64,000 nt of DNA from Candidatus Undinarchaeales archaeon (GTDB lineage: Archaea; SpSt-1190; JASMDC01): NCBI GenBank assembly GCA_030753015.1, contig JASMDC010000006.1, positions 1-64,000 on the forward strand. The letters run 5' to 3'. Both the position numbers and the translations under genes were made by a program. Positions within the stretch are counted from its first letter, which is position 1, and each line of letters begins with the position of its first letter. A model generated the notes under the pieces. It saw only the letters and a list, made by a program, of their open reading frames with translations, searched no databases and was not told where the DNA came from. Below are positions 1 through 64,000 of the stretch, one piece after another.

Positions 1-336
1 GCACGCCTCCAGCACAGCACGAGTGCCCTCCACGTTGACACGGTGGGTGGCCGCGGGATCCCGCACCGAGAACCGCACACCGGGCTGAGCGGCGAGGTGG
101 TAGACAATATCGATCCCCTCCAGCGCCCGCTCTATGGTCGCCGGATCGAGGATGTCGCCCCTCACGAACTCGAATCCCTCCCTTCCATCCAGGTGGGCGA
201 TGTTGGCCTCCTTGCCGGTGTAGTCGGGAAAGAGGTTGTCCAGCACCCGCACGGGGCCGCGCTCGAGGAGCGCCTCTGCAAGGTGCGAGCCGATGAACCC
301 GGCGCCACCGGTTACGAGGAAGGATGGGGAACCCAT
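1..336 (-). CDS. NAD-dependent epimerase/dehydratase (extended SDR), 3' end runs off the window
   Basis: Not in the ORF track. Minus strand from ATG 336 reads MGSPSFLVTGGAGFIGSHLAEA...IVYHLAAQPGVRFSVRDPAATHRVNVEGTRAVLEAC (TGGAGFIG Rossmann motif, HLAA motif). Confidence 0.88.
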   Translation of the reverse strand, partial: MGSPSFLVTGGAGFIGSHLAEALLERGPVRVLDNLFPDYTGKEANIAHLDGREGFEFVRGDILDPATIERALEGIDIVYHLAAQPGVRFSVRDPAATHRVNVEGTRAVLEAC

Positions 337-391
337 CGTGCCATGGGGGCTGGCGAAAACTATTAAACCTACCCCGCCAACCCCCTCGACC

Positions 392-1078
392 GTGCACGAC
401 GACGTCCTCGTCATCATCCCCGCCCTCGACGAGGCCGAGCGGATAGGCCCCGTGCTGAAGGCGGTCGGGCGGAGGTTCCCGAGCATCCTCGTGGTGGACG
501 ACTGCAGCACTGACGGCACCCGCGAGGTGGCACGGAGCCACGGCGCTCGCGTAGTCCGGCACCCCATCAACCGCGGCCTCGGGGGGGCCCTTGGGACCGG
601 GTTCGCCGTTGCCAGGAAGGAGGATTTTAGGTATGTGGCCACCTGCGACGCCGACGGACAGCACAGGATGGAGGACCTGGATCGGGTGGTCGCGCCGGTG
701 CTCGCGGGCGATGCGGACCTGGTCATCGGCTCGCGCTTCCTGGAACGCGAGGGGGAGATGCCCCCGGTCAAGAGCATCGGGAACACCTTCCTCACAGCGC
801 TTACCAACCTCCTGTTCGGCAGCCGCGTCTCCGACTCCCAGTCGGGGCTGCGCGCCCTGAACCGAAAAGCGCTCGACGTGATGGACATCTACTACGACGA
901 CTACGCCGTGTCCTCCGAGATCGTCAAGCTCGCCGCCCAGAACGGCCTGGCGATAAAGGAGGTGCCCATCGCCACCCTGTACGACGACTACAACATAGAG
1001 CGGGGGACGAAGGTGTGGCACGGCACCGCCATCGCCAGCGAGATGGTGGACGCCTTCGTGCGCGAGCGAAAGCGCTAG
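392..1078 (+). CDS. Glycosyltransferase family 2 (DPM1-like polyprenol-phosphate glycosyltransferase)
   Basis: IIPALDE, VVDDCSTDGT, NRGLGGA, DADGQH, IGSRF and DSQSGLRA motifs; likely GTG start at 392 after TATTAAA at 361. Confidence 0.9.
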   Translation: MHDDVLVIIPALDEAERIGPVLKAVGRRFPSILVVDDCSTDGTREVARSHGARVVRHPINRGLGGALGTGFAVARKEDFRYVATCDADGQHRMEDLDRVVAPVLAGDADLVIGSRFLEREGEMPPVKSIGNTFLTALTNLLFGSRVSDSQSGLRALNRKALDVMDIYYDDYAVSSEIVKLAAQNGLAIKEVPIATLYDDYNIERGTKVWHGTAIASEMVDAFVRERKR

Positions 1079-1110
1079 CCTTTTTATAGCTTCCCGGCGT
1101 GGGCGGTTCC

Positions 1111-2142
1111 ATGGCCCTCCACCCGTCCATCGCATCAGGCGTCTCGGAGATACTCTCCCGCCTGGGAGACGCGAAGGTCTCCTTCGCTGGCCAGCGCGTG
1201 CTGGTCACCGGCGGCGCCGGGTTCCTTGGCTCCTGGGTATGCGACGTGCTCGTCGCCCAGGGCGCCGAGGTAGTGTGCCTCGACAACCTCTCCTCGGGCC
1301 TCGCGACCCACGTCGCCCACCTCCACGAGCGGGACGAATTCACCTTCATCGAGCACGACATCTCGCAGCCCTACTACCCCGAGGGCGGGCTAGACTGCGT
1401 GCTGCACCTGGCCAGTCGGGCATCACCCATGGAGTTCGACAAGCACCCAATCTCCATCCTCAAGGCCAACACCCTGGGCATCTGGATCGCGCTGGGCATC
1501 GCCAAGGCGAAGGACGCCCGCGTCATGTACGCGTCCACCAGCGAGGTGTACGGCGACCCCGACCCGCGGTTCGTACCCAGCCCCGAGACCTACAACGGCA
1601 ACGTCAATCCCGTGGGCGTCCGCGGGTGCTACGACGAGGCCAAGCGCTGCGGCGAGGCCTTCGTCATCGCCTACGTGCGTCAGCACGGGCTCAACGCCCG
1701 CATAGCCCGCATCTTCAACACCTACGGCCCCCGCATCCGCAGCGAGGGCATCTACGGCCGGGCGCTGCCGCGGTTCCTCGACCAGGCAATCTCCGGAAAG
1801 CCCATCACCATTTTCGGCACGGGTGAGCAGACGCGCTCGTTCACCTACGTCGTGGACGAGGTGGAGGGGCTGCTGCGCTTGGCCGCGACCGACAACGCCA
1901 AGGGCAAGGTTGTGAACATCGGCAACACCGTCGAGCGCTCCATCCTCGACCTGGCGAGGGCCGTCCAGGCGGCCTCCGGCACTGAGGTCGACCTCGTGTT
2001 CGAGCCGCTGCCCGACGACGATCCCCTGCGCCGCTGCCCCGACATAACCAAGGCCAAACAGATTCTGGGCTGGGAGCCGACCGTGACGCTGGAAGAGGGC
2101 CTAGTGCCCACGGTGGCGTGGTTCCGCGACCAGAGCGCGTGA
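1111..2142 (+). CDS. UDP-glucuronate decarboxylase (UDP-xylose synthase)-like SDR
   Basis: TGGAGFLGS, HLASRASP, STSEVYGDP, GNVNPVGVRGCYDEAKR, RIFNTYGPR, QTRSFTYV, DDPLRRCPDI; TTTTTATA at 1081. Confidence 0.88.
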   Translation: MALHPSIASGVSEILSRLGDAKVSFAGQRVLVTGGAGFLGSWVCDVLVAQGAEVVCLDNLSSGLATHVAHLHERDEFTFIEHDISQPYYPEGGLDCVLHLASRASPMEFDKHPISILKANTLGIWIALGIAKAKDARVMYASTSEVYGDPDPRFVPSPETYNGNVNPVGVRGCYDEAKRCGEAFVIAYVRQHGLNARIARIFNTYGPRIRSEGIYGRALPRFLDQAISGKPITIFGTGEQTRSFTYVVDEVEGLLRLAATDNAKGKVVNIGNTVERSILDLARAVQAASGTEVDLVFEPLPDDDPLRRCPDITKAKQILGWEPTVTLEEGLVPTVAWFRDQSA

Positions 2143-2153
2143 GACCGGGCCGT

Positions 2154-2792
2154 TCAGCGACCTGTGTCTCGTTTCGAGACCTCATAGCAGAGGACCGTCG
2201 CGAACAGGGTGGCCGGGTGGTGGACGAAGCGTGGGCGGAAATGGGTCCCCGTTACGCGTTCCACCCTGAAACCGAGCTTATCCACCATCTCGATGAAATC
2301 GGTCCTCGTCCAGAACCGTATGTGACCGGGATCGGTGACCGGGAAGCGCCCCTTGATGAGAAGACGGAGCCTGTCGAGGATGAACCCTACGTTCGGGACG
2401 GTCACGACCACGCTCCGGGACGCGACGCGCACCATCTCCTTTAGAGCCGCCCGCGGATCGAAGAGGTGCTCGAGGACCTCCGAGCACACGACGTGGTCGA
2501 AGGAGTCGTCGACGAACGGCAACGGCTTTTCAATATCGACCTGGACGACAGGGAATCCCCGTTCCTTGACCCTTTCAAGGGCCACCTTGGAGAAGTCCGC
2601 CCCGCACACCGCACACCCGAGCTCCCCGTCCAGCAGCGAGCACAGGACGCCGTCCCCGCATCCAATATCGAGCACTCGGGAATCAGGGGTGAGCATCTCC
2701 ATGATCGCATCGAACCGCTCGTGCCGCTGCCCTTCCCGGCCGGACCATTCCCGGTCATAGTAACCGTCGAGCCTCATGATCGTCCGGTCCAT
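2154..2792 (-). CDS. Class I SAM-dependent methyltransferase
   Basis: VLDIGCGDG motif I, LPFVDDSFDHVVCSEVLEHL, VTVPN. Start trimmed to ATG 2792 (or 2777) because the upstream ORF extension is antisense to a duplicated fragment. Confidence 0.85.
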   Translation of the reverse strand: MDRTIMRLDGYYDREWSGREGQRHERFDAIMEMLTPDSRVLDIGCGDGVLCSLLDGELGCAVCGADFSKVALERVKERGFPVVQVDIEKPLPFVDDSFDHVVCSEVLEHLFDPRAALKEMVRVASRSVVVTVPNVGFILDRLRLLIKGRFPVTDPGHIRFWTRTDFIEMVDKLGFRVERVTGTHFRPRFVHHPATLFATVLCYEVSKRDTGR

Positions 2793-2868
2793 TCCCGGTC
2801 CCACTTTAAGTAGGTTATTGACAACCTCCGCAGGTTCGATATTCCTGCTCTCATACTGAATCGGCGGT

Positions 2869-2958
2869 CTAGCTCTCACCTTTCCCCAGAACGACCAGCT
2901 CGGTCCCATCAAGTACCTTTCCAATGATGTTGCGACAGTCCACGATGACGGGCGTGCG
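2869..2958 (-). pseudogene. Orphan 3' end of a nucleotide-sugar dehydrogenase (diverged copy of 4978-5061)
   Basis: Reads [29 protein letters not shown] versus [27 protein letters not shown] in the intact gene; 23 bp are identical (2936-2958 = 5039-5061). Confidence 0.8.
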
Positions 2959-3130
2959 ACTCTTACCCGCAACGACCAAGTGCGCATCGAGCCGGGGAAG
3001 GTCCACACCATCGTGGCCACTGAGAACCTCGTGCTGCACGAGTTCTCGACGCCCCACCCGACCGACACCGTGCGGAAGAAGGACTTCTACGGCGTCAGGG
3101 CGGAATAGGGGCAGCCCTGTCTGACCGCTG
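2952..3130 (+). repeat. 179-bp direct repeat, copy 1 (3' end of the nucleotidyltransferase-cupin gene; copy 2 at 7301-7479)
   Basis: Manual alignment shows 3 mismatches in 179 bp, including the stop codon and downstream GGGCAGCCC..CTGACCGCTG. Confidence 0.95.
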
Positions 3131-3440
3131 TCAACGTCAGGTGCAGATTTTCCAGACAGCGTCTGGAAAATCTCCGGGTAGGCGAGATAGAAGGCACGCA
3201 TCTGGAAAAGATTGCTCAGGCCGAAACCGCGTCCGAACCGGTGCGTCAGGTCCCGTGAGAGCCGGTCCATGAGCTTGTGCCCGTACTCCGCTCGTCCTCA
3301 TCCCCCCTGCTCCCACTCCACGATGCGCCGACCGATCTCCCAGTATGTCTCTGTCATGGCCGCGTTGACCGCCCGGGCCGAGTACCGACGCGCATCGTCG
3401 AGCAGGTCCACGACACCGGAGAGGACCGATTTGTATCCGG
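3131..3440 (-). pseudogene. DUF1016/YhcG N-terminal domain remnant (in-frame TGA, nuclease domain missing)
   Basis: LLDDARRYSARAVNAAMTETYWEIGRRIVEWEQGG*GRAEYGHKLMDRLSRDLTHRFGRGFGLSNLFQMRAFYLAYPEIFQTLSGKS; stop at 3298-3300, truncated by the repeat at 3130. Confidence 0.8.
3145..3173. repeat. Perfect inverted repeat, 13-bp arms with a 3-nt spacer
   Basis: AGATTTTCCAGAC-AGC-GTCTGGAAAATCT. Confidence 0.9.
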
Positions 3441-3745
3441 ACAGCGTGCTACAGCGACCTGCGTGCCGCGGGGATGCATCGCCCTTCGGTCGCCCGGCCA
3501 CGGTGTCCGTCACGAACGGACGTAGGCTCTTGGGGATTATATGTATGCGTGACCCCCCGGCGGGGGGAAGGTCGGTACTGCTGACGGGGGCCGTCACAGC
3601 GACGCGGGGAACGCCCAAGCGGGGACGAGGTACTCGTTCATCGAATCGTAAACCACAGGTTAACGATTCACTTAACGAAATACCCGTCGACCTCGAAATC
3701 ATGCAACGCTCCGATCAGTGAGAGAGGAAGGGGCTGAGATGTGGG

Positions 3746-4183
3746 TCACGACGATAGTGAATCACGAAGCGCATCCAGGGCGACCTCGACCGTCCGCCGC
3801 GCTGAGCGCACTGCAAGAGCGGCGTTCTCCCCGCTGAACACCAGGCTGTAGTCCGCTTCGTGCCTGATGTCCATGCACAGCTCGAGGTCGTCGCCGATGC
3901 TGGCGTCGAGCTCCCCGGGCCCGACGAACAGCTCGCGCAGTGCGACGATGAGGCAGTAGTGGCCTTTCTCCCTGTATCCCTTCGAGAGCACCAGGGCCTT
4001 GGCCGCGTGGAACATGGCGTAGTACGCCTGCACGGAGGCCCACTTGAAGTCACCCTTTCCTAGGCTCTCCTCGGCGCGATGCAGGTCGTACTCAGCACTA
4101 CCGAGCTCCTTGGATACGAGCGCGGGGGACGGCTCAATCCTTACCAGCCGCCCCTCTTGCAGGCACCGCTGGAACTCGTTCAT
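3746..4183 (-). CDS. HEPN domain protein (toxin of an MNT-HEPN pair)
   Basis: AEYDLHRA, WASVQAYYAMFHAAKALV, H.CLIVAL and RHEADY (RX4Y/H-type motif); overlaps the upstream MNT gene. Confidence 0.85.
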   Translation of the reverse strand: MNEFQRCLQEGRLVRIEPSPALVSKELGSAEYDLHRAEESLGKGDFKWASVQAYYAMFHAAKALVLSKGYREKGHYCLIVALRELFVGPGELDASIGDDLELCMDIRHEADYSLVFSGENAALAVRSARRTVEVALDALRDSLSS

Positions 4184-4748
4184 GCGCACGCCTCCAGAGC
4201 ACGATGCCCGAGCTGGCGGCCTCGTGGAAGACGGGGTCGTTCTCCTTGAGCCTCATGAGATCGCTGGGAGCGAGGATGACCGCCCTCAGCGGCCTGCCTA
4301 CTGCGGACCGCCCGGAAAGCCTCCTTCTGACATCCTCCACATGCCCGGTGACAGCGAGGACATCGATGTCGCTCGTCGACGAGTCCTCTCCACGGGAACA
4401 GCTCCCGAAGAGGATTATCCTTGAGCACTGCTCCCTCACGTCCGCGACGAGGGCGTTGACCTCGAGGACGTTGACGAACACTTTGAAGTGGGTTACGGCG
4501 GCGTTCTGCTCGTTGATCCGGTAGTGGACGTTGCGGCCGCTCCTCCGGCTCGAAACGAGCTCCATGCGCGCGAGCCTGTCGAGGGCCTTGCTGCACCCGC
4601 TCGCGCTGACGCCGGCGTCGGCCGCGAGCTCCCGCACATAGGGCTCCCGTTGTGGTGATCGGGCGAGCAGCGTCAGGAGCACCGTCTCCACAGGGGTGAA
4701 CGTCACTTTTTCGCACAAATGTGCACTTTTTCGTACGATACATATCAC
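4134..4748 (-). CDS. wHTH plus minimal nucleotidyltransferase (MNT antitoxin)
   Basis: YVRELAADAGVSASGCSKALDRL helix-turn-helix; ILFGSCSRGED..SDIDVL; start uncertain (GTG 4748 or 4706). Confidence 0.85.
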   Translation of the reverse strand: MICIVRKSAHLCEKVTFTPVETVLLTLLARSPQREPYVRELAADAGVSASGCSKALDRLARMELVSSRRSGRNVHYRINEQNAAVTHFKVFVNVLEVNALVADVREQCSRIILFGSCSRGEDSSTSDIDVLAVTGHVEDVRRRLSGRSAVGRPLRAVILAPSDLMRLKENDPVFHEAASSGIVLWRRAHERVPAVPARGAAGKD

Positions 4749-4773
4749 TAGAGCTCTCCTGGTATAAATAAAT
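4704..4773 (-). promoter_or_regulatory. Putative promoter and operator of the MNT-HEPN operon
   Basis: Minus-strand TTTATTTATA at about 4763-4772; CACTTTTTCG direct repeats at 4704 and 4724 overlap the inverted repeat GCACA-AA-TGTGC. Confidence 0.5.
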
Positions 4774-4977
4774 GACCGAAGCCGTCCATGGGGCGAGCGG
4801 GGAGAGGACGGATGTGTAGCCTAGCTGGGCGATACGGCCGCCGTTTTCCCGCGGGTATGCACCGCTCTTCGGTTGCCCGGTCATGGAGTCCGCCATGAAT
4901 GGAAATGGTGCGCCCGGGGATTAAATTGATCTATGACCCCTCGAAGGGGGGAAAGTACGGCGCGGTCGTTGATCGGG

Positions 4978-6312
4978 CTAGCCCTTACCCAGCACCACCA
5001 GCTCGACGCCTTCCGGTGCCTCACCGACGATATTTCGGCAGTCCACGATGACGGGCGTGCGCATCCCTTTGACGAGGGACGCCCAGTCCGCTTTACGGAA
5101 CACTGTATGGGGCGTGACGACGAGCGCACAGTCGCTGCCCTTGAGCGCATCCTCAAGATACCCTTCAGAGGTCACATCGCCCTTGTTCGTGCGGAGCGTC
5201 TTGGCCAACGGGTCGAACGTCCGCACTTCCGCACCCCGCTCGCGCAGCTCCTCTATGATGGTGGATGCAGGGCTCTCCCGTGTGTCGGCGATGTCGCCCT
5301 TGTAGGCAAGGCCGAGCACGGTGACTGTAGCTCCCCGCAGCTTGACGCCCTTCTTCTCCAGCGCGTTCTCGACGAGGTTGACCGCGTGCACGCGCATGAA
5401 CTCGTTGATCTCGCCGGCAAGTTCGATGAAGCGCGGGATGATGCCGTGGCGCTTTGCCTGGTAGGAGAGGTAGAACGGGTCCAGGGGGATGCAATGCCCG
5501 CCGATGCCGGGCCCCGGGTAGTGCGGCATGAACCCGAAGGGTTTGGTGGACGCAGCACGCACAACCTCCCAGGTGTCGATGCCCAGGCGCTCGAAGATGA
5601 GGGCCATCTCGTTGATCAGCGCGATGTTCACGCCACGGAAGATGTTCTCCAGCATCTTGGTGGCCTCGGCCGTCTTCGCGTCTGCGACCTCGACGATGCC
5701 GCCGGGGATGATTGGGGCGAGCAGGGACGACGCCAGCCCAGTGCCCATCGGTGTGAGGCCGCCCACGACCTTGGGCGTGTCAACGACGCCATGGCCCAGC
5801 GAGCCAGGGTCCACGCGCTCGGGCGAGAAAGCGACCGCCACGTCTGCTCCGCAACGCAGTCCCGATGTCTCGAGGATAGGGACGAGCACCTCCTCGGTAG
5901 TGCCTGGATAGGTGGTGCTCTCAAGGATGACCAGGGTGCCAGCACGAAGGACACCGGCGACGTTACGCCCGGCCCTTTCCACGAACGAGAGGTCGGGAAC
6001 ATGGGCCTCGCTCAGTGGCGTGGGAACACAGATGATGAACACGTCGCAGCATCCGAGGTCGGCGGAATCGGTGGTGATGGTGAGCCTGTCGCTCAGCGCC
6101 TTCCCGAGCACACCGTCAGGGACGTCGTCCACAGGTGAGCGCCCTGCGCGCATGGCCTCGACCTTTACTGCGTCGGTGTCGAACCCGACCACGCGGTACC
6201 GCTCGATCAGGGCGAGGGCGAGCGGGAGGCCCGTGTACCCCAGCCCCAGCACTCCAACCATGGCGGTGCCTGCGGCGATCCTCTCCCGAAGGTCCTTGAA
6301 GGCGTCGTCCAT
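4978..6312 (-). CDS. Nucleotide-sugar dehydrogenase (UDP-N-acetylhexosamine dehydrogenase, WecC/WbpA family)
   Basis: [67 protein letters not shown]. Confidence 0.93.
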
Positions 6313-6440
6313 ATGCGCTCCCGTACCGACCAAGGACCACAATCTTGAAAAGGGTATCGCGGCTGGCCTCGTGCCAACCTTTTTATTACTCATCCCCCTC
6401 CCCGTCCCCGGCCCCCCGCGGGCCGGACGGTGGTATCACG

Positions 6441-7457
6441 ATGATCGGCATGATCCTGTGCGGTGGCAAGGGCACGCGCCTGCGCCCCCTCACCGAGCAC
6501 ATCCCCAAGCCTTTGGTAGAGCTGAAGGAGGGCTACACCCTCCTCGACCGCCAGCTCTTCGACCTGGCAACGGCCGGGTGCGAGAAGGCGGTCCTGCTCA
6601 CCGGCTACCTGAGCGACAGGATCGAGGAGCGCTTTGGCAAGAAGGCCTACGGTATCAAGGTCGAGTACGCCGTGGAGGAGGAGCCTTTGGGCACCCTCAA
6701 CGCCATCCGTCTGGGAACGGAGCAGGTCAAGTGCAAGGGGAAGCCTCTCATCGTCCGCAACGGCGACGTCATCGCCGACCTCAACCTCAAGCGGATGGCC
6801 CGGGAAGCCTCCCCCGACGTGTGCGACCTGAGCATGTTCGTCACGCGCATGCGCTCGCCCTATGGCATCGTGGAGCTGGGCGACCGGCTGGTCCGGACAT
6901 TCCGGGAGAAGCCGCTGCTGGACGCTTACATCAATGGTGGTGTGTACGTTCTGCCGAAGTTCGATCCGGCCATCTTCAGCAGCCACCGGACGGGCAATAT
7001 CGAGACCACCGTGTTCCCCGAGGTCGCCCGGGCCAACCGGCTTGCGTACTACAAAGAGGACGGGCTGTTCTGGATCGCTGTGGACACCAGCAAGGAGCTG
7101 GACCAGGCGCGCAAGGAGTACGCAGCCCGCACCGACAAGCCCTGGGGCTACGAGAAGATTCTGGTGTCGACGGAGAAGTACCTCACCAAGGAGCTGTTCA
7201 TCCGCGACGGTTTCCAGACATCGCTGCACTTCCACGAGAAGAAGGACGAGACGATGTACGTCATCCAGGGGACGGGGTACGTGGAGTTCGACGACGGCGA
7301 GCGTGCGACTCTTACCCGCAACGACCAAGTGCGCATCGAGCCGGGGAAGGTCCACACCATCGTGGCCACCGAGAACCTCGTGCTGCACGAGTTCTCGACG
7401 CCCCACCCGACCGACACCGTGCGGAAGAAGGATTTCTACGGCGTCAGGGCGGAATAG
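6441..7457 (+). CDS. Sugar-phosphate nucleotidyltransferase with C-terminal cupin domain
   Basis: [33 protein letters not shown]; C-terminal KPWGYE...[14 protein letters not shown]...H cupin. Confidence 0.9.
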
Positions 7458-7479
7458 GGGCAGCCCCGTCTGACCGCTG
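7301..7479 (+). repeat. 179-bp direct repeat, copy 2
   Basis: Matches 2952-3130 with 3 mismatches. Confidence 0.95.
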
Positions 7480-7521
7480 AACCGGTACATATATTTACCA
7501 GTAGCTACAATAATATATCAT

Positions 7522-8046
7522 ATGCTACATGAATATAGCAGGTATCGCGTCCTAAGAGCGTTCTTCGAACGACCCACTCGCAGTTTCCACATGCGTGAGC
7601 TTTCGCGCTTGGTCGGCCTTACACATCCCGCCCTCCTAAACCACCTTCGCGCACTGGTCACCGATTCCCTCCTCGTCAGGAGTGAGGAAGGCTTATATCC
7701 GACGTACGAGGGGAATATGTCGAGCGAGATGTTCAGGTTGCTGAAGGGCGATGATACGGTCCATAGGCTGGACGCCACAGGGATCGTGGACTACATCGAG
7801 GAGAGCCTGCGTCCCGACTGCATAGTGCTCTTCGGCTCGGCAGCACACGGCGAGGACACGGAGGAGAGCGATATCGACCTGTTCGTACAGGCGCGAGAGA
7901 GAGAACTCGACCTCGGTGCGTACGAGGGTCCGCTTTGCAGGCGTGTCCATGTGCTGTTCGAGCCCGAAGTGCGACAGCTCGCACCCGAGCTCCTTAACAA
8001 CATCGCCAACGGACGGGTGCTCCGCGGATATCTGAAGGTGGCATGA
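7522..8046 (+). CDS. wHTH plus MNT antitoxin
   Basis: FHMRELSRLVGLTHPALLNHL helix-turn-helix; VLFGSAAHGED.EESDIDLFV; AT-rich promoter at 7486-7520. Confidence 0.85.
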   Translation: MLHEYSRYRVLRAFFERPTRSFHMRELSRLVGLTHPALLNHLRALVTDSLLVRSEEGLYPTYEGNMSSEMFRLLKGDDTVHRLDATGIVDYIEESLRPDCIVLFGSAAHGEDTEESDIDLFVQARERELDLGAYEGPLCRRVHVLFEPEVRQLAPELLNNIANGRVLRGYLKVA

Positions 8047-8468
8047 TGCGGACATGGGACGACTGTTCGCGTAAGGTCCAGAGACGGCGTCCCGATCCGG
8101 AACAGGCTCGCGCTCTTCTCAAAATGGCCGCGTTGCGCAAGCGGGACGTGGAGTCCAAGGGTGACGAATTCTGTGTCCTCATCGTCGAGGGTTATTACGA
8201 GATCCTCAAGGAACTGATGACGGCACTCCTGACAGTTGACGGTCTCAAGACGACGAGCCACGAGTGCCTCATAGCGTACGTCGAACGGCACTGCACAGGG
8301 ATCACCGGCGCGGAGGTCCACCTACTCGACCAGCTGAGACGAATGCGGAACGACATATCCTACCGGGGCGTTATGGTGGATCCGGAATATCTGGAGCGGA
8401 ACCGCGACCGGATTCGTGTACTGATAGGGAAGCTGAGGTGTGTCGTCGAGACACGTCTGCCGACGTGA
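8043..8468 (+). CDS. HEPN-like toxin
   Basis: YYEILKELMTALL, SHECLIAY, LRRMRNDISY (RX4Y); ATGA overlap with the MNT gene. Confidence 0.75.
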   Translation: MMRTWDDCSRKVQRRRPDPEQARALLKMAALRKRDVESKGDEFCVLIVEGYYEILKELMTALLTVDGLKTTSHECLIAYVERHCTGITGAEVHLLDQLRRMRNDISYRGVMVDPEYLERNRDRIRVLIGKLRCVVETRLPT

Positions 8469-8689
8469 GCGCGGTACCGACGGCGTCCGAGGGGAGTGAT
8501 GTCAGGACAAAGTGAACGAGATTCGTTGGAAGAGAGATTATCTAATTATTGATAAGAAAAAGATACTGGTGTCGAAAAAAAGATAGTCCTGAATAGTCGT
8601 AACGAGCAATAATGCCCCGTACGCCGGTCCATGGATGTCAGTAGCAACTCCACGAAGCCCTTTTAAGCATTCCCTGCCCACGGCCGTCC

Positions 8690-9289
8690 ATGGACCCCGC
8701 CCGCCTCGAGGCCGTGCGTGACGAGCTAGTGTCATCCCTGGGTGCCTGGGAGCGCGACCGCGAGACCATGCTCGCAGCATCGCGTAAGTGTATCCGTGCA
8801 TGTTCGAAGGCCATCCAGGCCGTGCACGGTGGAAGGCTCGACGACGCCCAGGCAAGGCTCGGTGAGGCACGAAAGGCGCTGGACGAGGCGCTAGTGGTCC
8901 ACCCTGGCGAGGGACAGAGCGAAGGTCTGCGCCCGACAGCACAGCAGGAGTACGTGGAGGCGGCCCTTCTCATCGGGCTCGTGGAGCATGACCGGATCCT
9001 TACTCCGGCCGAGGTGGATGTCCCCGCGCTAGCCTACGCACTCGGTGTGGCCGATCTGGTCGGTGAGTTGCGACGGAGGACTTTGGACCTGCTGCGGGCC
9101 GGGGACCGCGCCGGGGCAGAGCGCACGTTCGAGGTAATGGGCGTGCTGTTCGAGTTCCTGCAGGCGCTGGAGTTCCAGGACGGAGTTACTCCCGGGCTGC
9201 GCCGGAAGCGGGACGTGGCACGCAACCTCGTAGAGCGCACAAGAGAAGTGCTCACCCAGGCCGCGGTCGCCCACGGCCCGGGTGCTTAG
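8690..9289 (+). CDS. Translin/TRAX (C3PO) family protein
   Basis: RE..L..SR..IR..SKAI..VH, QEYVEA, Y.LG.AD.VGELRR, LRRKRDVAR. Confidence 0.88.
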   Translation: MDPARLEAVRDELVSSLGAWERDRETMLAASRKCIRACSKAIQAVHGGRLDDAQARLGEARKALDEALVVHPGEGQSEGLRPTAQQEYVEAALLIGLVEHDRILTPAEVDVPALAYALGVADLVGELRRRTLDLLRAGDRAGAERTFEVMGVLFEFLQALEFQDGVTPGLRRKRDVARNLVERTREVLTQAAVAHGPGA

Positions 9290-9292
9290 TCA

Positions 9293-11599
9293 CTACTCCT
9301 TCTTGTCGTCCTCTTCCTCATCGACGTCCTTGTCGTCGGTCTCTTCGTCGTCGTCCTGGGCGGACTTGTCCTTCTTCGGAGGCTCGTCCTTCTCTTCCTT
9401 GGACGCGGCCTTTTCCTCCACGACCTCCCCGCCGCTCCCGCTCCGGAGAGCGAGCCCGACGAGGACCACGATGGCGGCCAGCACGATGAGGGTGGGGAGG
9501 GTGGAGGAAGACGCTCTCCCCTCGGCGAGACCGATGTGACCGATGGATTGGGGCACAGCCCTACCCTCGCCCTTGGTCGAGGTCAGAACCCTCTCCCGCA
9601 TCGCCGAGTCGGACTCGGCCTGGACGCCGCCGAACATCCCGCCGATCGAGTCCATGATCCCGCCGCCGGACGACGGGGCCTCCTGGGGCGCGACCGCGCC
9701 CCTCGGGACGGCCTTGTCCTTGCGGACGGCGTACACCGTGTCCGTCGGGGGTGATACGGGAGCGGGCGGGGGCATGGGCGTGGCGGCCGGGGCCATAGTG
9801 GGTGCAGGCACAGCGCCAGAGCCGGTACTCCCGCCCGTGAGGGCCGTGGCTTCCTCCTCCGCGAGCTCGTCATCGTCCACCGTGACCGTCTCCGTCGGCT
9901 TCTCGATCTCCAGGAACAGGGACGTGTAGGGCGTGACGAAGTGGTACTGGACGGATGTGTTGACGATGTCACCGACGATCTCTTCGTTCTCACCCCACAC
10001 TTCGATGCGTTCCAGCAGTTCCTGTATGCTCATGAACGCCCAGAACCGGGGTATGAACCCGTTCGTCCGTCCGCCCGTGAACCGCAGTGTCTCGGTGAAT
10101 GTGACGCTCCCCTTGTGGGATCGGCCGGAGACCTGGACGGTGAGCTCGTCGCCGTCGCCCACGTACCGTCCGGCGAGCACGATCTCCGAGCCTGCGAACA
10201 GCCTCTGGACGGCGGTGGGGAACACGTCGACGACGCCGTCCCCGTACTCGAACTTGAGGTCCTTTAGTATGGGGGTGTCGATCGTCTTGTAGAATTCGGC
10301 GATCTGTTCTGACACGTCCTTGCACGAGTAGATGCGCACGGCGTGCCCGTAGTTCTCCATGGATAGCGCCTTGAGGAATGGGAAGTCCAGGTTGTCGCCG
10401 AGCCCAAGGCTGAAGATCGACACATCGGCCGTGTTCACTTTCTGTATGTTCTTGCGGATGGAGAAGGTGTTAGTTGTACCTGAACTGGGCTTTCCGTCGG
10501 TGAGCATTACCACGATGGGCACGCGTGCCTCGTCGACCTTGAGCATGGCCAGCGCCCGCTCGAGGCCCTCGTTGATGTCGGTGCCGCCGTTGGCCTGGAT
10601 GGACCGGATGCGCGCGATCGCCTCGTCGCGGTTGACCTGGTCCGCCGTCCTGAGCCCGTCCCAGAGCACGCGGACATCGGAGTCGAACTCGATGACGTTG
10701 AACCTGTCGCCCTCGCGCAGCTGTCCGACGATCGAGGCGAAAGCGTCGTTCATCTGTTCGATCTTCCGGTCGCCGCCGCACGCGGACTCGTCCATGGAGC
10801 CGGACTTGTCCAGCACGAACACGATGTCCTTGTCGAGCGGCTCACCGTACTCGTCCACGATTGGCGAGAACACGTGGAAGAAGTACCGCTTCCCGTCCAC
10901 GGCGTGGTCGAGGAGGAAGCCGGCCTTGGATGTGGCGGCTGTCGAGTAGGTGACGAGCATCTTCTCTGCAGTCGAGAGGTCCTTCCTCTCAAAGTGGAGC
11001 TTCGCAGTGTCGGCACCGGGATAGGCGATGTCGATGTCGGGATGGGTGGGCACCGAGAGGCCGGCGATGTCCTTGTAGGAGGACACGGTTATGTCCACGA
11101 CGAGGTCCTTGATGTGCTGGTCACCGCCGGGATTTATCTCCAGGGGGAACTCGTACTTGTCCAGCACCCGGCTTAGGTACATCTCGTAGGTCAGGCCGAC
11201 GACTATGGTCTGGCCCGGCGAGAACGAGACCGCGTAGCTGAACACGTCCTTGCCCGCCTGTTCCATGAGCCCAGCGTCCCTGCCAGCGGACACGGCCGCG
11301 TCGAACTTCTCCCGCGCCTCGTCCTTGGGGATGACGTCGGCCACGTGGAGCACGCCGTCGACCAGAAGGGTAAGGTTGGACACGAAGGCGCCGTCGGGCA
11401 CCTTGAACATAAAAGCAGCGTCGAGCTTGTAGTCGTTCTGATTGACGAGCACCTCTTCCACATGGGTGATGGCGTAGGAGTTTACCACCGTCCCAGTGAC
11501 AGTGAGGCGTTCGACAGCGGGGCCCTGGCCGACACCGAATACGGCAGTCAGCACCAGGGCGAGCGTGAGCATCCTAAGGGCATGTTCGTTCCTTCCCAT
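9293..11599 (-). CDS. VIT plus vWA domain membrane-anchored protein (ITIH-like)
   Basis: Signal peptide, VIT domain (F.VP.GAFVSNL..), MIDAS DKSGSM...GGTDIN...LTDG, FVTPYTSL, P/A-rich linker, C-terminal TM and acidic tail. Confidence 0.88.
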   Translation of the reverse strand: MGRNEHALRMLTLALVLTAVFGVGQGPAVERLTVTGTVVNSYAITHVEEVLVNQNDYKLDAAFMFKVPDGAFVSNLTLLVDGVLHVADVIPKDEAREKFDAAVSAGRDAGLMEQAGKDVFSYAVSFSPGQTIVVGLTYEMYLSRVLDKYEFPLEINPGGDQHIKDLVVDITVSSYKDIAGLSVPTHPDIDIAYPGADTAKLHFERKDLSTAEKMLVTYSTAATSKAGFLLDHAVDGKRYFFHVFSPIVDEYGEPLDKDIVFVLDKSGSMDESACGGDRKIEQMNDAFASIVGQLREGDRFNVIEFDSDVRVLWDGLRTADQVNRDEAIARIRSIQANGGTDINEGLERALAMLKVDEARVPIVVMLTDGKPSSGTTNTFSIRKNIQKVNTADVSIFSLGLGDNLDFPFLKALSMENYGHAVRIYSCKDVSEQIAEFYKTIDTPILKDLKFEYGDGVVDVFPTAVQRLFAGSEIVLAGRYVGDGDELTVQVSGRSHKGSVTFTETLRFTGGRTNGFIPRFWAFMSIQELLERIEVWGENEEIVGDIVNTSVQYHFVTPYTSLFLEIEKPTETVTVDDDELAEEEATALTGGSTGSGAVPAPTMAPAATPMPPPAPVSPPTDTVYAVRKDKAVPRGAVAPQEAPSSGGGIMDSIGGMFGGVQAESDSAMRERVLTSTKGEGRAVPQSIGHIGLAEGRASSSTLPTLIVLAAIVVLVGLALRSGSGGEVVEEKAASKEEKDEPPKKDKSAQDDDEETDDKDVDEEEDDKKE

Positions 11600-11807
11600 A
11601 CCAACCACTAGGTGATTCAGCCTTAAAAATGGAATCGAAATCTTAGGGCGGGTACCCAACGACCCTGAGAACGACCTTGGGACCATCCTCGTGCGGTCCG
11701 CGCTCCCGCCGAGCTCCGACCATACGATATTTGGGGGGACGTGTCGTCCCTCCGGCGTGACGTACAATGGGAAGGTATATAAAGCGGCCGAGCAGCCGGA
11801 CGCCATC

Positions 11808-13316
11808 ATGTTGGAGACGGAGTTAGAAGATATAGACATGGCGGTGGTGGGGTATGTCACCCGCGACACCATCGTGAACATCGACGAGAACGGTGAGCGC
11901 CATCCTTACCACTCTGTTGGCGGTGTATCGACGTACTTCTCCATGGTCTCCGCTTCTCTCGGCCACGCTACGGGTATCGTCTCCCCCGTAGGCGACGAGT
12001 TCAGGTCCGACTACCTCTCACCCGCTGACGCGCAGCGGTACGGGTTGTCCAATGATCAGGCCGCCGAGCTGCGTACCTATGTGGAAGCGAACCAGGGCGA
12101 CGCCGCCCGCCTGGAGACGGCGCTCGCCCCGAAGCTGGTAAAAGAGTACGGACTTGTCGAGGACGACGCGTCCGAGCTCGCACACCAGGCCGCATACGGC
12201 TCCATCTTCACTCCGCTCCATAACAAGGACAGCGTGGTCCTCGAGGGCTGCGAGAGGAAGGGCGATGATAACTCCGAGATCACGGTGCTGGTCCCCGTAA
12301 AGGGCTACACGATCGGCGTTGTGGAGCATCGCCTTCCCGAGATCAAGCCCGAGGACGTGCCGGACTCGTACCTCTCCGCCCGGGGCATCCACATCGGCCC
12401 CCTCTTCGGCGAGGTCCCCCTGGAGACGGTCAAGCATCTCCATGATAACACGAACGCCGTCATCACCCTGGACGCACAGGGCTACATCCGCCATCTCACG
12501 CCCTTCAGCAAGCTCGAGCAGGACGCTGTCGAGGGTCTGAAGGACAACGGTGCCACTCCCGAGGAGCGTGCCCGTTGGATGTCAAACGACTCCGAGCTCG
12601 TAACCCTTGCTCCGTGGGAGGAGATCGGCGAGTTCGCCAAATACGTCGACGTGCTCAAGATGAACGAGTTCGAGGCGGTCACCTGCGCCGGCATCGCCGA
12701 CGAGGGTGACTCGCGCGAGTCCGTGGAGAAGGCCATGGGACTGCTCGAGGAGAAGCTCGCTCCCAAGAACAAGGACCTCGTCCTCATGGTCACCATGGGC
12801 GGCGACGGCCTACTGCTCTCCTTCGAGAAGCACGGCCGGCGTGTGCGCGAGTACGTCCGACCCGCCCCCGCGACCGTCGTCGACACCACTGGCGCTGGCG
12901 ACACCACCGCCGCGGCCTTCCTGCGCGAGTACTCGAACACCCATGACGTGCAGTGGTCGTCGAGGTTCGCTGCCTCGGCAGGATCCCTGGCCGTGGAGGT
13001 GGAGGGCCCCTTTGCTTGCCCCGAGCCCGATGCCGTGTACAACCGCATGGCCGACACATATTCCACTATCGACCCGGTCGACCTCGAGACGGACAGCTGG
13101 TTGCAGTACATGGAGCAGGTGCATAACGCCAACGAGATCGGCGATGTCGGACTCACCGACGACTTCTCGCCCGAAGCGGCCGCTAAACACCTGGAGCGCA
13201 CCACGTCCTATCTGGAGAGCCTGGACGACGTCAACTGGAACGAAGAGGTCCGCGGTGAGTACCGCGAGGCGCTCGAGCGTTTCCGGGACCGGTTGGATGA
13301 AAGAGCGAACAGCTGA
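11808..13316 (+). CDS. PfkB/ribokinase-family carbohydrate kinase with insertions
   Basis: VGYVTRD..GG, LDAQGYIR, KMNEFEA, VTMGGDG and the VDTTGAGD signature. Confidence 0.8.
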   Translation: MLETELEDIDMAVVGYVTRDTIVNIDENGERHPYHSVGGVSTYFSMVSASLGHATGIVSPVGDEFRSDYLSPADAQRYGLSNDQAAELRTYVEANQGDAARLETALAPKLVKEYGLVEDDASELAHQAAYGSIFTPLHNKDSVVLEGCERKGDDNSEITVLVPVKGYTIGVVEHRLPEIKPEDVPDSYLSARGIHIGPLFGEVPLETVKHLHDNTNAVITLDAQGYIRHLTPFSKLEQDAVEGLKDNGATPEERARWMSNDSELVTLAPWEEIGEFAKYVDVLKMNEFEAVTCAGIADEGDSRESVEKAMGLLEEKLAPKNKDLVLMVTMGGDGLLLSFEKHGRRVREYVRPAPATVVDTTGAGDTTAAAFLREYSNTHDVQWSSRFAASAGSLAVEVEGPFACPEPDAVYNRMADTYSTIDPVDLETDSWLQYMEQVHNANEIGDVGLTDDFSPEAAAKHLERTTSYLESLDDVNWNEEVRGEYREALERFRDRLDERANS

Positions 13317-13352
13317 ACGTCCGACCGGAGCGCGCTGGAAGTCCCCTGCACA

Positions 13353-14408
13353 TCAGTCGGTCTTACGCTCGACACCCTCTCTCTTGAGGTCCCCGCGCAT
13401 CATGAGCTTCACTAGTTCCTCGAACCCGACCTTCGGCTGCCAGCCAAGGAGTTCCTTTGCCTTCGATGCATCGCCCAGGAGGTAGTCCACCTCAGCGGGC
13501 CGGAAGTACTTAGGGTCCACCTCGACGAGGACCTTCCCGGTCGCCGCGTCGACGCCCTTCTCGTCGACACCGCTCCCCTTCCACTCGATATCGATGCCCA
13601 CTTCCTTGAAGGCGAACTCGATGAACTCGCGCACGGAGTGGGCCTCGCCCGTGGCGATGACGAAATCGTCCGGCCCGTCCTGCTGGAGCATCAGCCACAT
13701 GGCCTCCACGAAATCGGGAGCATATCCCCAGTCCCTCTTGGCGTCGAGGTTCCCCAGGTGCAGCCGTTCCTGCTTGCCTGCGAGTATCTTTGCGATGCTC
13801 AGGGTGATCTTGCGGGTGACGAAGTTCTCTCCTCGCCGTGGAGACTCATGGTTGAAGAGGATCCCGTCACAGATGAACATATCGTATGCCTCGCGGTAGT
13901 TCTTAGCGATCCAGTGGGCGTAGAGCTTGGCCACGCCGTACGGGCTTCTCGGGTGGAAGGGGGTATCCTCGTTCTGGGGGAACACCTTGGCCTTGCCGAA
14001 GAGCTCGCTGGTGGATGCATGGTATATCCTCGTGTGCTTGTCCAGCCCCAGGAAACGGACCGCTTCAAGGAGACGGAGTGTACCGAGCCCGTCCACATTG
14101 GCGGTGTACTCTGGCACCTGGAAGGATATCTTCACGTGTGATTGTGCTGCAAGGTGGTAGATCTCGTGCGGTCGGATCTCGTTGACGAGCCTGATGAGGT
14201 TGGACGAATCGGTCATGTCGCCATAATGGAGGATGAAGTGCCGACGGGCCGGGTTCTCGAAGGAGTAGAGCTGCTCGATCCTTTCGCGGTTGAAAGTGCT
14301 CGCTCTCCGAATGACGCCATGGACCGTGTACCCCTTCTTCAGGAGGAGCTCTGCCAGGTACGAGCCGTCCTGACCGTTGATGCCGGTGATGAGAGCGACC
14401 TTGTCCAT
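13353..14408 (-). CDS. gmd: GDP-mannose 4,6-dehydratase
   Basis: [62 protein letters not shown]. Confidence 0.96.
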
Positions 14409-14452
14409 GGGTCGGAGGTATGGGCTTTGTCTTTTTATACCCTACAGGTGGC

Positions 14453-15373
14453 CTATCCTTGCGACTCCTGACGCTCGGCTATGAACGCCTCGAGCTCGGC
14501 CCGCGCCCTGCGCACCAATGCGTCCTCTGGGTCCAGCCCGTACTCCCTGTGGAAGTACGCGGTGATGATATCGATGTCCCGGTCCAGGAGGAGGGATGCC
14601 TGCATGTACTCAACGGGCACGGCCTGGGGCCAGTCGATGTACACCGGGTAGCCCTCCTCGTGGACGAGGATGTTGAACTCCGAGAGGTCGCCGTGGACGA
14701 TGCCCGTTCTCGTCACCGCTTCCCGGTAGTCGTCCAGGATGACCTGGCGTGTGGATTTCGGGTCGGTGAGCGATACCCGGTGGAGGGGCGGGGCGGGCAG
14801 ACCCTCTCCTGCGGTCACCATCTCGGCGGCGACGACGTGGCGGTTCAGCCCGCGGGGGCGGGGGACCGAGACGCCCGCGTCCCAGCACCGTTCGAGAGCG
14901 GTCATCTCCACCTGTGCCTTTGCCCTCGGGACGTCAATCTCGCAGTGCCGCAGGTCAAGCTGTTGCCGGCGCCACTCGATGGCGGCGTAGGCAAGGGAGG
15001 AGCGGATGTCCTCGAACTCCAGCTGGTAGTACCGGTGGAGCTTGACCGCCACCCATGACCCGTCCGGGGCGGTGGCATTGAGCACGATCGCTTCCTTGCC
15101 CTTGCCCACGAGATCGCCCACCGTATCGATGGCGCCATGGTTCTTCAGCTCCCACAGGGCCAGGGTGTCCAGTCCGCGCCCGGTGATGCGCAGCACGGGC
15201 TCGTCCCTGTTCCGTGCCTGGATGAGCGCCATCCGATCCAGATCCCCCAGTGACCGGGTCACCTTCATCGTCGACCAGGGGAGCTTGCGGAGCACACGCT
15301 CTCGGGGCACCCACTCGAACCGGCCGCGCATCCCGTCGAGGAACCTGAGGACGGCGATGTCCTTGGTGTCCAC
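14453..15373 (-). CDS. rio2: Rio2-family atypical serine kinase
   Basis: N-terminal wHTH (FEWVP, ITGRGLDTLAL), VGKGKEA, VKLHR, HGDLSEFNIL, IDWPQ; GTG start 15373 inferred. Confidence 0.88.
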   Translation of the reverse strand: MDTKDIAVLRFLDGMRGRFEWVPRERVLRKLPWSTMKVTRSLGDLDRMALIQARNRDEPVLRITGRGLDTLALWELKNHGAIDTVGDLVGKGKEAIVLNATAPDGSWVAVKLHRYYQLEFEDIRSSLAYAAIEWRRQQLDLRHCEIDVPRAKAQVEMTALERCWDAGVSVPRPRGLNRHVVAAEMVTAGEGLPAPPLHRVSLTDPKSTRQVILDDYREAVTRTGIVHGDLSEFNILVHEEGYPVYIDWPQAVPVEYMQASLLLDRDIDIITAYFHREYGLDPEDALVRRARAELEAFIAERQESQG

Positions 15374-15431
15374 GGTCCTGTGGAATCGGGCCACGGGCCG
15401 ATGGGGCCGGGTCAGAGATTTAACTCTGCTG

Positions 15432-15623
15432 CTAGCCGCTTGCCAGTCCCCAGCCACCGACGCCCATGAGCACGATGCCAACGGTCGTCATGAGGGTGAC
15501 GAAGCACGCCTCGCCGAAACCCGGATCGGGGAGGGTGGAGACCACCATGGCGGTGAGCACCATTACACCAGCGCCAACGGTGGTCCGGAAGAACGCCATA
15601 TCGGTGTCGCCGGCCACGCCCAT
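15432..15623 (-). CDS. Small two-TM hypothetical protein
   Basis: 63 aa with two hydrophobic stretches; TGATG-type overlap with the upstream gene. Confidence 0.45.
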   Translation of the reverse strand: MGVAGDTDMAFFRTTVGAGVMVLTAMVVSTLPDPGFGEACFVTLMTTVGIVLMGVGGWGLASG

Positions 15624-16177
15624 CAGCCCGCGAAGATGACGTTGTACCGCTCGGCAGAGTACTCATCGAAGGATGTCGAGTTGAAGGCGAGGGTGATGCG
15701 CTTATTGGACCAGACGCCGGTGTGGTTGCCGCAGCGCGAGGTGCGCACGACCTCGGTATCGGTGACGTTGCAGCATAGGGGATACTCGTTGCCCTCTGCC
15801 TCCACCGGCTCGTCCGGAAAGTAGACATAGAGCTCGTACGGCAGGATGATTCGCTGCTTGGCGCTGTTCCCACTGATGAGTGTGATGCTCATGCGGGAGA
15901 GGTCGCGGATGGATATCGGGTCCGCACCCCTGTTGCTGATGGTGAGACAGAGGTCGTCCTCACTGCCACAAAGATTATCTTCACAGGAGAAGGGGTTGAC
16001 GATGTCGAAAGCGTACTTGAGGGGCGGAGGGGGAGGCGTGGTGGACGGAGGCACAGAGATGTAATGCCACAGCAGGCCCGCCATCATGATAGTGATCAGG
16101 ACCATGATGACGAGGATGACGGGCATGGACTGGCCGCGCGTTCTCTCGCCTTGGGGCCGACACAGTCCCATAATCAT
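15623..16177 (-). CDS. Class III signal-peptide (type IV pilin/archaellin-like) protein
   Basis: RTRG^QSMPVILVIMVLITIMMAGLLW; Cys-containing Ig-like body (LTISNRGADPI). Confidence 0.7.
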   Translation of the reverse strand: MIMGLCRPQGERTRGQSMPVILVIMVLITIMMAGLLWHYISVPPSTTPPPPPLKYAFDIVNPFSCEDNLCGSEDDLCLTISNRGADPISIRDLSRMSITLISGNSAKQRIILPYELYVYFPDEPVEAEGNEYPLCCNVTDTEVVRTSRCGNHTGVWSNKRITLAFNSTSFDEYSAERYNVIFAG

Positions 16178-16385
16178 GTATTCTCCTCGTGATAGTATAT
16201 AATACTGCCGCAGCCGGGCCACAGGCACCTCTTGGCATTAGAATTGGGGTAACACGGCTCGGTCGCGTGCTCGATCGGACCGGATCGAAGGCGAGGAGGA
16301 ACCTATTGGAATGCCTTGCCTGCCCAGCAATAGGCATGTTCATAGCAAACAATTTTTATAAATCTTTACGGGTCGATATCTCAGT

Positions 16386-16994
16386 ATGCCAATCGGAAGT
16401 GCTAAGAGAGGTCAAGCCGGGCCCATTCTACTTGTGCTCGTGCTCGTTATCGGCCTTATGGTGGTGGCCTTCGTGGGTAAGTACATCAAGGACACTGCCT
16501 CTGAGGCTATGACCAAGGGTAAGAAGGAAACGACAGCCATGGACAAGGAGCTGAGCACTCAGCTTGAGGTCACGGCTATCTATCCGACCGTTGACAACCT
16601 GAAGAACGGTTTCTGCGGCGATCCGAACTTGTGTGAGTTGTCGACCACGAACGTGAACGGCGCCAAGCTCATCCTCGAGGTGAAGAACGGGGGCAAGAAC
16701 CCCATTCGTGCCAACCAGCTGTGGGACATGAAGCTCTACGCGAACGACGTGCCCCTCGCTAACTCGACCGAGTGGGGCATCAGCGAGAATTTCGACAAGG
16801 CCTGGGCGGCCGGCGGCACCAAGAACTTCGTGCTGAAAAAGGGCTGCGGCGACCTCGCCAACCTCCCTGGTGGCTCGCTCAACCTCAAGGTTACGCCCCC
16901 TGTGGGCAGCGGTGCTACCGTCGAGATCACCTGCGAGAAGTGCTGCAACATGCAGCCTGATAAGCAGGAAGACTGCGCAGCTAAATGCAGTTAA
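16386..16994 (+). CDS. Type IV pilin-like protein, paralog A
   Basis: KRG^QAGPILLVLVLVIG; LEVKNGGKNPI; C-terminal CxxCC...C...C; TTTTTATAAA at 16353. Confidence 0.78.
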   Translation: MPIGSAKRGQAGPILLVLVLVIGLMVVAFVGKYIKDTASEAMTKGKKETTAMDKELSTQLEVTAIYPTVDNLKNGFCGDPNLCELSTTNVNGAKLILEVKNGGKNPIRANQLWDMKLYANDVPLANSTEWGISENFDKAWAAGGTKNFVLKKGCGDLANLPGGSLNLKVTPPVGSGATVEITCEKCCNMQPDKQEDCAAKCS

Positions 16995-17015
16995 GAATCT
17001 CGTAGGACAACAGGT

Positions 17016-17056
17016 AAAGGGCCCCTTTACTGGGGCCCTTTTTTCCTTTTTTTTTT
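17016..17056 (+). terminator. Hairpin plus oligo-T terminator
   Basis: AAAGGGCCCC-TTTACT-GGGGCCCTTT followed by T runs. Confidence 0.75.
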
Positions 17057-17131
17057 AAATGAGGATAAGATGATATCTGATATTTCCTCGCCGGGGAGGG
17101 TAGGTTTAAATTTATGGCCTGTGAAAGTGGT

Positions 17132-17761
17132 ATGGGAATGGAATGCGTTTGGTGGCAAAAAAGGACGCGAGGTCAGAGCGTGGGAGCACCCATCCTTCTT
17201 GTGCTCGTGCTCGTAATAGGCCTCATGGTGGTGGCGTTCGTGGGGAAGTACGCCAAGGACACCACCTCTGATGCTATGACAAAGGGTAAGAAGGAATCCG
17301 CGAACCTGGACAAGGAACTGGGCACACATCTCACGATCACGGCCATCTTCCCTACTGTAGACAACCTGAAGAACGGCTTCTGCGGCGATCCCAACCTATG
17401 CGAGCTGACCTCCACCAACGTGAACGGGGCCAAGCTCGTGCTCGAGGTCAAGAACTCCGGCAAGAAACCGCTGCGCGCCAATCAGCTCTGGGATATGAAG
17501 GTCTACGCCAACGACGTTCCCCTCACCAACCAGACCGAGTGGGGTGTGACCCAGGGGCATGACTCTGTCTGGCAGCCTTCCACTACCAAGAACATCGTGA
17601 TCGACAGGTCCTGCTCCAACCTCATCGGGCTCCCCGAGGACGCGCTCACCATCGTCGTGAGACCTCAGGCGGGGACCTCCGGCATCATTGAACTCACCTG
17701 TGAGCAGTGCTGCGCCATGCAGCCCTCCCGCCAGCTCGATTGCGCTGAAAAGTGCGCGTGA
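17132..17761 (+). CDS. Type IV pilin-like protein, paralog B
   Basis: RTRG^QSVGAPILL; near-identical to paralog A over the N-terminal two-thirds (PTVDNLKNGFCGDPNLCEL); start uncertain (17114, 17132 or 17138). Confidence 0.78.
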   Translation: MGMECVWWQKRTRGQSVGAPILLVLVLVIGLMVVAFVGKYAKDTTSDAMTKGKKESANLDKELGTHLTITAIFPTVDNLKNGFCGDPNLCELTSTNVNGAKLVLEVKNSGKKPLRANQLWDMKVYANDVPLTNQTEWGVTQGHDSVWQPSTTKNIVIDRSCSNLIGLPEDALTIVVRPQAGTSGIIELTCEQCCAMQPSRQLDCAEKCA

Positions 17762-17836
17762 GCCCGCCGTACGGCGGCATCAGCACGAGACGAACCTTTT
17801 TAAACCAGCACGGAGCAAACTTGTATAGGGGATACC

Positions 17837-18430
17837 ATGGCACTACCACGGCCCTGTGGGCTGGGACGACGCGGCCAGAGCCAGCCGATCATCATGGTCC
17901 TTCTCCTCGTCGTCGGCCTGATGGTCGCCGGCAGCGTCGGAGTGTACCTCAACCGCATGGCCTCAGACGACCTGAACGATGTGGAGAAGAGCAAGGACCA
18001 GTTCAAGGAGGCTCTTAACACCAAGATCGAGGTGATCGCGGCCTATGGTACAAAGGACACTACAGGACCGCGCGCCAACGTGTACTGTTCCGGGGGCTGT
18101 GAACCGGCAAAGGCCACCATGCGCGTAGTGCTGCTGATCAAGAACACCGGCGAGAACGCCATCTATCGCTCTCAATACGAGAACCTCAAGATCTACATGA
18201 ACAATAAGCCCCTGTCCAACGGTACCGAATACCGCCTGGACGAGAGCAAGGACCTCACACGTGGCGCCCAGATGAACGTCCCCCTCAATATCACCTGCTC
18301 ACAGATAGGTAATACGCTCGAGCACCGTGCGGAGTTCAAGGTGGGTCCGCCGAAAGGGACCCCTGGTGTCGGTATCGTTGACTGTACGGCATGCTGTGGT
18401 GAAGAGGAGCGGTGCCTCACCGCGTGCTGA
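17837..18430 (+). CDS. Type IV pilin-like protein, paralog C
   Basis: RRG^QSQPIIMVLLLVVG; LLIKNTGEN; CTACC...C...C tail. Confidence 0.75.
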   Translation: MALPRPCGLGRRGQSQPIIMVLLLVVGLMVAGSVGVYLNRMASDDLNDVEKSKDQFKEALNTKIEVIAAYGTKDTTGPRANVYCSGGCEPAKATMRVVLLIKNTGENAIYRSQYENLKIYMNNKPLSNGTEYRLDESKDLTRGAQMNVPLNITCSQIGNTLEHRAEFKVGPPKGTPGVGIVDCTACCGEEERCLTAC

Positions 18431-18435
18431 GGGCA

Positions 18436-19551
18436 ATGACACCGGACCTGTCCTCCATCGCCGCTCGTATCATCGGGACCTGCCTGGGCGTCGATGATGG
18501 CGATGCCGTCCTCATCCGATCGGGCCTGTACGCGCGCCCCCTGGCCGAAGCGCTCGGGCTCGCCTGCACTGGCCGCGGTGCACACCCGATGTTAAGCATG
18601 AGCTCCGATGAATACCGTGTTGAGAGCATCACCGCATCGCAGGATGCCGCTCTTGAGCGGACGCCACCACACCTACTGGCCGCAGTGGAAGCGTCGGACG
18701 TCGTCATCAACGTAGGCCATTACGAACTACTGCTCCGGGACCCGTCCCTCCTCGAGGGGATATCAGAGGTCCGTCTCTCGGCCTTGCGTCGGGCAGGTAT
18801 TCCGATCCGCGACGCATTGTTCGCTGGGGGCAAGCGCTCGGCACTGGTCGGCTATCCCTCTCCCCACCAGGCGAAGGTGTTCGGTATGACGCAGGAGGCG
18901 TACGAGGACCACTTCTGGGCCGCCCTAGACCTGGACTACGATGCCCTTGGCCGCTCCTGCCGCGTGCTACGAGATGCTCTTGATGGCACCTCCGAAGTGC
19001 ACATCACCAATCCCGACGGTACAGACATCCGTGTCAACATCACCGGCCGCCCTCTTCTCATGGATGATGGCGTCATCGACGACGAGGACCGGGAACGGGG
19101 CCTGAATATGCTCAACCTCCCCGCGGGCGAGGTATGCGTCGCGCCGGTCCTCAAGGGCACCGACGGTACTGCCGTGTTCTCACGCGTGCTCTACAAGGGC
19201 GCCGAAGTGCGTGACCTAGCGCTCACCTTTGCCGATGGCGTGCTGGTGGAGTGGCATGCGTCGGCAGGCGAAGATCTCTTTCGCGGTATGCTCGAGGGGG
19301 CGACGGGCCATCGGGACCGGCTGGGCGAACTGGGCATAGGCACGAATCCCGCGCTCACCCGGGCCATCGGCTCGCTCCACCTCGACGAGAAGGTGCGGGG
19401 GACCATCCATCTTGCTCTGGGCGAGAACCGCATGATGGGCGGGGAGAACGAGTCCTCGCTCCACTGGGACCTCATCATGGAGCACCCGACGCTGGAGGCT
19501 GACGGCCGGACCCTTATCCGCGAGGGTGTCCATCGGACGCCATCAATATAA
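18436..19551 (+). CDS. Aminopeptidase, M29 (thermophilic metalloprotease) family
   Basis: NLPAGEV, LGELGIGTN, DEKVRGTIHLALG, S.LHWDL. Confidence 0.9.
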   Translation: MTPDLSSIAARIIGTCLGVDDGDAVLIRSGLYARPLAEALGLACTGRGAHPMLSMSSDEYRVESITASQDAALERTPPHLLAAVEASDVVINVGHYELLLRDPSLLEGISEVRLSALRRAGIPIRDALFAGGKRSALVGYPSPHQAKVFGMTQEAYEDHFWAALDLDYDALGRSCRVLRDALDGTSEVHITNPDGTDIRVNITGRPLLMDDGVIDDEDRERGLNMLNLPAGEVCVAPVLKGTDGTAVFSRVLYKGAEVRDLALTFADGVLVEWHASAGEDLFRGMLEGATGHRDRLGELGIGTNPALTRAIGSLHLDEKVRGTIHLALGENRMMGGENESSLHWDLIMEHPTLEADGRTLIREGVHRTPSI

Positions 19552-19574
19552 CTGATAAGCTCCATGTACTTACT

Positions 19575-20567
19575 GTGGAGCGTGAGTCGTACGAGTCCAT
19601 GATCATCGGCGCCATCGTCGTCGTGGGCGTCATTCTCATCCTCCTAATCGGTGTCTTCCTCATCACGGGCTCGGTGTTCTCGGGATCGGGCGAGGACGTC
19701 TCGGCCAGGAGCGTCATCCATTCAATCGCCGAGGTCAAGGACGAGGTGGAAGTTATTCTCCTGGTAGGCTTCATCGTCACAACCGCCTACGTCATGGCCA
19801 AGCGCAGCCTCGTGGGCGAGGAGCGGGTCATGGTCCATCGCGAGCTCACCAAGGAGGGCGACGAGCTCAAGATCTCGTACCAGATCCTGAACAAATCGAC
19901 CTTCACGCTGCGTAACGTCACCCTCGAGGTACGGACGCCCCAGGACGTGGAGATCATCCAGGGTTCCAATACCATTGACGTCGGTGACATAGAGCGTGAT
20001 GAGGCCCGGAACGTGGTGCTGACGGTGCGGCCCAAGCATTTCACGACGGGGACCGTCACCGCTACTGTGGGCTATTTCCACAACAAGTGGCGCCAGGTCC
20101 CGATCCGGGCAGTCAGCCTCGGTGCCCTCTATCCCTTCATAGAGCCCGTGGACACCAAGGAGGCAGAAAGTATCTATGCGGCCGTGGGGGACATGTTTAT
20201 CGAGCGTCAGGTCTTTCGGTTCGAGGTCACACCGCAGACGATGTTCAACGCCCTCATCGGGCGCCTCCAGACGGCAAGCCCCATTCAGCTCTATGCCGCC
20301 ATCTCCAACGGCGTGTTCGCGGGCCAAGGTGTCTGGGTGGGGCGTGATCCACAGTCCCAGCACACCGTCTGTATCATCGCTGAGACCAAGGACTACCCGG
20401 GTATCAAGGGCGGCGAGGTCGAGCTCACCGTGTACTCGGACCTCGACCGTTTGACGTCCCGCTATTTGACTGAGCTCCACCGAACGATCCACGTGCGTGA
20501 GGAGGAGCCAATGAAGCGCGACTACCTCCGCGAGCTGGCGGGCCGTGCCCAGCGCTACAGCCTCTGA
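19575..20567 (+). CDS. Two-TM membrane protein with an Ig-like domain and an alpha/beta C-terminal domain
   Basis: Two hydrophobic helices, then ISYQILNKS.FTLRNVTLEV...VGDIE. Confidence 0.7.
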   Translation: MERESYESMIIGAIVVVGVILILLIGVFLITGSVFSGSGEDVSARSVIHSIAEVKDEVEVILLVGFIVTTAYVMAKRSLVGEERVMVHRELTKEGDELKISYQILNKSTFTLRNVTLEVRTPQDVEIIQGSNTIDVGDIERDEARNVVLTVRPKHFTTGTVTATVGYFHNKWRQVPIRAVSLGALYPFIEPVDTKEAESIYAAVGDMFIERQVFRFEVTPQTMFNALIGRLQTASPIQLYAAISNGVFAGQGVWVGRDPQSQHTVCIIAETKDYPGIKGGEVELTVYSDLDRLTSRYLTELHRTIHVREEEPMKRDYLRELAGRAQRYSL

Positions 20568-20620
20568 TGGAGCTCGCCACCGCGCAGCGTATTTAAGCTT
20601 TCACCGCGGGCCTCACATCC

Positions 20621-22873
20621 ATGCCCGACAGGGGCTACGTGGAGAACCCGCTCATCAGACCGAAGGCCATCGAGCGCCGACTCTATCAGGAGACCCTCCT
20701 CGGTACCGCCGCGGGCGCCAACACACTTATCGTGGCCCCGACAGCCCTTGGGAAGACCGTCATCTCGGTCCTGCTCGCCACCCTCAAGCTCACCGCAGAG
20801 CCTGAGACGAGCGTCGTGGTTATGGCACCGACCCGGCCCCTCGTCCAGCAGCACGCCGAGAGCTTCCGCGCCATGACGACCCTGGAGGAGGATCGGATCG
20901 TGGCGCTCTCCGGCCTTACCTCGCCCGACGCGCGGGCCCGTTTATGGGAACGGGGGCGTGTGGTGTGCGCCACCCCGCAAACTGTCCAGAACGACATCCT
21001 CGCAGGTCGGGTACCACTGCGCACCATCGCGCTGATGGTCTTCGACGAGTGCCATCGGGCCGTGGGCGAGTATCCGTACGTATTCATCAGCGAGCGTTAC
21101 CGTCAGCTGGGTGCAGCGCCCCACATCCTCGCGCTCACGGCCTCTCCCGGGAATGATCGGGAGACCATCGATGAGGTGTGCGCCAACCTCGCCATCGAGA
21201 AGGTGGAGATCCGCACCGAGCGGGATCGTGATGTCGAGCCATACGTGAACCCAATCACCGTCGAATGGCGGCGGGTGGACCTACCTGACAGCTTCGTCAA
21301 GGTGAGGACCTATCTGGATGCCGTTATCAAGCGTCGGCTCGTCTGGCTCAAGGGCCAGGGACTTCTCCGGACGGCCGATCCCCGCGAGGTCCGACGAAAG
21401 GACCTAATCGCGCTCCAGGCACGGATACGGAAGCGGTTCGGTGAGGGCGCCGATCAGTCGGTCTACCGCGCAGCGTCGTACATAGCCGCTGGTCTAAAGC
21501 TCCTCCACGGTGTGGAGCTGCTGGAAAGCCAAGGGATGCGTCCACTCGAGCGCTATCTTCACAGGTTGGAGGGTCAGGCGGCCACGGTGAAGGGAGTGCG
21601 CATCCTCCTGGAGGAGCCTGAGATGCGTAATGCCATCGTTATCACCCGACACCTGGTCGAGGCCGGTATCAAGCACCCCAAGCTCGCAGAGCTCATCACC
21701 ATCTTAAAGGAGGCGCTGGGCTCTGGTGGGCGTGTCATCGTGTTCACACAGTACCGTGACTCGGTGAGCGCGGTCGTGGAGGCGCTGGCGGCCGCCGGGA
21801 TCGAGTCGGAGAGGTTTGTGGGCCAAGCGGGAGATACGGGCCTTACCCAGAAGAAACAGCTCGCGACGCTCGAGCGGTTCCGCGACGGGGCGTTCCCCGT
21901 ACTAGTGGCGACCTCGGTGGCCGAGGAGGGGCTCGACATCCCCGAGGTGGAGCTCGTTGTGTTCTACGAGCCGGTCCCCAGCGCAGTGCGGACCATCCAG
22001 CGGAGGGGAAGGACCGGACGCAAGCGGGCCGGGCGGATGATCGGGCTCATTACACGGGGGACCCGCGACGAGGGGATCTACTGGGCATCAGTGCACCGGG
22101 AGCGGCGGATGCGTGAGGAGCTCATCGTCGCACAGGCGGCCGGTACGGACCTTCCTGAGCAGGACCGTGCCCAAAGCACACTGGACCGGTTCGATCGGGC
22201 ATCACAGGAACAGCCATCCGTAGTGATCTACGTAGATACCCGCGAGTCGAGCGCCTCTCTGGTACGCGCGCTCACTAGGGATTCCGAGGTCGAGGTTCGT
22301 ACAAAGCGACTGGTGGTCGCCGACTTCCTGGTCTCCGAGAAGGTCGCAGTGGAGCGGAAGCGCACTGTGGACTTCCTCCAGTCGCTCATCGATGGCCGGC
22401 TGCTCTCCCAGGCCCAGCGCTTGGCCGAGGCCTACCCGATCCCTCTGATCGTGCTCGAGGGTGGTGATCTCTACGGACAACGCAACCTTCACCCCAACGC
22501 GATACGTGGGGTGATCGCCTCGCTCACCGTGGACTTCGGCATCGGGATCATCCCTACACGGGACGAGGCCGACACCGCAGCGTTCTTGCTGACCCTGGCC
22601 AAGCGGGAGCAATTGGACCATCCCCGTCGCGTGGCGGTGAAGGGCAAGCGCCGCGTCGATACCCTCGCCGAGCAGCAGGAGCTCGTTCTCTGCTCGTTCC
22701 CTCATATCAACATGACACTGGCCAAGCGGCTCCTTGAGCATTTCAGCACGGTCGCAGCGGTTCTCTCAGCATCCGAGGACGAGCTGAGGAAGGTGCATGG
22801 CATCGGCGAACGGCTCGCAAAGGAGATCGCTTCGGTGTCCGGTACCCGGTACGAGGCGCGTAAACGCCGGTGA
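20621..22873 (+). CDS. hef: Hef helicase/ERCC4 nuclease
   Basis: APTALGKT, DECHRA, LTASPG, TSVAEEGLDIP, QRRGRTGR, VDTRE...ERK..DFLQS, C-terminal HhH. Confidence 0.95.
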   Translation: MPDRGYVENPLIRPKAIERRLYQETLLGTAAGANTLIVAPTALGKTVISVLLATLKLTAEPETSVVVMAPTRPLVQQHAESFRAMTTLEEDRIVALSGLTSPDARARLWERGRVVCATPQTVQNDILAGRVPLRTIALMVFDECHRAVGEYPYVFISERYRQLGAAPHILALTASPGNDRETIDEVCANLAIEKVEIRTERDRDVEPYVNPITVEWRRVDLPDSFVKVRTYLDAVIKRRLVWLKGQGLLRTADPREVRRKDLIALQARIRKRFGEGADQSVYRAASYIAAGLKLLHGVELLESQGMRPLERYLHRLEGQAATVKGVRILLEEPEMRNAIVITRHLVEAGIKHPKLAELITILKEALGSGGRVIVFTQYRDSVSAVVEALAAAGIESERFVGQAGDTGLTQKKQLATLERFRDGAFPVLVATSVAEEGLDIPEVELVVFYEPVPSAVRTIQRRGRTGRKRAGRMIGLITRGTRDEGIYWASVHRERRMREELIVAQAAGTDLPEQDRAQSTLDRFDRASQEQPSVVIYVDTRESSASLVRALTRDSEVEVRTKRLVVADFLVSEKVAVERKRTVDFLQSLIDGRLLSQAQRLAEAYPIPLIVLEGGDLYGQRNLHPNAIRGVIASLTVDFGIGIIPTRDEADTAAFLLTLAKREQLDHPRRVAVKGKRRVDTLAEQQELVLCSFPHINMTLAKRLLEHFSTVAAVLSASEDELRKVHGIGERLAKEIASVSGTRYEARKRR

Positions 22874-22876
22874 ACC

Positions 22877-23524
22877 CTACACCTCTCCGACAGGTGCCTC
22901 GACGTCGGTCTCTTCCGCGACAACGACCTTCTCATCGACTGAGGGCTCGGCTATAGCTTCCCCCTCCACAGGGAGCCCCATCATGATGCGTCCTTTCTTC
23001 GATGAGACAAGGTAAGAGATCACCATGAAGCACCAGAAGAGCACGGGCACCAGGATGATGATGTAGATGATGATGAACGCCCGTCGTGCCCCCATAGAGA
23101 TGCGGAAGGACAGCGGCTCGAGCGTCGTTTCGATCTTCTTGTCGTCCTGACGCACAGTGGGCGGAGGGATCTCCACGTCTCCGTACTTCGTCGCCTCGAG
23201 GTCGATGGTAAAGGTCGTGCTCTTCTTCGGCTGAACGGGGACCTTTGGGAACATGATGGTGAGGACCGATGTCGTCGGTTCGAAGGATGTCCTGAAGTCG
23301 GGTTTGATACCGGTCACGTTGATCTTCGAAAGGGGGATGTCCTGGACCAGCTCTACCTTGATTGCGGCGGGATCGGGATTGGTTACCGTGTACGTGAGCT
23401 TGAGCCCCTCACCCTCGCGCGGCTCGTCCGTTGTAAGGGGGGCGCGCACCACTTCGACATCAGCGGCAGTGCACAGCATGCAGACTAGCATGAGGATTGC
23501 CAGAAGGTGACGCGCTGTGACCAT
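22877..23524 (-). CDS. Exported Ig-like protein with a C-terminal TM anchor
   Basis: Signal peptide, beta-rich body, TM AFIIIYIIILVPVLFW. Confidence 0.7.
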   Translation of the reverse strand: MVTARHLLAILMLVCMLCTAADVEVVRAPLTTDEPREGEGLKLTYTVTNPDPAAIKVELVQDIPLSKINVTGIKPDFRTSFEPTTSVLTIMFPKVPVQPKKSTTFTIDLEATKYGDVEIPPPTVRQDDKKIETTLEPLSFRISMGARRAFIIIYIIILVPVLFWCFMVISYLVSSKKGRIMMGLPVEGEAIAEPSVDEKVVVAEETDVEAPVGEV

Positions 23525-23540
23525 GTCGGGGGATCGTGCT

Positions 23541-24659
23541 CTAACCTTTAAAAAAACTCCGGATTCGGGCACGTAGCCCCTCGCTTTCGTACCAGCACTG
23601 TGGGTCCTCGGAAAGATGATCACCGGTCGCACCGTACGCGATGGCGCGGCAGCCGCCGCAGTGGAAACGATACAGACAGGGACCGCATCTTCCCCTCAAG
23701 CGGTCCCGATCACGCAGTTCCTCCAGTAGGGGCGCATTGTGCCACACATCCCCCAAGTCGTCCTCATGGAGGTTACCTATGGGGATGGGAAGGCGACGGC
23801 AGGCCAGCAGCGTTCCATCGGCCAGGAGTGCCAGACCCCCTGTCCCGATGGAGCACCCCCCGGCAGAGTGACGGGCCCGGGCGAGATAGCACGCGCCGAC
23901 AGGTACGCCGCGGGCAAGTTGCCACAGGGGATCACGGGGAGGGATGTCCATTTCGCCTTCAAGTTCACACCTATGGTGCAACAGGTCCGTGAAGAGCTCT
24001 TGCGTACCTTCTCGGTCCAGGAGCTCATCGACAAGGTCTTTTCCCCGGCCCCAGGGGACGAGCCGAGAGAAACCCACACGGTCGATCCCTTCCTGATGGC
24101 AAGACTTGAGCACCGCTTCGACCTCGTCCACGTTGAGCTTGCTCACGGTCATTGAGGCCGTCGTGCTCACACCGGCGTCACGGAGGTGGGCGAGACCGCG
24201 CATGGCATCGCACCAGGCACCCTCTCGTCCACGTAGCCGGTCATGGCTCGCTTCGGTACCGTCGATGCTCACCTGCACTGCTTGGACGCGCATGCGCGCG
24301 AGTGCGGAGGCGATCTCTGCCGTGATGAGCGTTCCGTTGGTAAGTACCTTGACACCGAGTCGGTGTTTCCGGGCCGCCTTGATGAGCGAAAGGAGGTCCT
24401 TGCGGAGGAAGGGCTCACCCCCGGTGAAGTGGATGCGTCCCCGTAATCCCTCATTCTGCAAGAACCGTGCATAACGGTCGATGATGGAGATGCACTCCTC
24501 GGTGTCGGATTCATCACCGCCCGCCCCATAGTCGCCGTAACAATGCTTGCATGAGAGGTTGCACCGTTTAGTTACATGCCACTGCAGGAAGAAAGGCTCC
24601 CGGTTACGCGGGCACCTAGTCGGCGCATCCACCACAGCTGTCACACGATCCGCAGTCAT
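23541..24659 (-). CDS. Radical SAM/SPASM protein (putative peptide maturase)
   Basis: FFLQWHVTKRCNLSCKHCY (CX3CX2C), FTGGEP, TNGT, VSIDG; SPASM GC.IG...AC...CGPCLYRFHCGGCRA...DPQC; start ATG 24659 or GTG 24632. Confidence 0.92.
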   Translation of the reverse strand: MTADRVTAVVDAPTRCPRNREPFFLQWHVTKRCNLSCKHCYGDYGAGGDESDTEECISIIDRYARFLQNEGLRGRIHFTGGEPFLRKDLLSLIKAARKHRLGVKVLTNGTLITAEIASALARMRVQAVQVSIDGTEASHDRLRGREGAWCDAMRGLAHLRDAGVSTTASMTVSKLNVDEVEAVLKSCHQEGIDRVGFSRLVPWGRGKDLVDELLDREGTQELFTDLLHHRCELEGEMDIPPRDPLWQLARGVPVGACYLARARHSAGGCSIGTGGLALLADGTLLACRRLPIPIGNLHEDDLGDVWHNAPLLEELRDRDRLRGRCGPCLYRFHCGGCRAIAYGATGDHLSEDPQCWYESEGLRARIRSFFKG

Positions 24660-24771
24660 TGCAATCGCTGCAATCAGAGCAGCTCCCAGAGCCGTAGATC
24701 GCTGAGCGTATGATGATGAGAACAATGAGGATGACGAAGAGTATCGGTACGAGGAGGATGGTTAGAGCCAT
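24616..24771 (-). CDS. 51-aa Cys-rich putative RiPP precursor (hydrophobic N-terminus plus (CXX)7 core)
   Basis: Below the ORF-track cutoff. MALTILLVPILFVILIVLIIIRSAIYGSGSCSDCSDCNDCGSCDSCGGCAD*; GGAGG upstream of the ATG; overlaps the radical SAM start. Confidence 0.8.
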   Translation of the reverse strand: MALTILLVPILFVILIVLIIIRSAIYGSGSCSDCSDCNDCGSCDSCGGCAD

Positions 24772-24794
24772 CGGTATTCCCTCCGGTGATAATC

Positions 24795-24803
24795 TATTTA
24801 AAT
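24795..24803. promoter_or_regulatory. Putative bidirectional TATA element
   Basis: TATTTAAAT lies about 25 bp from both divergent starts (24771 and 24825). Confidence 0.5.
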
Positions 24804-24824
24804 GTGTATCGACATGTATGGGCC

Positions 24825-25043
24825 GTGAAGTTCATCGACCTCCTCATTGTGCTGGTGGTCATCGCGCTCATTGTCGTCGTAATCTCCAATGCAACCGGGG
24901 GCAGTACCTACTACTATGGTTCAGGTCGTCGCCGAAGCCGCTGGTCCTCAGTGAACGTATTCCACTGGGGGAGCAGCAGATCGAGCGGTACCAGATCCCG
25001 GGGGTACAGTGCCACCAGATCCGGTGGTAGTGGGATTAAATGA
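24825..25043 (+). CDS. Small membrane peptide with a Gly/Ser/Arg-rich tail
   Basis: VKFIDLLIVLVVIALIVVVI...GSSRSSGTRSRGYSATRSGGSGIK*; directly upstream of DUF350. Confidence 0.7.
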   Translation: MKFIDLLIVLVVIALIVVVISNATGGSTYYYGSGRRRSRWSSVNVFHWGSSRSSGTRSRGYSATRSGGSGIK

Positions 25044-25078
25044 CGTATGTTATAATTGATACAAGGAGGATATGAATA

Positions 25079-25303
25079 ATGGCAAGCCCTGCACTAGAGG
25101 ACATCGCGATGACACTCATCTACAGCGTCGTTGCGGTACTGATCATGGCCTTCGCCCTTCCTATGGCGTTCAAGATCTTCGACTGGATCACCCCCATCGA
25201 TGAATGGGAGGAGATCAAGAACAAGAACATGGCCGTGGCCATGTACGTGTCGGCCGCTTTCATTAGCTTCGCCCTTGTTATCGTGGGCGTGCTCATCTCC
25301 TAG
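25079..25303 (+). CDS. DUF350 membrane protein
   Basis: FKIFDWITPIDEWEEIKNKNMAVAM pattern; AAGGAGG RBS. Confidence 0.85.
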   Translation: MASPALEDIAMTLIYSVVAVLIMAFALPMAFKIFDWITPIDEWEEIKNKNMAVAMYVSAAFISFALVIVGVLIS

Positions 25304-25602
25304 AGGCGTCGACGGGACCATCGGGCACACACGCACCCTAGCGTGAGCTGCCCCTTGCATGACATCCCAACCAAGCATCACAACGAGACGCTAAGGAAGC
25401 CCCCCGATTCAACGGCGGAGGAATTGGCGGAGGGAAGGGAGCAGTATCCTCACTGTGGGTTCATCCCCGGTTACAAGCCCTCCTTGTGTATAGGTAGTGT
25501 GAGCCGACGGGATCATGGTCGTTACTCAGATCCATATTCAAATGTGCGAATTAGTAATATTCAGGCACAGGGACACTGCTCAGAAGAGATGATGGGGGGA
25601 AA

Positions 25603-25638
25603 GAATAAAGGGTGGGGGCGCGGTTCTCCACGCCCCCG
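25603..25638 (-). terminator. Putative terminator of the 25654-26211 gene
   Basis: GGGGGCG...CGCCCCC hairpin followed on the minus strand by CTTTATTCTTT. Confidence 0.45.
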
Positions 25639-25653
25639 ACCGGTCTATGCAAG

Positions 25654-26211
25654 CTACTTCTTCTTCTTGCCGTGGACTTCGTCCTCGAGCTTCCGCTCCC
25701 GGGCCTCGTCATCCTCGAGCTTCTTCTCGAGGCGCTTTTCCATCTCTTCGAGCTTCTTCTCTTTCATCTCCAAGCGCTTCTCACGCTCGGCGATCTCCTC
25801 GACCTCTTCCTCAAGGCGCTCTTCCTCTTCCTCCAGTTCCTCCTCCTCGCGAAGGAACTCCATCTCCATCTTGTGCACGTGCAGCATGACCTCGAAGATC
25901 ATGAGCAAGAGAGCAAGATCGATGAGCACGGACTCAAGGAACGCTTTCTTCTCAGCGGTCTCACCTACGGTCCGGAAGAGCTCCGCGAGCGACCACGTCT
26001 GCTTAGTGTGGAGCTTCGCGTTGACGAAGAGAGGGTTCGACGCGCTTTCCCCCTCGAAGGTCTGGGCCGCCGTAAAGCGGTAGATATCCTCCATGCTGAT
26101 GGACTGAATCAGGTAGAAGCAAAAGAAGATCACGAGCAAGCTAACGACGATTATCACGATGTCGTGCTTCTCCATCTCCTTGATCTCTCTGCGAAGATTA
26201 CGTAGCGGCAT
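25654..26211 (-). CDS. Two-TM protein with an acidic coiled-coil C-terminus
   Basis: Two hydrophobic segments and an E/K heptad-rich tail. Confidence 0.75.
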   Translation of the reverse strand: MPLRNLRREIKEMEKHDIVIIVVSLLVIFFCFYLIQSISMEDIYRFTAAQTFEGESASNPLFVNAKLHTKQTWSLAELFRTVGETAEKKAFLESVLIDLALLLMIFEVMLHVHKMEMEFLREEEELEEEEERLEEEVEEIAEREKRLEMKEKKLEEMEKRLEKKLEDDEARERKLEDEVHGKKKK

Positions 26212-26319
26212 TGGAAATCATCCTCGAACGTTCTTTCTTTCCCTCGGAATCAATGCTTTAAATATATTCTTTCACGGAGTAGTGTCTTGAGGGGCCGCTA
26301 GGCTCGGAGATGAGACGTC

Positions 26320-26826
26320 TTGAGGAACATTGCACGTGACCAGCGGGGTGTAATCAACCAATTCTTCGTCATCATTATCGGTATCCTCCTCGTCGTAGTG
26401 CTGCTCCTTGTGGGAAACAAGGTCCTCTCGAACATGTTCTGCATGCACTCCGTATCCGCTGTCGCAAACGACGTAGAGCGGGTCCGCGAGACCCTGAGTC
26501 GGGTGTACGCGGGAGCAGAAGGGTCCGTGGACTCCATCGAGCTCCACGTTCCGGCTAAAGCCAAGTACTGCTTCATCCGCGGACAGATTTATATCGAGGG
26601 CACCTGTGTATCGGAGGGGTACAAGCTACCGAACCTCATCGTCCACAATCCTCAGATTGATAGCGAGATCCGGGCCAAGGTGGAGGAGATGGCGAGCCTC
26701 ATCGACGCCGCTGACGACGAAACCTCTACATCGACCCTCTGTCTCACTTCCGGTTTCTACTCGGTGAAGTTCGAGCGCACGGCAGGTCATGTGAACCTGT
26801 ACTCTGTGTTCGGTACACGGGAGTAG
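26320..26826 (+). CDS. Class III signal-peptide (pilin-like) protein
   Basis: DQRG^VINQFFVIIIGILLVVV. Confidence 0.7.
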   Translation: MRNIARDQRGVINQFFVIIIGILLVVVLLLVGNKVLSNMFCMHSVSAVANDVERVRETLSRVYAGAEGSVDSIELHVPAKAKYCFIRGQIYIEGTCVSEGYKLPNLIVHNPQIDSEIRAKVEEMASLIDAADDETSTSTLCLTSGFYSVKFERTAGHVNLYSVFGTRE

Positions 26827-26854
26827 ACACCGGACGACCGGAGGTTTTTTATTG

Positions 26855-27790
26855 ATGGGCCGCCATCAAGTTCCCGTGAAATGTGGCCGTATCTTCAAAG
26901 ACCGGCGAGGGGAGGGTGACGTTCCACAGCAAGTGAACATGGTCTTTGCGGCTATCATTGTCACCGGACTTGTGCTCAACATCGCACTGATGCCCGTTAT
27001 CGATGAAAAGGAGCCCTCTCCGGACCTCGTGGACGAGGAGCGACCAGAGGTCATGCGGAAGGTGGCGCGAAAGATGACGGGGAAGAAGACGGCCCGCATC
27101 CTTTCGGACAACCGTACTGGGGACCCTGCTCTTTCCGAACGCGAGCGCCTACGGGAGGATATGAGGACCACGAACAAACGTGTGGCCCTTTCCGTCCCAT
27201 CGCTTCTTTCTATAAGTAGATCGGGGCCTGAGCGGAGCGTCGTCGTGGCCATTATCAACGATGGCGACGACCGGCGGTGCTTTTGCGTCTATCCGCACCT
27301 TGTATCGCTCGACGGACCGGGCTCGTGGGGGTACACGATAGACCGCGACCTCGACTCACTCCACGAGGAGTGGTGGGAGGGTGTGGACGATCCCGACACC
27401 GTTAAGGCGCTCATGAGCGCATCTCCTCGCGAGTGTTGGGCTGGCGACGGCAAGTGCAGTCCGAACTTGTGGTTCGAAGGAAGGGCCGACATCACGGTAC
27501 CACCCGGGAGCCGGGCATCGCTCGGGATGCTCCTGGACATTTCCTCTTCCGCTCGTGAGGCCCCTGTGGGGCGATGGAGTTTCATCGTGGACGTTTGCGA
27601 GTACCGGCCCCCGTGCGAGGAATGGGACCCTACCGATCCGTCCATATGCGTGGAATGGATGGTGGGCTGCGAGGCCTGTATGCCGGAACTTTGCCGCCAG
27701 GAGCCCGTGTACGCTTGCGACGGGAGGACAAAAGACGACTGCTATTCGTGGTACGACAGTGAACGGTTCATCGTTAATCTGGAAGAATAG
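26855..27790 (+). CDS. Cys-rich pilin-like protein, diverged paralog of 27878-28702
   Basis: RRG^ followed by a hydrophobic helix; CFCVYPHL..LDGPGS, CWAG.GKC.PN.WF, WYDS. Confidence 0.7.
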   Translation: MGRHQVPVKCGRIFKDRRGEGDVPQQVNMVFAAIIVTGLVLNIALMPVIDEKEPSPDLVDEERPEVMRKVARKMTGKKTARILSDNRTGDPALSERERLREDMRTTNKRVALSVPSLLSISRSGPERSVVVAIINDGDDRRCFCVYPHLVSLDGPGSWGYTIDRDLDSLHEEWWEGVDDPDTVKALMSASPRECWAGDGKCSPNLWFEGRADITVPPGSRASLGMLLDISSSAREAPVGRWSFIVDVCEYRPPCEEWDPTDPSICVEWMVGCEACMPELCRQEPVYACDGRTKDDCYSWYDSERFIVNLEE

Positions 27791-27877
27791 CGGGGCCCCG
27801 GGGCACTATCTAACACACAGCCCTAACAAGAGCTTTTTAAACGGTAAGCGTGTTCACGGTCTATTAAGGTGAATACC

Positions 27878-28702
27878 ATGAGAAAAGGTTTCCTGAACAA
27901 GAGGGGTACCATCCAGATGTCTTTCACTTTCTTAGTGATGGTTATCCTGGGCGGTCTGATGCTGACCGTCGGTGTAAAGTACATCAGCAAGATGGCAAGC
28001 AGCATCATGGGGATGTCGGATGAGGTTTCGGACACAATGCGTGAGCGCATCCTTAACGATATCAAGACCAAGAACGAGAAGGTCATGTTGTCGATCCCCA
28101 CCTCGATCAAGATGACACGAAAAGAGCGGCGGCGTGACATCTCAGTGGTCATAAATAATATCAGCCCAGAGACCAAATGCTTCTGCGTATTCCCGCACCT
28201 GCTGGGCCTTGACGGCCCTGGCTCGTATAGCATTGAGGTCTCCAAGAGCTCCATGCAGGGATCGCTGTCAGCGGGGACCGACTGGACCTCCGTGACGGAT
28301 GAGGACCAGTTGAAGAAGAAGCTGAAGCGGTACACGCCCCAGGCGTGTTGGGCCGGTGCTGGTAAGTGTAAGCCCAACAACTGGTTCGTGGGCGAGGCCG
28401 GTATCCGCGCAGATGGCGAGCAGGCCAACGATGTCAAGGTCTCCCTTGAGCTCCCGCGCGACCCGCTCGAGGCCCCTAACGGCCGCTGGGCGTTCACGGT
28501 CGAAGTGTGCGAGTACAAGCCCTCCTGCCCTGGTGGCTTCGAGGACGGTATCTGCAAGGAATGGGGCGAGGGCTGCAACGCCTGTATCCCCGAGAACTGC
28601 CGTCAGAACCCCGTGGACAAGTGTCAGGGGAGCAACGCGCAGAGCTGCTACCTCTGGTACGACTCGGCGGCTTTCCACCTCCAGGTCCACAGCGAAGAGT
28701 AG
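27878..28702 (+). CDS. Cys-rich class III signal-peptide (pilin-like) protein
   Basis: NKRG^TIQMSFTFLVMVILGG; Cys-rich C-terminal half. Confidence 0.75.
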   Translation: MRKGFLNKRGTIQMSFTFLVMVILGGLMLTVGVKYISKMASSIMGMSDEVSDTMRERILNDIKTKNEKVMLSIPTSIKMTRKERRRDISVVINNISPETKCFCVFPHLLGLDGPGSYSIEVSKSSMQGSLSAGTDWTSVTDEDQLKKKLKRYTPQACWAGAGKCKPNNWFVGEAGIRADGEQANDVKVSLELPRDPLEAPNGRWAFTVEVCEYKPSCPGGFEDGICKEWGEGCNACIPENCRQNPVDKCQGSNAQSCYLWYDSAAFHLQVHSEE

Positions 28703-28806
28703 GGAAAAGAGGGGAAGGATGTATCGGCCCGGGGGTCGTGCCGCGCGCGGCCCCCCGACCCTCATCATAATCAACTTAAAGATAGCCCGTTCTAAATCAC
28801 GCATCA

Positions 28807-29457
28807 ATGGGTGATACACTAGAGGACTACATCAAGGACTGTTTCAAGGACGGCTATACCGAGGACGAGGTTCGCGAGCGTCTGAAGGAGGCCGGCTATG
28901 AGCAGGATGAGGTGGAAGAAGCTTTCAACCACCTTCTCGGAGGCGCGTCAGAGGACACCGGAGAGAGCGTTGACGAGGTACCCGAGCCCGAGGCGCCACC
29001 GCCGCCAATTGCCAAGCATCGCGCTCGGCGGGGCAAACCGTCCATGCTCCCGGCCGTGCTCTTCCTCATCCTCTGCGGTCTTCTGCTGCTGGTGGCGGGA
29101 TACTACTACCTGTTCGTTATGGAGATGGACTGTACAGGTGATCCGGAGAGCTTCAGGACCAGGTTCGCTAACTGTCGCCCCGCCCGGACAGGTCTCGATG
29201 CAGGGGGCATGTCCGTGCAGTTACGGATCATCGATGGCAGCGGAGGGCGGTGCAATGTGGAAATGGTTGTCACAGGATACGCCGTGACGGAGGAGGCCCT
29301 CAAGGCCGAGGCAGAACTGCTACGCGGTAAGTCCATGGTATGTCGACTGACGACCATGCCTTCCTCGCTCGAGAGCGCCGCGGCCGCGGAGAACGAGTGT
29401 GAAGGGGACCTGCTTACTGCATTGAAGGAATCCGGGCGCCTTGACGGAGAGGCGTGA
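28807..29457 (+). CDS. Single-TM hypothetical protein with an N-terminal three-helix motif
   Basis: LEDYIKDCFKDGYTEDEVRERLKEAGY; TM; Cys-containing exterior domain. Confidence 0.75.
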   Translation: MGDTLEDYIKDCFKDGYTEDEVRERLKEAGYEQDEVEEAFNHLLGGASEDTGESVDEVPEPEAPPPPIAKHRARRGKPSMLPAVLFLILCGLLLLVAGYYYLFVMEMDCTGDPESFRTRFANCRPARTGLDAGGMSVQLRIIDGSGGRCNVEMVVTGYAVTEEALKAEAELLRGKSMVCRLTTMPSSLESAAAAENECEGDLLTALKESGRLDGEA

Positions 29458-29524
29458 CACCGAGCGCCAAGTTATAAAGCCTGGGAGGGACACGGTACAA
29501 TTGGGAGGATCGAGCCATCGGGAA

Positions 29525-30982
29525 ATGATGATGAACGTGTGGACTGGACGCCGCGGGAGCGTGGCCTGGTGGTTCACTGTCATCATGGGCATGATGGCGG
29601 GCGCTGTGTTCTTCATGCTCGCCTATAGGTTCATGGTCGGAGAGTCCGAGGTTCTCCATATCTCGACCGGCCAAGCGCTCATCTCAGGCATTAACAACTT
29701 CATCTCGATCGCTATCGGTTCCCCTTCCGAGATGGAGCAGGTATATTCCCTCCCCTCCTTCGGCAAGGAGAAGTACACGCTCTCGTTCGAGGACGAGATT
29801 GTGCCTCAGGCGACAGGCGAACCCCTTCTCAAGAAGAAGCTCTACATCGACCTGGGTGAGTCGAAGGTCGACCTAACCCTCTCGGCACGGAACATCGTCT
29901 CCTCAGAGATAAGGTACCCGCAGTTCAAGCAGCTCGCTATCAAGAAGTTCTCCATGGCCAATACGTTCTCATCAGTCTCCATGACCACGAACATCGTGCT
30001 CATATATCCTCCTCTGGAGATGATCATCATCCCGGACTGCGTTGGCGCCACGGGGCATGAGGACGAGTCCCAGCGACAGAAGGAGCTCATCTCGAAGATC
30101 ACTGATTCGCTTTCCAACTATGACGAGGTCATCATCCCGGGCGATAGGGAGTACATGTTCTTCACCAAGAAGAAGTCGCTGACCATATCGTATGCCTTCG
30201 ATCTGGACATGGTCCGCAAGCGAGCGGGGCTCGAGAGCGCATGTGATTACAACGTGATCGAGCACATACTCGCCACAAATGCCAAGGGCATATTCTTCCC
30301 CAACCAGAACGCCAAGAAGGTCGTGGTCGTCATCACCCAGTCCAACCAGCAACCAGACGCAATCAAGGCAGAGGTCGCAGCAGCCATCCCACGAGTGAAC
30401 GCCACCGACGTCATCGTGCTCCAGCGCTCAACCAACGACGCCCACCGAGACTGCCCCTATCGTACGCGGTTCGAGCTCAACGTGTTCAATCAGGAGACCT
30501 ACATCGAGCACGAGTTCGCCTACTACTTCTGCCCAACTCAGAACGCCTACCCGCTACTGCAGTACGTGGTTTCCCCCGACGGACCCTTTTACGCGGCAGC
30601 CTACCAATACAACCAGCTCTATTCCTACATCAACCGTACCAAGCGCAAGACTCAGGTCCTCAAGCGTATATTCTGTCCCAAGGGTCAGGACTGCCCATGT
30701 CCCCTCAGCGGTAGCTATGACAAGGACCAGAAGTTCTATCTCAATAAGGTTCAGGTGGAGCTCGAATCAATCCTGGCGGCGCTCGAGGGCTACCGTGATC
30801 CCCGAATCCTACTCGAGACCCTGGACGGGATGAGCGATCCCGTGCTCTACGATGATCAGTATTGCATCCACGCACCACCAGATGCGTCTGCTCTCTCCAA
30901 TTGCATTGTCACCCAGAGCATCGGCGGCCGACTCTCCTCTAAGCAATCGAAGCTGCTGGAATGCAGCCTTCCGAGGGTGTGA
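29525..30982 (+). CDS. Large class III signal-peptide protein (minor pilin/adhesin-like)
   Basis: GRRG^SVAWWFTVIMGMMAGAVFFML. Confidence 0.72.
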   Translation: MMMNVWTGRRGSVAWWFTVIMGMMAGAVFFMLAYRFMVGESEVLHISTGQALISGINNFISIAIGSPSEMEQVYSLPSFGKEKYTLSFEDEIVPQATGEPLLKKKLYIDLGESKVDLTLSARNIVSSEIRYPQFKQLAIKKFSMANTFSSVSMTTNIVLIYPPLEMIIIPDCVGATGHEDESQRQKELISKITDSLSNYDEVIIPGDREYMFFTKKKSLTISYAFDLDMVRKRAGLESACDYNVIEHILATNAKGIFFPNQNAKKVVVVITQSNQQPDAIKAEVAAAIPRVNATDVIVLQRSTNDAHRDCPYRTRFELNVFNQETYIEHEFAYYFCPTQNAYPLLQYVVSPDGPFYAAAYQYNQLYSYINRTKRKTQVLKRIFCPKGQDCPCPLSGSYDKDQKFYLNKVQVELESILAALEGYRDPRILLETLDGMSDPVLYDDQYCIHAPPDASALSNCIVTQSIGGRLSSKQSKLLECSLPRV

Positions 30983-30985
30983 ACC

Positions 30986-31954
30986 ATGGCGCGACGTGAC
31001 CTGCTCAGGAACCGGCGCGGCCTGTCAATGAACTCCATCGAGATGTACATGACCATGTTCTTCCTGTTCTTCATGTTCTTCTTCTTCATCATGATGGTGG
31101 CCAAGGTCCAGCGCTCCATGAACATGAGCAAGTTCTCTGCGACCGCTCACGATATGGTATTCGAGATAGCAGAGCGCGTATCGTCCTCCGAGTTCCTTGT
31201 GGCATCGAGCCCGTCCGGTCAGAAGAAGACGGCCGTGTTCGATCCCATCAAGCTCTCCACTGCAAACTACGACGACCTAAAGGAGTACCTCCAAGAGAAC
31301 AGGATCGACTGGGAGATCGAAGTGTTCGATCTCGAGGGAGACTATCGCGAGAAGATAGACAAGTGCTACAAGGACTATGCTCAGGACATGGAGGATTGTG
31401 AGGATACCGCTTCGGAGTGCCGCTTGAGGGCCAATGAGGAGCCCACACGCAATGATCGCGAGCGGGAGATCCGGCGGTGCCAGAACGGAGCGGTGGATTG
31501 CCGCCTCGGCGACGCTACCAAAGGGGAGACCCGGCTGAGCAATTGTCGTAAGGAGGAGCGGCGACAGTTCGACTGCTCTCCTGGAACAGTCGACTGGGAT
31601 AAGACCGTCAACTCTGTGGGGACGACCGGACAGATGTGTGAGAACGCGGATGGGTGCGCCGCGGCGTACCCCGGGTGGCTCACGCCCAATCCAGATCCCG
31701 GTACCAACCTCATGGACCCCAGTGTTCACGTGAACATAGATTGCATGCGCTGTGCCTACTGGCGTATCGGCCCCTCCGACCGTAACCTCCAAGAGCTGCG
31801 AGAGGGGCGTCAGAAGAGGGTAATCAAGCGCAAGATCATCTACGAGTTCCCCGCGGCCATCTCATACTACTGTGACGGCCGACCGACCACCCTACGCACC
31901 AAGCCCGTGCACCTTGCCGTGCTACGGGTGGCGGCGATCGAGTACGACTGGTGA
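30986..31954 (+). CDS. Class III signal-peptide Cys-rich protein
   Basis: RNRRG^LSMNSIEMYMTMFFLFFMFFF; spaced Cys in a helical region. Confidence 0.72.
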   Translation: MARRDLLRNRRGLSMNSIEMYMTMFFLFFMFFFFIMMVAKVQRSMNMSKFSATAHDMVFEIAERVSSSEFLVASSPSGQKKTAVFDPIKLSTANYDDLKEYLQENRIDWEIEVFDLEGDYREKIDKCYKDYAQDMEDCEDTASECRLRANEEPTRNDREREIRRCQNGAVDCRLGDATKGETRLSNCRKEERRQFDCSPGTVDWDKTVNSVGTTGQMCENADGCAAAYPGWLTPNPDPGTNLMDPSVHVNIDCMRCAYWRIGPSDRNLQELREGRQKRVIKRKIIYEFPAAISYYCDGRPTTLRTKPVHLAVLRVAAIEYDW

Positions 31955-31958
31955 TAAT

Positions 31959-32507
31959 ATGGCGATGAGAAGACGACTGTTCATCGGCTCCATTCGATCA
32001 CAAGCAGGCATGCTGGGAGTGGTGCTCATCGGTGCCGTCATCATGGTGGCCACGATCATGCTCGTGCGACAGTCGCTCACCTCGGGGGCATATGGCATCG
32101 AAAAGAAGTACTTCGACCGTACAGTGAACAACGCTCTCCTAGGCCTGCTGTCCGCCACCGATGACGACCTCGAGCAGCATATCACTATCTACGATCTCAT
32201 CAAGTCGGCCAAGGAGGATAAGAAGGTGGGCATCAAGGACGCCAAGACCTACACACCGCCGGTGATCCATAAGAAGATGCGGATGTTATCCAATCGCTTT
32301 CTAGAGCGATACAGCATGCACTACTATCTTTACGTGGGCTCCATCGACCGACCCATCCTCACTGCAGGTGACTACGAGAAGTACAACAAGTGCAAGACCG
32401 ATCCCAAGTGCCGGTTGCAGGTGTATACGGACCAGTTCGAGGATATCTATCTCTATATCTTCCGCACATGCTGGACAAGTGCCGACGGAAAGGGCCAGTG
32501 CACATGA
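31959..32507 (+). CDS. Pilin-like protein
   Basis: Basic N-terminus RRR..IRS^QAGMLGVVLIG followed by a hydrophobic helix. Confidence 0.65.
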   Translation: MAMRRRLFIGSIRSQAGMLGVVLIGAVIMVATIMLVRQSLTSGAYGIEKKYFDRTVNNALLGLLSATDDDLEQHITIYDLIKSAKEDKKVGIKDAKTYTPPVIHKKMRMLSNRFLERYSMHYYLYVGSIDRPILTAGDYEKYNKCKTDPKCRLQVYTDQFEDIYLYIFRTCWTSADGKGQCT

Positions 32508-32517
32508 GGTGAATGTC

Positions 32518-33489
32518 ATGTTACGGGCGTTCGCGGACTGGATGACACTCTATGGCCACATCATCCGCACTCAGCGCTCCGGCGACCTCCTGGCACAATT
32601 GAGCCTTGCAGTATCATGGTTCTGGATGCTGGTCTTCATCGCGCCGTACATCCCATTCGTCGAGCATATTCCCTGGCTGGACCGCATCGCATCATATGCC
32701 ACCCGGCGTGCGTTCGGTATCAGCCTGCGCTTCATGATACTCGTGCTACTTCCCCTGATCATGGGGTTCTTACACGGCGCGAACGATGCCTTCCGACGGC
32801 GCAACCGCTATTACCCGCGGACCTATGCCGAGATACGGAGGGGTGTCGACCAACTCCTCCTAGAGACAGGTACGGTAATGGACGCAATAGGGCTCGTGCT
32901 CATCTCTATCGGCAGGGGGTGGTTGGCAATGTTCCGGTGGCTCATCAACCACCTGTTCGTGTACGTGTCAGCGGCCCTGGACATCCTCGTTGAATGGTCG
33001 TCGGGTGCGGCGCTCGATTCATTCCTCGTCACGGGACGGCCTCAGGATCTACGGACGCTCGCCTCGTTCATCTCTCAGGAGCTGGAGGCCAGCGGTCAGC
33101 GCGTCACCTTCTGTGGCGTGGCCACGGACGAGCACGGGGCCCGGGGCGCGGCGCTGAAAGGGCTGGACCATGCCCTGGGGGTGCACGGTTTTATCCGCTC
33201 GCCTCGCTTATCCCTAATGGTGGGTGAAGCGGGGGTGGCTGGTGTAGGTGATCGTGAGGCCTTGGGCGCGTTCTATCTCAGGGTAAGGAACCGCCTCCTC
33301 CTACACCTTCTCCGCTGCTCCCACCCTGACGCGCTGGGACCCGAAGAGACGCTCAACGGCGGAGAGGCGCTGCCGCCCGGTACCGTGGAGGCTCTCGCCA
33401 GCGATGAGGACGTCACCATGGATGATCTGCAGGTGCTGGCGCTCAAGCGGGCGCTCGTTGAGGGGGGACCTTTCCTTCCAGGAGCTTAG
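32518..33489 (+). CDS. Hypothetical membrane protein
   Basis: N-terminal TM helices; operonic spacing. Confidence 0.65.
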   Translation: MLRAFADWMTLYGHIIRTQRSGDLLAQLSLAVSWFWMLVFIAPYIPFVEHIPWLDRIASYATRRAFGISLRFMILVLLPLIMGFLHGANDAFRRRNRYYPRTYAEIRRGVDQLLLETGTVMDAIGLVLISIGRGWLAMFRWLINHLFVYVSAALDILVEWSSGAALDSFLVTGRPQDLRTLASFISQELEASGQRVTFCGVATDEHGARGAALKGLDHALGVHGFIRSPRLSLMVGEAGVAGVGDREALGAFYLRVRNRLLLHLLRCSHPDALGPEETLNGGEALPPGTVEALASDEDVTMDDLQVLALKRALVEGGPFLPGA

Positions 33490-33502
33490 AGGGCCGAACG
33501 AT

Positions 33503-34099
33503 ATGTCAGGGAGTAGACCCGCCGTCGTCATCATCATCCTGCTTCTCGTTGCGTGCATCGTCCTCCTCGCCAAATGCGTCAGCCTCGTCCGGGACAAGAC
33601 CGAGCTCGAGCAAGAGCTGCAGGAGATCCGATGGGAAATGGATGACCGCTTGTCGTCCGTCAGAGACTTCGAGGGACACGCTCTCACCCTACTCGCCGAG
33701 CACATGCTCCCGATCCTGCTCTCAGGAACGGATGAGAACCTGGAAGGGAACATCACGGTCAGTGAGCTGGTCCAACACGCAGGCAGGGGCGGGAAGGTAG
33801 ATATCAAGGACGCGGTCAGCTACGTCCCCGTGGTAATCCACCGGAAGATGGGCCCCTTTGTCGAGAAAGACCTCAAATCCCACGGGATCGCGTACTACCT
33901 GACCGCGGGTCCTATCGGCCGGCCGTTCCTGGAAGCGGGCGATACGCGTGGTTACAACGCTTGCCTCTCGGACGTCCAATGCAGCCTCGTAACAGGGAAC
34001 GCCCGGGACGGGAACGTGATCCTGATGCTCTTCAGAGAGGAGTACGGGGTCCGGCCCAACTCACGATTGCCTCTGCCGCCGATGCCGCTCGTACCCTAG
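33503..34099 (+). CDS. Diverged paralog of 31959-32507
   Basis: ITVSELV...KVDIKDAVSYVPVVIHRKM versus ITIYDLI...KVGIKDAKTYTPPVIHKKM. Confidence 0.7.
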   Translation: MSGSRPAVVIIILLLVACIVLLAKCVSLVRDKTELEQELQEIRWEMDDRLSSVRDFEGHALTLLAEHMLPILLSGTDENLEGNITVSELVQHAGRGGKVDIKDAVSYVPVVIHRKMGPFVEKDLKSHGIAYYLTAGPIGRPFLEAGDTRGYNACLSDVQCSLVTGNARDGNVILMLFREEYGVRPNSRLPLPPMPLVP

Positions 34100-35154
34100 A
34101 AGTTTGACATCAGCTCCTGCTTCTTCTGGGCGTACTCCTGCTCGCTGATGAGTCCCTGCTCGAACAGACCCTTGAGCTTGTTGAGCTTGGACCCGATGTC
34201 GTCGCCCGCAGGTGCTGCAGCGGCCACGGGCTGTGGTGCGGCCTGCATGGGCTGCTGCTGCCACTGACGTGTCGCCATCTGTTGACGCTGCTGCTGCTGC
34301 ATCATCATCTGCTGCTGCCACATCTGCTGCTCGGGGGACATCTGCTGCTGCTGACCCGTTATGCCCACGTTGACGTTCGAGGTCCGCGAGGCCTGCATGG
34401 CCTCCTGGTACGATTCCTTCTCGTACTTCTTGCCGAGGATGTCGGGGCTCTTCTCAAGGATCTCCATCTCCTTGAGCTTTAGCGCGTCGATGCCCATCTC
34501 CTGGGCCATCTTCATCCTTTCCATCTCCACGGACATCTCCGACTTCTTCTTCATCATGGAGATCTCCTGGAGCTTCAGCGACTCCAGCGCCTCCTTGATG
34601 TTGTCGGGTACGTTCACGCCCTGGATCTCAAGACGCTTGTAGTCGATACCGCGGACGCTGAAGAGCTCCTGGAGCTTGGCGCGCACGACAGAGATGAGCA
34701 CATCCCGCTCGACGTAGATCTGCTTGACATCGAGGTTGGAGAGCTCTGAACGGATGACTCCCTGGATGTTGTCCATGAGCTGTGCTCGGAGCATCTGTGT
34801 GTTGTACAAAGGCTTGCCTGCCAGCACCTGGGTGTAGAACAGCTTGGAATCGCTGATCTGCAGTTCCATGGTACCGAAGGCCCCTACTCGAACATTGTCC
34901 TTGGAGAACGTCTCGGGCAGGCCCCACTTGAACTCGAAGGGTCGCAGACGCACGTACACGAACTGAGAGCTGCCCACGAGGGGCATGTTCGAGGTCACGT
35001 GACGTCCGGCACCGAATTCCTGATAGATCTTTCCGTCGCGGATGAACAGACAGCGCTCGTACTCATTGACGAGGAAGTGTGGGATGCGCCCCACGTCCAC
35101 TATCTTCGCGAGCTCTCCGGGCTGCCATTCTACAGTATAGGCTGATATCGGCAT
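34096..35154 (-). CDS. SPFH/Band-7 domain protein with a Q/M-rich linker and C-terminal SHOCT
   Basis: VNEYE..LFIRDGK...FGAGRH SPFH start; KLNKLKGLFEQGLISEQEYAQKKQELM SHOCT. Confidence 0.82.
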   Translation of the reverse strand: MPISAYTVEWQPGELAKIVDVGRIPHFLVNEYERCLFIRDGKIYQEFGAGRHVTSNMPLVGSSQFVYVRLRPFEFKWGLPETFSKDNVRVGAFGTMELQISDSKLFYTQVLAGKPLYNTQMLRAQLMDNIQGVIRSELSNLDVKQIYVERDVLISVVRAKLQELFSVRGIDYKRLEIQGVNVPDNIKEALESLKLQEISMMKKKSEMSVEMERMKMAQEMGIDALKLKEMEILEKSPDILGKKYEKESYQEAMQASRTSNVNVGITGQQQQMSPEQQMWQQQMMMQQQQRQQMATRQWQQQPMQAAPQPVAAAAPAGDDIGSKLNKLKGLFEQGLISEQEYAQKKQELMSNF

Positions 35155-35157
35155 TGA

Positions 35158-35583
35158 TTACCACCTCTGGATAATGTCCTCAAGTCGTTTGACGTCGCGC
35201 AGGAAATCGTCCTTCGTATCGTAGTTGGGCCTCTTCTTCACCCACTCGGCGAGGGAGTTCTGCACGTCGTTCCATTCGTCGCTGTGCTTCTCCTTGAAGG
35301 CGGCGATGTTCCAGTCGCCCTTCTCCTGAAGCTTTGCGAGCATCTGGTTCACGCGGATGAGGGATTCGTAGTCGCCCCCCTCCTGGAACGTCCACTGGAT
35401 GCGGCTGTCCATGTACTCGGCGGACCGCCGCAGGTCATTGATCATTTTACGGATGTCGTCATGGGCGGCGATGGCCGCCTGACGACGCTTGTCACGGAGC
35501 ATATAGATGTAGTAGATTATGCCGATGACCACGATGGCGCCCGCGATCTGGATGGCCATTTCTTCTTGGGTCATGAGCAGCAC
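35158..35583 (-). CDS. Single-TM hypothetical protein
   Basis: N-terminal TM; tight operon spacing. Confidence 0.7.
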   Translation of the reverse strand: MLLMTQEEMAIQIAGAIVVIGIIYYIYMLRDKRRQAAIAAHDDIRKMINDLRRSAEYMDSRIQWTFQEGGDYESLIRVNQMLAKLQEKGDWNIAAFKEKHSDEWNDVQNSLAEWVKKRPNYDTKDDFLRDVKRLEDIIQRW

Positions 35584-36120
35584 CTACGAGAGATCGACGT
35601 CGTCCTCGATGGTGACTACGCCGTTGATGACGTCCTTGCGTCGTTCGAAGTCCTTGCGGATAACCTCGATCTCCCGCTGGAGGTCGAGGATCTCCTTGAG
35701 CGCCGTGTCGGGGGCCCCCATGGCCTTGTCGGTGAGTTCCTCGCAATGACGCTGGAAGTTCTTCGACTTGATGATTATGCGGCCGTCGTAGTTAGCCAGA
35801 CCTTCCAGCGTGTTCTCCTTGACCTTGACCTGGTCGAAGAGGCCGCCGTAGCCGTACTCTGCCGAGCGGATGGTGGCCATCACGACATCGACCTGGCTGC
35901 GCAGCTTCTCCGCCATGGGGAGGCTGTTGCGCTGGCCCAGCTGAAGGAGCATTGCCTGGAGCTGGTCGACCGCTCCCTTGCCATGCTCGAGGAAGAGCAC
36001 TGCCTTGTCCCTAATGAGCCGGTCGGTCTCCCTTCGCCGCTCCTTGCTTGCATATCCGCCATACCCCGGTATGAGGTTGACGAGCTTGTCCTTGATACCG
36101 TGTTCGAACTCGATAGCCAT
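35584..36120 (-). CDS. Helical hypothetical protein
   Basis: IPGYGGY..KERRRETDRLIR...YGYGGLFDQVKV; GGAG RBS. Confidence 0.75.
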   Translation of the reverse strand: MAIEFEHGIKDKLVNLIPGYGGYASKERRRETDRLIRDKAVLFLEHGKGAVDQLQAMLLQLGQRNSLPMAEKLRSQVDVVMATIRSAEYGYGGLFDQVKVKENTLEGLANYDGRIIIKSKNFQRHCEELTDKAMGAPDTALKEILDLQREIEVIRKDFERRKDVINGVVTIEDDVDLS

Positions 36121-36132
36121 GTGATCTCCTCC

Positions 36133-36738
36133 TTATAATCCAAGCATCCGGCGGTTCACCTCACGACCGACGAAGAGCTCCACCTCGTCCTCGGCCATCT
36201 CGATGCTGATCGCCTTGTCATCCTCCGTCCATCCGTCGATGTAGTCGACCTCCTCTTCATAGTCAACTGCGAATGGGATCTGGCCTTCGACGTGGGTGAT
36301 GCGGGCGGTGCCCACCTCCTCCACTGTGACGGACATCCCGTTGATATTGATACGCGAGTTGGCCCGTACACCGGGCGGGACGGGGGTCTTCAGTCGCTTC
36401 TTGAAGTACATGGTCCAGTCCCCATCGTCGTACTGCAGCCACCCGAGGGTGCCGTCTGAGAACTCGCACATGTACTCGTACCACGTATCACCGTCCTCGG
36501 AATACTCGAGGATGCCTGAGACAGTGAAGGGCTGCTGCCCGCGGAAGTTACCCTGCATACCGACCTTGAGCGGACCAGCGGATGTTTTCTTGGGGACGAA
36601 CTTGCCCATCTTTGTCGGATTTTGCTCGATGTCGAGCTGGTTGATGACGTCGCAGAACTCGCACTTGATGGTCCTGACATCAGGATTAGTAAGCTGGAGC
36701 GGCGCCCCGCATTTCATGCATGTTATGGCCTTCGTCAT
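36133..36738 (-). CDS. Zn-ribbon plus DUF4178 domain protein
   Basis: CMKCGAPL..CEFC; LKVGMQG, WYEY...GWL..DDG, V.EVG.A...VEGQIP, E..LFVG. Confidence 0.8.
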   Translation of the reverse strand: MTKAITCMKCGAPLQLTNPDVRTIKCEFCDVINQLDIEQNPTKMGKFVPKKTSAGPLKVGMQGNFRGQQPFTVSGILEYSEDGDTWYEYMCEFSDGTLGWLQYDDGDWTMYFKKRLKTPVPPGVRANSRININGMSVTVEEVGTARITHVEGQIPFAVDYEEEVDYIDGWTEDDKAISIEMAEDEVELFVGREVNRRMLGL

Positions 36739-36840
36739 GCGCTTCCCCCTCCATGTGCGCACCCCTAAAAGCAAGGACAAGATTTATATATCCCACGACG
36801 TTATCGCGGCGCATACCGGCTCAAAGGAGATGGATTGCAT

Positions 36841-37380
36841 ATGGGCCTTAGACCATCAAAATGCTACCGGGATGTTAAAAACCCGGCATACACGCGTTAT
36901 TCACGAAGACTCCCCCGGAAATCCTACATCAAGGGAATTCCGGGCTCAAAGGTCGTTATGTACGACATGGGCAATAAAACGGGTTCTTTTACCACGGAAG
37001 TCTCTCTGGTTACCGCGGAACGCAAACAACTGAGACATAACGCTCTGGAAGCGGCACGCGTCGCGACGAACAAGTATCTCACCAAACAGCTGGGAAAGCT
37101 TGCGTATCGTCTGAAGATCCGTGTCTGGCCTCACCACATCATGCGAGAGAACCCTATCGCTAGTGGTGCGGGGGCGGACCGGTTCCAGACCGGCATGAAG
37201 AAGTCTTTCGGCAAACCCATCGGCAGGACAGCCCGGGTGAAGGCCAACCAGAAGATCATGACCGTGTATACCGATGAGCTGAACATCGTCGCGGCGAAGG
37301 AGGCCCTGTACAGGGCCAAGATGAAGCTTCCGAACCGTTGCCTGATCCTAGTGGAGAAGGTGGTGACACCACATGCCTGA
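36841..37380 (+). CDS. rpl10e: 50S ribosomal protein L10e (uL16)
   Basis: RP.KCYR, YIKGIP, LRHNALEAAR, PHHIMREN, GADR.QTGMK.SFGKP.G. Confidence 0.96.
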   Translation: MGLRPSKCYRDVKNPAYTRYSRRLPRKSYIKGIPGSKVVMYDMGNKTGSFTTEVSLVTAERKQLRHNALEAARVATNKYLTKQLGKLAYRLKIRVWPHHIMRENPIASGAGADRFQTGMKKSFGKPIGRTARVKANQKIMTVYTDELNIVAAKEALYRAKMKLPNRCLILVEKVVTPHA

Positions 37381-39889
37381 AGATTTACCTAGAGAACAGA
37401 AGTTCGTACTGTGGTTCGATGAACTGCGCAACACAGACGTCCCCCTGGTGGGCGGCAAGTCCGCCTCGCTTGGGGAGATGACATCCCAGACCAAGGTTCC
37501 TGTCCCCTACGGGTTCGCGACCACAGCGGCCGCATATGAGGTCTTTCTCAAGAAGAGTGGCCTGCGGGAAACAATCGCCAAGATACTCTCGCAGCTCACG
37601 GATCCCGAGGACTCCCAGATGCTCCAGAAGGTGGGCGAGGAACTCCGCGAGACCGTGAAGTCCGCTGATATCCCCCCCGAACTGGCCGAGGCCTTCCGCA
37701 AGGCCTACCTCGAGCTCGCTGCCAAGTACCAGGCGCAGACCGGTACTACGGACCTTCCTTATGTGGCGGTCCGGTCGAGCGCCACCGCCGAGGACCTGCC
37801 TGACGCATCCTTTGCTGGACAGCAGGAGACCTATCTCAACGTCCTTGGCGCCGAGCAGGTCATCGAGCTTGTGAAGCACTGCTACGCGTCGCTCTTCACC
37901 GACCGCGCGATCTACTACCGCGTACAGAAGGGTTTCGAGCACATGGATGTGGCCCTCTCTGCAGTGGTCCAGCTCATGGTGTACTCAAAGTCCGCCGGTG
38001 TGATGTTCACCCTCAATGTGTCTAACGGCAACCGGGACCAAGTGGACATCGAGGCCGCTTACGGCCTGGGCGAGTACGTGGTCCAGGGCAAGGTATCCCC
38101 GGATAACTACACCGTGTCCAAGTCCACCGGTCAGATCGTGGACAGGGACGTCAACATCCAGAACGTCCAGCTCATCCGCAAGCCCGAAGGAGGCGTGCTG
38201 GAGGTCAAGGTGTCCCCGGAGGACAGTAAGTCTCAGGTGCTCACCGACGATCAGATCCTGGAGCTCGCCAGCTACGCCAGGAAGATCGAGGACCACTACG
38301 GTCGACATATGGACATCGAGTGGGGGCTTGACGAGCGCACCAACCAGCTCTTCATCCTCCAGGCGCGCCCCGAGACCGTGTGGTCCCAGATGCCCGCCCC
38401 AGAGGCGGCCGCTCCCGCCGAGGCCGGAGCCGCTGCTGGCGTTGCCACCACAAGCGAGCGCAACGTCATCGTGAAGGGGACCGCTGCCTCGCCGGGCATG
38501 GTGTTCGGCAAGGCCATGGTGTACCCCAAGGACGAGCTCGAGGAGCAGATGGAGAAGCTCCAGGCAGAGGGCAAGATCAAGGAGGCCGAGCAGCTCGAGA
38601 AGGAGTGGAAGGCCAACGTGCTCAACACCTTCGAGAAGGACACCATCCTCGTCACCGAGATGACCGACCCCGACTGGGTGCCGGCCATGAAGAAGGCGCT
38701 TGCCATCGTGACCAACTCCGGCGGCAAGACCTGCCACGCGGCCATCGTGTCCCGCGAGATGGGCATACCCTGCATCGTGGGAACCTCCAACAAGGGCACA
38801 CGCGTTACCGACATCCTCAAGAACGGCGACATGATAACTGTGGACGCCAGTGCTGGTGTCGTGTACGAGGGTGTTCTGGAAGAGGCCGTGAAGAAGGCCG
38901 AGGCCAAGGCCGCTCCCGCCACGGGTACCGTGGCGGCCGAGTTCTACCAGGCCACGGGCACCAAGGTGTACATGAACCTTGGTAATCCCGACATGGCCGA
39001 GGAGTATGCAAAGCTTCCGTGCGACGGCATCGGTCTAATGCGGGAGGAGTTCATCTGGGGCACCTTCATTGGCAAGCACCCTCTCCACCTCATCGAGATC
39101 GGCCAGGCCAATGTCGTGGTGGAGAAGCTGGCCGAGGGCATCCGCACCGTGGCACAGGCCATGAGCCCCCGCCCCGTGATCCTGCGGCTTGCTGATTTCA
39201 AGTCCAGCGAGTACAGGGATCTCGAGGGAGGCGAGAAGTACGAGCCCAGGGAGCCAGCGCCCCTCCTCGGCTGGCGTGGAGCCTCGCGGTACTACGACGA
39301 AAAGTACATCGAGGCCTTCAAGCTGGAGCTCGAGGCGATCAAGCAGGTGCGCAACGAGTACGGGCTCACCAACGTGCATGTGATGATCCCGTTCTGCCGC
39401 ACTGTCGAGGAGTGCCGCAAGACCGTGACCATCATGGAGGAAAACGGCCTCAAGCGCGGTCCGGACTTCCAGATCTGGGTGATGGCGGAGATCCCCTCCA
39501 ACATCATCCTGGCCGACAAGTTCAACAAGTACGTTGACGGGTACTCCATCGGCTCCAACGACCTGACCATGCTCCTCATGGGGCTGGACCGGGACTCGGA
39601 CACCATCGCCCACATTGCGGACGAGCGGAACCTGGTGGTCAAGCGCGCCATAAAGCACCTCATCGAGGTGGCCCACAAAGAGGGCAAGACCGTGTCCATC
39701 TGCGGGCAGGCGCCGAGCTTCTACCCGAACTTCACGAAGTTCTTGATTAAGTGCGGCATCGACAGCGTGTCGGTGAACCCGGACACCGTGAAGGCGACCA
39801 AGAACCTCGTTGCGGCCGTGGAGCAGCGAATCCTTCTGGACACTGCAACCGGCAAGGGCCTCGCGGACGATCCGGACCTTGTGTGGTAG
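37373..39889 (+). CDS. ppsA: Phosphoenolpyruvate synthase
   Basis: VGGK..SLGEM, AVRSSATAEDLPDASFAGQQET, LQARPET, GGKTCHAAIVSRE, SIGSNDLT, ICGQAPS. Confidence 0.96.
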   Translation: MPEDLPREQKFVLWFDELRNTDVPLVGGKSASLGEMTSQTKVPVPYGFATTAAAYEVFLKKSGLRETIAKILSQLTDPEDSQMLQKVGEELRETVKSADIPPELAEAFRKAYLELAAKYQAQTGTTDLPYVAVRSSATAEDLPDASFAGQQETYLNVLGAEQVIELVKHCYASLFTDRAIYYRVQKGFEHMDVALSAVVQLMVYSKSAGVMFTLNVSNGNRDQVDIEAAYGLGEYVVQGKVSPDNYTVSKSTGQIVDRDVNIQNVQLIRKPEGGVLEVKVSPEDSKSQVLTDDQILELASYARKIEDHYGRHMDIEWGLDERTNQLFILQARPETVWSQMPAPEAAAPAEAGAAAGVATTSERNVIVKGTAASPGMVFGKAMVYPKDELEEQMEKLQAEGKIKEAEQLEKEWKANVLNTFEKDTILVTEMTDPDWVPAMKKALAIVTNSGGKTCHAAIVSREMGIPCIVGTSNKGTRVTDILKNGDMITVDASAGVVYEGVLEEAVKKAEAKAAPATGTVAAEFYQATGTKVYMNLGNPDMAEEYAKLPCDGIGLMREEFIWGTFIGKHPLHLIEIGQANVVVEKLAEGIRTVAQAMSPRPVILRLADFKSSEYRDLEGGEKYEPREPAPLLGWRGASRYYDEKYIEAFKLELEAIKQVRNEYGLTNVHVMIPFCRTVEECRKTVTIMEENGLKRGPDFQIWVMAEIPSNIILADKFNKYVDGYSIGSNDLTMLLMGLDRDSDTIAHIADERNLVVKRAIKHLIEVAHKEGKTVSICGQAPSFYPNFTKFLIKCGIDSVSVNPDTVKATKNLVAAVEQRILLDTATGKGLADDPDLVW

Positions 39890-39911
39890 ATCGAGCGTAG
39901 AACCTGAAGAA

Positions 39912-39949
39912 GGGGAGGGGCTTTGGCCCCTCCCCGACCTTTCTTTTTC
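39912..39949 (+). terminator. GC hairpin plus T-rich tail
   Basis: GGGGAGGGGC-TTTG-GCCCCTCCCC then CCTTTCTTTTTC. Confidence 0.75.
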
Positions 39950-40003
39950 AAGTTGTTACAGGTTACGTAAAGCTTCTCTGTCGCTTGTGTGCGGCGTTAG
40001 TGC

Positions 40004-40891
40004 TCAAGCGGAGATGAGGGACCGGAACTCGTCGGGCGCGAGCTCACCCGTACTGTCTACCTCGCAGCGAGCGCGTTGCGTCACCTCGTTCGAGGCGTTG
40101 AACCAGTCCACATACGTCATGGTGAACTCGTGCTCGGCTGGATCCTCGGGGACGACCGTCGTCTCCGGAGCGGCGTACCCGAATCCCGCTGTGCGAAGGG
40201 AACGGTCGCTGCGCACCATGAAGTTGTTCGTAGTACCCGTATCGAGATAGACGCCTTCAGAGCGAAGGGAGTCGAAGAGCCCGACCGCCTTCCCGTCCCG
40301 TTCCACGCGCAGTCGCTTCCCGTCAATGACGGCATCATCGTTCCACATTTGCATGTGACCGCCGTGCTGCGGTGTGTACTCCTGGACGGCGATGTGAAGT
40401 GCGATGTCGTCGTTGTAAGCGACGGTGATGTGACCGTAGAACCGGGGGACGTCCACGCAATGACGGGCAAGAGTGTCCCGCATCGAGGGTGCCGTGGAGA
40501 GGGCATAGTTATTCGCCAGCTCCTCCTCCATGTGCTCGAGCTCGAATGGTGGGGCGTGCCGGTAGAGGTCCTTGAGAGCGCTCACGTGGGAGCTGTCCTC
40601 GTCGCTCTTGAGCCGTTCCTTCGCTTCCGGTGTCCACGATGCATAGACCTTCAGCACCTTCCCAGCGTCCTCGTTCACGAAGGCGCGGCAGTCCTTGCCG
40701 CCACCGAGAAAACGGTAGCTAGGTAAGCGCTCATCGACCAGTTCCTTGACCGCGTCCGAGATAGCGGGAGGTATCTCGTAAGGCAGCCAGGCTCCAGCAG
40801 TGAACTCGTAGTCATTCTGGGCAGCAGCCAACTCTTCAGTGTCCTTGGTACTGTAATCCCCTACAACGTCCTCCAGCGAATAGACGGTCAT
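40004..40891 (-). CDS. Hypothetical protein, possible atypical kinase-like fold
   Basis: FLGGGKD Gly loop, VLKVY, VQEY, D...NNF, YVDW. Confidence 0.55.
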   Translation of the reverse strand: MTVYSLEDVVGDYSTKDTEELAAAQNDYEFTAGAWLPYEIPPAISDAVKELVDERLPSYRFLGGGKDCRAFVNEDAGKVLKVYASWTPEAKERLKSDEDSSHVSALKDLYRHAPPFELEHMEEELANNYALSTAPSMRDTLARHCVDVPRFYGHITVAYNDDIALHIAVQEYTPQHGGHMQMWNDDAVIDGKRLRVERDGKAVGLFDSLRSEGVYLDTGTTNNFMVRSDRSLRTAGFGYAAPETTVVPEDPAEHEFTMTYVDWFNASNEVTQRARCEVDSTGELAPDEFRSLISA

Positions 40892-41058
40892 GATGGTCGA
40901 CACCGGTCGTTACTGCGGGACGTGGATGAATCGCTCTTTTAACGTTTCTCATGGGGTGGGCGAGTGATAAACAAGCGCACGATGAGGGCGCCCCCCCCCT
41001 AACGCAGACCTTCGGCACCGCCGTCATCTTTTTAATACTTCCCGGCCAAACAACGCTC

Positions 41059-42234
41059 ATGAGGTCGGCAGTAATCACCTTGCTGCTCGTTGCACTGCTC
41101 CTTCAACCAGCCCTTGCCATCCCCAGGGCATTGTGGGAGGGTATGGACTGGGGTCGCATCCGACCCCTGTCGGAAGACCCGCAGGACGATCATCGATTCG
41201 GGGACGTGGACATCAAGGCTCTCTACATTACCCACGACAATGAGTACTTGTACATCAAGGTGGACCATCACACACCAGTGCAGCCGACCACCAACTACGA
41301 GTTCGCTCTTGACGTCTTCGAGCCAACGGACGACGTCGTGGGCTACGCAACTAATTTCTTCCCTCGCGGCACGCTGCTCTGGTACGAGACGAAGAACGTG
41401 AACGGGGAGTTCGCACGGGTGCAGGCCCGGCCCGGGGGAGCGGCGATCATGTACCGGGGAACCGAGGTCCAGATCAGGATCCCGCTCAACATCACCAACA
41501 GTAACTATAGATTCAAGGTACAGCTTACTGTTTGGCCCTCCGGCGACTTTGAGGAGGGCTCCGACAGGATGGACAATCCCGAGTGGACCGAGTATCCCCC
41601 GGGAGGAGGGGAAGCAACACCGGTGGCCGTTACGCTCCTTCCTACCGCGACCCCCGCCCCAACGCCCACGCCCGTCCCTGTGTGGCAGGGTGTGAGCTGG
41701 CAAGGGGTCGCCCCGCTGGCCACGGATGCCCAAGGGGACCACGACCTTGGGACCGACCTGCGCTCTCTCTCCATCAAGGAGGACACAGAGTACATCTACC
41801 TCAAGGTCGACCTCCATACCGACAGCAATAATCCGTTCCATATCTACGACATACTGTTCGATACCGACGGTGATGCGCGCGCCGACTACGCTGCTAACAT
41901 CAAGCTGAGCAAGGAGTACCACTTCTACCAGCACGCACCCTCGTTGCGGGAACTGCCCACCGAGGGAATGGCGGTGGTGTTCGGTCGCAATTGGATGCAG
42001 GCACGCATACCCAAGCTCTCGGACCTCAGCGAGTACCGGACAGCGGTGCGTGTATGGCCCGCAGGCACCAATTCACCCCAGGCGGGGGACATGCTATACG
42101 AGACGGGCTGGTCCGAACCTGGTGCCGGTGCTGACAGCGGGGGCGACTCGTCCACCGTCGTCATCATGGGCGTCGTTGTCCTGGTGCTCGCAGTGGCCAT
42201 CATGCTCGGACGCGGGGGCGCACAGCAAGCGTAG
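41059..42234 (+). CDS. Cell-surface protein with two tandem beta-sandwich (DOMON-like) repeats, a PT linker and a C-terminal TM
   Basis: DPQDDH..VDIKALYITHDNEYLYIKVD and DAQGDH..TDLRSLSIKEDTEYIYLKVD. Confidence 0.75.
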   Translation: MRSAVITLLLVALLLQPALAIPRALWEGMDWGRIRPLSEDPQDDHRFGDVDIKALYITHDNEYLYIKVDHHTPVQPTTNYEFALDVFEPTDDVVGYATNFFPRGTLLWYETKNVNGEFARVQARPGGAAIMYRGTEVQIRIPLNITNSNYRFKVQLTVWPSGDFEEGSDRMDNPEWTEYPPGGGEATPVAVTLLPTATPAPTPTPVPVWQGVSWQGVAPLATDAQGDHDLGTDLRSLSIKEDTEYIYLKVDLHTDSNNPFHIYDILFDTDGDARADYAANIKLSKEYHFYQHAPSLRELPTEGMAVVFGRNWMQARIPKLSDLSEYRTAVRVWPAGTNSPQAGDMLYETGWSEPGAGADSGGDSSTVVIMGVVVLVLAVAIMLGRGGAQQA

Positions 42235-42243
42235 GGCAACCCC

Positions 42244-43935
42244 ATGGGAGCGCTCGATCCTCTCACGCTCGTCCCCGTCGTGCTCCATCTCCATATCTGG
42301 GCCCTCGCTCTCGTTCTTGTGCTGCTCGTTCGACGCCACCACCGCGATGTGCTCGACCTTCCTCGCGAGGTCCGTAACTGTCTCCTCCTGTTGGTCTTAG
42401 TAGCTGCGGGGCTCCGTCTCAGCAACCTCGAGGCAGCAGCGATAGTGTACTCGGACGAGTTCGAGGTACTGCTCTCGGCCCGCCACATGCTCGTATACAA
42501 TCGGGTGGGCTATCCTCTGAACCTTCGTCTCCTCCCGCCCGCCCACCGGTCAGGCTACCCCGCCCTAACAACTGTCCCCCTCGCTCTCCTGGGCGGGACC
42601 GACCGAGCGGCAGCCCTTGTATCGGCGATCGCGGGAATCCTGGCAGTTCCTCTGACATTTGCGCTTGTACACCTCCTCTTCCGTGATCCGTGGGGGGCGC
42701 TCGCGGCGGCGGCTCTTGTCGCTCTCAGTCCGGAGCACGTACGCTACTCGATCACAGGGTGGAGTGCAGCATCGTCCTTTACCTTAACGCTCCTGGCCCT
42801 GTTTCTTGCGGTCTATTCATCCCGCCGAGGCCGGATTCTTGCATGGACGGTGGCGGCCGCCATCGCGGCAGGTCTTGCCACTCAGGTGCGCACGGCCGAT
42901 ACCGTGGTCGTTCCCGTTATCGCTCTTTACCTCTGGTATGGGACGGGGGCTCGACGAGCGGCTCTCTTCACAGCAGTGGCGCTGGTGCCCTCTCTCCTCC
43001 TCCTCGCTGCTCTCCCGCCGGGTACAGCGCCAGAGGGTGGGCTCCCCTCTCCTTGGGCCGAGGGCGCCTTCGAGGAGTTCTCTTTCGACAAGGTCCTCCA
43101 AGAGGAATCGGACATCGGCACCAAGGGATCGTTGCCAGGTTACCTCCTCCATGTGTTCGCCGGGGTGCGCTACTGGACGCCCGGGCCGCCTGAGCCGTCG
43201 GCCGATCCCATAATCAGGGTGCTGGGGAACCAGCGGGGTGACGTAGATCCGCTGGTCGTGTGGGCCACCCTTCTGGCCGTCTCAGGTGTGGCAGCGCGAC
43301 CACGACGTGGTCATGTCCTTGTGCTGGGTTATGTACTGACGCTCATCGCAGCCAACAGCTTCTTCGCCTCTGATCCACGTCACGTTCTCAACGCAGTGTG
43401 CCTGCTCCCGGTGCTTACCGGGGCCGGTCTCGGTGCACTCGCGAGCTCGTTCCCGGGTGGTGGTCGGACGGCGGCGGCTCTGCTGGTGATACTGCTCCTC
43501 CGGTTCCATACCCAGGGCACGGCCGTGATGCTCCAGCTCCATGCCGGGAAGGCGGGAGCGGCAGCGGGCCCTCTCGACGACCTATTCTTCCAGAACGCAC
43601 GCATCGGCCGATGGCTGGCCGCATCGCCCTTCAGAGACTGCACCGTGATCTCCTCGATCCCGCTGGCCACTGCGTTCTATACCGGTAGCTCTGCTGTGGA
43701 TATCCGTGCGGCCGCCCGTGATGAAAAGCTACGCGATCGTCTCCGCGCGCTCGCGAGGAGCGAGTGCGTGCTCTATCTGGACACCTGCGCGGACTGGGTT
43801 CCGGCGCAGGAGACGGCGACGGTCAGCCGGACGCTGTCCCTCGAGTTGGCGGCCCGGACGGGTACGTGTCGCTCGTGGACCGATCTCGGTACTGAGCGGG
43901 ACGTCATGCTCTACCGGATGCAGTCTGCGTCCTGA
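42244..43935 (+). CDS. GT-C superfamily (ArnT/PMT-like) glycosyltransferase
   Basis: Multi-TM; SDE motif after the first TM segments; LSP.HVRYS. Confidence 0.75.
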   Translation: MGALDPLTLVPVVLHLHIWALALVLVLLVRRHHRDVLDLPREVRNCLLLLVLVAAGLRLSNLEAAAIVYSDEFEVLLSARHMLVYNRVGYPLNLRLLPPAHRSGYPALTTVPLALLGGTDRAAALVSAIAGILAVPLTFALVHLLFRDPWGALAAAALVALSPEHVRYSITGWSAASSFTLTLLALFLAVYSSRRGRILAWTVAAAIAAGLATQVRTADTVVVPVIALYLWYGTGARRAALFTAVALVPSLLLLAALPPGTAPEGGLPSPWAEGAFEEFSFDKVLQEESDIGTKGSLPGYLLHVFAGVRYWTPGPPEPSADPIIRVLGNQRGDVDPLVVWATLLAVSGVAARPRRGHVLVLGYVLTLIAANSFFASDPRHVLNAVCLLPVLTGAGLGALASSFPGGGRTAAALLVILLLRFHTQGTAVMLQLHAGKAGAAAGPLDDLFFQNARIGRWLAASPFRDCTVISSIPLATAFYTGSSAVDIRAAARDEKLRDRLRALARSECVLYLDTCADWVPAQETATVSRTLSLELAARTGTCRSWTDLGTERDVMLYRMQSAS

Positions 43936-44648
43936 CATCCCTCAGGAGGACGCCGGAGCACGGCCCACGCATCCACGCCGCCCCCGGCCCACCGCGCAAG
44001 CCGATCATCCAGGGTGAGCATGGAGCACAGGAGCCGGTCCGCGAGGTCACGGGACACCAGCGTGGTCACCCGGTGGATTGCCGCTGCCGCGAACGTGATG
44101 AGGTGTCCGCCGGTACCGGTGGCGATTGGCTCGAGGCCGGCCTCTCGGCTGGCCGCCATTAACTCGTCCACATCGAGGTGGGCCTGCCGTTGCCCCACGC
44201 GATCGAAGTGCCTGACGACGGGTCTGAGGGGCAGGATCACCCGCTCCGGCTGGCGTGACACCAGCACGTAGGCGCGTCCTCCGGGCCGGAGCACACGACG
44301 AACCTCGGTAAACAGAGCCACTGGATCCTTGGTGTATTCAAGCACGTGACTCGACACCGCAAACTGGAAGGAATCATCGGCGAAGGGTAGGCGGAGCATA
44401 TCCCCGAGGACTACCGATCCACCACGCCCGGCAAGCACGCGTGTGCCGGCAGGGGAACGGTCCACGCCCACGCACACCACACCCGTCCGCTCCAGGGCAG
44501 AGCAGAGATAGCCTGTCCCACATCCCACGTCCACGAGGGTGTCCCCCGGTCGCGGGTCGAGCCGGTGGCACACTCGCCACACGAGGGTCGCGTCCCATCG
44601 AGAGCGATGCCTCCATGCGGTGTACTTCTCCTCGAAAGGGCCGGCCAC
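43911..44648 (-). CDS. Class I SAM-dependent methyltransferase
   Basis: VDVGCGTG, LPFADDSF, EVRRVLRPGG; GTG 44648 preferred because ATG 44684 lies upstream of the TATA. Confidence 0.82.
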   Translation of the reverse strand: MAGPFEEKYTAWRHRSRWDATLVWRVCHRLDPRPGDTLVDVGCGTGYLCSALERTGVVCVGVDRSPAGTRVLAGRGGSVVLGDMLRLPFADDSFQFAVSSHVLEYTKDPVALFTEVRRVLRPGGRAYVLVSRQPERVILPLRPVVRHFDRVGQRQAHLDVDELMAASREAGLEPIATGTGGHLITFAAAAIHRVTTLVSRDLADRLLCSMLTLDDRLARWAGGGVDAWAVLRRPPEGCQDADCIR

Positions 44649-44661
44649 GTCAGGAGGGGAC

Positions 44662-44682
44662 GGAAATGCTTTATATGCCTTC
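44662..44682. repeat. 21-bp direct repeat, copy 1 (BRE/TATA-like)
   Basis: GGAAATGCTTTATATGCCTTC, identical at 46145-46165. Confidence 0.9.
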
Positions 44683-44764
44683 ATAGTCGGATTGCTTCAT
44701 GCCAGGGGTCCGGGCCGTTCGATCATCGCCAAGGTACGATGGCGGCGGCATCCTCCCTCCCATC

Positions 44765-45841
44765 TCACGAGCTTAGACGCCGCTCAATCCCCTCCCTCAG
44801 AGCATCGGCGACCATCTGGTGGGCCCTGGCGTTAGGATGGTGATCTAGGGGATGCACCCACAGCGTTGAGGCCGTACTGTTCTCGAACACAGGTAGCAGG
44901 TCGATTACCTCGATCCCACGCTCACGGCAGGATGAGGCAATCAGCTCGTGAACATCCCTGAACGGGTAATCATCGAGCTGATGAATGAGGGGAAAGATTA
45001 CGACCATGAACGTGATGTTCTGGCTTTTACTGTATCTTGCCATCTGGTCGATCGATCTCACCGTCCACTTCTTCCACCGCATATTTCTTTCTCCGAGGTA
45101 GAAGGAGCGGTACCATTCCTCGACGACATGTGTATCGCGACGGCTCTCACTCCTCTTTTGGATAAGGTCGTACAGCACGCTGCCCGGGCCTTCGCCCCCT
45201 TCTCCCTTTGGGATCGAGTAGATAAGGTCGTCACCTTTCATTAGGATGGACTCTCGGTTGGTGATGGGATCATCCAGCACAAAACCCAGGATGACCATGT
45301 TCGGCTTGATCAATGGCGCGAGCTTCATCAGCAGACCAGTCTTCTGGTAGACCGTGTATCCTGGGATGCCTGCATTGATCACCTGATTTATCCTACCTGG
45401 AGGGACATTCTCTTCTAGCCCCTCTTCAAGCCTTGCGGGAAAGCTCTCCTCTAACGCGACGCCCTCACCGAAGGTGAACGAGTCACCGATGACGAGAATC
45501 CTATAGGCATCCCCCCCATCGGCGAGGGTACGCTCGGGACCTCGCAATCCCCAGGAGTTGACAAGATAGGTTATCCGGAGGTCGGGTGGGAGGGTGTTAT
45601 AGGGATCGCTGTCGTATATATGAACGAAGCTGCTGTTTGGGATTAGTTCGTACCCGAGCCCGTATTTTGTGGTGCTCCGTAGTGATATGGTCTCCTGCTT
45701 GGGCTCGAGTGGAGCATTGAACAACCGGGCCCCGAGCTCAAGGACGAGGAGGGTGACCACGATGCTGGCCAGGGTCAGGATCAGACGGTTCAGGTACTTC
45801 TCACGGCCCAGCTGGTTCGAGGCGTTCCTTTCAGATTCCAT
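44765..45841 (-). CDS. Membrane-anchored SGNH/GDSL hydrolase family protein
   Basis: NSWGLRG, IGDSFTFG, INAGIPGY, DHHPN..AH; N-terminal TM. Confidence 0.85.
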   Translation of the reverse strand: MESERNASNQLGREKYLNRLILTLASIVVTLLVLELGARLFNAPLEPKQETISLRSTTKYGLGYELIPNSSFVHIYDSDPYNTLPPDLRITYLVNSWGLRGPERTLADGGDAYRILVIGDSFTFGEGVALEESFPARLEEGLEENVPPGRINQVINAGIPGYTVYQKTGLLMKLAPLIKPNMVILGFVLDDPITNRESILMKGDDLIYSIPKGEGGEGPGSVLYDLIQKRSESRRDTHVVEEWYRSFYLGERNMRWKKWTVRSIDQMARYSKSQNITFMVVIFPLIHQLDDYPFRDVHELIASSCRERGIEVIDLLPVFENSTASTLWVHPLDHHPNARAHQMVADALREGIERRLSS

Positions 45842-46144
45842 CGGTGATCGGCTCCATGGGGGGGCCTGAAGGGACCTAGCGTCCCTGGAAGACGTACCAA
45901 TCAGGCCATATAACAAATGTTTTGCGGCATGCTATATATGGTTTTTCTTCCGAGGTGCTTCATCTCGAAACTCATCAATCGGTAGCCCGAGTTCGTCCTA
46001 ATAACCGATGGAACCACCACCGTAGTGCTTTGGTGATACCTCAACGGATAGACCAAAGAAGAGGATACGACCGAGGATAAAGAACCGAGTGAACCGGGGA
46101 AATCACAGCTCAAACACGGTACTTTAGGGATGAAGTCACGTGGT

Positions 46145-46165
46145 GGAAATGCTTTATATGCCTTC
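46145..46165. repeat. 21-bp direct repeat, copy 2
   Basis: Identical to 44662-44682. Confidence 0.9.
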
Positions 46166-46182
46166 GCCGACAGGAGCAACCC

Positions 46183-48018
46183 GTGCGTCGAACAACCGTG
46201 TACCGCGGCCTTTGGGCAATGCTGTTTCTGGCAGCCCTGCTCCGTCTCCCGGCCCTCGACCACAGCCCTCCGGGCCTCACCTTCGACGAGGCCTCCATCG
46301 GGTACGACGCGTGGTCACTGCTCCTCACAGGTCGCGACCACCGCGGGAATCCATGGCCCGTGTACCTTGAGTCCTTCGGCGATTACAAAGACCCGGTGAA
46401 CGTTTATGCCACCATGCCGCTAGTAGCTGTGGTCGGGCTCTCCACGGCTTCGGTCCGCGCGGTCTCAGCACTGTTCGGGATCGCGGGAGTGGCGGCCACG
46501 TACCTGCTTGCGCGGCGTCTCCTAGGACCCCGGGAAGCACGTGTGGCGGCCCTGCTCCTGGCAGTGTGCCCATGGCACGTCCACTTCAGCCGCCTTGCAC
46601 TGGAGCCGGTGCTCCTGCCCTTCTGGACGGCGCTCTCATTGTACCTCCTCATGGGTAAAGGGCGGGAACTAGTGCTTGCAGGGCCAGCTCTGGCACTTGG
46701 GATGTACTCCTACGCTGTAGGGAAGGCCTTTCTCCCACTCCTCGCCTGCGCCGTGCTCGTACTCCGCCGCCGTGAGCTCGCGGGCCAAAAGCGCTATCTC
46801 ATGGCAGGTGTGTTGGCAGCGGCCCTGCTCCTTGCGCCGCTCGTCAGGCTTCACGTCACACATCCTGACCGGGCGGGCGCTCGAATAGGGATGCTATCGA
46901 TCGCATCCGACGAGGTCGTCAGGCTCGACATGGCGCGATTCGGTACGACCTCGCCGCTCGTGGCCACGACGTTCCGCTTCCTGCGTAATTATTCACTCCA
47001 TATAATGCCCTCATTCCTTTTCTTTTCAGGAGATCCCGATCCACTCAACGGCCTTCCCGGGCGTGGCCTCTTGGAACCGGTGACCGCTGTGCTTGCACTC
47101 CTGGGGCTCGGTATCGCCTTACGTGAGCGACGGTGGGCACTTGTGGCGTGGCTCATCATCTTCCCCGTGGCCGGCGCTGCCACGGACATAGAGGTGGCGC
47201 AGGCACGTAGAGCGATCGCCCTCCTACCTCTCCCCCATCTGCTCGCGGCCCATGCTCTCGGCGTATTACGGCGCCGCCATGGCGATAAAGTGGTACTCAT
47301 ACTTGCCTGTCTTCTAGCGCTCTCCTTCGCTACGGTCCAGGCCGAGCGGCTCGTCGACTACCCTGCCGACCCCGATGTGGCACTGGCCACAGGAGAGCCA
47401 CTCCGGAAGGCCCTGGCTGCCATTACACCGGGGACGTCCCTGGCCATTGATCCCGTTATCGAGAACGCCTATGTCCAAGTGCTCTTCCATCGACGCGTAC
47501 TGCCTGATCAGTACTTGTCTAGGGGATGGGATGGGGCCGGGCTCTCCTTCAAGCGGCCCCCACTACCCAAAGGGACCATGCTGCTCACAACCGGAGGCCC
47601 CTTTGCCGTAAGCATAACCGATGTGGACGTACTGGGCCGCACCTGTGGTACGCTCCCCGACGTGTCCCCTTTCGAAGTGGTCGCGGCCCCCGGCGAGCTC
47701 AATATGTCCGTTACTCTGGACCTCCCGGATATCTGTCGGGAGATGGGATTCGAGCTGGACCGGGGTACGACGGGGGTGCTCGAAGTGAGGTTCTTACCCG
47801 TGGAGGGCGGAACGTGCAAGCGACCCTGTGCTGGCCAGTATCGGTCCCTCATCAGTCTCAGCGTACCACCTGGCGAGTACCTTGTTAGAGCATTCTTTGG
47901 CGAAATCCGCCTTGGTGAACGACGGGTGACAGTACTCCCCGCACGACCTCGTGGTAGGACCAAGGTCGCGTTCACTCTGCCTGATGGCTCGGTCGCGCTT
48001 TGGCTCGTGCAACCCTAA
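46183..48018 (+). CDS. GT-C (family 39/ArnT-like) glycosyltransferase
   Basis: PPGLTFDEASIGYDAWSLL.TGRD..G..WP....SFGDYK; PWHVHFSRLALE. Confidence 0.85.
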   Translation: MRRTTVYRGLWAMLFLAALLRLPALDHSPPGLTFDEASIGYDAWSLLLTGRDHRGNPWPVYLESFGDYKDPVNVYATMPLVAVVGLSTASVRAVSALFGIAGVAATYLLARRLLGPREARVAALLLAVCPWHVHFSRLALEPVLLPFWTALSLYLLMGKGRELVLAGPALALGMYSYAVGKAFLPLLACAVLVLRRRELAGQKRYLMAGVLAAALLLAPLVRLHVTHPDRAGARIGMLSIASDEVVRLDMARFGTTSPLVATTFRFLRNYSLHIMPSFLFFSGDPDPLNGLPGRGLLEPVTAVLALLGLGIALRERRWALVAWLIIFPVAGAATDIEVAQARRAIALLPLPHLLAAHALGVLRRRHGDKVVLILACLLALSFATVQAERLVDYPADPDVALATGEPLRKALAAITPGTSLAIDPVIENAYVQVLFHRRVLPDQYLSRGWDGAGLSFKRPPLPKGTMLLTTGGPFAVSITDVDVLGRTCGTLPDVSPFEVVAAPGELNMSVTLDLPDICREMGFELDRGTTGVLEVRFLPVEGGTCKRPCAGQYRSLISLSVPPGEYLVRAFFGEIRLGERRVTVLPARPRGRTKVAFTLPDGSVALWLVQP

Positions 48019-48021
48019 GGC

Positions 48022-49473
48022 TCACTCGGGAACGAACCGACGCGCCAGCCGCCTCTCCCAAAGATGGTCGAAGTACATACGTCCCACCCTGGCGCGTGCC
48101 AGGGGCCGGTAGAGCCTGGCCAGCGCTGCCACCGCGGGATTCATGGCCAGCTGCCCGGAACCGACGTCCAGGAACATCGAGAGGAACGACAGCCCCTCGA
48201 GAACGTGGCGCTCATCCTCCCCCACCCACGGAACTACCACATGGTCGGCGGACACATCGGCCCAGTGGGCCAGGGAGTCGGGCGGATCGAAACCCCGGGA
48301 AACCGCCTCCTCGTAGAGGACCGTTCCCGGATAAGGGACGAAGATGAAGGCACCCGGTACACGAGCACGGGGATTGTCACCAAGGAGCTTGAACATGAGG
48401 TCGACAGTGGCACGTAGATCCTCAGTTCCCTCGTCCGGGAACCCGCACATGAAGTTGTACACAGGAGCTATATCAGAGCCAACCAGACGACGGTTCACGG
48501 CCATGACGTCCTCTACCCGGATGTCCTTGAGCACTCGGTCCAGCACCGGCTGGGAGCCTGATTCGACACCGAAGTTGAGCTGGCGGCATCCGCTTCGCTC
48601 CAGCAGACGCAGGTCCTCGTCGTTAAGGGCCATGATGGACTCCACCCGGATTCCCTGGGCCTCCCAGATGACGTCGAGCCCCTCGTCGGCCAGGAGGCGG
48701 GCGAAACGTCGGACGCGACCGAGGTTTGCGAACAGGTTCTCGTCCTCGAACCGTACGTTCCCGATGCCGAACCGTTCGGACACGTACCGCACCCGGTCCA
48801 CCATGCGCTCGGCGCTCTGGCCTCGCCAACGCCGACGGTTGTACACGGTGTTATAGCAGAATGCACATCGATGGGGGCAGCCTCGGGAGCTTTCCATGAT
48901 CATCGCGCGTCTTCCTAGGCGGATAGGTGCGTACCGCTCCACGTCCACAAGGTGATAGGGCAGCTCGGGCTGGGCATCGAGTACCACGAGAGGTCGGTCG
49001 GGGGCGTGTACGGGGCGTCCGTCCCTGACCGTCGACACACCCGCCACCCGTTGTACTGGACGGCCATCGCGGAGTGCAGCCAGGAGCGCAGGGAGGGTCT
49101 CTTCTCCCTCACCACGGACGACCATGTCGATGCGTGGATCGGCCAGGGCCAGCTCGGGGAGCATGGTCCCCAAGACACCGCCCAGGACGAAGGGCACGTC
49201 CGCCGCCTCCTTCTTGACAACGCTGGCGGCCTCCAGCATATGGGCCACGGGTCGCCCGGCCATGGCCGTAGAACCGACGAGCAGTGGTCCTGATGCAATC
49301 TCGCGTCGGAGAGTCTCCTCCCATCGCGGATCGGTGCGCTGGTCGATGATGGTCACGTCGAAATCGGCTACTGCACGGGAACAGGCATGGAGCAGGGCCA
49401 GGGGGAGGCTGAAGGGGGACACTACCTCGTCAACGAACCCGATGCGGGGCTGGACGAGGACTAGGTCGGCCAT
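48022..49473 (-). CDS. B12-binding-domain radical SAM protein (class B-like)
   Basis: LPLALL, GEGE, SSRGCPHRCAFCY, EDENL, GVESGS, GFPDE, F.PYPGT. Confidence 0.9.
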   Translation of the reverse strand: MADLVLVQPRIGFVDEVVSPFSLPLALLHACSRAVADFDVTIIDQRTDPRWEETLRREIASGPLLVGSTAMAGRPVAHMLEAASVVKKEAADVPFVLGGVLGTMLPELALADPRIDMVVRGEGEETLPALLAALRDGRPVQRVAGVSTVRDGRPVHAPDRPLVVLDAQPELPYHLVDVERYAPIRLGRRAMIMESSRGCPHRCAFCYNTVYNRRRWRGQSAERMVDRVRYVSERFGIGNVRFEDENLFANLGRVRRFARLLADEGLDVIWEAQGIRVESIMALNDEDLRLLERSGCRQLNFGVESGSQPVLDRVLKDIRVEDVMAVNRRLVGSDIAPVYNFMCGFPDEGTEDLRATVDLMFKLLGDNPRARVPGAFIFVPYPGTVLYEEAVSRGFDPPDSLAHWADVSADHVVVPWVGEDERHVLEGLSFLSMFLDVGSGQLAMNPAVAALARLYRPLARARVGRMYFDHLWERRLARRFVPE

Positions 49474-49524
49474 CGCTCGAGGGTTATACCGTACCCTATT
49501 AATGTTTTCTGCGCAAGTCCATGG

Positions 49525-50898
49525 ATGATGCAGCGGGTCAAGGAGACCGAGTCCGTGTGTCCGCGGTGCTTGCACCGCATCCCTGCCGTCGTGGACGAGG
49601 AGGGCGGGCGGGTGCTCATGCGCAAGACATGCCCGGACCACGGGCCCATCACGGTCGTACTTTCCTCGCGCTCCTGGTACTATCTAGGCCTCGCTGATTT
49701 CTATCGAGGCCTTGCAATCGGCGGGAAGAAGGAAGAGCTGGAGTACAACTTCTACGTCACCATGCGCTGCAACATCAATTGTCCCATCTGCTTTACCAAT
49801 GCCAACGTCACAAAGTACGCTGATCCCTCTCTTGAGGATGTGGGGGCGATGATCAAGGACATGCATGGTGTCCGCCTATGCCTCTTCGGCGGTGAGCCCA
49901 CGGTGCGCAAGGACCTGCCGGACATCATCCGTCTCATCCTTCGATCGGGCAATATCCCCGTGCTCTATACCAACGGTATCAAACTAGAGGACTGTGCCTA
50001 TCTGGAGGAGCTCAGGGATGCGGGGCTTGAGGAGGTCCACCTCCAGTTCGACGGTTTTGAGGAGCGTGTCTACAAGGTGCTCCGCGGCAAGCCCATGGTC
50101 GCCTCCAAGACCAAGGCCCTGGAGAACCTCGAGGCCCTGGGGATCCCTACGGTGCTCGAGTACACCGTGGCCCACGACCTCAACGAGGACCAGATGGTGC
50201 CCACGTTCGAGTACTGCATCCCGCGACCGCACATTCGGGGGCTGTTCTTCCGCTCCTATGTTGTCATGGGCAAGGCCGGGCTCGAGCACGCCAGCTCGGT
50301 GGCAATCGAAGATATGATCGATCGGTTCGACGAATCCACGGGAGGGCGCATCTCGCTGAGGAGCGTGTTCGAGCTCCAACGGCTACTATATGCTTTCTAC
50401 AAGCTGGTGCACCTGCGACGATGTCACTACAGCCAGTACACGTTCATGTACCGCACACCTGGTGGTGGCTACAAACTGGTGAACGAGCTGTTCGACGTCC
50501 ATGGCATCCAGACGGCTTTGGACGCCTTCCGTCACAGGATCCGTGAGGGCTCGCTCCTGGCGATCCCGCTGTTCCTTGCACAGGTCGCGCGGCGCGCGGC
50601 CCATCCGCGCTCACTGAGGTTCATCCGTGATGCCCTGTCGGTGATGACGGGCAAGCTCGTCAAGCACGAGATGTTCTCCTATGGTGAGTCTGGAGTGTCG
50701 GACCGGCTCTTCATCGTTGGATTCGGCGCTATGTGCGAGCCCTACTCGTTCGATTTCCAAGTAGCCGATGCCTGTGATCGGCTCCAACTCACTGATGAAG
50801 GTACACAGATGATGCCCTACGCCCACCTTGAACTCGAGCGGCGAAGCCTTGAGGCCCGGGAGAATCCAGAGGAGGGGATATGGCTCTCCTGCGGGTGA
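49525..50898 (+). CDS. MJ0619/Tes-like radical SAM protein with an N-terminal Cys/His metal-binding domain
   Basis: TESVCPRC...KTCPDHG; VTMRCNINCPICF; GGEPT; TNG; LQFDG. Confidence 0.82.
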   Translation: MMQRVKETESVCPRCLHRIPAVVDEEGGRVLMRKTCPDHGPITVVLSSRSWYYLGLADFYRGLAIGGKKEELEYNFYVTMRCNINCPICFTNANVTKYADPSLEDVGAMIKDMHGVRLCLFGGEPTVRKDLPDIIRLILRSGNIPVLYTNGIKLEDCAYLEELRDAGLEEVHLQFDGFEERVYKVLRGKPMVASKTKALENLEALGIPTVLEYTVAHDLNEDQMVPTFEYCIPRPHIRGLFFRSYVVMGKAGLEHASSVAIEDMIDRFDESTGGRISLRSVFELQRLLYAFYKLVHLRRCHYSQYTFMYRTPGGGYKLVNELFDVHGIQTALDAFRHRIREGSLLAIPLFLAQVARRAAHPRSLRFIRDALSVMTGKLVKHEMFSYGESGVSDRLFIVGFGAMCEPYSFDFQVADACDRLQLTDEGTQMMPYAHLELERRSLEARENPEEGIWLSCG

Positions 50899-52208
50899 CC
50901 CTGGGTACCTGCCCCACCTGCCTCGCGGCGGTGCCGGCATCGCTTGTGCTGGAGGACGGGATGGTGCATCTGGTCAAACACTGCCCGGAGCATGGGGATA
51001 CCAGCACTCTTGTGGCCAAGGACGGTCCCGCGTGGGCCGAACTGGCCGCCTTCTACGAGGAGATGATGGCGCCTCTGCCCGGTATAGGTGACAAGAACCT
51101 GAACCTTCCACTCACGGACCGGTGCAATCTTGCCTGTCCTATCTGCTTCACCCGCTCTGGACCACGTCGCGGGGATGAGCGGGAGCCTTCTCCCGGTGAC
51201 GTCGCGCGGCTGCTTGCGGGCGTCACCGGGGCCAAGGTCCAGCTCTATGGCGGTGAGCCCACGGTCCGCAACGACCTACCGGACATCGTGACCGCGGTCA
51301 TCGCCTCCGGGAACGTGCCCGTGCTGGCCACGAACGGCCTCCTCCTGGCCGAGGAGGGTGTGCTGGACGAACTGCGTGCAGCAGGCCTGGGTGAGGTCCA
51401 TATCCAGCTCGATGGTCTATCCGGGCAGGGTGACAATACCCTCCGGGGCAGGGACGTGTCAGCGGTAAAACGCAAGGCTCTGGAAGCTCTGGAGAAGGCT
51501 GGCATGCCCACAGGCCTGGAGTGCACGTTGGCCCGCGATGTGAACGACGGAGCAGTTGCAGAGCTTCTGACCTACGCGCTGGACCATCACTTCGTACGTG
51601 GTGTGTTCTTCCGCTCCTACGGCCATCTTGGGATTGCCGGGCTCGGTCCGACGGCGCGGCTACGGGTCGAGGAGGTCGTGTCCATGGTTGCGGACGCCTC
51701 TAACGGACGTATTACTCCCGCGGGCTGGACCACCGTCCAGAAGGCGCTCTACGCTGCGTTCAACCTCCTGGGTGTCCCCAGCTGCCTGTACAACCAGTTC
51801 TACCCTGTGCTCCGCCGTCCCGATGGCACGTGGACTGCTGCCGAAGAGCTTGTCGACGTGGAAGGGCTAGATGACGCGCTGGAAAGGTTCCGTGTCACCC
51901 GCCATCGCTTGAGATGGGGGGCCGCCGCTCAGCTGGCCACCGAGGTGTTGCCGCTTGTGCGGGAGCCGGGTCTCGTACGCACCCTCCTATCCGCTGCGGT
52001 CCAGCCACTGGCAGGAGTAGGACCCTTGGATACCCTGGCCACGCCCGGTCTATTGGTAGTTGGCGCTGGCTCGTTGTGTGATCCCGACACCTTCGATCTG
52101 ACCTATTCACTACGGTGCGATGCAGGGCTGGTGGTGCGCGATGGTGAGCCATGGCTCACCCAATCCCTGGACACCCTTCGGGAGGAGCGGCGGCATGGTG
52201 AGGGCTAG
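50880..52208 (+). CDS. Second MJ0619/Tes-like radical SAM paralog
   Basis: CPTC...KHCPEHG; LTDRCNLACPICF; GGEPT; IQLDG. Confidence 0.8.
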   Translation: MALLRVTLGTCPTCLAAVPASLVLEDGMVHLVKHCPEHGDTSTLVAKDGPAWAELAAFYEEMMAPLPGIGDKNLNLPLTDRCNLACPICFTRSGPRRGDEREPSPGDVARLLAGVTGAKVQLYGGEPTVRNDLPDIVTAVIASGNVPVLATNGLLLAEEGVLDELRAAGLGEVHIQLDGLSGQGDNTLRGRDVSAVKRKALEALEKAGMPTGLECTLARDVNDGAVAELLTYALDHHFVRGVFFRSYGHLGIAGLGPTARLRVEEVVSMVADASNGRITPAGWTTVQKALYAAFNLLGVPSCLYNQFYPVLRRPDGTWTAAEELVDVEGLDDALERFRVTRHRLRWGAAAQLATEVLPLVREPGLVRTLLSAAVQPLAGVGPLDTLATPGLLVVGAGSLCDPDTFDLTYSLRCDAGLVVRDGEPWLTQSLDTLREERRHGEG

Positions 52209-53022
52209 TAATAAAAGCGTGGTCCTCCGACCACGGCCTGTGCCCGGGACCGATCACCTCCATGCCGTGCTGCTCATCGCATCGCTCATCATCGTCGCGA
52301 CCGTGTTCCTTGGGCCGACCGTCGTTACAGTGGAGGACACTCGTCCTACCAGGGCCAAGGACCCAGGTGCTCGACTGTCGGTCGAGGGCCCGCCGTCTCC
52401 AGGTGTCGAGGTAGGGCCGCCCGCGCCCACGACCTCATCAGGCCCCGAGGGGCCACCCGTACCGATGCCTACGGTGGCTATAGCCACAACCACAGTTGAT
52501 CCAGATCTACCCGAGGTCATCGGACCGGTAGTGGCAGGATGGGCACCCGTCCCATCGGAGCAGGTGCCCCCGGCGCGACCCACCACCGTCCGGCTGCTTC
52601 CGCCCCGCGGCCCCGATTGGTTGATGGTCCTTGTAACTCGAGAGGCCGTGGAACCCTGCGATGAATGCCTGAGCGTTGACACCGTCAATATCGACGAGGA
52701 GTTCACCATCACGATAAAGGGTCCGGACGAGCCCGTGGTGCCCGAGTACAACCTCACGATCAACATCCCCATACCCCCGGGTTGGTGTGTGCGGACCCTC
52801 AAGGTGAAACTGTGCACCCTCCGCGACGACGGGACCGAGGGACGCTGCTCATCCTTCCAGAACGTCCCTGAGGAAATGGTGGATGGGAACATGTTGCAGT
52901 TCGACACAGAATTGCCTGCGACCATCAACACAGCCCTGGACTTCCGGTGTGATAAGAACGATGGCAGCACGACACAAGTGACCGTTGCAGTGCTACCCCG
53001 TTGGGGCGCGGACAACGCGTAG
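52195..53022 (+). CDS. Membrane-anchored hypothetical protein with a Pro-rich linker
   Basis: N-terminal TM, P/T-rich segment, beta-rich C-terminal domain. Confidence 0.6.
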   Translation: MVRASNKSVVLRPRPVPGTDHLHAVLLIASLIIVATVFLGPTVVTVEDTRPTRAKDPGARLSVEGPPSPGVEVGPPAPTTSSGPEGPPVPMPTVAIATTTVDPDLPEVIGPVVAGWAPVPSEQVPPARPTTVRLLPPRGPDWLMVLVTREAVEPCDECLSVDTVNIDEEFTITIKGPDEPVVPEYNLTINIPIPPGWCVRTLKVKLCTLRDDGTEGRCSSFQNVPEEMVDGNMLQFDTELPATINTALDFRCDKNDGSTTQVTVAVLPRWGADNA

Positions 53023-53054
53023 GTTTTATTTAGGATGGGCACGACTCGGTATTC

Positions 53055-53588
53055 GTGGCGCCTCTCTCTTGGCTGATCGACCTCGTGCTGCGTACGATGT
53101 GGGTGTTCCTGCCTGCCATGATGGCCAACCAGATGCCTCTTCTTGCTCGCGGCATCCCTGTCCTGGACGTCCCCGTGGACGGTGGGAGGATGTGGCGTGA
53201 CGGTGGGCGGCTCCTTGGTGACCATAAGACCCTGAGGGGACTTATCTTGGGAGTGCTCGGTGGGGTGGTCACGGCCCTGGCCCAGGCGTCGGTCCCGGTC
53301 CCCTCACGTTATGTCATGGCGCTGGGGGTCAATCCTATCCTTGTCGGGGCAACGCTCGGGGCAGGGGCTCTGATCGGCGACATCATCGAGAGCTTCGTGA
53401 AACGAAGAAAGGGGGTACCTCCGGGCGAGGACTGGTTCCCATTCGACCAGCTGGACGCTGCGTTCGGAGCGTTGGCCGCCATCTGGCTGTTAGCTCCAAT
53501 CCCGTACGATGTGGCCGTGTGCTTCCTTGTCCTTGCGGTACCGCTGCACGTGGGGACCAACCGAGTGGCTATTAGACTCGGATGGTAG
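53055..53588 (+). CDS. carS: CDP-archaeol synthase (DUF46)
   Basis: PAMMAN..P, PVDGG....DG.RLLGDHKT.RG, GD...SFVKRR, DQLD. Confidence 0.9.
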   Translation: MAPLSWLIDLVLRTMWVFLPAMMANQMPLLARGIPVLDVPVDGGRMWRDGGRLLGDHKTLRGLILGVLGGVVTALAQASVPVPSRYVMALGVNPILVGATLGAGALIGDIIESFVKRRKGVPPGEDWFPFDQLDAAFGALAAIWLLAPIPYDVAVCFLVLAVPLHVGTNRVAIRLGW

Positions 53589-54468
53589 GGGCGGGAGCTA
53601 ACTCCTCGTACCTGATCAGGTCCCGCGTGAGGAGATTGAACTCCAGATCGTTGAACGCCGACGGATTGAGAGAGATAATCAGCAACGCCTTGTGCAAGGC
53701 CACCTGGTCTACCAGATACTGAAGGAACTTGAGGACTGGACGGGAGCCCGCGTGGGTGCTCAGGTATTCAAGTCCGCTGAGGAGGATGATGCTCTGCTCG
53801 TACTTGCCGAAGATGTCGGTGCGTATCATGTCCGAAAGCATATGGAGGTTGTCCGTTGCGAGGATATCGTCGCTGTGCTCGGTATGGGTCAGCCACACAA
53901 GGGGGGTCTTTTGTAGGTTGAACTCCTCGCGTATGTGTTCGGGATAGATGCGGGTGATGGCCAGTCCGTGGAATCCGTGGTGGAGATGATCAGCAAAGAT
54001 ATTGAGCCCTAACTCGTTCCGACGCTCCTCGATGTAGTACGCTCGGCCGAGCTCCAGGGTGAAGGCCGGCTCCGTGGGCGTTTCCTCCTCCAAAGGGGCG
54101 TCCACATGGATCGGCGCTAGCTCGCTGGGTACGCCCAGCTCCTCGATGTGCCACGTGATCTCAATAATGCGGTGTGAACACTCATCGAGCCCGCAGCCTT
54201 TGAGTATCTCACTGATCATCCGCGTGATGAACTGGTCGATCTCAGCATAGCTTACCTTGTACTGGGGATAGAGATGGAGCACGAGGGTGCCGCTCTCATG
54301 CACGCTCTTCACGTCAACCACGATGCGCTCGTCGGCGCCTTCCCGGCTTTCGTACCCATCAAAACCGTTGACAAGGGAGAGGAGCTCTTCCCTGGTGAGA
54401 GGGTGCTTTCCCTCGATGGCGAGGGTCACGTCCATGGGGCTGGAGATGATGACGCTCATGATACTCAC
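53572..54468 (-). CDS. DUF835 domain protein
   Basis: GLAITRIYP...PLVWLT...ILLSGLEYL...LKFL..L.D...LNP.AF. Confidence 0.8.
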   Translation of the reverse strand: MSIMSVIISSPMDVTLAIEGKHPLTREELLSLVNGFDGYESREGADERIVVDVKSVHESGTLVLHLYPQYKVSYAEIDQFITRMISEILKGCGLDECSHRIIEITWHIEELGVPSELAPIHVDAPLEEETPTEPAFTLELGRAYYIEERRNELGLNIFADHLHHGFHGLAITRIYPEHIREEFNLQKTPLVWLTHTEHSDDILATDNLHMLSDMIRTDIFGKYEQSIILLSGLEYLSTHAGSRPVLKFLQYLVDQVALHKALLIISLNPSAFNDLEFNLLTRDLIRYEELAPAPTIRV

Positions 54469-56204
54469 TCCATCACGGGCATCACTAACGAGCCCTTTAT
54501 CTTACCGCATGCGGTGTGGTTGTGATCGAGAAGGATACACAGGTTCTTACGCAGCACCTCTATCTCCGCGACGACCCGATCCTTGTTGAACTTCGGATCA
54601 TCGGTGAAGAGGGTTTCAGGCCAGACGTACCGGCAGTTGAACACATATGCGGGGACATCACGTAGACCGAAGATGGCACGCAGCTGCTCGGCCTCCATGT
54701 AGCTCTCGGGATCTTCGGCAGCGCAGGTGGTGGCGTCACCCTCCTTGGTCTTGACACACTCTGTGCGGATATGAAGCTCGTCTTCGAACAGCTCTGTCAG
54801 GACCTGGCTGGCCAAAGCGACCCCCTCGGATGCCGCATCATTTGGCGTGTAGAACACGAAGAGGTATGCGTCGGTGGCGTTTCCGCAGGAGTTGTCTGCC
54901 CGGGCGTAGATGAGCGGGTAGATCACCAGCGGGGTGTTCGGGTCCGTCTCATCCAGGTTCGTGAAGCGCAATAGGCCCTTGTACTTGGTGAGAAGTGCCT
55001 GGATGGCGGGGTAGTTGGAGCGGACAACCTCCGCTTCGATATAGAGGCCCGGTGCGATGGGTCGCATCGTGGACTGATCACCCTCAACGATCCGGCCGCC
55101 TACCGATTGTATGTCCTTGATGACGCCGCCAAGAGGGGCTGCGGGGCATATCGGACAAGGCACCTCCACGAGCGTCGCCACCAGCTCCTGAGGTGGGATG
55201 AACACCCAGTGGTCCTCCAAGGCGGTATAGGTGATGCTGCCCATCTCTCCCATGATGAGGCTCTCGACGGTCTCGGACAGGCGCGTGTCGTAGTAGAGGA
55301 GTTCCTTGGGCATGAGGATGTAGGGGGGTTCGCGGCCCACCATCTGGGGGGCCGTTCCATCGACCAGTCGTGCACGGGGATTGGAGATGGCTGCGACCAA
55401 CTTGTCGAAGGACTCGCAGGTTGTGCAGCCTGGAGGGCGGGCGTAGCGGACGTCCACTACGCACCAGTCCGGTATGGGATCGGAGAGGGCACACACCAGC
55501 GTCTCCAGCTCAGCGTCCTCGGCCTTCTGGTTCAAGTGGGCAAAGGTTCCCGAGCGCAGGTAGCGGCACCCGATGAGCTCTGTGGGCACGCCGATGAAAG
55601 CTCCCGTTGCATTGAGCCGGCGGACCAGTCCCATTGTGCGGGCGAACACCTCAGCACCGTCGAGCTGCTCGCAATCGGCTGCGTCCTGGGGATTGAATCC
55701 GACACACGCCTCTGCGAAAGTGATGCGCTCGCCCATACGCTTCAGGGCGTCGCGCGCTTTTACCGAGTTGAGCGAACTCGGGGTATAGAAGAGCGTGATA
55801 TTGGGGCCACAGGAAGCATCTCCCAGGTCAGTGAGAGGGACACGAGCGCTGTCTAGCAGCGACGATGGGGTCAGGGTATCCAAGCTCGGGATCTCGCCCG
55901 GGCCCGCCGTGGGCATGACGCTCGGGACCGCCCGGCCCGCGGGCAGGGTGCCCCCCTGCTGGAAGTGGTATCCGATGGCACCGATGGTTATGATGATGCC
56001 CAGTACCACTACAAGGATGATCCAGATGTCCATGGCACGCTGCTCCTCCCTTAGCTGGTGGAGCTCGTTCTCGATGATGTGCTCCTCCTCCTCGATACGA
56101 TGCTCAACCTCCTCGATGCGATGCTCGGTCTCCTCTATCTCGTGGAGAGCCTCCATCACGTTCTCGTCTTTCTTCTTGGAGGGCTTCTTGTCCTTCTTCA
56201 CCAT
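54465..56204 (-). CDS. Membrane-anchored protein with an N-terminal coiled coil and thioredoxin-like repeats
   Basis: IEE.EHR repeats, TM, two LFYTP...VP....CRY units, CTTC and CPIC motifs. Confidence 0.7.
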   Translation of the reverse strand: MVKKDKKPSKKKDENVMEALHEIEETEHRIEEVEHRIEEEEHIIENELHQLREEQRAMDIWIILVVVLGIIITIGAIGYHFQQGGTLPAGRAVPSVMPTAGPGEIPSLDTLTPSSLLDSARVPLTDLGDASCGPNITLFYTPSSLNSVKARDALKRMGERITFAEACVGFNPQDAADCEQLDGAEVFARTMGLVRRLNATGAFIGVPTELIGCRYLRSGTFAHLNQKAEDAELETLVCALSDPIPDWCVVDVRYARPPGCTTCESFDKLVAAISNPRARLVDGTAPQMVGREPPYILMPKELLYYDTRLSETVESLIMGEMGSITYTALEDHWVFIPPQELVATLVEVPCPICPAAPLGGVIKDIQSVGGRIVEGDQSTMRPIAPGLYIEAEVVRSNYPAIQALLTKYKGLLRFTNLDETDPNTPLVIYPLIYARADNSCGNATDAYLFVFYTPNDAASEGVALASQVLTELFEDELHIRTECVKTKEGDATTCAAEDPESYMEAEQLRAIFGLRDVPAYVFNCRYVWPETLFTDDPKFNKDRVVAEIEVLRKNLCILLDHNHTACGKIKGSLVMPVME

Positions 56205-56356
56205 CGGTGGGACACCTGCGCGAAGGGAGCGCCGGGTTCTTTAATAAACCTATCCGCGGGCCGGCTCCGTGGACCGGATCATGACATAAGTCACCAGTCC
56301 ATACTTCGCGGGCCGGCTTCGGAAAGTTTGAAAAGCTTGGCCCTGTCCTTCGGGCC

Positions 56357-57676
56357 ATGGAGCTCAAGACGCCCCGGGGCACGCGTGATTTCCTTCCCGA
56401 CGTCATGATCGCCCGCAAGCACGTCATCCAGGTCATCGAGGGCATCTTCGCCCGCTATGGTTACTCACCCATCGAGACACCGGCGTTCGAGCACCTCGAG
56501 ACGCTGACCTGCAAGGGCGGCGATGAGGTCGACGAGCAGATCTACGCCTTCGAGGACAAGTCCGGTAGGAAGCTGGGATTGCGCTTCGATCTCACCACTC
56601 CACTGGCCCGGCTCGTGGCCCAGAATCCCAATATTCCGATGCCTTTCAAGCGTTACCATATCTCCAGGGTGTGGCGGTACGAGCGCCAGCAGAAAGGGCG
56701 CTACCGCGAGTTCTGGCAGGCCGACGTGGACGTCGTGGGCTCCCCGTTGATGGTCGCGGATGCAGAAGCGCTCACGGTCGCGGTGGAGTGCCTGCGTGCT
56801 CTCGGGTTCGTCAGTTTCCAGGTGAGGATCAATCATCGCAAGCTACTGGAGGCGCTGGCGGCCGTGTGTGGTATTCCAGATGACCTCATCCCGGCAGCCT
56901 TCCGCGCCATGGACAAGATCGACAAGATCGGTCGCAAGGGCGTGTGGGAGGAGATGGAGGGAAAGGGTATCGAGTTCGACGCTATCGAGTCCATCCTTGA
57001 CTTCATCGAGATAGCGGGACCCCCTGAGGAGGTGCTGTCCAAGGCCGAGGAGCTGGTGGGCGAGCACCCGCTCGGGAAACAAGGCATCGATGAGCTCCGC
57101 CAGATCGCAGGCCACCTAAAGGCCTTCGGCATCAGTGACGAGGTGGTTATCGACCTGTCCCTTGTACGGGGCCTCTCCTACTACACCGGACCGATCTTCG
57201 AGGCGAGTATCCCCGAGGGTGGTGTGGGGAGCGTCGCCGGTGGCGGACGCTACGACGGGCTCGTCGCCATGTACGGCGCCCAGCCGCGACCCGCCGTGGG
57301 CATCTCTCTCGGCATCGAGCGCATAATGGCCATCATGATCGAACGGAAGATGGTACCTGATATGCGGACCATGGCCCGGGTGCTCGTTGCTCCGGTGAAC
57401 GATAAGATGCGTGAGAAGGCCATCGAACTGGCCCAGGTGCTCCGGGACTCGGGTGTTGCGACCGACCTGGACCTCCGCGGCCGGAAGCTGGGTAAGCTAT
57501 TCGAGTACGCCGACATCATGCGCGTTCCCTACGTGCTCGTGGTGGGCCCTCGGGATCTGAAGGAGGGCGTGGTCGTGCTGCGGAACATGACCTCCGGTGA
57601 TGAGGAGCGGATTCCTTTGGACACGCTCGGGAAGAATGTGAACGATGTCATCCAGACCGGGAACCTCGAAGCCTGA
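56357..57676 (+). CDS. hisS: Histidine--tRNA ligase
   Basis: PRGTRDF, LRFDLT, RYERQQKGRYREF.Q, LVRGLSYYTG, GGGRYD. Confidence 0.97.
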   Translation: MELKTPRGTRDFLPDVMIARKHVIQVIEGIFARYGYSPIETPAFEHLETLTCKGGDEVDEQIYAFEDKSGRKLGLRFDLTTPLARLVAQNPNIPMPFKRYHISRVWRYERQQKGRYREFWQADVDVVGSPLMVADAEALTVAVECLRALGFVSFQVRINHRKLLEALAAVCGIPDDLIPAAFRAMDKIDKIGRKGVWEEMEGKGIEFDAIESILDFIEIAGPPEEVLSKAEELVGEHPLGKQGIDELRQIAGHLKAFGISDEVVIDLSLVRGLSYYTGPIFEASIPEGGVGSVAGGGRYDGLVAMYGAQPRPAVGISLGIERIMAIMIERKMVPDMRTMARVLVAPVNDKMREKAIELAQVLRDSGVATDLDLRGRKLGKLFEYADIMRVPYVLVVGPRDLKEGVVVLRNMTSGDEERIPLDTLGKNVNDVIQTGNLEA

Positions 57677-58313
57677 GATAGTACTCTCGTCGGCCATGAG
57701 CCTGGACGGGAGGATATCCACGCGAGCAGGCGATTCACGCATCTCGAGTCAGGACGATCTGGTCCGGGTGCACGCGCTCCGCGCCAGAATGGACGCCATC
57801 TTGGTGGGCTCGGGCACCGTGCTGGCCGACGATCCCTGCCTCACGACCCGGCTCGTGGACGGCCCAAGCCCCTTGCGTGTTGTTGTGGACGGCCGGGCCA
57901 GGACCCCTCCGGGCGCCCGCGTGCTCGATGATGGGGCACCCACTGTGATCTACGTATCACGAAAAGCACCTTCTGGTCGGGTCGCCGCTCTGCAAGAGAA
58001 GTGCGATGTGGTGGTGCTGGGCGAGGAGCACGTCGATCTTGCGGCCATGCTCGATGACCTGGACGCACGCGGTGTACGCACCGCGATGCTGGAGGGTGGT
58101 GGTGGACTTAACGCTGCTATGTTCGCTGCCGGGCTTGTGGACAAGGTCCATATCACGGTCGCACCCTTTGTCATAGGTGGGAAGGACTCGGTGCCGCTGG
58201 TCGGTGGAGATGGCGTGACGTCGGTTGACGATGCTCCGCATCTCGAGCTCGAGAACGTCGAGGTGATAGGGGCAGAGGTGCTCCTACGTTACCGGGTGCA
58301 GCGCTGCGACTAG
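57645..58313 (+). CDS. arfC: 2,5-diamino-6-(ribosylamino)-4(3H)-pyrimidinone 5'-phosphate reductase (RibD C-terminal family)
   Basis: AMSLDGRI, DAILVG.GTVLADDP.LT, LEGGG. Confidence 0.88.
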   Translation: MSSRPGTSKPEIVLSSAMSLDGRISTRAGDSRISSQDDLVRVHALRARMDAILVGSGTVLADDPCLTTRLVDGPSPLRVVVDGRARTPPGARVLDDGAPTVIYVSRKAPSGRVAALQEKCDVVVLGEEHVDLAAMLDDLDARGVRTAMLEGGGGLNAAMFAAGLVDKVHITVAPFVIGGKDSVPLVGGDGVTSVDDAPHLELENVEVIGAEVLLRYRVQRCD

Positions 58314-58819
58314 TCCTCCAGGAACACCGCCACGGCGACCGCCACGTTCCACACGCCAGCCTTAGCCCTTGTGACGCAGGAGATTGTGGGGGATGCCGCA
58401 CAGACCTCATAGGCGCGCGATGTATCGATGTCCAAGGACGTTACCAGCATGCCCTGTGCGAGTTCGCGTGCAGCGGCCTCGATATCTTCCGGTGTACGTC
58501 CGTTGCCAGCGCACTCACCGATATAGCCATGGCGTGATCCGTCCTTAGGAACGGCGATACATACTGAAGTCGACAGCGGAGCATCTTCACAATCGCTCTC
58601 GTCACGTGCCATGACGCAGAACGTGATGGCTCCCGGTACCAGGGCGGCGGTCCCCGCCTCACGGTCCACGATCCGACACCCTGGCGGGAGGACGCTGGAG
58701 ACAAGCACGAGGTTGCACTGTTCGATTCCCGCGTCCCGGAGTGCCAGCTCAAAAGCGTGGATGCGGTCGGGATGCTGCCCCTGGCCTGCTGTCAGGAACA
58801 CGCGTCGCGGGACGATCAT
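58310..58819 (-). CDS. pdaD: Pyruvoyl-dependent arginine decarboxylase
   Basis: VP.RVFLT.G.G, FELALRDAGI..CNLV.VSS.LPP (SS cleavage site), PG.ITFCVMAR. Confidence 0.88.
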   Translation of the reverse strand: MIVPRRVFLTAGQGQHPDRIHAFELALRDAGIEQCNLVLVSSVLPPGCRIVDREAGTAALVPGAITFCVMARDESDCEDAPLSTSVCIAVPKDGSRHGYIGECAGNGRTPEDIEAAARELAQGMLVTSLDIDTSRAYEVCAASPTISCVTRAKAGVWNVAVAVAVFLED

Positions 58820-58846
58820 CGTCGGGGGATGAATCAGGAGGGGCTT

Positions 58847-59599
58847 TTAAACCTGATGCCTGCACGAGGCCGCGTCCCTGGCCGCACCGTTGAGCGACCT
58901 GATGTGCTCGAGCTCATGCTTTGCAGCAAGGTCCGCCTCATGGGCGTTGGAACCGGTGCCGAACCCGACCTTTAGGGGTACGTCCTCATGTTCCTTGAGC
59001 CGGGTGAGGAGCGCACAGATGTCCTTCCTGTCCACACCGTTAACAGGTGCGATAATGTTGTCCCCTCCAACGAAGAAGGCAGTGGCCCCAAGCTCACGTA
59101 GGCCCTGGGCCAGGATGAGGTAGGCCCGTTTCACAGCGAGGTAAGCATCGTAAGCGGAGAGAACGTCGGTGATCGTACCCGTGGCGTCATCGATGTCGAA
59201 GTGGCCGATGTCCACTCGGCCCGAATCCAGGAAGGTGCCCTCGACGACCGCAGTGCGTGAGGACTGGGCCGAGCCAGCCTGATGAATGTGACGTGTGGCC
59301 TCCTCCTGGGCTTCGAGCGCCGTTCGCCCGGTACCCACTCCGATGCTCAGGGTGAAAGGATAGCGAGCCTGGAGGCTCTGCTGGATACGACGGTGCGCAT
59401 CCTTGTCGATACCGTTGGAGATGGCCAGGATGTTGTCGAACCGGGTGGCGAAAGCGAGACCATCCCTGCTGGAGAACTGGTGTTGGACATCAGCGTAGAA
59501 TGAGGACTGGAGGATCTGGATGTCAGCCTCCCGTTTGGGAGCGGGATCCACCGTCCAGGGACCGTAGTTATCTATCTGGACCAGGCTCATCTGGATCAT
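58847..59599 (-). CDS. gch3: GTP cyclohydrolase III (IIa)
   Basis: [34 protein letters not shown]. Confidence 0.92.
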
Positions 59600-60273
59600 G
59601 GTCGCTCCTCCCGCCAGGCATCCATGATCTCATCGCAGCTGATGAAGGGGAGCCTGTGTCGCTCAGCGTATCCTTGCGCCTCACTGGGAGGAACGGCTTT
59701 CCCTGTATCAGCCATCATCTCGCAGATGGTAGTGACCTGTGGCAATCCTGCCATGTCCGCCATTGCGAGGGTGATCTCAGTATGTCCCTGACGGACATCG
59801 AGCAGCCCGTCCGCGCCCCGGAGAAGAGGCACGTGTCCCGGGGAGCGGAACAAGGACCCGAACTCGGCGAATCGTCGGTCAACGACCAGAGCGGCCAGTT
59901 CCTTGATGGTGAGCGCCCGGTCGTCGTCGGTGATGCCGGTGAAGGTCTTACGATGGTTCACGGTGATGGAGAAGGACGAGCGCTCATCGTACGGGATGTC
60001 ATGAGGACTGAGCGAAGGGAGCACAGGGAACCGTTGGGACGCCTCGGAGAGCACATCGGTCATGAAGGGGATTCCTATGGCCTTGCACTCCTCGTGGCCG
60101 AGAGCGGTGCATATGAGACCTCCTGCGTCCCTGCGCATGGTGCGCACGTGGGCAGGGGTGACGTGGAGCGAGGAGACGAGCATGTCAGTCTCCCCCTCCC
60201 TGTCGTCCCGGTCGAACACCAGCACGATTCGGCCCTCTCTGAGGGCCGCCAGCGCCTCATCAAGGGAACCCAT
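59596..60273 (-). CDS. ribB: 3,4-dihydroxy-2-butanone-4-phosphate synthase (archaeal type)
   Basis: [44 protein letters not shown]. Confidence 0.93.
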
Positions 60274-60698
60274 CAGGCGTTCGCCTTCACGATGCGCGTC
60301 ATCTTCACCGCGGCCTCCACGGCGCGCTTGGCGTTGGCCACCCGCTGGGAGGCCTCAAGCCGGGACATTCCTGGTCCGGTGATCCCGAGCGCCACGGGCT
60401 TCTCGAACTCCAGGGACATATCAGCGATGAGACGGCTGGCATTGCTCGCCACGACCGTGTCGTGCTCGGTCGATCCCTCGATGACAGCACCGAGCGTGAC
60501 AACCGCGTCGATATCCTTCTTCTTCAGGAGCGTGCGCACTGCCAGTGGCATATCGAACACGCCGGGCACCTTGATGATATGGGTGACTTCGGCGTCAAGG
60601 AACGTTGCGTGCTCCTTGGCCAGCTCCATCATGGCGTACACGATGTCGTAGTTGAACTCCGCGGCAACGATGCCGAGACGAATTGATGCTTCTGTCAT
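60273..60698 (-). CDS. ribH: 6,7-dimethyl-8-ribityllumazine synthase
   Basis: [33 protein letters not shown]. Confidence 0.94.
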
Positions 60699-60710
60699 GA
60701 TAATCCCTCA

Positions 60711-61214
<504 letters not shown>

Positions 61215-61283
61215 TTAGTAATTACTCAATTTTCAGTAATACATGGACAACGATATAAAGAGCGTCACCTTCATGGATGAGCG

Positions 61284-61913
61284 ATGTCCTGCGTTCGCAC
61301 GCTCCTCACCATCTTCCTGCTCGTCGTTCTGGTCACAGCACAGGGAGTGGACGACTGTGCCCTGATCACTCCCGGACTGGAGCAGGAACACTGCTACCGT
61401 ATAAGGGCTCCGCCAGAGGGGCGAGTGGACATGTGTCTCACCCTTATTGACGATGTGTGGTTGGACGAGTGCCTGGCCGAGGTAGCTCCCGTGCTCGCGA
61501 GGACCAACATTCAGACAGCCACGGGCACCTGCCGGCTCATCAACGACACCTCATGGCGGCAGTGGTGCCATATCGACACGGCCGCTGTCGTGGCCGGGCG
61601 GGACACGGGCAAGGCATGGGGTCTGTGCTCATCTCTTCCATACATGTTCCCTTGGGGAATGTGCGTCGTCGTCGTGCTCGCGCCCCATGGGACCGTAATC
61701 GCCATCCTCATCACCCTCCTGGTGGTCGCGGTCGTGGCACTGCGCTGGCGCCGCCGCGGTGCGGGGGGGGATGACGAGTATGAGGACGGGTCCACGGATG
61801 AGGCACGCGAGTACGTGGAAGAATGCCGTGCTAAAGGACACACCGACGAGGAGATAGAAAGCACCATGAAGGAGTTCGGGTACACTCGTGAGGAGATCGA
61901 ACGGGTGCTCTGA
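61284..61913 (+). CDS. Exported Cys-repeat protein with a TM and a cytoplasmic three-helix tail
   Basis: Four C..I.D......C units; TM; AREYVEECRAKGHTDEEIE..MKEFGY. Confidence 0.72.
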   Translation: MSCVRTLLTIFLLVVLVTAQGVDDCALITPGLEQEHCYRIRAPPEGRVDMCLTLIDDVWLDECLAEVAPVLARTNIQTATGTCRLINDTSWRQWCHIDTAAVVAGRDTGKAWGLCSSLPYMFPWGMCVVVVLAPHGTVIAILITLLVVAVVALRWRRRGAGGDDEYEDGSTDEAREYVEECRAKGHTDEEIESTMKEFGYTREEIERVL

Positions 61914-61952
61914 GGGTTCCTTTTATAAGGTTTTGACCGGAGTGAGACCTCC

Positions 61953-64000
61953 ATGGTCCCGGATCACCGGCTGTTTACTGTGATGGCCTTGGTGTGCATG
62001 CTCGCCCTGACGACCGCCATTGAGGTTACACCCGACGACTTTCTGCTGGAGGGTGCACGCGAGTGCGGACCCAAGACCACATGGAAGTGCCAGACCGGTG
62101 AATCGATGGGCAGCTTGATCTTCGCCTACGCTCTTCGCTACAAGGAGACGGGTGAAGAGGCATACCTCACCGCCTTGCAGGAACTGCATGCGATGGGAAC
62201 GTCGGACTGCGGACAGCACACCGGTTGGAACTGCGGTGCCGCCTGGCCTCAGACGTGGATGATGCTGGGATACGCGGCGGCCTACGAGGCCACAAACCTC
62301 ACCGAGTTCAAGGAGGGTCTGGAGGGTCTGGCCGATTCCGGCTCCATCGACTGCGGTGGTAAGTTCGGTGGTCGATGTCGCGACGGCAAGATGCAGGGCT
62401 TTACGATTCTTGCCTACACGACAGCCTACAAGGTCCTTGGCCGTGAGCAGGACCTCGCGATGGCCCGGGACCTCGGTGACAAGGGCTCGCTCGAGTGCGG
62501 CCCCCGAGCTGGCTGGCAATGCAAGTACGGCTACTCACAGGGACCCTACATGCTGGGCTACGCACGTCTGTACGAGCTCACCGGTGAGGCGAGCTACCTG
62601 GAGGCCCTGGAGGGGATGTTCCGCAAGGGCGCGTCCGAGTGCGGGCCGACCACGGGCTGGCGGTGCAACGATGCCGCCTCGGCAGCCTGGCTCACATATG
62701 GTTACGTTCACGTGGTTGAACACCTGCACAACGAGACCCTCTTGACCATGGTGGACGAGCTGGTCCGCACCGGTTCGCGGGACTGTGGTCCCGACACTGG
62801 ATGGAAGTGCGGGCTCGGCCAGAACCAGGCCATTTTCATCCAGGCATACATCAAGGCTGGCGAGCGCGAGCGCGAGTTCCTTGGATATGCTGACCAGATG
62901 CGTGCGAAGGGCTCGTGGGACTGTGGTCCTGAGACAGGGACGCGGTGCGAGTTCGGTATAGATTGTGCTCTCATGAGCATCTCGTACGGGAACGCCACGA
63001 TCTTCGATGAGCTCTACACGTGCGAACCCGGTCGCGTGCTCTGTAATGAACAATGCGTAGAAGGTCTTCACATCCTCGGCGAGGGCGAATCCTGTGTGTG
63101 CAACGAGCAGTGTGACCACCTCGTATGCGTGGAGGGCACATGCTGTCCGGGCGACCGGTTCTGGTGCGCCGAGGCCGCAGCATGCGTGCTCCCCGCCCAG
63201 CCTGACGGCGCCTCTTGTTCCTGCGAGCGTCAGTGCGCAAGCGGTCTGTGCGTAGGCACCTGCGTCCAGCCGGCCACCGTTCAACGGGGCGAGGAGTGCA
63301 CTGTGGACGATGAGTGTGTTGATGGGCTCAAGTGCGTCGGTGGTACTTGCTACATCCCCGGTACATTGAAGACCAGCGATGAGTGCTTGGCGCATGCCGA
63401 GTGCCCTGGCATATGTGCCGATGGCCACTGCTGCGGTAAGGGGCAGACGTGGTGTGCTGATGAGGTTGCCTGTTATGACACCTGTCCGACGCCCACACCC
63501 CCACCTCCCACACCAACACCCGTCGAGCCCATCGAGGCCACGCCCGAGCCCACTCCTGAAGCGCCTACAAGCACACCGACCACGACGGACGCTGACGACA
63601 CGAAGCTCCCCACACAGACACCTGCCCCCTCTGCTGAACCCGAACCCCCGACCGACCAGGGGGATTCGTCGGTGGTGCTCCTTGGGATCCTTGCCCTTAT
63701 CCTTATCATCACCTACACCCAGCTCTCTGGTGGCCCCGAACGGCGCGCAGAGGAGGCGCCCGGCTCAGAGGTCGTGGTCGTCGCTCCCTCCGAGACGTTC
63801 GAACCCAAGGTCAAGATTAAGACCATGGGGGAATCGGCCGAAGAAGAATCGGAAGCGCTCCCGTCAGAGGAGAAAGAGGCACCCGAGATCGAACCTGAGA
63901 AGGTGTTTGAGAAGGAGACCAAGCCCCTACCGACACCTTCCGTCAAGGAGGAAGCGCCTGCCGCAAAGAAGAAGGCCCCCCAAAAGAAACCCACCAAGAA
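61953..64000 (+). CDS. Large cell-surface protein (seven 46-48 aa repeats, Cys-rich domain, PT linker, TM), 3' end runs off the window
   Basis: Not in the ORF track because there is no stop. ATG 61953 after TTTTATAA; signal peptide MVPDHRLFTVMALVCMLALTTA; reads open to the window end. Confidence 0.85.
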   Translation, partial: MVPDHRLFTVMALVCMLALTTAIEVTPDDFLLEGARECGPKTTWKCQTGESMGSLIFAYALRYKETGEEAYLTALQELHAMGTSDCGQHTGWNCGAAWPQTWMMLGYAAAYEATNLTEFKEGLEGLADSGSIDCGGKFGGRCRDGKMQGFTILAYTTAYKVLGREQDLAMARDLGDKGSLECGPRAGWQCKYGYSQGPYMLGYARLYELTGEASYLEALEGMFRKGASECGPTTGWRCNDAASAAWLTYGYVHVVEHLHNETLLTMVDELVRTGSRDCGPDTGWKCGLGQNQAIFIQAYIKAGEREREFLGYADQMRAKGSWDCGPETGTRCEFGIDCALMSISYGNATIFDELYTCEPGRVLCNEQCVEGLHILGEGESCVCNEQCDHLVCVEGTCCPGDRFWCAEAAACVLPAQPDGASCSCERQCASGLCVGTCVQPATVQRGEECTVDDECVDGLKCVGGTCYIPGTLKTSDECLAHAECPGICADGHCCGKGQTWCADEVACYDTCPTPTPPPPTPTPVEPIEATPEPTPEAPTSTPTTTDADDTKLPTQTPAPSAEPEPPTDQGDSSVVLLGILALILIITYTQLSGGPERRAEEAPGSEVVVVAPSETFEPKVKIKTMGESAEEESEALPSEEKEAPEIEPEKVFEKETKPLPTPSVKEEAPAAKKKAPQKKPTK

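What the first reader, a model, noticed from the sequence alone, without database searches (positions are those of the whole stretch)
23541..24771. Candidate archaeal RiPP system: hidden membrane-anchored (CXX)7 peptide coupled to a radical SAM/SPASM maturase
Seen: an unlisted 51-aa ORF (24771-24616, minus) with a GGAGG RBS encodes MALTILLVPILFVILIVLIIIR-SAIYGSGS-CSDCSDCNDCGSCDSCGGCAD. It has a hydrophobic helix of about 20 residues and seven Cys in exact 3-residue register, spaced by Ser/Asp/Asn/Gly. Its 3' end overlaps the start of a radical SAM/SPASM gene. Known: SPASM enzymes form Cys-to-carbon thioether crosslinks in sactipeptides and ranthipeptides, with Asp among the known acceptors. 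From memory, the size and the FxQWHxTxxC start recall the bacterial FibroRumin Cys-rich peptide/maturase families; this needs confirming. Inference: a two-gene system makes a poly-thioether or metal-binding peptide that stays membrane-tethered, with the TM helix replacing a soluble leader. No protease, transporter or separate RRE protein is adjacent.
Basis: partly seen in the sequence, partly recalled or inferred. Interest (0 to 1): 0.88.

Follow-up and report, generated by a model that had tools for sequence, protein, structure and literature searches.

The report
Membrane-anchored cysteine-repeat peptide with radical-SAM partner
A hidden 51-codon gene in a marine archaeon encodes a membrane-anchored peptide with seven evenly spaced cysteines that sits against a radical-SAM enzyme gene, and the same pairing recurs in many bacteria, which points to an undescribed way of chemically modifying cysteine tails of membrane proteins.

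Summary
The 51-aa ORF (24771-24616, minus) is a real gene. It is kept in two relatives with dN/dS 0.04-0.08, and its Cys tail is identical in all three. It overlaps the start of a radical SAM/SPASM gene by 20-44 nt.

The enzyme belongs to no curated family. AhbD scores 205 bits against a cut-off of 500, and the FibroRumin model does not match it. A better AhbC/AhbD-like pair lies elsewhere in the genome.

The pairing is not confined to archaea. Of 133 homologous loci that could be labelled, 37 carry a Cys/Gly/Ser-repeat tail next to the rSAM gene, mostly ending at its start. The carriers are TIGR04222, DUF2207 or TPM membrane proteins, or a bare TM helix as here and in one Campylobacteraceae genome. 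In a careful tree these enzymes share a clade (96/98) with SbtM, the thio(seleno)oxazole-forming rSAM. AhbC/D-like proteins, SCIFF maturase and anSME fall outside.

Best reading: the tail is the enzyme's substrate and stays on the membrane (about 0.8). The chemistry is open: Cys-to-thiooxazole about 0.4, thioether crosslinks about 0.3. This is a new variant of a known kind. I found no paper linking these tails to rSAM enzymes.

The parts
24795..24802 (-). TATA-like box (TTTAAATA) centred about 27 nt upstream of the peptide's ATG; probable archaeal promoter of the peptide-rSAM operon
   Evidence: Kept in the window, G001 and L114, while the GGAGG between it and the ATG is not. TTTAWATA occurs 4 times in 64 kb against 0.21 expected. 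Promoter function is inferred, not shown.
24616..24771 (-). Gene for the 51-aa micro-protein: TM helix (residues 3-21, nt 24709-24765), R22, an 8-residue linker, then the (C-x-x)7 tail (residues 31-51, nt 24619-24681)
   Evidence: ORF. dN/dS 0.04-0.08 in three pairwise comparisons, with the tail invariant. A partial, more distant homologue is P0121. No Pfam or NCBIfam family matches.
23541..24659 (-). Radical SAM/SPASM enzyme gene: 372 aa from ATG 24659, or 364 aa from GTG 24635; overlaps the peptide gene by 44 or 20 nt; no N-terminal RRE domain
   Evidence: PF04055 89 bits and PF13186 31 bits. C25/C29/C32 and seven SPASM Cys are invariant in 17 sequences. No NCBIfam equivalog is reached: best is AhbD at 205/500, SbtM 155/350, ACGX 167/400. 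dN/dS 0.097 against G001.
22877..23524 (-). Downstream 215-aa membrane protein (signal-like N-terminus, BatD/DUF11-like beta domain, TM helix, acidic tail), 16 nt after the rSAM stop; a possible third gene of the operon
   Evidence: PF13584 BatD at 25 bits, cut-off 24.1. 83% identical in G001 at the same place. No counterpart in the other loci and no similarity to the L039 carrier. Membership in the system is unproven.
24825..25043 (+). Divergently transcribed 72-aa ORF (GTG start): TM helix plus a Gly/Ser/Arg/Tyr-rich tail without Cys; shares the TATA region; link to the system uncertain
   Evidence: 90-93% identical in G001 and L114, with one in-frame codon indel. RNA-library contigs of 3 runs from 2 studies cover 24891-25330. 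No Pfam or NCBIfam match.

Best explanation
The 51-codon ORF is a real gene. Its product is a single-pass membrane micro-protein whose C-terminal (C-x-x)7 tail is the substrate of the SPASM radical SAM enzyme encoded by the overlapping gene. By the positive-inside rule (R22) the tail probably faces the cytoplasm.

This is the minimal form of a two-gene module found in many, mostly anaerobic, bacteria and in some archaea. In that module the same enzyme type is translationally coupled to a Cys/Gly/Ser-repeat tail. The tail sits at the end of a TIGR04222, DUF2207 or TPM membrane protein, or of a bare TM helix.

The enzyme has no RRE and the peptide has no leader. I infer that recognition rests on the repeat itself, helped by co-translation at the membrane. 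With no protease or exporter nearby, the modified tail stays tethered.

Most likely chemistry (inferred, not shown): H-abstraction at Cys C-beta and oxidation of each Cys with the preceding carbonyl into a 5-thiooxazole. This is what SbtM does (-4 Da per Cys). The result would be a membrane-bound poly-thiooxazole metal chelator, an O2-independent counterpart of the MNIO/bufferin route.

Odds: enzyme-substrate pair about 0.8; this particular chemistry about 0.4. The confidence given below is for the pair and the chemistry together.
For: Shown:
- The ORF is under purifying selection in its own frame, also where it overlaps the enzyme gene.
- The enzyme keeps the CX3CX2C motif and a 7-Cys SPASM motif.
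- Of 133 homologous loci that could be labelled, the window's own included, 37 have a Cys-repeat tail beside the rSAM gene. In 30 of them (27 by the strict rule plus the window's own three) the tail ORF ends within about 50 nt before to 33 nt after the rSAM start.
- All 9 locus rows of the window's own clade and its sister clade have such a tail.
- An independent minimal version exists: a 46-aa TM helix plus CGG repeats overlapping the rSAM start in a Campylobacteraceae genome.
- Across 36 such loci the only shared genes are the rSAM and the carrier.
- The carriers are TIGR04222 (5 of 10 tested), DUF2207 or TPM proteins.

For the chemistry:
- A careful IQ-TREE puts all Cys-tail enzymes and bona fide SbtM in one 61-row clade (UFBoot 96, SH-aLRT 98). 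AhbC/D-like proteins, SCIFF maturase and anSME fall outside.
- SbtM is the top NCBIfam hit of sister-clade enzymes L036 and L039.
- SbtM turns Gly-Cys/Sec in a GGUG motif into a thio(seleno)oxazole: -4 Da, a 304 nm band, H taken from Cys C-beta (PMC9204691, section 5, read).
- TIGR04222 proteins with Cys-bearing Ser/Gly tails were proposed as substrates of MNIO enzymes close to the bufferin enzymes. Bufferin enzymes make thiooxazoles (PMC12452194, passages read).
- MNIO genes were found in only 1 of 11 genomes that carry the rSAM-linked tail.
- Most related tails hold only Cys, Gly and Ser, so they offer no side-chain acceptor for a thioether.
Against: - No biochemical or expression evidence exists for this locus.
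- SbtM sits on a long branch (1.5 changes per column). Its position inside the 61-row clade is unresolved.
- Two quick trees nested SbtM among the Cys-tail enzymes. An AU test then found a better tree with SbtM outside the other 72 rows (lnL +34.6, p-AU 0.907). SbtM is therefore at most a near neighbour.
- The window enzyme scores only 155 bits on the SbtM model (cut-off 350) and lacks SbtM's first ~198 profile positions. It scores higher on AhbD (205) and NirJ2 (199.5).
- Other thioether-forming families (CrpC, PapB, QhpD) and the ACGX and GeoRSP enzymes could not be placed in the tree.
- This particular tail is rich in Asp (C-S-D, C-N-D, C-A-D). The only archaeal Cys-rich protein/SPASM pair tested so far, CrpA/CrpC, gets ranthionine crosslinks at C-X-X-Q/D motifs (PMC13692751, sections 8 and 14).
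- 96 of the 133 labelled homologous loci lack such a tail.
- The MNIO-TIGR04222 link is itself only bioinformatic.
Confidence: 0.4

Rival explanations
1. Same enzyme-substrate pair, different chemistry. The SPASM enzyme installs thioether crosslinks, either ranthionine to Asp/Asn side chains or sactionine to a C-alpha. The tail becomes a compact, protease-stable, membrane-tethered knot. This is what the first reader proposed.
For: - Several SPASM enzymes that act on multi-Cys substrates make thioethers. CrpC of Methanococcus voltae puts ranthionine on the Cys-rich protein CrpA at C-X-X-Q/D motifs, and that paper cites QHNDH as another protein example (PMC13692751, sections 8 and 14).
- The window tail has Asp or Asn two residues after four of its seven Cys, plus a C-terminal Asp.
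- The seven conserved SPASM Cys would leave one open iron site on an auxiliary cluster, as proposed for thioether synthases.
- The nearest solved structures by sequence are SkfB (85 bits), PqqE (52) and CteB (5wgg, 41), all peptide-modifying.
Against: - Related tails, such as those of sister-clade loci L039, L040 and L042, are nearly pure (CSS)n or (CGG)n with no Asp, Glu or Gln acceptor apart from a frequent terminal Asp.
- SCIFF maturase, the one thioether family I could include, falls well outside the clade (99/98).
- PapB (88 bits), StsB (100) and SkfB (84) score below SbtM (155) and ACGX (167).
- The CrpC family model finds nothing in this genome at E <= 1e-40.
- There is no RRE domain.
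Confidence: 0.3
2. The pair is functional, but the tail is not modified in either of those ways. It could bind metal or Fe-S clusters as it is (metallothionein-like, or a cluster donor for the three-cluster enzyme). It could tether the enzyme to the membrane through an auxiliary cluster so that the enzyme acts on another substrate such as a lipid. Or the enzyme could perform another Cys chemistry, for example formylglycine as anSME does.
For: - C-x-x-C repeats bind metals readily (established knowledge).
- The conserved adjacency shows a functional link, not which kind.
- Among weak PDB matches is the lipid-modifying archaeal GDGT/MAS rSAM (7tol, 32 bits).
- anSME-type Cys oxidation is mechanistically close to the SbtM reaction (PMC9204691, section 5).
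Against: - A plain anchor or ligand would not need 4-9 evenly spaced Cys to be kept across phyla on unrelated carriers.
- The stop-start overlap is typical of precursor-maturase pairs.
- anSME falls far outside the clade.
- Beyond the rSAM gene and the carrier, no gene is shared across the 36 Cys-tail loci compared, so the neighbourhood points to no other substrate.
Confidence: 0.12
3. The adjacency has no functional meaning. The rSAM is a tetrapyrrole enzyme of the AhbD/NirJ type or an unrelated maturase, and the small ORF is an independent membrane micro-protein.
For: The best NCBIfam hits of the enzyme are AhbD (205 bits) and NirJ2 (199.5). JGI names some homologues 'AdoMet-dependent heme synthase'. 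96 of 133 labelled homologous loci show no Cys tail.
Against: - All those scores are far below the cut-offs (500).
- The genome has a much better tandem AhbC-like (514/650) and AhbD-like (417/500) pair on contig C62.
- Those two proteins and the archaeal relatives form a separate clade (95/91) from the window's 61-row clade (96/98).
- The Cys-tail label is strongly clustered on the tree: 9 changes with 37 positives on the full tree, and 0 of 500 shuffles as low.
Confidence: 0.08
4. The 51-codon ORF is not translated. It is a chance open frame over the 5' region of the rSAM gene.
For: - No gene caller's product was found in the 5.8-billion-protein collection.
- The GGAGG is not conserved.
- No RNA-library contig covers it; this is weak, see Tried and rejected.
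Against: - dN/dS is 0.04-0.08 at dS about 0.4, with 9-11 synonymous against 2-3 non-synonymous codon changes. The alternative frames take 11-14 non-synonymous changes.
- In the overlap, the changes are silent for the peptide and non-silent for the enzyme's N-terminus.
- A conserved TATA box lies at the right distance.
- A divergent partial homologue is P0121.
- Analogous tails occur in 34 other loci.
Confidence: 0.02

Closest known systems
SbtM/SbtA, the thio(seleno)oxazole RiPP system of Geobacter and relatives (NCBIfam TIGR04082)
   Same: A SPASM radical SAM enzyme acting on Cys/Sec flanked by Gly (GGUG motif), with three [4Fe-4S] clusters (PMC9204691, section 5). Bona fide SbtM shares the 61-row clade (96/98) with the window enzyme and all Cys-tail-linked enzymes. 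It is the top NCBIfam hit of sister enzymes L036 and L039.
   Different: The window enzyme scores 155 bits against a cut-off of 350 and lacks SbtM's ~198-position N-terminal part. SbtM lies on a long branch with unresolved placement. The substrate here is a membrane-anchored repeat of seven Cys with no selenocysteine.
CrpC/CrpA of Methanococcus voltae: protein ranthionine crosslinks made by a SPASM rSAM (TIGR04463; PMC13692751, Sept 2026)
   Same: An archaeal SPASM enzyme with a 7-Cys SPASM motif next to a Cys-repeat protein. The product is a modified protein rather than a released peptide, with a suspected role in metal handling (sections 8 and 14).
   Different: CrpC has an RRE and CrpA has a leader-like N-terminus of 47 residues and 17-residue repeats with C-X-X-Q/D. 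Here there is no RRE, a TM helix replaces the leader, and the period is 3. The TIGR04463 model finds nothing in this genome at E <= 1e-40. Their screen took only proteins of 100 aa or more, so it could not see this peptide.
MNIO (DUF692)-associated TIGR04222 membrane proteins, and bufferins (PMC12452194)
   Same: The same kind of substrate: membrane proteins ending in unstructured Ser/Gly tails interspersed with Cys, proposed to be modified in place. Bufferin MNIO enzymes turn Cys into copper-binding thiooxazoles (passages read). Five of ten carriers tested here are TIGR04222 proteins.
   Different: The partner enzyme is a radical SAM/SPASM protein, not an MNIO. No MNIO was found in G000, and only 1 of 10 other genomes with rSAM-linked tails has one. 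The window peptide has no TIGR04222 domain. That paper's text does not mention an rSAM link.
ACGX-repeat peptide system (NCBIfam TIGR04340 rSAM, TIGR04341 target; defined by comparative genomics only)
   Same: A SPASM rSAM paired with a short peptide carrying closely spaced Cys between small residues. The names come; the repeat itself is recalled. TIGR04340 is among the better hits for the whole clade, at 153-177 bits.
   Different: The enzyme scores 167 against a cut-off of 400. The peptide has no match to TIGR04341. No true member was found in the 151 archaeal genomes searched, so the two could not be compared directly.
Sactipeptide/ranthipeptide maturases (SCIFF maturase/CteB, PapB, SkfB)
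   Same: SPASM/Twitch rSAM enzymes that act on Cys-rich ribosomal peptides. SkfB, PqqE and CteB are the nearest solved structures by sequence.
   Different: SCIFF maturases fall outside the clade. Model scores are low: PapB 88/340, SkfB 84/300, StsB 100/625. Those systems have leader peptides, RRE domains and usually proteases or exporters; none is present here. PapB's CX3D motif is recalled, not tested.
AhbD/AhbC/NirJ heme and heme d1 radical SAM enzymes
   Same: The same SPASM architecture and length, and the highest raw NCBIfam scores for the window enzyme (205 and 199.5 bits).
   Different: The scores are far below the cut-offs. The genome's own AhbC/D-like pair is on contig C62 and forms a separate clade with the archaeal relatives (95/91). 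Those enzymes are not paired with Cys-tail genes: none of the archaeal AhbD-like loci L003-L023 has one.

Membership tests
Radical SAM / SPASM superfamily | CX3CX2C SAM-cluster motif plus a C-terminal 7-8-Cys SPASM motif for two auxiliary [4Fe-4S] clusters | tested here: met
   PF04055 89 bits (cut-off 29.5) and PF13186 31.2 bits (cut-off 21.5). C25, C29, C32 and C261, C279, C317, C320, C326, C329, C347 are invariant in 17 aligned sequences.
FibroRumin system (TIGR04136 maturase and its Cys-rich target) | Enzyme reaches the TIGR04136 cut-off (400 bits); target peptide matches the family's model | tested here: not met
   A whole-genome search with TIGR04136 gives one 36-bit match on contig C40 and none at the window's gene. 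The peptide has 0 NCBIfam matches at E <= 1.
AhbD / NirJ heme-type rSAM | Score over the equivalog cut-off (500 bits) and grouping with AhbC/AhbD | tested here: not met
   205 and 199.5 bits. The genome's own AhbD-like (417) and AhbC-like (514) genes are on C62. They form a separate clade in the careful tree.
SbtM thio(seleno)oxazole maturase (TIGR04082) | Score over 350 bits across the 516-position model, N-terminal domain included | tested here: not met
   154.8 bits, matching profile positions 199-515 only. The enzyme shares a 96/98 clade with true SbtM, but the order inside is unresolved. 'Works like' remains open; 'is a member' fails.
SbtM thio(seleno)oxazole maturase (TIGR04082) | Product: -4 Da per Cys/Sec, ~304 nm chromophore, thiol still alkylatable | not testable with these tools
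   Needs co-expression or reconstitution and MS/UV. The criteria come from PMC9204691, section 5.
ACGX-repeat system (TIGR04340 / TIGR04341) | Enzyme over 400 bits; peptide over 28 bits on the target model | tested here: not met
   Enzyme 167.3 bits. The peptide has no match. G000 has 0 matches to TIGR04341.
CrpC family (TIGR04463, rSAM next to large Cys-rich proteins) | Enzyme over 525 bits, with an N-terminal RRE | tested here: not met
   G000 has no match at E <= 1e-40. The rSAM core starts at about residue 17, which leaves no room for an RRE.
TIGR04222 / DUF2207 / TPM carriers of Cys-Gly-Ser tails | The N-terminal membrane domain recognised by the model | tested here: not met
   The 51-aa peptide has no such domain. 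G000 has no TIGR04222 match, but the control genomes did not ring either. Only the tail and a single TM helix are shared.
RiPP in the strict sense | Leader or follower peptide recognised by the enzyme and removed by a protease; released product | tested here: inconclusive
   The enzyme has no RRE. Pfam finds no protease or transporter in the neighbours, and none is conserved in 36 loci. This fits a RiPP-like modification of a membrane protein better, but cleavage by a distant protease cannot be excluded.

The most novel reading that the evidence does not exclude
A radical-SAM, oxygen-independent route to membrane-tethered poly-thiooxazole (or similarly oxidised Cys) metal-binding tails. It would be the anaerobic counterpart of the MNIO/bufferin systems and is spread over many anaerobic bacterial phyla and some archaea. 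The enzyme would read a bare (C-x-x)n repeat without leader or RRE. The window's 51-aa peptide is its smallest natural substrate and so an ideal model.
Probability: 0.35. Interest if true: 0.85.

Novelty: new variant of a known kind. Interest (0 to 1): 0.72.

Why it matters
If the pair works as inferred, three things follow.

1. It defines a large group of SPASM radical SAM enzymes that no NCBIfam model names. Their substrates are the C-terminal Cys/Gly/Ser tails of common but unexplained membrane protein families (TIGR04222, DUF2207, TPM). It would give those low-complexity tails a biochemical meaning.

2. It offers an explanation for the published observation that a third of genomes with TIGR04222 genes have no MNIO gene (PMC12452194). 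A second, unrelated enzyme may serve the same tails under anoxic conditions. The rSAM anSME, which matures sulfatases under anoxic conditions, hints at such a division of labour (an oxygen-dependent counterpart is recalled, not looked up).

3. The 51-aa archaeal peptide and the 46-aa Campylobacteraceae peptide are minimal substrates with no leader. That makes the chemistry directly testable by co-expression and mass spectrometry, and makes a leader-independent Cys-modifying enzyme attractive for peptide engineering.

The case also shows that gene callers and screens with a size threshold miss such genes. The 2026 archaeal screen used a 100-aa limit.

Tried and rejected
- Complex prediction of the enzyme (17-row alignment) with tail residues 22-51, three 4Fe-4S clusters and SAM gave no verdict: scores 0.02 and 0.23 against a mark of 0.32. 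I use it neither for nor against binding.
- Expression. Four RNA-labelled runs were laid as contigs on 22800-25400. None covers the peptide or the enzyme gene. Contigs cannot show absence, so this says nothing either way.
- A word-index protein search with the peptide found nothing. The HMMER search of 1.84 billion representatives found one partial homologue, P0121. The ESM Atlas holds the peptide letter for letter, but its nearest clusters score 0.78-0.79, below the level of a lead.
- The sigma-70 promoter and terminator scan was uninformative for an archaeon.
- I tested whether the downstream BatD-like protein is a split-off ectodomain of the DUF2207-type carriers. BLASTP against the L039 carrier gave E = 59 and no tblastn hit outside the genus. 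The idea is dropped.
- ACGX (TIGR04340/04341) and CrpC (TIGR04463) exemplars were sought in 151 archaeal genomes. None passed the cut-offs, so these families are missing from the trees. PapB, QhpD, GeoRSP, MftC and PqqE were not fetched.
- A scan for SbtA-like GG[U/C]G peptides beside the SbtM loci gave one doubtful hit in 8 loci. I did not pursue it.
- Two quick trees nested SbtM inside the Cys-tail enzymes. The AU test then found a better tree with SbtM outside the other 72 rows. I withdrew the 'nested' claim and rely on the careful tree. That tree supports only a common clade.
- The reduced trees (77-98 rows) used rows that I chose, partly knowing their labels. The full 178-row FastTree is the unselected one.
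- A/V-rich N-terminal extensions occur in 6 of 58 protein-only homologues. They fit an out-of-frame reading of a Cys/Gly/Ser repeat, as the window's own 394-aa ORF shows. This remains indirect, because their DNA could not be fetched.
- Literature searches that found no paper linking these tails to rSAM enzymes: 'TIGR04222' (3 papers); 'DUF2207' + 'radical SAM' (0); 'ACGX' + 'radical SAM' (0); 'SPASM' + 'TPM domain' (0); and two multi-term searches.
They may list such pairs, which bears on the novelty claim.
- PMC9431491 proved irrelevant.


Full report
WHAT IS THERE. The window comes from a 3.85 Mb, 60% G+C genome: 117 contigs, 98.9% complete, 5.0% contamination. It is archaeal. One of the genomes that the genome search labels 'same domain' is identical at the rSAM locus to Methanocaldococcus sp. 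16A (L016 = L070). The window also encodes a Hef-type helicase/ERCC4 nuclease. Near-identical DNA occurs in marine and seawater metagenome runs of several studies.

On the minus strand lie, in order:
- a TATA-like box (24802-24795);
- a 51-codon ORF (24771-24616);
- a radical SAM/SPASM gene (24659 or 24635 to 23541);
- 16 nt further on, a 215-aa membrane protein gene (23524-22877).

A 19-residue hydrophobic stretch is followed by R22, a short linker, and seven Cys at exact 3-residue spacing among Ser, Asp, Asn and Gly, ending in C-A-D.

IS THE ORF A GENE? Yes. The only same-genus genome (G001, enzyme 90% identical) and a metagenome contig (L114, 93%) keep the ORF at the same place.
- In the three pairwise comparisons, 13-16 of 156 nt differ.
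- In the peptide frame these make 9-11 synonymous and 2-3 non-synonymous codon changes: dN/dS 0.043-0.078 at dS 0.40-0.45.
- In the other two frames they make 11-14 non-synonymous changes.
- The enzyme gene has dN/dS 0.097 at dS 0.49.
- The amino-acid changes are conservative and lie in the helix. The tail is invariant.
- In the stretch shared with the enzyme's possible N-terminus, the changes are silent for the peptide and non-silent for the enzyme.

The TATA-like TTTAWATA about 27 nt upstream of the ATG is conserved and is rare in the window, 4 found against 0.21 expected. I therefore infer a leaderless or near-leaderless transcript.

A HMMER search of 1.84 billion representative proteins found one more relative, P0121. 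It is 59 aa, apparently cut at a contig end, and 73% identical over the helix and the start of the tail. The word-index search of 5.8 billion proteins found none, so gene callers mostly miss this gene.

WHAT IS THE ENZYME? It has the CX3CX2C motif and a 7-Cys SPASM motif, both invariant in 17 aligned sequences. The catalytic core starts at about residue 17, so there is no RRE domain.

No NCBIfam equivalog is reached:
- AhbD 205 bits (cut-off 500)
- NirJ2 199.5 (500)
- TIGR04053 183.5 (395)
- ACGX-system rSAM 167 (400)
- SbtM 155 (350)
- GeoRSP 155 (400)
- PapB 88 (340)

The genome has a far better tandem AhbC-like (514/650) and AhbD-like (417/500) pair on contig C62.

THE PAIRING IS CONSERVED FAR BEYOND THIS ARCHAEON. 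I collected homologous loci from relatives (30 loci), from one genome per GTDB species (80) and from JGI metagenomes (80).

In many loci the ORF just upstream of the rSAM gene ends in a tail of Cys, Gly and Ser with Cys every third or fourth residue. Typical forms are (CSS)n or (CGG)n, often ending in ...CGGCGG(D). I applied a fixed rule: at least 3 Cys and at least 70% small residues in the last 40 aa of an ORF whose stop lies within 200 nt before to 130 nt after the rSAM start.
- 27 of 139 loci pass, at observed distances of -46 to +33 nt.
- The window's own three loci fail the rule only because helix residues dilute the tail.
- Adding tails found elsewhere beside the gene, downstream or divergent, gives 37 loci with a tail and 96 without. 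Six more are cut at the contig edge and unlabelled.

The first filter had missed the Nitrospirota loci, which are the most similar GTDB hits at 40-42% identity. Their 486-499-aa upstream proteins end in a sparser Cys tail whose stop abuts the rSAM start.

The carriers are diverse membrane proteins:
- TIGR04222 in 5 of 10 tested
- DUF2207 in L091, L039 and L036
- TPM in L062 and L102

One Campylobacteraceae genome (L079) has a 46-aa ORF consisting of a TM helix, a Gly/Ser linker and CGG repeats that overlaps the rSAM start. That is the same minimal plan as here. Across 36 such loci the only shared genes are the rSAM and the carrier. Nine also share a 248-aa ORF of no known family. No protease or transporter is conserved.

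PHYLOGENY. In the unselected 178-row FastTree, the window's clade (with P0002, 55% identical) is sister to a 21-row clade. All nine locus rows of the two clades have Cys tails. On that tree the label needs 9 changes for 37 positives.

Six protein-only relatives have A/V-rich N-terminal extensions. This is what the enzyme's frame reads across a Cys/Gly/Ser repeat, as the window's own 394-aa ORF shows. It is indirect evidence.

I added the genome's own AhbC/D-like proteins, true SbtM (found over the cut-off in 29 of 401 genomes of one phylum), SCIFF maturases and anSMEs. A careful IQ-TREE of 77 rows that I chose (LG+G4; the bootstrap had not fully settled) gives the following:
- anSME and SCIFF maturase fall outside (99/98).
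- An AhbC/D-like clade holds the archaeal relatives (95/91).
- A 61-row clade (UFBoot 96, SH-aLRT 98) contains every Cys-tail-linked enzyme, SbtM, and a group with other small upstream peptides.
- The order inside that clade is unresolved, and SbtM sits on a long branch.

Quick trees had nested SbtM among the Cys-tail enzymes. An AU test then found a better tree with SbtM outside the other 72 rows. I claim only that SbtM is the nearest of the four characterised families tested.

HOW IT PROBABLY WORKS. Shown: a selected micro-protein gene, a complete SPASM enzyme, and their conserved stop-start coupling on unrelated carriers across phyla.

Inferred:
- The tail is the substrate.
- It is recognised without a leader.
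- Because R22 follows the helix, it probably faces the cytoplasm, where the oxygen-sensitive enzyme can reach it.
- It stays on the membrane.

Two lines of evidence favour in-place oxidation of Cys to thiooxazole.
1. SbtM, the nearest characterised relative, converts Gly-Cys/Sec in a GGUG motif to a thio(seleno)oxazole by H-abstraction at C-beta: -4 Da, a 304 nm band, thiol still alkylatable (PMC9204691, section 5). The common (CGG)n tails resemble that motif and offer no side-chain acceptor for a thioether.
2. The same kind of tail on TIGR04222 proteins has been proposed as the substrate of MNIO enzymes close to the bufferin enzymes, which make copper-binding thiooxazoles. That study noted that a third of genomes with TIGR04222 genes lack MNIO (PMC12452194, passages read). 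Of 11 genomes with the rSAM-linked tail, 10 have no MNIO gene. Many of the hosts are anaerobes by their record titles.

Thiooxazole is the one Cys product documented for both enzyme classes in the texts I read.

Against this:
- The window's tail is unusually rich in Asp.
- The only tested archaeal pair of this general kind, CrpC/CrpA, makes ranthionine at C-X-X-Q/D (PMC13692751).
- Several other thioether synthases could not be placed in my tree.

My odds:
- pair with thiooxazole-type oxidation, 0.4
- pair with thioether crosslinks, 0.3
- another role for the pair, 0.12
- no functional link, 0.08
- ORF not coding, 0.02

COMPARISON AND NOVELTY. The system works like a precursor-maturase pair of the Cys-directed SPASM kind. 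It fails every membership test that I could run: FibroRumin, AhbD/NirJ, SbtM, ACGX and CrpC.

It differs from all of them in three ways:
- a TM helix or whole membrane protein stands in place of a leader;
- the period-3 Cys repeat consists of small residues;
- RRE, protease and exporter are all absent.

The concept 'SPASM enzyme modifies a Cys-rich protein in archaea' was published in September 2026, and 'TIGR04222 Cys tails are modified in place' in 2025. This is therefore a new variant of a known kind, not a new category.

I found no paper that links these tails to radical SAM enzymes.

VERDICT. Interest is 0.72. The locus gives a small, clean, testable entry into what looks like a large unnamed family of enzyme-substrate pairs, but neither the chemistry nor the function is shown.

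Noticed in passing
window 24825-25043 (+) and 25079-25303 (+): Divergent from the peptide gene lie a conserved 72-aa ORF (TM helix plus a Gly/Ser/Arg/Tyr-rich tail without Cys, with an in-frame codon indel in G001) and a DUF350 gene. Contigs of three RNA-labelled runs from two studies cover 24891-25330. The small ORF's plan (TM helix plus low-complexity tail) echoes the Cys peptide, and the two share the TATA region.
   Followed up: partly
L045, L046, L048, L051, L065 (Syntrophales and related; upstream of the rSAM match): A separate clade of homologous rSAM/SPASM genes is preceded by a different small ORF. It is basic and ends in ...SG(R/K)QC(F/L)S or ...GKKCLSCKG, with one or two Cys. This is probably another, unnamed precursor family.
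   Followed up: no
L079:2352-2492 (+): A Campylobacteraceae genome has a 46-aa TM helix plus Gly/Ser linker plus CGG-repeat ORF overlapping its rSAM/SPASM start. It is a bacterial twin of the window's minimal architecture.
   Followed up: partly
L059:3583-4329 and 8 other TIGR04222-type loci: A 248-aa ORF with no NCBIfam match follows the rSAM gene in 9 of 36 Cys-tail loci. It may be an accessory gene of that subtype.
   Followed up: no
window 26852-27790 (+) and 27869-28702 (+): Two adjacent paralogous genes (312 and 277 aa) encode proteins with an N-terminal hydrophobic segment and shared Cys-containing motifs. Neither has a Pfam match.
   Followed up: no
G000 contig C40, about 159000-172400; window 49753-50217 and 51111-51548 (+): The genome is rich in radical SAM genes: 35 matches to the AhbD model at E <= 0.001. 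These include a cluster of about six on contig C40 and two more inside this window.
   Followed up: no
G000, many contigs (e.g. C40:16585-41667, C51:104057-116536): There are many very large ORFs (1000-8360 aa) with Cys-rich segments of the C-x-x-C-G-D-G type. They look like giant extracellular proteins and turned up in the six-frame Cys scan.
   Followed up: no
window 20621-22873 (+): A Hef-type protein (DEAD/Helicase_C plus ERCC4 nuclease plus HhH) lies convergent to the operon. It is an ordinary archaeal repair gene.
   Followed up: no
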